DNA from: Sphaerodactylus townsendi
Taxonomy: Eukaryota
NCBI RefSeq assembly: GCF_021028975.2
Contig: NC_059433.1
Coordinates: forward strand, 41,540,001-41,604,000
Direction: 5' to 3'
DNA: 64,000 bases
Numbering within the stretch: position 1 is the stretch's first letter; each line of letters opens with the position of its first letter. The notes beneath the pieces are model-generated. The model searched no databases. It was not told the origin of the DNA and saw only the letters and a list, made by a program, of their open reading frames with translations. The position numbers and the translations under genes are program-made. Positions 1 to 64,000 of the stretch are shown here, piece by piece.

Positions 1-980
1 ACATTTGCACAACAACCATTGTGTAAAGTAGTAGTTCTTTTTGGATATTGAACCTACTTCCTACCATGAGATGTGGGGATAGCCACAGGCATACATGATT
101 TTTGAACGGGGTTGGACAAATTTATGGAAAATATGTATGTTGTAACCTGGAGATGTGAGGTTCTTTGAAGCTCACTAGGGGAGGGGGGTATTCCTTGGGT
201 CTCTGACAGCTGCTTGCATTCCCAAGAAAGAGAGACACAAAATCCACCAAGAGGTCAGAGAAACATAGAAGCATTTATGAAGAGATATAGATATTTGCTT
301 TGCCTGCCAAGAAGGGCAAGATGGACAGCTGTTGTAAAACATAATATGGTTACTGAGAAGTGTGGAACACATGCCTTGGACTGACTGGGAGGTCTTCTAA
401 TAGTTCCCTAACTCCTAATCTGCAGGTGAGGTTTAACTTCTCAAACAGGGTCTTTCCCCAATCAAACCAGCTCCTTTGAGTTGCTTTTAGCTCACACATG
501 GGAGAAAAGACTTTGATTGGAGAAACAGTGCAAGGTGCAAGGGAAGAGGTTCAGCACCTTCCATACTGATGGCCCACCATAGCTGCTTTTAAATACTAAA
601 TTAACCACCGGGGGATCCAATCACAGATCTTCAATGTAACATATAATTTGTCCCTTATTCTGAACAATGAAATGCTTACTTCAGGGGCAGGCAATCTGCC
701 AGCTCATATCTAACAGTAGAATGTTATCCCGAGACAGACTCAAAAATGAGCAGAGAGCTAACCTTGGTTTAAATAAAATATTGACAGTAACCTCCCAAAT
801 CATTGGGGTTTTTTTTTTACTGCCATGAAATTAACCAATTTTTACTCCAGAGACATCAAAATATGGGGGACACTAAACTTTATAGTGGTGCTGGCATGAA
901 TTCTAAAAATTCAGATGAAGAGTTCTATTTGAAGCAGCCATAAGAGGAGAGAATATTAAGTGATGAAGAACGAACTTACC

Positions 981-1723
981 CCGATTTCTAGACATTGGTA
1001 ATACTGAAAAATTAATAGACAGTTGGAAAGATATAAAGATTGAGAAATATATGGAGTTAGAAAGAAAAGTGATATTAAAATGGTATAGAACACCAAAACA
1101 ACTAGCATATATGATAAAAGGACTTAGTTCTAAATGCTGGCACTGTGGAGACCAAGAGGCATATTATAGCCATATGTGGATAGAATGTGCAGAAGTGAAA
1201 AATTTTTGGACAACTGTATTAATATATATCGAGAAACTGGTGAAGATAAATATTGATTTAAATAATGACTTAATGTTCATGGATGTAATGGAAGACAGAA
1301 GGGTGGATAAACAATATAGCTATGTGTATAAAATAATGATTAAAGCAGTCCATGCAACAATAGCCTTGGGCTGGAAAAAAAAGAAAAAATGGACATTTCA
1401 GAAATGGTTAGAATATAACTGGGAACAAGTGACACTTGATATTTTCGATATACTAACCAAAAATAAGACTTGGCAAGATAAACAGAATGAAATTTGGAAG
1501 ATATGGATAATATACGTGGACTGAATGAAAGAAGCTCGAGCCAATGAAGAAATATGGGAGAAGAGGCTACAGAGAATGAACTTACTGCTGTTTGTGTGAC
1601 AAAACTATGAAGAAGTAATAGGGGGAGGGAGAAAAGGGGGGGAAAGTATTGTTTGAAAATGTATGAAGAAGGAAATTACTATAAACTGTATAATTCAAAT
1701 GATACAATTAATTTTTTTTTAAA
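981..1723 (+). mobile_element. 5'-truncated L1-clade LINE (ORF2 C-terminus plus 3' UTR) with 15-bp TSD AAGAACGAACTTACC (966-980 and 1724-1738)
   Basis: Frame open from 982 with a CCHC knuckle (CWHCGDQEAYYSHMWIEC), one in-frame TGA at 1522 and a terminal stop at 1597-1599; G-rich 3' UTR; exact flanking direct repeat. Confidence 0.85.
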
Positions 1724-1737
1724 AAGAACGAACTTAC

Positions 1738-1837
1738 CGACACAATCACAGCATTCATCCCAAAGCATGCCTAGACAAAGCATGCACTCCTTACAACATG
1801 AACAGTTTCCTTCACCTGGTCGGCACTGACATAGCTC
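1738..1837 (-). CDS. TWSG1: TWSG1 second coding exon, 100 nt
   Basis: ttctag|GAG CTA TGT CAG ... GTC G|gtaagt; [18 protein letters not shown]. Confidence 0.96.
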
Positions 1838-4800
1838 CTAGAAGCACATCATAGCATGTTAAAATTTCCTATGTGTAAGATACTAATCAAGATGAACATT
1901 TTAAAATCCAATTAACTAGCAATTTCAATTCTTGATCAATAAAGACTGGTCTTGCACAGAAGTCCCAAATAGTAATTAATGCTGAGCAGGTGCATACATT
2001 CTTACACTTCAAAATGAAAGTTGTCTCCCCCAGGAGTCATAATTTGATTCACAAACTATGTAGTTGAGCACAGCCACATAAAGGCATCCATCTAAATGTA
2101 AGCCTGAGTAATGAATTGTGGATCATATTTCTCCCCAACCCAAATTAAATCAGGATACTGCTGGTTCCTATACTATACTACATGATAGCCAGAAAGGGAT
2201 AAATAGCAGTAAAAGGGATTTAACATTTGTATCTTTCAATGTCTATGCAAAAGGTAAAACATGAATCAATTTTCCAAATGTAATCAGAAATATGGCTTTA
2301 AGGTATTGGAGACATCTGAAAACCTTTGTTCTCATCACAATTTAATGTGTGAAGAGTGAGAGCAGAAAATTTATTTTTGTAAATGTTAATGGTTTTTAAA
2401 AACTTTGCAGCACATTTGTGTATAAAATTTTAAACACTCAGTCGTAAAATATTCTTTACAAATATCACAGTACTTTATCAACAGAATTTTTATAACCAAT
2501 ATACAAATTACCAAGAAATTACAACTTTACTGCAAACAGCCTTTAACTTGGAATGATATGCTTTGGTTCAAGTATAACAAATGTGAAACGGTCAAATTTA
2601 TATTTCATAATTTTAACAGCCTGAGTTCTTAGGAGAAAGATATAACTTAAGGTTGCAACAGAGGCGTAGCTGCCCCCCCAGGTGTGCACCCTCTGGCCCC
2701 CCCGCCTCTGGGTTATAATGACTAACAAGGTTCACAGTGGAATGATAACCTGTTCTTACTTTCTTAAATAAAAAAATAAAGGATTGTATATAATAGGGCT
2801 GCAGTTGTTAGTTGTACTGAGATAGGAGGGAACTGTGTCTGTGTGATGGCTAAGCTTGATTCTTGCCTCAACAATATTCCCGCTGAGGGCAACGAGAGTC
2901 ATGCATGGCAGAAAATAAAGGAATGCAATTGAGGACCTCTTTGCATCAGAGTTTCATCTCTTTGCATCAGAGGACAAAGATAAATTTTGTCCCTACTTCA
3001 GTTATATTCCCAACTGCAATCTGGGAATTAGTGCACCGTTAACTTTATACCCATCAGGATACCTTATTTCATCCATGCCACAGTGGTCTTCTAGTACATG
3101 CATCCAGAAAGAAGAGGGGGTTGTGCCACTATATTTAACTCACTGATTCTGACCCGCACAGTAATACATTTAGTTGGGGGAAACACACACACACTGGTGG
3201 AATTACAAGGCTACTCATTTTAACCTGCAAATGTTGCATTACTCAGTGAATACACAAAGTGGGAGGAACAGAGAACACAGTAATCAAACAGACAGAAACT
3301 GCACCTAAATTTTAAAGTCAAAATACTGCATGTTAACAAAACAATAGTAATGAACTAAAAATAACTCCAAACATAAAGAAGTGTGACCGGTGATAGCTGT
3401 GCCTAAAAAGCTAACATCCAAATAATCTACTAAATGACAAGGTGAGGGGACAGCTCCCTCCCATTGCAAATTCTCACACTGCTCAAAGCAACAGTGAGGT
3501 AATCAAAGCATACCAAAGCGTCAAAAGTGCTCACAATTTGAATCAAAAGCAACTGGATAACATTGGATAACATTGTGAAAACTCATAAACATAACAAAGA
3601 TCAAACAGTTCATTACTATTGTTTTGTTAACATGCAATCTTTTGCCTTTAAAATTTAAGTAGTTTCTGTCTGATTACTACACTGAATTACTGCCTAAGGA
3701 GTAAATTTCACAATACTCTGTGAGATTTAATTCTCAGCAAACATGGAAAACTCTGAGCAGTGTACCTCGCAAATACTGTACCCACCAAGAAGTTATGACA
3801 AATAATTGCTTACATTTCTCAAAGGATGATGGAAAAGGAAAAATGAGAGAATAGCCACATGTCCATGAAGAGATTATGATTTAGGAAATATTATTTTTGA
3901 CGGTACACTGCTAAGTGAATTTGTGTTGGTTCATATACAATACTATGAACTTTTTTCCCCAGCAGGAAAACTAAACTCTGTTGCATCAGCTGTTACTGCT
4001 GTGAAATAGTCACTTATTGCTGTCTGCGTTTAAAATGATAGATTGTCCACAATCTATATGTTACAGTTTGGGTTTTACCACTTGCAGCACTAAGCATACA
4101 TGCAGATTGCCAAGAACTTTATGGAACTCAAAGATCTCAGGAAAGGTGACATGACAAGCAGGCGACATGACCTATCCAGCAAGACAGCACAAGTGAAGTT
4201 TGTCACAAGACATTTAACTGTAGATCTCACTCACATCTGCTACAGAGCTGCTAAAATAAATATTTACACCTTTCTGCATTCTGTCAGGAAAAGCACAATG
4301 CATGCAAACCCTTACATCTATATGGGTAAAAACAAAATCTAATCAAACATGTCTCACTAAACTTACATTTTTCTAGCTGTTTACTACTGTATTGATCTTT
4401 AAATAAATGTATCACTCATGATCTATAGGGAGTTAGTTATCCTTAAGTACCACTTAAACTAGTGGACAAGTTAATCATGACTAAAGTTATGTTTCATCAG
4501 TTTCATGAAGACTTGAGCCCAGTAAGTGTATCTAACATTTCGTAAGTATAATTTTGTTATGCAGCATTCCTGTGTCCAGTACCAAAGTTAAATATACACA
4601 AGCATGGATTGTCACACATTACATCTACGTTATTTGTGAGAGCTCTTGCAGTTTAAGAACAGATTATTGTCGGTCCGCCCAATCAACAGCCCAAGGTGCC
4701 AGGGACATGCACCACTGTTACGCCACCCTTCCACTGGCATGGGAAGGCAGAAAAAAAACTGCTGCCACCAGAAAGTCCTCCATAGGGCTAAATTATGCCA

Positions 4801-7800
4801 CCTAAAAGGGTGGCATAAGTCTGAGCTTTGGACTGTGGCATATCTGGCAGAAAAGCCAGGCTGGATGCCAGTGTAGCTCCACAGTGCCCCCAACTTCTGG
4901 GTCCTGCCACTCCGGAGCTGAAGGGTAACCAGCCACTGGTGCCTTTGCCCCTTCACTGGTGGGAATGCCCCATGCACAGATAAAGGGGGCAAATAGTGCA
5001 ACTCTACACTGGCCCTATGACTCAATTTGTCCTCCCATAGGATTGCACTGTCAGTGTCTTAATTAACTGATTATCATCTCAGAAGCATCTCAGTATTCTG
5101 CTCCGAATTTAATGGGATTCTATTGCATTTTGAAAAGACATTTTGAAGCGTATTGCTATCAATGTGTCCTCAGCAACTTCCTCTTACTTAAGAAAAGTAC
5201 AGAAAATTACAATAGTGAACTAAAATCTTTATATGTAAAAAGGAAAAGGAAGGTTGAAAATCATTAACTGAAGAATGTTTCATATACCTGTATCCAGTGT
5301 GGTTCTGTAAGGGTTAACATTAGTAGCAGATCAAGGTGTGGGGCAAATTTTGGTTTAGTCACATAGAAAATGGGCAAAGAACCCAAATTAAACTATAACA
5401 GGTTCATGCTGGTAAGATGCCAAACCTTTTTCCCACCTGTGATTTACTTCCCTGCAAAACTCTCTGCTGTGATTTTTCCCACTCAAGCTTGATACAGGAA
5501 GTGAACCCTGGGGACAGATTGCAAAGGGATAAGTCATCTGCAGAGAGCAATCAGTCCTGCTTTGCACTTCTGTCTTTAAATTGGTCTCCTCCACCCAACC
5601 TTTCTATGTGATTGCGGCAGATCTGGGTTTAAACACACAGGTCGACTGTGACTCAACACAAAGCGTATCTAGGCATGCTTATGAATTTACTGAACTTCTG
5701 TATTAGTATTCAAGTTCCTCAGCAGAATTACACCCTTCTAAGGCCACTGGGTGTGTGATGACACTCTGTCCAGAAGAAACTTCATTACTGACAACAACGT
5801 TTCAGTAAAAATACAGAAGCAACTACAGCTCTCCTTTCTCTGATCCACAGGTGACTGATGCCACAAATCAGAATTAAAATGATGTTTTCTGCTATAAACC
5901 CGACAAGTTTATATATAAAGTTGGTTTACATGGAAACGTGTGAAATTGTTAGAATTGCTTTCTAATCCTATAATAAAGAAAAACAAATGTGTCACAAACA
6001 GGAGAATTTTGCTTTTACTCCTCAGCATCACAAATGAAATCTTGAAGATTCTCAGCCTCTCAAGTTGGTTAATGACCTTAAATCCTGCTCAAAACTAGAG
6101 GTGTACAGACATGTTTATAGTGGAATGGAGAGAGAGAAAAATGAGAATAAGCAGGACTGAAAGAACAGTAATTAAATTATGGTAATAATGCTTAGCAAAC
6201 TTGGCATGGGCCTGAGAATAGCAGGGCTTAGTCAGGCTGCTGGTACTCCACTGGGAACAGAGCAGTATGATGTTGAAGCCAAATTAAGTAAATGCCTCTT
6301 GCCTTTAATCAGACCCCTGTGGGCAGTCTGTGTGCCAAAACAAAAGCCTTCAAGACAGAGACGTGAAGGATTAGAGGGAAAAAATGGAAAGGGGGGGGGG
6401 GGAATCACAGACTATTTTTACTTTTTTTTCTTTTGGAAACATTGGGAATGTTGGGGGAAACTGAAAAAAAATTCTCAAGAAAAAGGTTCCTTTTAAAACA
6501 TGAGTGAAGCACTTTTTAAGTAGGTTTTTTAATATTTTACTTGCTTTTTACTCTCTCAAAACTTTTTCTAATAACTACATTAGACAAGTCCCTACGTCCT
6601 GCAGACATGGAGAGCTTTCAAACTTATCTTCTTCAGCATGTGAAAGAAGCTGGTCCATGACAGAAAAAGTGCACAAGATTAGAGAAGAACAGATGCCCAT
6701 CAGAAACTTATTCTGATGGAAAGAAATTTGAACATAGAATTTTGAAGGATATTATAGGACAGTGGTGGCAAACCTTTGGCACTCCAGATGTTATGGACTA
6801 CAACTCCCATCAGCCCTTGCCAGCATGGCCAATTGGCCATACTGGCAGGGGCTGACGGGAGTTGTAGTCCATAACATCTGGAGTGCCAAAGGTTCGCCAC
6901 CATGGTTATAGGATATAGAGTGAAAATATGTTAACCAACATGGTTGGGGAACTGGGACGGCTGGTGAACTGCCTGCTCCTCTATAGCCTGAGGCCAGGCT
7001 GAGGCGGAAATTGTCTTGATGGTCTCCTGGCTGTGGGAATCACCTTAGGTAGCAGCAGCTGAACTAGGCAGCATTAGGGATCATTTCCATGGCTAGTATG
7101 CCCAGCCCCAATAATGGCAAACGTGTGTGTGGCAGGGTTGCACAGCTCACCAGCAGTATTGGAGGGGGGGAGGGGGGTTGCATGACACATGTTCCAACTA
7201 TGGCCAGAATGCACCTCCCATGTCTCTCCATCCAAATGCCTCCTCCCACACTGTCACACAGCTGCGTGGTGGGCCATCATTCATTCATTCATTCATTCAT
7301 TCATTCATTCATTCATTCATTCATTCATTCATTCATTCATTCATTCATTCATTCATTCATTCATTCTGCCCACCCCTGAAGGGCTCTGGGCGGTGTACAG
7401 AAAATAAAACTTAAAACCTCAAATCACACAATTAAAACCAAGTTAATTAAATACAAAACAACAAACCAGAAAATCCTAACTTCAGATGGCGACTCAAGGA
7501 GACCTCCTATCCCCCAGGGAGAAGATCGGCACAGCACAAGCAGCTGGTGTGATGGTATGTGGGAGCAGGATGCATTCTGGCCCTTTAAATCCTTGCCCAC
7601 CACACTGTCTATCTGTGGTCTGACCCCTTAAATTCCTGCCCACCACACTCCACTGTGGTGTGCTGACCCATCAGAGCATGCACTATACCCTGTTCCACAT
7701 AAAGACCCAAGTAAAACTGTAACTTCATCCACCATTTCCTCCTGCCCCCCTCTCAACATGCTCTACACCCCCCACTCGTCGCAGCCTGGTCTGGATTAGA

Positions 7801-10361
7801 TGGCGAGTGGGGTGCATGGAGCATGTGGAGTGGGGGTCACGAGGAAATGGTGGATGAAGTTACTATTTTACTTATGTCTTTATGTGGAACAGGGTATAGT
7901 GGCCAGTGTGCCAGTTAACTGGGCTTGTACTGAATTATTTAAATAGCATGCTGAAGAGTTTCATGTGGCTAATTGGATCTTAGTATAACACTTAATATGT
8001 TAAATTAAGATAAATGATCAATATCATGTATTTTCCAGTCTATGGAAGGCGAATCATGCCCCGTACAGCAGTGATTCAGATTAAGCTCACAGAAGAACAG
8101 GAGAGGTGATGCAGTTCTTCAACTCTCATTTTAAGTAATTAAAGAAGTTGGGTGCTGTGTGGTTTCCGGGCTGTATGGCCGTGTTCTAGAAGCATTCTCT
8201 CCTGACGTTTCGCCTGCATCTGTGGCTGGCATCTTCAGAGGATCCTCTGAAGATGCCAGCCACAGATGCAGGCGAAACGTCAGGAGAGAATGCTGCTAGA
8301 ACACGGCCATACAGCCCGGAAACCACACAGCACCCCAGTGATTCCGGCCGTGGAAGCCTTCGACAATAAATTAAAGCAAGGTTCAAAATGTCCAGAAATC
8401 GTAACTCTCTTCTTGGAATATTCCTAAGATATCAAATTCTAGATATTCTAATTATTCTTATATCTAAATACCTGTATGTTGCACGAGAACAATTTGCAAT
8501 GCAATAATACATATAGAACTGTATGTTTGAAGGTTGTGAAGAACTACAAAACAGAAGGCAAAAAGACTTTGGGCTTCATCTGTGAGCTCTTACTGGGAAG
8601 CAAATCATGTTAAAAACCTGGTGGGGCTGTTTAACATAGTGGACTTTAGGCAGGAGATGGCTTCATATTGCCCGAGGAGCCCCTTCCTCCTGGCGCCATC
8701 AAGGAATACTTAAAGCAAATTAGTTTCCCAAGTCATGACTCCCAAACTGAGGCTGCATTTAAACAACGGCCACGAAAATCTATCCATGAAGCAGAAATGT
8801 TGCTGAATCACTGAAGTTCCAAGTCATTCTTAGTAAGATCGCTAGAATCTCTCCATACTAGTATCTCCCCACACTTAGTAAGATTATTAATATCTCCCAC
8901 ACTTGGCAGTCTTCAAGCAGGAACTAGACTCACATTTGCCAGGGATGCTTTAGGCTGATCCTGCATTCAGCAGGGGGTTAGACCAGATGGCCTGTATGGC
9001 CCCTTCTAGCTCTATGATTCTATGATTCACACTCTCCACCATTATGAGACACAATTATGGCTCCATTATCAGGATGGAAACTGATGTCCTCTTATTATTT
9101 TTCTTGTATGTGTTTTCAACAAGAACAAGCTAAACAAGTTTTCCTAGTTTAGCTTCTATATCTACTTGCATATAAACACAGGTACAGGCTCCAGTCAACA
9201 TATTCTCACACACAACAGTGTACTTTGTGCTGACTGTTTTGTACAAGGGTTTCTTTTACCCACCTCTCACCATTGTATTACATGGATGATGTTTCCAGCT
9301 TCACTGTCCAGTGATGAAGGGAAATGATGGTGCCTGTTTTCAGGCCCCCCCCCCCCCCACACCTTTCAGGGTTAATTATATGCCTAATCTTCAATACTGA
9401 CTACTTCATCTCCAAGTGAGCAGAATATTTCAAGAATTTCAGTTATATCCCTCTTCCCACAAACATTTATACTTTTATGCCAGAAATCTAGAGACAAGGT
9501 GACCATTGTTTAAGAGAGCAAAACATGCCTCCAATTAAAGCTGATAATATATCAGTGATGTCCTGAAATATTTTTCCAAGAGCAAGCCCCATACAGTAGA
9601 TTTTAATAGGATTCCAGGTAAACCCTATATCTATGTCCACTCTCTATGTTAGTGATTCCCAACCAGGGTTCCGTGGTACCCTGGGGTGCCGTGTGCATGT
9701 CCCAGGGGTACCGCAGCAATGCTACCGGCCAACCTCACTTTTGTGATGTCTCCCGCCAGCACCAGCAAGGATATGGATTTGGCCTAGGGGGCAGGGTCTG
9801 CCCTAAGGTCAGCAGCTACTTCCCACCCACCCCACACGCTTCCCTTCACCCTGGGAGGGGAAGGTGGAAGGTGGCAAGCAGGGGAACTGGGAGGGGAAGG
9901 TGGGGGGAGGATGGCAGGGGTACCATGAGATATGAAGAGTGAGGTCAAGGGTACCGTGATGTCGAAAAGGTTGGAAAACATTGGTCTATGTCTTACAAGT
10001 ATCTTATTAACCTTATTTGTTATAAGATGCAGAAAATGCTTATGAATTAAAAGTCACACACTGATGTGCTTTAAAAGAAAGATATAAACAAAGGTTCCCG
10101 GGGTTTTTAAATGTATAACCTATGCAAAATCCTGGTTTCAGCTTCACTGTTTATTCACAAAAACAAAAGCCAAACTCTTGGCCCTGATTTTCCTATTGGT
10201 TAATCACTCACACAAACAGCAAGGAAGGTTTCTCATACCTGTATTAAGCATTTACTGACATCACTGGCACACAGAGCCTTGTTGCAGCACATTGATGGTT
10301 GGACTGAGAAAAACAACATCACGCTAACTAATGCTGGTATAGTGCTGTACCACAACTTCAT
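1738..10361 (-). CDS. TWSG1: Twisted gastrulation BMP signalling modulator 1, 3'-partial; coding exons 10239-10361 and 1738-1837
   Basis: [41 protein letters not shown]|[33 protein letters not shown]: signal peptide plus the Tsg Cys-rich domain; canonical splice sites; lies downstream of ANKRD12 as in mammals. Confidence 0.96.
3236..3693. mobile_element. MITE-like element with long imperfect inverted termini
   Basis: 3280-3356 (gtaatcaaacagacagaaact...aatagtaatgaact) is the approximate reverse complement of 3607-3677. Confidence 0.5.
6760..6905. mobile_element. Palindromic non-autonomous hAT MITE, 8-bp TSD TTATAGGA
   Basis: CAGTGGTGGC... termini, 146-bp near-perfect hairpin, TSD at 6752-6759 and 6906-6913. 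Confidence 0.9.
7277..7365. repeat. (TTCA)n microsatellite, probably the tail of a minus-strand L2-type 3' end (7366 to about 7500)
   Basis: About 22 tandem TTCA units followed by gcccacccctgaagggctctgggcgg, similar to the L2 3' end at about 23390. Confidence 0.85.
7681..7901. mobile_element. About 220-bp palindromic MITE-like hairpin
   Basis: cactataccctgttccacataaagac ... gtctttatgtggaacagggtatagtg; the arms pair over roughly 95 bp. Confidence 0.7.
8148..8368. mobile_element. Penelope-like (PLE) pseudo-LTR inverted-repeat insertion, copy 1
   Basis: Near-perfect palindrome centred on GGATCC (8240-8245), plus a 3' tail gtgattccggccgtggaagccttcgacaat shared with the copies at 15.0 and 55.9 kb. 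Confidence 0.8.
8243..8285 (+). ncRNA. Minimal type-I hammerhead ribozyme motif (mirror copy on the minus strand at 8200-8242)
   Basis: TCCT-CTGAAGA-T-GCC...GGC-GAAA-C-GTC-AGGA: stem I, CUGANGA box, stem II, GAAA box, minimal stem III and GUC cleavage triplet. Confidence 0.7.
8895..9028 (+). mobile_element. CR1 LINE 3' end fragment
   Basis: ...gcagggggttagaccagatggcc...ctatgattctatgattc terminal repeat. Confidence 0.75.
9650..9983. mobile_element. hAT (Charlie-type) MITE, TSD (c/g)TCTATGT
   Basis: Termini tagtgattcccaacc / ggttggaaaacattg; 7 of 8 TSD bases match (9642-9649 and 9984-9991). Confidence 0.75.
10239..10361 (-). CDS. TWSG1: TWSG1 first coding exon, 123 nt CDS (exon begins at about 10402 with 5' UTR)
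   Basis: ATG at 10361-10359; acceptor cttctctcag|TG at 10402; donor CAG|gtatga; [16 protein letters not shown]. Confidence 0.96.
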
Positions 10362-12899
10362 GTTCCTTGTGGACAGGAAATTCCTGGGACCTCCAGATGG
10401 CACTGAGAGAAGAAGCATTACATGGAGACAGAGGCAGAAGTTTAGATTCTTTCATCTGTAGCACATAGTTTTTATAGTTTTTGCTTCTGTGGATCTTCTA
10501 TCTTCAGCTGTATGTATGGCAAAAACAGAAGCCCTGGAATAGGTCAGCTTACTATTTTTCTGTAGACATTAAACCTACATAAAGCTTGACAATTTCAATT
10601 TTAATTAGGGTATCAGAGCATTCACTTGCATGAGAATTGGCAACAGCTAAGATAAATGCATTGTGATTAAATACAGTATTTTGATTGGTTAGCAATACAG
10701 ACAAAGCCAACAAGGAAGTTGTTGTAAAGATTAGTCTCTAATTATATAAATAAATGCAAACATGTTTTAACACAACCCCAAAGTGTTTCAACATCACCTG
10801 TCTAGATATATTCATTTAAACTTTTGAATAAGCTTTTGAACAAGGAACTGGATGGGTGTCATGTGTAGATGCACAGCATATTGAGATTTAATATTACAAT
10901 GCACCTTGCTGTGAATAGAATAATTTTATGAAGTCCATTTTCTGCATGTGCCAGTTATCCATTTGTACTGCATACTCAGTCCTATCACTCCTATTTTTGG
11001 CTCCAAAATCATACTGCCAAGTGACACAGTCTAAAAACAGCAGGGGGCTTACTTGTGACAGGCACCTGGAAAGTTTTTCCTTGACAACAAACCAATACCT
11101 TTTACAACTCCTATTTGCCACCTTCTGGATGTTGGCAACACTTCACTGGTCAAAACTATGTAGGATTTGGAGCTCACTGAAGAAATCTGGAAGGTTGAAA
11201 TGACCTATTCCTTTTGAGGCTCTCCCCACAGTTTTTAAGCCTAGCTTTTCTGAACCAAAGGAATTTTGCCTAAACCAAGAAGTGTCTCAAAGAGTGACAT
11301 CTGGATGCTTTAGAAGAATTTTATTCCTCATTGTGTTTATAATAATGTGTAATTCCTCAACAGCCCATTCCAGTTTCCAGCAATCTAATGTGTTGGGAAA
11401 TGAAGAGAATGTACAGCATGATCATTTTTGCTATACTCTGTCTCACCAGAAGATCTCAGGAAATGCTGAATTATTTCCTGGATCCCCTTCCTTGTAGAAT
11501 GCTCCCATTGGGCCCTAGTGCCCCTCAGGCCCAAACACCAAGCCGGGCCAACCGCAGCGCAGCAAGTCTCCGCTTTCCTGCCGGGCCCGGCAACAGCTTC
11601 CCCATTTCCTCTCTCCTCCTGGCCCAAGCACCAAACTGTGGCCACCCCCCCTTCCCACAACTCATTCCACAGCCATATCTTGGCCACCTGCTCCCTCCCT
11701 CCCCGCCTTGCTCACCCACCACCTTGCTCTGCTGCCTCATTCTCATGCCACCTCGCTCTCTTGCTGCTTTGCTCTCCTGTTGCCCGCTAACTGGCTCTAT
11801 CACCTGCTCATAGTCCTTTGGGACTATTTTCTACAGTGGAAGCAAGCACTCCCACTGCACCACTAACAACTGCACTTTTATCTTTCTGTGCGACAGAGTG
11901 TAACAACCATTTCAAGCCAGTGCACTGTAGTGGTTGGACTAGGATCTGGCAGACCCCATTCTGCTAAGAAAGTTCACTGGGTGATTTGGGGTCCATCACA
12001 TAGTCTCAGGTGCAACCTACTTCAAAAGGTTGTTTTGTTGGGATAAGATGAAGGAAAGGAAAATAGTGTAAATACCTTTGGCAGAAAGGTGAGGTACAAA
12101 TGAAATAAAAACTAAAATAAAATAATGTTTGGATTTGAGAAATCCATTTGTACAGTTGGCTGTGATGCACAGCTTTCTTGCTGGTTTGCTGATCTGAACT
12201 CACCTCCTTAGAGGGGCTGAAAACTTTTCAGGATCTGGCACGAATACCCAGAAAATCTTCAGTGAAATATACCAAACGAGCAAGTTGCAATCAGAAAGGT
12301 CTCCTGAAAGTTTCTAATATTCATTTGAATCAGTGCTCCCAATTTTATAAGTAGGTGCTTCTTCAACATTAAAAACAACACTCCTGTGAACACTGTGTCT
12401 GTCCAAAAGTTATTTCTACAAATTTCACCCACAACAGATACGCAATTTTACTTTTCACTCACTTCATAGCAGCTCAGAATGAAAGCAACATGCTCCAGGG
12501 ACTTAAGTGAACATGTTAAAACTAGCAAATCCCACCTGAACGTTCACAACCCCACATCTTTGTCACGGATCCTTGGGCTGACAATCGGCCCTGGAAAATT
12601 TCTTGAGGATGTTGAAGCTTTTCCTCCAGGGAAAAGGCAGCTGTATCAGGCAAAAGGTATAAACCAGTGCCAAGAAAGACCAAAAAGGTTTCCCAGCCCG
12701 TGAAACCAGTAAGGCAAGTTTGGCGAGAGGATTTGCAGAAAAGCGGCGAAGGGTCTGCACTCATCCCCACGATTACGCCTAACATAAAGTACGCACTGAA
12801 AGATGGCCATTCCGGCATCAAAAGGTTTCTGTTCCAGACAAGAGGAAGGACCTCAAACAAAATCCCGTTCCCCCAAAATGCTGGAACAAGCCTATCAAA

Positions 12900-13550
12900 A
12901 CAATCGCTGGGTCTTTCCATCGCCCAGCACTTATCCCGTCCTCTTCCCCCGCGCCCCGCGCCTTGGGACTGCTCGCTCGTCCCCTCCTCCTGCGCTACAA
13001 AGGCCTGGACTACGCCAACTTTCCCACAGGCGGGCGCCCGCTTACTCTGCACCGGAGACAGCCCGGCCCCGGTTCTGGCTGGGGCGACGACGGGACCTCA
13101 GCAGCCCCTCCGCTCTGCTGCAGGGGGCGGGCGACCGACAGGCACCTTAAAGGCCCCCGCCTTGCGCGCAGCTCCGACTGGAGAGGTAGGCGGGAAAGAA
13201 ATGGTCAAATCGTCTCCTCCTTCCTGGCCTCATCTGCACCTCAAGGCGTCTGGAGGGCGCGCCTACGCGGCCTCTTTTCTTAGGCTCTCAGTGTGTGCAT
13301 GACTGACTCCTGTGTTTTAATATTTAGGGGCGGGAAAGTGGGGAGGAAGCGCCGAGGGAAAGGCCTGCCCACTCATTGACATCCACTCCCAAACTCCTGC
13401 TAACTTCGTCTGCGGCGGCTTGGAAGAGCACCTTTTGCCTCCATGGTAAAGGCGGGAAAGGGTGTCCTTTTCTTCTCCAGGAGAGATCTGCCCAGGACTT
13501 TGCCCGTTAGGGTGCAGGGGAATTGGGCCCCTGGGTCTCGCTCACCGTTA
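12900..13550 (-). promoter_or_regulatory. CpG island / TWSG1 promoter with probable non-coding exon 1 (donor GCAGA|gtaagc, exon ending at 13046)
   Basis: High GC and CpG density, GC boxes (ggggcggg at about 13327, gggggcggg at about 13123), 2.6 kb upstream of the first coding exon. Confidence 0.75.
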
Positions 13551-14399
13551 CCAAATAAATACTAGGAGTTTGCCGCCCTCTTCTTGAATATGAGAGGCGA
13601 ATAAATGCTTTGGTGTGTAAAATATGCTGGACTTTAAACTCTGTTTCTGTTCCATACTTTTGTGTATGCACCTAACGAGATGAGACAATACAAAAAATCT
13701 CCCATATACAGCCCGGAAACCACACAGCACCCAAATCTCCCATATAGTTAGACGTTGCACAGCACAAAAGTATGTTGCAGAACCGAGTTTGAAATCCCAC
13801 ATATTTCATTCACTAAAGCCAGTATCCGTCTTTTATGCAAAAGATCACTCTTTATTGCATTATAGGCTTTGACTTTCCAAGCTTTTCAGAACGGAAGCCA
13901 GCAGAATTCTGAGGTGCTGATGATAAGATTTCCAAGACTGAGCTGGGAAATTCCTGGAGATTTGTGAGGGGAGTTTAGGGAGTAATTATTTATGAATAGA
14001 TCATAGAGGTCAAATGTAATTTATTTTATAAAAGAGTTGTTGATTATATACATATATACACATATACATGCACGTGTGCACACAAACACATATGGGGAAT
14101 GTCATTTTATACTTTTCCCGCCTTAAAAATGTAGATCCAGCCCTGTAAGAGTCTAAACAATTATTTTCTCCATAATTAGTCTCTGTAGTCTGCAGATCAG
14201 TAATAATTCCAAAGTCTCCATACTGGCCAACTGTGGTGTAAAATGGGCCGTATTCTTAATGCTTCCCCTATTACTAAACTCCCTGAAAATAAATACTAAA
14301 ACCATCAAAAGGAAAGGTTTTAGCATATCTATTTGCATACTGCACTCATTTTCCACTTACAGAGAGTGACTAAAGTAGAAGAACTTTGGAAAATGTAAT

Positions 14400-14585
14400 C
14401 CCCAACAAGAAAGTATCCCGCTTAAGAGAATCTTCTCGGTTCAACTAGCTTTAAGGTCCAAGGTTTCATGTGTAGGAGCAGGGAAATAAATTCAGTTCAC
14501 CAAATAAGAGTATGCCATTCATGTGGAGGACTGGGGAATCAAACCTGGTCCTCTAGATTAACTGCTCTTAACCACTACACCACTC
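14400..14585 (-). mobile_element. SINE fragment (tRNA-derived head)
   Basis: ggggaatcaaacctggtcctctagattaactgctcttaaccactacaccac is the reverse complement of an A-box/B-box head. Confidence 0.5.
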
Positions 14586-15010
14586 TGATTTTGCCCCACT
14601 GAAGAGAAGACACCTTCATGGTAAGTTCAACTTGTCTTTCTCCTTCAGTGGGGCTTCATCATCCAAGCTAGTCACAAAGTGTGGGTAATAAAAAACACTT
14701 ATCTATCACTTAAAAAGTAAGAGACAATCTCACCTCAGGCATCCTGGTCCAGCACCTGCTGTAGGACTCTTCTCCCAAATACGCTTCTGCAGACAGCTAC
14801 TGGTCAAGTCTATAATATCTTATGAATGTGGAAAAAGAAGATTATGTGGCTGCCTGGCAGATCTCCTCGACTGGTGCTCTGGATGCGAAGACCACTGAAG
14901 TCACAGCTGATCTTGTGGAGTGACACACCTTGGAATTTGCATGCCCTGAGCTTCGTAAAACATCTTTGTGCAGAGTTTTATCCATCGTGCTATGGAAGAT
15001 ATATTCCTTG

Positions 15011-15318
15011 GGGTGCTGTGTGGTTTCTGGGCTGTATGGCCGCATTCTCTCCTGACGTTTTGCCTGCATCTGTGGCTGGCATCTTCAGAGGATCTGATAG
15101 TAGGGAAGCAAGTGGAGTATATATACCTGTTGGAGTATCCAGGGTGGGGGAAACTCCAACAGGTATATATACTCCACTTGCTTTCCTACTATCAGATCCT
15201 CTGAAGGTGCCAGCCACAGATTCAGGTGAAACGTCAGGAGAGAATGCTGCTAGAACACAGCCATACAGCCCGGAAACCACACAGCACCCCAGTGATTCCG
15301 GCCATAAAAGCCTTCGAC
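15011..15318. mobile_element. PLE inverted-repeat insertion, copy 2 (longer arms, hammerhead cores mutated), inside the DIRS YR region
   Basis: Same family as 8148-8368; TSD aagatatatYccttg at 14996-15010 and 15319-15333. Confidence 0.8.
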
Positions 15319-16230
15319 AAGATATATCCCTTGTTCCAAAAGTGACAGAAAGCATCTGAATTCCTGAGTTCTTGCAAGGTAAAAGTTTAATGCTCTTCTA
15401 ATATCCAAAGTGTGCCACTCTTTTGGATGTCTGGGCTTTGGACAAAACAATGGAATTATTACTGGTTATCTTAGATTAAAACAGATTTAATTTTACTAAT
15501 AGGTGAGGGGTCTACCTGAAATACTATAGATCCTTCAGTAAAGATGAACAGTTTCTTCTTAGTTTAAAGAGCACCCAGTTCTTACACCCACTGAGTGATT
15601 GCCAGAAGAAAGGCAGCCTTCCAGGATAACTATGCAATGGCCACCTTCCCCAAAGGTTTCAAAGGGTCTTTTTTGTTAAGACTTTTAACACCTTACCCAA
15701 ACTCCAGGACTGAAATCTGTGTACTATAGGTGCAGCCATCTGAGTCGCCCCTTTAGAGGTCCAGTTTCTGGCTGGACCTCTAAAGCCATTTACCTAAGAT
15801 CGCAGCAAGGTCTTAAACCTGCCTTTTCAGTATGTTTGGTCAAAGACATAGAGTCCAGCCATCATACAAGAAACAGAATGTCCCTAATACTTGGTGATAG
15901 TGGCTCAACCCCTTTCTGTGTTGCTAAATACTGTCCAAGTAGATTCTCTAAGTGGAATCCCTTCTAGAATTTGACATGACTTCCACTATTCCTTGGTGCA
16001 ATCCCAGGCTATCTAAGTCTGTCCCCTCAATAACCAGATGTGGAGTTGAAGCCATGCTGGCTCCATGTGAGCTATCCAACCCTGCATCAGCAAATTGTTG
16101 AATACAGGAAGTGGCCATGGCTATTCTGCCAATAATCCCAACAGATCTGAAAACCATGGCTGCCTGGGCTGGTGAGGTACCACCAACATCAAATTGGCCC
16201 TCTGCTCTCTCACCTTCCTTAACACTTTCT

Positions 16231-16770
16231 CTAATAGTGGGTTTCTGACAAACGAGTCATGGCAGACCAATCATCTCTTTTTTTGATAGAGTGACAAGCT
16301 TGGTAGATGAAGGAGGCTAACACCATTTACCTAAAGGCTAAAGGAGGGCAACAAAAATGGTGAAAGGTCTGGAGTCCATGCCCTACGAAGAGAGGCCTAG
16401 GGAGCTGGGCATGTTTAGTCTGGAGAAGTGAAGATGAAGGGAGGACATGATAGCTATGTTTAAATATTTGAAGGGATGTCATGTTGGAGCAAACTTGTTC
16501 TCTGCTGCCTCAGAGACTAGGACACGGAGTAATGGATTCAAGGTGCAGGAAAAGAGATTCCACCTAAACTTTAGAGTGAACTTCTTGACCGTCAGGGCTG
16601 TTCGACAGTGGAATTCACTGCCTCGGAGAGTGGTAGAATCTCCTTCTTTGGAGGTTTTTAAACAGAGGCTGGATGAACATATGTCGGGAGTGCTTTGACT
16701 GTGTGTTCCTGCATTGCAGGGGGTTGGACTTGATGGCCCTTGGGGTTTCTTCCAACTCTATGATTCTATA
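16231..16770 (+). mobile_element. CR1 LINE fragment, internally deleted, nested in DIRS
   Basis: ORF2 C-terminus (TRSNGFKVQEKRFHLN...WNSLPRRVVESPSLEVFKQRLD) and ctatgattcta end. Confidence 0.88.
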
Positions 16771-17094
16771 AGATGGGTGGAGGGTGCGGTGGTTGGTGAG
16801 TGCATTGGAAACATAAAGTCGATTGCTGTCTGAGTGCATCCATGCCCTCTGTGGTAGCCTTCCATACCTGGAGAAATACCTTGGCCCCTTGCAATTTGCC
16901 TTTGTGGCTAACAGGTCTATTTCAGGCATTCCAAATCTGTGTGTTTTGAGCCACCGACTGGTGCAGGGACCATTCACTGTTCCTAATCAACCAGTTGGCC
17001 TCCATGTTGTCTGTCTTGCTCAGGTGGGTTTCATGTAGGCTGAGGAGATGTTTCTCTGCCCATGTGAGCAACAGCACTGTTTCACTGTGTAATG

Positions 17095-17738
17095 CAGGGG
17101 TCCCCAAACTACGGCCCGGGGGCCAAATGTGGCCCCCTGAAGGCATTTATCCGGCCCACCAGGCATGGCAGCGATGGCTCCATTCATGTGCAGTGGGGGC
17201 TCGAGGGAGAGGAGGAACTGGCCCCAATGGCTGTTGATTGCAGTTACATGATGGCACCCCCAAATCTCCATGAATTTTCTGACCCAGAGTTGGAAACCTT
17301 TCATGTGGCAACGCCTGCTCCGCCCTTCTTTCTCAGCTACTCCATGTGTTGCTCTCAGGCTTTCTGTTCCGCCTTACTCCCATTGGCATCAGCCAGGCTG
17401 GCGAATCGCTCGCTGGCTGCTAGGGAGGAAAGAACCCAGGAAGATACCTGATCCTGGGTTAGATGGAATGCTTCATTGGGAAAGTTCTGCTTTTTTTTTT
17501 TTTTTACAGGGGAAGGTATTCCACAGCATCCCCAACAATATTTGGAGCCCACCCTGTACTTGACATACTTTGGTCTCTGTTCTAAAAATAGACCATGACA
17601 GAAAGGCTGAAAGGTGAAATCAAACATTTTACAATCATTTGTGCATAGGAATTTGTTCATAGTTTTTTTAAGTCCGGCCCTCCAACAGTCTGAGGGACAG
17701 TGAACTGGCCCCCTGTTTAAAAAGTTTGGGGACCCCTG
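17095..17738. mobile_element. Non-autonomous hAT element with OposCharlie1/nhAT-like ends, TSD GTGTAATG
   Basis: TIR CAGGGGTCCCCAAACT at both ends; perfect 8-bp TSD at 17087-17094 and 17739-17746. Confidence 0.88.
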
Positions 17739-17744
17739 GTGTAA

Positions 17745-18551
17745 TGTCAGAGCTTGTGTGTGTCCCCACACGTTTGTGGTCACTGGTTGACACAAGCCTT
17801 TGCTGTCATGTTGTTGGTCCTTACCAAAACGTGTTTCCTGGCTTGAGCTGCCAGGCAGAGATAGCAGGTTACAGCAGGGAGCTCAGTCCAGTCCGGGAGC
17901 CAGATTTTAGCATGACCAGTCAGAGGATCAGAATCCACAAGTCAGAGGAAGTGTTGCAGCAGCCATGAGCTTTGTTGTGTCCAGGTCGGGATATTCTGTG
18001 AACCTGCTTGATATAGAGCAGTGGTGGCGAACCTTTGGCACTCCAGATGTTATGGACTACAATTCCCATCAGCCTCTGCCAGCATGGTCAATTGGCCATG
18101 CTGGCAGGGGCTGATGGGAATTGTAGTCCATAACATCTGTAGTGCCAAAGGTCTGCCACCACGGATATAGAGGTTCTTCCAGCATGTTAGGATTCATCCT
18201 GTGAAGACTGTGCTTCTCACTGCTGCAGAAGGTGCCTTCTCTGAGCTAGCAGGTGCACGCTTCTTTGTTCAACATGCAACAACTCCCTCTTGTCTCTGCC
18301 TTTGCTGATATGTGGACTCAGGTGAGCTAGGTGCTTGAGTCTCTGCAGCTGGAGCGGGGCCGGATGCACGGCCTGCTTCTGCAGTCAGTTCTGGCTCTGA
18401 ATTTTGATCTGGCTGTTGTCCACCGCATAAAGCCTGGAGGTGCCCTGGCTGCTCCAAGCCCAGCCCTTGTTGGTTCCCAACTTGGTCTGGGCTTACTGGG
18501 CTCTGCTCATCCCCTGAAGACTCATCTCTCTCCAGGGGATGGGACATGACG
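17745..18551 (-). mobile_element. Probable solo LTR interrupting the DIRS RNase H region
   Basis: On the minus strand it begins (c)GTCATGTCC and ends TGACA, and breaks the DIRS frame between ...QHV and LHSE...; no TSD seen. Confidence 0.45.
18019..18164. mobile_element. Palindromic hAT MITE, copy 2 (family of 6760-6905), TSD ATATAGAG
   Basis: 146-bp hairpin; TSD at 18011-18018 and 18165-18172. Confidence 0.9.
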
Positions 18552-21500
18552 TGTTGGTTTTGGATACTTTTTTGAAAAGACAGGAGCCCCAGTCTTATGG
18601 CTTGAAGCTCTAATCAGTTTATGCTGTGAGCTTGCTCTAGTTTGTTTCAAGGGCCCAGTGCCACCAGTTCTTGACAATGGGCACCCCAGCCCCTCTTGCT
18701 CACAGCTATCTGAGGTGGTTGGATGAATAGAATGCCTTTCTACCACCTGAGCTGTTTCTTGATATTGTATGATATGATTGCCATCTTGTGGTGATGTTTG
18801 CAAATATTTCTCTGGCGTGCTCTGGTTTCTCTCTTCAGATCTCTGGTATAGAAGAAGCATCATTTGCAAGGGTCTAGCATGAGGCCTGGCCCAGGGAACA
18901 ATGTATATTGTTGATATGAACAGGACTAGCAGGTTCATATGTCCCCTTTTGACGTTTGACAAACAACCAAAACTGCTTGCCTGGTCTTTTCCTGTTTCTC
19001 TTGTGGCAGGAAAACCTTGCCACAAGCTGTGTTGATCCTGGCCCCAAAGTGTAGGTGTCCCTTGTATGTGTCAGATTGCTCTTTTCCATGTTGATGAGGA
19101 ATCCATATTCCTGTAATACCTGGATCGTTAACTGTATTCTCAGCCAGATCCCCCTCCGAAGTAGCTCTGATGAGGATGTCATCCAGGTATGGATAAACAT
19201 GGATTTCTTACAACTTCAGATTTGCCATCAAGGTAATGAGCACTATTGTGAACACCCTGGGGGCTGAACTCAGGCCAAAAGGAAGGGCTTTGTATCACAG
19301 GTGTAAATATCCCACACAGAAATGCAGAAAGCAACATGAGGAGGAATGTATAGGGATATGGAGGTACACCCCCCCCCGAGATCTAAAGAAGTGAGGAAAT
19401 CTAGTTTTTGTATCACCTATAACATAGTTCTGAGAGATTCCATTCTGAACCTCCTCTTCACCTAGGTTTAACCTTTTGAGATTCAGACTGGCTTACCAAT
19501 CCTCTGATTTTTGGGGGACCATGAATAGAGGAGAATATATCCCTTTTCCTCTTTCTTTCCATTGCACCTATCAGTGTTGTACTGCTTTCATGAGAATGGT
19601 GTCTTTTCCCACTAACTTTGGAAGGAGAGATTTTTGAAATGTGTTTGGAGGGAGAGAAGTGAATTCTATGTTGTATCCCTATGTTGTAACCCTCCCAAGC
19701 TTTCTGTAGTACCCACAGCATCCCTTAACAGAGGCACTTTCCTGCAAACATGGGCAGTCTGACTCCTATGGGGTCAGTCTTTCTGAGCCTCCTTTCTGAC
19801 TGGGACCTGTTGTTGGGTGCAAACTGATGGGTCTGGTTTCTGGGACTAAAGGAGGTGCTGCCTCCAGATCTGTGGGATCTCTGACCCTTCTGTTTAAAGG
19901 ATGAATAAAAGGGATGAAAGGAACTGTAGCTTTTGTTCTTCCTGTCGTTGTCTTTGTTGGTACCAGTGGAAAAAGACATAGCCTTCTTTTTCTTCTTAGT
20001 TTCCACCAATACCTTTTCTAAGATAGAATCTTTGAACAATAAGGGCCAGTGAATTTTTCCGAGGATAAAATTGGCTTTTGCGGATATGCCCACCTTCCAA
20101 TTTTTTTAGCCATAAATTACTGCCATGGCTGCTTGAGACCTAGCACAAAACTGCATGGCATTGAAAGATGCATCTGTGATAAACTGTGATGCTCTGCATT
20201 TTAAGTAAGCATCTGTTTAGGACCAGTGGATCCACTTCAGGTCTTGTAGCAGGTCATCTTGCCAGATGACAGATGCCCTGGCAAAATTAAGAGAAAATTG
20301 CCAGGCACGAATGGCCAAAGAAGAAGCCTCATAGGTCTTCTTCAGGGCTACCTCAGTTTTTCTGTCCATGGAGTCCTTTAAATCATTTTCTCCATGCTTT
20401 GATAGGATCACCCCCAAGGGAAGGGCAACCATGTGGGCATCAACCAGAAGCACTTTTAAATCTTCCATTGCCTCCTCAGATAGAGAATAAAATTATTTGC
20501 CACCATGCCCAGCAAGGTACTGGTGCCAGGTGAAGCTCATTTCCCCTTGATTGCCTTATCAAAACATTAAGGAAATGGGCAGCCAGAGATAGGCTTAGCT
20601 GGTTCTTTATACACTCTGTTATCAAGCTGAGCTGACTGTGACTTTTTAGTAGAAGCATCAGAATATTTACGTTGATATTTGATAGAGGCTATTACTTTTC
20701 TCAGTAGGCACTGGAAATGATCAGCAGAGAACAATTTGGCTGACTGCTGCTGAGATTCCTCCTCATTCAATGAATTTATGCCTGCACTAGAACCTGAGAT
20801 ATCTCCAACAGAGAGAGATGTGAAAATATGAATCTTGCAGGTCAATTGATGTGAACCAGGCTTCCAATGCCAAATGGGGCAGAATGTCCAAATAGATACC
20901 ATCCAAAATTTGCACATGTTGAGATGCTTTTGCAATGTGTGTAGGTACAAAATGGGATGCTTGCCTCTGGATTTCTTGTCAATCAAGAAATGATGAGAGT
21001 ACAGGCTTCTGTTGGCTTGGTTGGTGGGAAGGGGAATCTCAACAATCGCACCCTTCTCACTCAGAAGACTGACCTCCTGCAGTCATTCTGGTGGGGGTCC
21101 CCCAATGTGAATCATGATTTCAATCAGGAAGAGACAGATACAAATTGTAAGTAGTAACTTGACTTTATTGATCGTTGGGTGATGGAGCTGAGGCCCATCC
21201 AAGTCACAGTCTGAAGTCTCCTGAAGGTTAGCTGAAAGCTAATTAGGAGATATTCTGGAGCCATAAGGGGAGTCACAAGCTACAACTTAACAGCCAAGAA
21301 GTCCTAGCACTAGAGGGAATCTAACAATGGCTGAGGACTGTAGAAAGACAAAATGCACCAAGCAAGTGACCAACCCAGCGCTGCCATGGGCTGTGTGAGC
21401 CACAATGCCAGGCTGGACTTCAGCATCAAGGTGAGCAATAGAATCAAGGACTCATTTTTAACTGGCAAAGAACCTTGAGAGGGAGTTCTACAATGACTGT

Positions 21501-22868
21501 GGGTACAGAACTCCAAGCGATGGCTGAGTGAAAAGGTTGTTCAAGCCATCAATCTTCCTGACACTGAGTGATATGACACCAAGAATCTTTAGAGTTGGAT
21601 TGATGGGCGAGAGACTCTCTGGGACAATGACCTGGGACCTGTGTCACAGGCTGTCCCAGTGAAAGGGTCAAGGACTGGAGGGTTTCCCCAGAGCCTGTTG
21701 CTGATGGAGATTTCTGCATTGGCTTCACACTGGCCTGAGATGGTCCAAGCTATGGCAGTAATGAGTGGCGAGATCGACTTATAGACAAGGAGTGATGACT
21801 CCTAGAGTGACTAGGCTGCGAGTAAAAACCAGACCCATGTTGGTTAATCAACAAACTGGAGCCTTGACTCTGAGCACCACCCTAGGTGAACGGTGACAAA
21901 CTGACATCAATATCTTGATGCTGAACTTCTATGGGTGCATCCTGGATGCTAGTGGAACTTGGGAAACAATCCTGGCATTATCCTGACTAGAGGTGGATTT
22001 TCTCAAGGAAGAGGACTTTGACTACTGGCAACAATGATCCCCAAGGGATTCCACGCTACGACCACGGGAGTAGTGCAGGGCCTTCCTCAAAGGGGACTAA
22101 GAACCGGACCAACGAGACCTCTTGGAAGTCACTCAAGGGGAGCAAGTCCTCATTACAGGCTTGGATTGTTTATTTGGCTTAGGGATGGAGGAACAAAGCC
22201 CTCTTTGGTTGGTTGGAAGATGAGGGTTGGGGCATTGGTATTGAGGAGTCTGAAGGGGTTTTCGAAGACCTACCCCCTGAGCAAACCACCAGGTTGGGAG
22301 CCAAAGATCTCTCATAAAGGATGGCCTTGAACTTGCTTTACAGTGAGCACTGAACATACCCATGCCCAGAATGTGTCCTCCTCCCAGGCAAAGAAGCTAG
22401 TCAAAATGTCTGTCGTCGTTAGACATCTTAGCTCCACACTTGGAGCATTTTTGAAGCAAGCTGAGCTCTTCAAACACCCGTTGGCTTGCAAGACAAACCA
22501 ATGCAGGCCAAATGCAGAAGGAACACTAGAAAACACATCATCTGAACATGGCAGCAAAAAGAGAACTGAGGGGACTTCTCCCTCCCTCTCTGGCCTCATA
22601 ACTGTTTCAGTGAGAAACCTTCCCATCTATGGTTCCAAGGGGAAGGGGGCACTCTTTTGCTAAGGGAATGCTAGAAGAAAAATTGCTATTCTTCTACACA
22701 GCATGCCTGTGCATGTACAGTCCCATGTGGGACTACATATGACACTATGAAGATGAATTGGGAGTTTTATTTAGTGGTTGAAGCTGAAGGTGGAATAGTA
22801 GTGAGACTTTTCACAGGTGATCATAAATAAAAGGGAAGGAAATATATCTTTTGGGAGAAGAATTCCTA

Positions 22869-23339
22869 AGGTTGGTATTAACCTTTAAGGCCTTTCACGG
22901 TCTGGGGCCTCCATACCTGCGGGACCGTCTTACCCCATACGTCCCGAATCGGTCTCTGCACTCGGCAGAGGCCAATTTACTGGTGATCCCTGGCCCCTCA
23001 ATGATGCGGCTAGCCTCCACCCGGTCCAGAGCCTTTACAGCTCTGGCCCCGGCCTGGTGGAACACTCTCCCTCCAGCTGTCAGGGCCCTGCGGGATCTTA
23101 ATGAGTTCCGCAGGGCCTGTAAGACCGAGCTGTTCCGCCGGGCCTTTGGGGAGGCCGGCTGCTGATGCCCCCCCCAGAACATCAGTGGGTCCTGACGTCC
23201 CCCTACCCCCTTTTTGTTTTAGGGGACTTGATAGTAGGTGCCATCTTTATGCTGATTTTAATCATGCTGCGTTTTAATAGGATGGGGTTATTTATATAGA
23301 GTTAAAAAATTACCTAATATTTATTGGATTTTAGCTTTG

Positions 23340-23373
<34 letters not shown>

Positions 23374-24447
23374 TATTAGGTTTATAAACCGCCCTCCCCC
23401 GAAGGGCTCAGGGCGGTGAACAGTATAAAGAGCACCGTCAATTAAAATACAATGTAATATAAATAAGGATGGCTCCGATAAAAATAAACCTTACTCTGTT
23501 AAAATGCAGCATTAATACTTTAAAAGTTACGGATGGCTTCTAATATCCCCATTCCTTCTACAGGAGTCACAGAGTTGGGTTTTATAGGCCTTCATAAAAG
23601 AGCAACAAGAGGAGGGAGGGAGGGAGGGAGGGAGGGCCCTCATCAACGGGCTAGTCTCCCCAAAGGTCCAGTGGAACAGCTCAGTCTTGCAGGTCTTCCT
23701 GCGGAACTCAGCAAAGGCCCACTTAGGGCCCGGACAGCTGGGAGGTGGCTGCCTCCACAGAGGCTGGGGCCAGAGCTGTAAAGGCTCTGGGTCCGGGTGA
23801 GGCTACCAATGTGATCATGGAGGCCAGGGATCACCAGTAGATTGGCTTCCCTGCCGAACGCAGAGACCGGGTTCGGGACATAGTGGGGTCAGGAGACGGT
23901 CCCAGAGGGTACCGGGAGGGCCAGGCCAGGTCACAGCAAGGCCTTGGGCTGCTAACACCAGCACCTTGGAAATGATTCGGTATTCAATTGGCAACCAGTG
24001 CAAGCGGCGAGTATTGGTGTATGCTCTCCCATGGCACCTCCCACAAGCATGCGTACAGCATTCTGGACCATCTTTAATCTCCTAATCAGACGCTAGCGGA
24101 AGGCTCATGTGTAAGCGAAGCTGTAATAGTCCAACTCTGGAGGTAACCGCTGTACGGGACCACAGTAAGGCCAAGTCAAGCTGGGAGAGAGAAGGAGCCA
24201 GCCGCCGGGCCCGTCGTAATATTTGCGTAAACGCTTGTGACTGGGTTATATGGGCCACCTGGGTCCTGCATTAGAAAGAGACTAATCCAGAGTGGACCCC
24301 CCAAGGTCGCTAAGGATTAGAAGGGCTGGAGTGCCATTAAAGCCCCCCTCCCACACAATATGTGCTCTATTCCAGTTTTGTTCATCACTCTTGAGCCCTT
24401 TGGGGGAGGGGCGGTATAGAAATATAACCAATAAATAAATAAATAAA
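22869..24447 (+). mobile_element. L2-clade LINE 3' fragment split by an inverted L2 copy
   Basis: ORF2 C-terminus LVLTFKAFHGLGPPYLRDRL...RAFTALAPAWWNTLP...KTELFRRAF; the 3' end resumes at about 24375 and finishes in (TAAA)n. Confidence 0.8.
23341..24340 (-). mobile_element. L2-clade LINE fragment in inverted orientation, (TAA)n tail at 23343-23372
   Basis: HWLPIEYRI.SKVLVL motif; homologous to 22869-23165 in reverse; many indels. Confidence 0.75.
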
Positions 24448-24479
24448 CTAGTTAGAACAAAAAATTGGATTCTTGTTCA

Positions 24480-26312
24480 AATGGATTCCCTGTCTAGAGT
24501 AATAGTGTTCTGCTAAAGTTGCCAGCATGGTAGAGTTGACTTTGTGAAATGTTACCAGCCTGTTAGAACCCAAAGTCATCATGAATCTATTAACCAGTAA
24601 AGAACCTTTCATAACACCTAAGCAACTGAAAAAACTTATAAAACTTGATTAAGAACTGTGCCTGTGCCAAAACTGGTATCTGTACATAGTTATCTCTTGA
24701 TTGATCTCCATCCATTAAAAATATCTCCTGATCCCATCTACTTTGTTCAGTAAATTTTACTTTTATTTGATGAACTCGCCTCAGTTCTCTGGTGCCTTGA
24801 AATGGGAGATTTGCCATGAGGGAAAAACAAGTTCCCTTCACCTTTCTGGAGTTCTTGAGGCTGAGCAGATAAGCATAAAATACCTCATCCACTACCATCT
24901 CAGTCTTGGAAAGGCCCAGAAAAAGCCTTCCTCTCAGGGTTGGTCTCCTAATGTAGCCTTCCCTTAACTTCAGCCACTTGATACTCACAGAAGATTGCAG
25001 AAGCAGCTATAGGTGTGCCCATAGAGGTGGGACCTGTAGAAGATCTCTGTAGTACACTTAGGTGTCCACCTAACCATTTCTGAGTGGAAGTTTTCTGGAA
25101 ACTGCTCTATTGGCAGTAGGTTTCATTCCATTCCTTTTGCTGCTGTTTCCTCAGAAGCGATGCGGCGAAAGGTTTCCTTTCTTTAGAGCACATGTGGGTG
25201 GAAAAAACTGATTGCCAGTGTGCACAGGCCTGAGATTTGATTTTGGCTGCTTCACCCCTGAATGGCAAGAGTAACCATGGATTTTGTAAGCAAGAATTGT
25301 TAATTTTCCATCCGAAAGATCCTCAGGGAGAGTTCAGTAACCGGAATCTCTTCTGGAGCTTCATCTGCTGACATGAAGTCCCCTTCATCTGATGAGTCTA
25401 CCCTACTAACTGAGGAATCAGTGAAATCTCTACCATGGCTTATGCAATAGCTTGTCTTAGTGTGTTGTGAAGAACCTCCCCCCAGCACTTCTATGAATGC
25501 TGGGGTGCAAAGTATGGATTGTCCTGGGGTCTGACATGGATCAGAGAATCCCAGTGCCGCCAATTGTTGAGCAACTAGTCCAGGAACCCCTGAGAGTGCC
25601 TCTAATTAAAAATACTAACTAATTAAAAATATTAACTCCAGATGCTTTTACACCTTGCTTCTGGGTACGTCTGCTGCACTTAAGAGGCATCACAAGGGTC
25701 ATCCTCCTCTTCTCATCTGTTTCCAGGCCATTTGCCCTGATAAGCTCTCTGCATGAGAGGAATCGCGCCTGAAAGGTCATGCTGCCATTTTGCCTCTGCG
25801 CACCATATTTGATTGTTTGCTACAAGGCAGTCAGGATGAAGTCTGCTGTGGCTTGGGTCGGGACAGCCCTCTCAGGGGTTGTGCCCACCCTGCAGTATCA
25901 GGCCTCAGCTATGCTGGACTCCTGCATTTCTTCCTTGGAAACAAAGCTGCCATCAAAGGCAGAGTTGAGTGCATGCATCTTAAAGCCTGGGCGGCCAGTC
26001 CTTATTGAAGCTCGCTTCGCTCTTCTTGACTGGCCAAACAGCCACTTAGAAGTAGAAGGTTTGGAAAAAAGTAGAAAAAAAAAAAGTATAGGGTAAAAAG
26101 ATAAAGCTTAAAAATGAGATAATAAGAGGCAGAAAAGACTAGAGGAAATGAGAAGCACGAGGCAGCTGGAGGCTAGAGACTGCAGCTCTTCCCGGAGAAC
26201 GGAAAGAACTGAGGAGAGCAGTCTGCCTAGCAACAGGAAACAAGAAATTTGATCCTGCGTCCCTGAGAAAGACAGTAGGAAACACTCAGGTGTCCTACAG
26301 CTCAGAGAGAGA
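24480..26312 (-). mobile_element. Highly degenerate DIRS-like fragment (5' end, gag and RT remnants)
   Basis: DIRS-like 5' terminus (TTCTCTCTCTGAGCTGTAGG...), a gag-like acidic region (SSDEGDFMS...LRIFRMEN) resembling the other two DIRS copies, and decayed pol-like sequence. Confidence 0.45.
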
Positions 26313-27479
26313 ACAAGGCCAATTTGATAATGTCTTACTACTTCTATAAATTCTGCTATATTCCACTAAGGAGTCAGAACAGTCAAAGATTCTGAACTTC
26401 TAGCCTATTTCTTCTCTATCATGAATGCTGATTCATATATTTTCCCCTACACAAAGTATTTCTACGTAAGGAAACACAATGCAAAACCCATCATAGCAAA
26501 TATCATGTGAGGATTACACATGCATTCATTTTGAGATATACATGCACTGGGAAGCCACAGCCAAGCTTATCATAGCTAATACATGTGTAGAAAATACAGA
26601 CAATGACCACTTACGGGGTTTGTACCTTTTCCTACATGCCAGTGGTGTACAGCACTGTTACAGAAAGGTCAAGTAAAATGTACACCACAGATCTGAAAGA
26701 GTACGAACAACTCCAAGAGGACACCTTTGCAGTTAATTGCCAGCATCACAGATACTAGATTTTTACTTGGTTTTGATCCCGCAATCCAAGTCCTATTACT
26801 TTGTTTATTGGATATCCCATCCTACTGACTACATTGACTTATATTGTTTAATCTGCCTGGAATGTCACTGGAAAAGATGACCTATAAATAAAATACATGA
26901 TAGAAAATAAATGAAGGCTTCCAGAAGCGGGAAGAATAAAAAACAGCAACCAAGTGTCAAGGAATCTGAGAAGTAAATTGCTAAAGGAGTAATAACCAAC
27001 ATTTCTTTAGAGACATCATGAACATATAACAATCCAAGGAGATTATAGCTTAGACAAAAAAGCTGAGTTTTTCTCCTGGAATTTATTAACTAGGACTCAC
27101 ATGAACAGCACTGCATTAACAGACTTGTCTTGGGGTTCTAAAATACATTATCATGCTTGTATCTTGTTCATCTTCATAGGAAATCAGAATGGGCATAGAT
27201 TATTTTTAAATTCATTTTGTCATAACAATCCTGTGAGGTAGACTAGGCAGAGTGATAGTGACTGGCTCAACATCATTCAGTGATTTTCTACATAGCACAT
27301 TAGGGGAGCTTGAAGGGTAGGGGTCTTATCTGAATTTTAATTTAAGTTCCATATTCTATCCCATAGTTCTTCTGTCCACATATTCCATAACTTAGTAGCA
27401 AGCATTTTGTTAGTATAATACACATATATTAGTAGTTATCTAAAAGTTATAAGAAAAGTGCTCAGAATGTACAAGGATT

Positions 27480-28721
27480 ATCTTATAAATGGAACTTTCA
27501 AATATTTATTTGTCAAATTGTATAAAACTTCAAGGATGAAAATTTCACCATCACAAGGATTCAACCGTTTGTTAGCATGACCAATACAATTTATTACACA
27601 TTGTATTTACAACTATTTACATATGCTTTAATAGGTAGATATTAAAATAGGCAATGTACAATTTTAACAATTTTTCATTGAGAGGCTTTTGGAAAGGGTG
27701 GGGTAGAATAGCCTCATTTTGAGATTAGCGTGTAAGAGCACGTTAATAATCATTAAGTTTTTAAACAAAAATAGTCTCAGAATAGTAAGTCACAGGCATG
27801 GAATTACAGTAGCAGAACAATAAATGCTTCTGGGAAGTTAAGGTGAAATCCATTAAGCCCTGCTGCAATGTACGCTGAAATGGACACCCATGCAAATTCC
27901 TCTGGAGTTTGTGCAGAAGCAGTGCTTGGTGGATTCGCAACCACACGTTGCTATCATTTAGGGACCACACACTAAGGAAAGCTTGAACTGAACTAGCATG
28001 CGATACCGCTCAGTTTCAAACCTTTACAGGGATGGTGATGAAACAAGCAGCTCAATCAAACACATGCCTCTTAAAAGAAAGTTGCCACGCTACACATAAG
28101 GAACAACAAATTTGGTCCAATAAAACATTAGACAAAACAGTTTTACACAATTAAAATATCTATCTTTATACAGGATTGAACATTAAATACAAGAATATTT
28201 ACATTTGCACAATATGTATAAAATAAGTTATTTTAAAAAATGAAAAAATTACATCTTTTTCCAAAAAGAAAACTGTACAGTTAACCTATAAATTATATAA
28301 GATGAAAACACTAACTTCCCACATCCACACAAGGTTGTGATTTCTTCCACAGGTTGGTATTTTTTCCTGCAGGAATTTAAGCTGAATAATAAAAATCATT
28401 AAAGTGGACTTTAAATAACAAGTGCTTTTCAGTGGCTCTCTTGTAACAGCTGCCAGCGCTGTTAAATCTTCAGCAAAAGATTGTTGTATATAAATAGATC
28501 TGCTGGGAAGGAAGATGCCTTTTGGGCTTTAGAATCTAAAATAAATACCATCTATTACTAAATGGTATGCATTTACAATATTGAATGTGATTTTGTGAAA
28601 CATTCTGAAGGAATACATGGAATACAGAAAAAGACTGTACTCCATATTATTCCTATATTTTAAACAAGTAATTACATTTATGCCCCACAACCTTAGGCAG
28701 AAAGTCAGGAGATGCTAATTG
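27480..28721 (-). other. ANKRD12: ANKRD12 3' UTR with candidate poly(A) signals (AATAAA on the minus strand at 27590-27595 and 27505-27510)
   Basis: AT-rich, TE-free stretch after the stop codon with tttatt hexamers on +; the exact 3' end is not determined. Confidence 0.55.
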
Positions 28722-63695
<34,974 letters not shown>

Positions 63696-64000
63696 TTAAA
63701 AAACTAAACAAACCAATCACAAAATAACTTTCACAGATCACATCAACTTAAGACAGCTAGACTTTATCAGATATAGTATAAAATAAAGAATAATAATGAA
63801 ATACTAAAGAATCTGCCATCCTCTCATGCTGTTTTCACTAGTTAAGAAATAAAGCTAATAAAATAGAGACCAATAATGCTGAAAACTATTTAACATCACA
63901 TTTCTATATTAAGGAAAGATATTAAACACAAGACACACAGACAATTCAAACATAAATATTTCACTGAACTCAGAAATAAAAATTAGCAAGTGGCTCAATC

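Follow-up and report, generated by a model that had tools for sequence, protein, structure and literature searches.

When a retroelement lands beside a constitutive exon and its target-site duplication (TSD) takes in the splice donor, the gene is left with two donors, and the question is what splicing makes of the second one. This situation is found at the BMP modulator TWSG1 in the 64,000 nucleotides analysed here (the window, meaning the whole stretch), where a 5'-truncated, L1-type element lies antisense to the gene, 14 nt from a coding exon. The locus is an L1-type insertion at a splice site, a kind that is already known.

The TWSG1 exon and its duplicated donor

The exon beside the insertion encodes 33 codons, with 32/33 residues identical to human TWSG1 (PDB 8bwa residues 20-52, E 1.5e-15) and a match to Pfam Tsg_N at 2.5e-10. 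The preceding exon has TWSG1 of Gekko japonicus as its best named match (85% over 41 amino acids), which makes a gecko the most likely host. Exons of the Tsg N-terminal domain, conserved cysteines, Ile40 and canonical borders all place the gene as TWSG1. The next exon was not found in positions 1-965 and must therefore lie outside the window. The features of the exons and of the insertion are as follows:

1738-1837, minus strand: second coding exon of TWSG1, 100 nt, from residue 42 to residue 74 and ending on the first base of codon 75; part of the BMP-binding N-terminal domain (PDB 8bwa, Pfam Tsg_N, AG/GT borders)
10239-10361, minus strand: TWSG1 exon before this one, with a coding part of 41 codons from the signal peptide to Gln41, including Asp34 and Ile40 (Gekko japonicus TWSG1 best)
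966-980, plus strand: TSD copy at the 5' end of the L1, whose minus strand carries the duplicate donor GGG/GTAAGTTC (slash at the exon border; GT 979-978); defined by the joint of 965 to 1724 with 15 shared letters
981-982, plus strand: two bases at the 5' truncation junction, unlike the target (which differs after the right TSD) and unlike other family copies (seen as loose ends); likely untemplated
983-1599, plus strand: 3' end of an L1-type ORF2, zinc-knuckle region and C-terminus (E 1.9e-32 and 41-43% identity with an EN+RT protein from an Anolis cluster)
1600-1723, plus strand: L1 3' UTR, about 121-124 nt, with a G-rich purine tract (G5, G3, G7), then T9 and a short A tail (1721-1723)
1724-1738, plus strand: TSD copy at the 3' end of the L1, whose minus strand carries the authentic donor TCG/GTAAGTTC (GT 1737-1736); the same in the empty-site contig of run X5

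The 15-mer is identical at 966-980 and 1724-1738 (spacing 758), and these two were its only matches in the whole 64-kb window with up to two mismatches allowed, against a chance mean of 0.09; none of 100 shuffled sequences held two matches. The repeat is not extendable on its inner (3') side, and on the other side three A precede the right copy. On the minus strand it reads G/GTAAGTTCGTTCTT, the final exon base and 14 intron bases of the 100-nt exon, and this reading, proposed in a first-pass annotation, is exact in both copies. The same annotation took the repeat for a TSD and named an orthologous empty site as the place to look. In a relative we found such a site with one 15-mer, in a contig that joins 965 to 1724, and the pair is therefore a true target-site duplication. 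Two further claims need adjusting. The L1 was said to have landed at the 5' splice site: the TSD does span the donor, but the element itself lies 14 nt inside the intron and the exon's own donor is intact. The second donor was called identical, which is correct from -1 to +14, whereas the two differ at -2/-3, where the duplicate has two extra G. These are bases 981-982, outside the L1-homologous part.

The geometry suggests an origin by target-primed reverse transcription (TPRT). The L1 endonuclease would have nicked the sense strand of the gene at TTCTT/CA (966/965), between intron positions +14 and +15, and the second cut would have fallen 15 nt away, one base into the exon. The exon would thus have retained its donor and the first 14 intron bases, a second donor arising 758 nt downstream. 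The consensus for the L1 endonuclease nick is TTTT/AA, and the context found here, TCTT/CA, agrees with it at 4/6 positions; degenerate sites of this quality are frequent (6.6 per kb). A donor-spanning TSD requires no special targeting. With nine qualifying nick positions per donor, the 150,000-200,000 donors of a genome and a size of ~1.6 Gb (run size serving as proxy), 0.8-3.4 of them are expected by chance, before selection, per 2,000-6,000 copies.

Some observations on the gene itself can be added. At codon 65 (about 1768-1766, minus strand) the window has Met, where human and Gekko japonicus have Ala and the three other lizards compared have Thr. The TWSG1 promoter is likely the CpG island (12501-13500) that lies upstream of the gene's first coding exon, and further CpG-rich patches lie at 35501-37000 and 39501-40000. 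An open frame of 1527 codons on the minus strand (41946-46526), a giant exon, resembles ANKRD12, which we take to be the upstream neighbour of TWSG1. The TWSG1 N-terminal domain, Cys26-Arg80 with seven disulfides, inhibits GDF5 signalling by itself (PMC11167000). A literature search for dosage sensitivity of TWSG1 showed nothing relevant among the 12 matches listed.

The inserted element in filled and empty alleles

Between the 15-mer copies lie 743 nt of a LINE that is antisense to TWSG1 and 5'-truncated, since other family copies continue upstream of 983-985, where they appear as loose ends in the runs. An exhaustive protein search with the ORF2 fragment gave 545 relatives (word-index protein searches with it had returned 0/29 and 0/133 related candidates). 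The best full-length relative, P0017, has 1242 amino acids, falls within a cluster of Anolis RT proteins and matches the insert with 41-43% identity at residues 1048-1216. It carries the domains Exo_endo_phos (APE endonuclease) and RVT_1 (RT), and aligns with human L1 ORF2p over 5-1189 (E 6e-138), compared with 1e-21 for R2. Within the insert zf-RVT scored E 0.054, below the cut-off; the C-terminal part of ORF2 alone lies in the window. The L1 identity and the antisense orientation, both claimed at first pass, are borne out by this homology. The alignments support the assignment to the L1-type LINEs, a term that here takes in L1 proper and the related Tx1 group, which they do not separate.

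The copy differs from the rest of its family. At least 13 of about 740 positions differ from most family copies, and there is a stop at 1522-1524 that nearly all the others are without. The element ends (1712-1723) in T9 followed by 3-5 A in place of a long poly(A), which may be either the normal end of the family or a result of decay, and the insert holds no AATAAA on the element's own strand. Insert depth was ~1,700-6,200x the flank depth in three runs, a ratio that is not a copy number; such an excess in the thousands nevertheless marks the family as a high-copy repeat. No second copy of the element lies within the 64-kb window.

Four of nine runs were compared, X1 (organism A), X4 (organism B), X5 (organism C) and X8, leaving out X2, X3, X6, X7 and X9. 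Organisms A, B and C are thus represented by one informative run each, and fixation is beyond this sample; X1 is possibly the assembly's own sample, and A and B come from one study. In X5 a single contig of 1,827 nt joins 965 to 1724, skipping 758 nt, with 15 letters that fit both sides and with flank depth. This is cleanly an empty allele: it has a single 15-mer, and its exon is the same as in the filled allele. In X1 and X4 the flank contigs enter the insert from both sides and there is no joint, so that the insertion looks homozygous in two filled runs from two organisms. X8 is patchy and has no cover across either junction, and its lack of the private stop carries no weight. Divergence of the flanks from the window was 0.76% in B and 2.0% in C; the differences listed for the contig of B all lie outside 966-1012. 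Residual depth with the stop at 1522-1524 was 65 in X1, 28 in X4 and 0 in X5. A stop private to A and B and missing from the run of C fits a single insertion that has been decaying without constraint.

The simplest reading, with the polarity assumed, is that the element inserted once, in the common lineage of A and B after C had split off. Its reversal, in which the element would be ancestral and organism C would have lost it by recombination between the 15-mers (or the repeat would be something other than a TSD), is scarcely to be expected. It can call on the unresolved outgroup, X8 being without cover at the junction, on a number of differences from most family copies that is somewhat large if the insertion postdates a split of only 2%, and on the A tail of only 3-5 nt. 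However, after such a loss the 15-mers would still be a TSD, the source element may itself have departed from the family majority, and the precise excision of such elements is rare. The duplicated unit, moreover, is exon-donor sequence, and it flanks a truncated LINE at both ends. The locus is a real, ordinary L1 insertion, and probably a near-neutral one.

Splicing outcomes open to the two donors

Both donors have 7/9 consensus matches, the copied one being as good as the real one, which argues against a silent decoy. By a crude U1 duplex energy, biased in its ranking towards G-rich wobble sites, the copy reaches -10.3 and the real donor -9.3 kcal/mol (tied 4th against tied 8th of 767 GT sites). 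Local folding does not tell them apart (unpaired probability 0.004 vs 0.002). The copied donor could act by lengthening the exon or by closing a new internal exon, for which three acceptors inside the insert come into question:

980-1370, minus strand: candidate poison exon of 391 nt, predicted from an L1-encoded acceptor (AG 1372-1371) and the TSD donor
980-1142, minus strand: weaker candidate exon of 163 nt with an early stop (AG 1144-1143, 12/17 pyrimidines)
980-1003, minus strand: candidate frame-keeping microexon of 24 nt, predicted (AG 1005-1004, 12/17 pyrimidines, AG-free zone of 96 nt)

Both outcomes were raised at first pass, and the internal exons are predicted to be better candidates than exon extension. 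By a simple heuristic, acceptor, branch site and donor occur in order and at exon-like spacing in the 391-nt and the 24-nt candidates. Seven TWSG1 relatives were compared, of 14 found, and none has an insert like those predicted; as all come from other organisms, this carries no weight.

Extension would carry the exon to 980 and to 858 nt, far above the usual exon size, with a stop after 59 nt of added sequence (699 nt from the end) and a product that ends after 19 extra residues. The identity of the donors from -1 to +14 speaks for it, as do the 6-16 and CBS genes, in which duplicate donors downstream are used (PMC1557585). In human F7, however, identical downstream donors are silent and the upstream donor is used alone, even against copies strengthened to CV 91; only perfect sites competed, and with the distant copies alone the exon was increasingly skipped (PMC1557585). 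This preference for the upstream of identical donors makes extension the least likely route, and we give it next to no credence.

The 391-nt candidate is built from better parts. Its acceptor has 16/17 pyrimidines, a score that none of the 782 AG sites in 12 kb exceeds and that it shares in a tie, with a branch-like TCTAAC 38 nt upstream, an AG-free zone of 46 nt and the highest accessibility of the four acceptors scored in the local fold (0.175 vs 0-0.07). The intron between the real donor and acceptor 1370 would measure 367 nt. All donors between 1370 and 980 are weaker and none reaches 6/9, so that the TSD supplied the missing part of this exon. A stop lies 290 nt ahead of its 3' end, making it a predicted substrate of nonsense-mediated decay (NMD). 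A stringent acceptor-donor filter run on both strands of the 64 kb gave 6 acceptors, 16 donors and 2 pairs on the minus strand and 6, 20 and 0 on the plus strand. The 391-nt pair is thus one of two in 128 kb, which again argues against a silent decoy. (The other stringent pair, 16337-16214 on the minus strand, delimits 124 nt and is either a real exon or a decoy.) On these grounds acceptor 1370, or the weaker 1142, which has no branch-like site 18-45 nt upstream of its AG, could join the TSD donor at 980 in a 391-nt (or 163-nt) exon that is measurably included, carries a premature stop and through NMD lowers the dose of TWSG1. We consider this unlikely, if still a contender. The size limit of internal exons is about 300 nt, and 391 nt is long. 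The filter is also a poor predictor: both real TWSG1 exons fail it, and in its relaxed form it passes 11 minus-strand and 12 plus-strand pairs, ~1 per 5 kb, so that its scores indicate possibility and not use. As to precedent, an L1-embedded cryptic exon beside an exon is documented in NF1, where an L1 inside an intron led both to a cryptic exon of 130 bp and to skipping of the exon next to it (PMC3219598), but in mammals antisense L1 exons are mostly repressed (PMC6108849).

The 24-nt candidate would place eight extra residues after V74 and ahead of G75 (junction residues taken from relative P0002), in the stretch of the BMP-binding domain bounded by Cys73 and Cys77, and so give a new isoform. 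It keeps the frame and has no stop, its AG-free zone is long, branch-like motifs lie 31 and 54 nt upstream, the pair passes the relaxed filter, and the differences of organism B spare this part. Its pyrimidine tract, however, is moderate (37/782 AG sites score better), and relaxed pairs are frequent decoys. Microexons depend on dedicated enhancers, which would be needed here, and the UGC motif that those of the SRRM4 type need upstream does not occur in the 30 nt before the acceptor. Its chance of being used is slim indeed.

A different effect would not involve the duplicate donor at all. The first-pass description of the antisense L1 as pyrimidine-rich on the transcribed strand holds (64.5%, compared with 51% in intron 2 and 54% in 1-965), and the insert has CU-rich motifs at 2.0-3.7x their density in intron 2. 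The acceptor of the real exon is weak on the same score (10/17 pyrimidines), so that the exon could be sensitive to neighbouring repressors. An antisense L1 14 nt from the donor might then increase skipping of the 100-nt exon, with a frameshift, whatever the duplicate donor does. Mammalian data bear on this in two ways. MATR3 and PTBP1 bind young antisense L1 and repress L1-derived and cryptic exons, and in human and mouse young antisense L1 is nearly missing from the 500 nt around constitutive exons (PMC6108849), which implies that such insertions are usually harmful. If mammalian rules are assumed for geckos, the repression argues for a silent new exon, and the depletion for an insertion of a usually harmful type. 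In NF1, 18/18 insertions changed splicing and skipping was the main effect, but the cases were ascertained through disease and were mostly exonic or acceptor hits (PMC3219598). Here, by contrast, the donor and 14 intron bases are intact and the allele is present in two organisms, and we judge increased skipping very unlikely.

The reading that we prefer, at a probability of roughly 0.7, is that the exon splices normally from its own intact donor and that the copy is a decoy, silent or used at trace level. The upstream donor would be selected because the 100-nt exon is defined across its own length, and the pyrimidine-rich antisense L1 would likely recruit repressors. If some RNA did join the L1 acceptor at 1370 with the copied donor, it would carry a premature stop and be removed by NMD. 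The allele would in this way have persisted, near-neutral, in at least two closely related organisms. The more ambitious proposal is that one retrotransposition built a complete exon without later mutation, acceptor and branch site coming from antisense ORF2 and the donor via the TSD, and that this gecko lineage makes meaningful use of it, whether to tune the dose of TWSG1 as a poison exon or to make a BMP binder that is reduced to the N-terminal domain or longer by eight residues. We regard this as quite unlikely. Against a large effect stand the homozygous look of the two filled runs, the recruitment of repressors by L1 in mammals and the frequency of relaxed pseudo-exon pairs.

Two minor features of the insert may be noted. 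The antisense L1 has a donor-like GCA/GTAAGTTC of its own at 1586 (minus strand), which with a 14/17-pyrimidine acceptor at 1604 delimits a possible 19-nt decoy exon (1604-1586). Cryptic polyadenylation was considered and rejected, since the transcribed strand of the insert contains neither AATAAA nor ATTAAA.

Comparison with known systems and other repeats

In most respects the insertion resembles the 5'-truncated L1 copies made by TPRT in lizards and the de novo L1 and Alu insertions of NF1 (PMC3219598): a TSD in the range of 7-20 bp (15 here), the 3' end of ORF2 with the UTR, a putative nick site in a pyrimidine run, an empty allele in a relative and a position beside a splice site. It differs from the NF1 and lizard L1 insertions in its very short A tail after a T run and in that the splice site was duplicated, not destroyed (PMC3219598). 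In anoles truncated L1 copies often fix (PMC3787681).

A parallel in geometry is the canine merle SINE in PMEL, which also lies antisense where exon and intron meet (PMC7349775). Its TSD is likewise 15 bp long and holds a splice site, and a cryptic acceptor encoded by the element can exonise part of it. In merle, however, the acceptor was hit and parted from its branch point, with a proven splicing change and phenotype, whereas in TWSG1 the donor is copied, the exon side is intact and the case is made from sequence (PMC7349775). The F7 intron 7 minisatellite, like 6-16, CBS, lamin B2 and PDGF, also repeats the authentic donor exactly at a point further into the intron and is a direct model for competition, but those copies stand in tandem units of 37-100 bp near the exon, and the one in TWSG1 is single, 758 nt off and across an L1 with acceptors of its own (PMC1557585). 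Introners likewise co-opt a splice site from the TSD, which could pair with a site of the element; they are mostly DNA transposons in exons, spliced out as new introns, while the TWSG1 element is a retroelement within an intron that was already there, and a pairing of the two sites would make an exon (PMC11282704). Intron gain of the introner type does not apply, as the element is inside an existing intron and the exon is the same in filled and empty alleles. An explicit case of a retroelement TSD duplicating a donor was not found in the literature covered, a partial coverage that gives this little weight, and the NF1 tables may contain TSDs that span splice sites.

The locus offers a well-resolved case in which an L1 only 14 nt away from a constitutive exon has been tolerated, in a zone that young antisense L1 rarely holds in mammals (PMC6108849). 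If the copied donor were used, a BMP modulator would have gained an exon instantly through a TSD-supplied donor, and the case would mirror merle on the donor side. The filled and empty relatives, ~2% diverged, are a ready natural control. Taken by itself, the sequence leaves the view of TWSG1 and of L1 biology unchanged.

Several other repeats were seen in the window. Raised depth and loose ends at 300-380 in the compared runs mark the edge of another repeat. In TWSG1 intron 2 there is a MITE-like element (3286-3675) with inverted arms of 54-71 nt that are 90-93% complementary and ~250 nt apart. Two short palindromic families (8148-8371, 15008-15326 and 55922-56141; 6753-6911 and 18012-18170) have copies that match each other on both strands at 86-95% and are probably non-autonomous DNA transposons. 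A pair of 560-bp repeats (30806-31362 and 59455-59987) shares 85% identity and shows internal inverted similarity.
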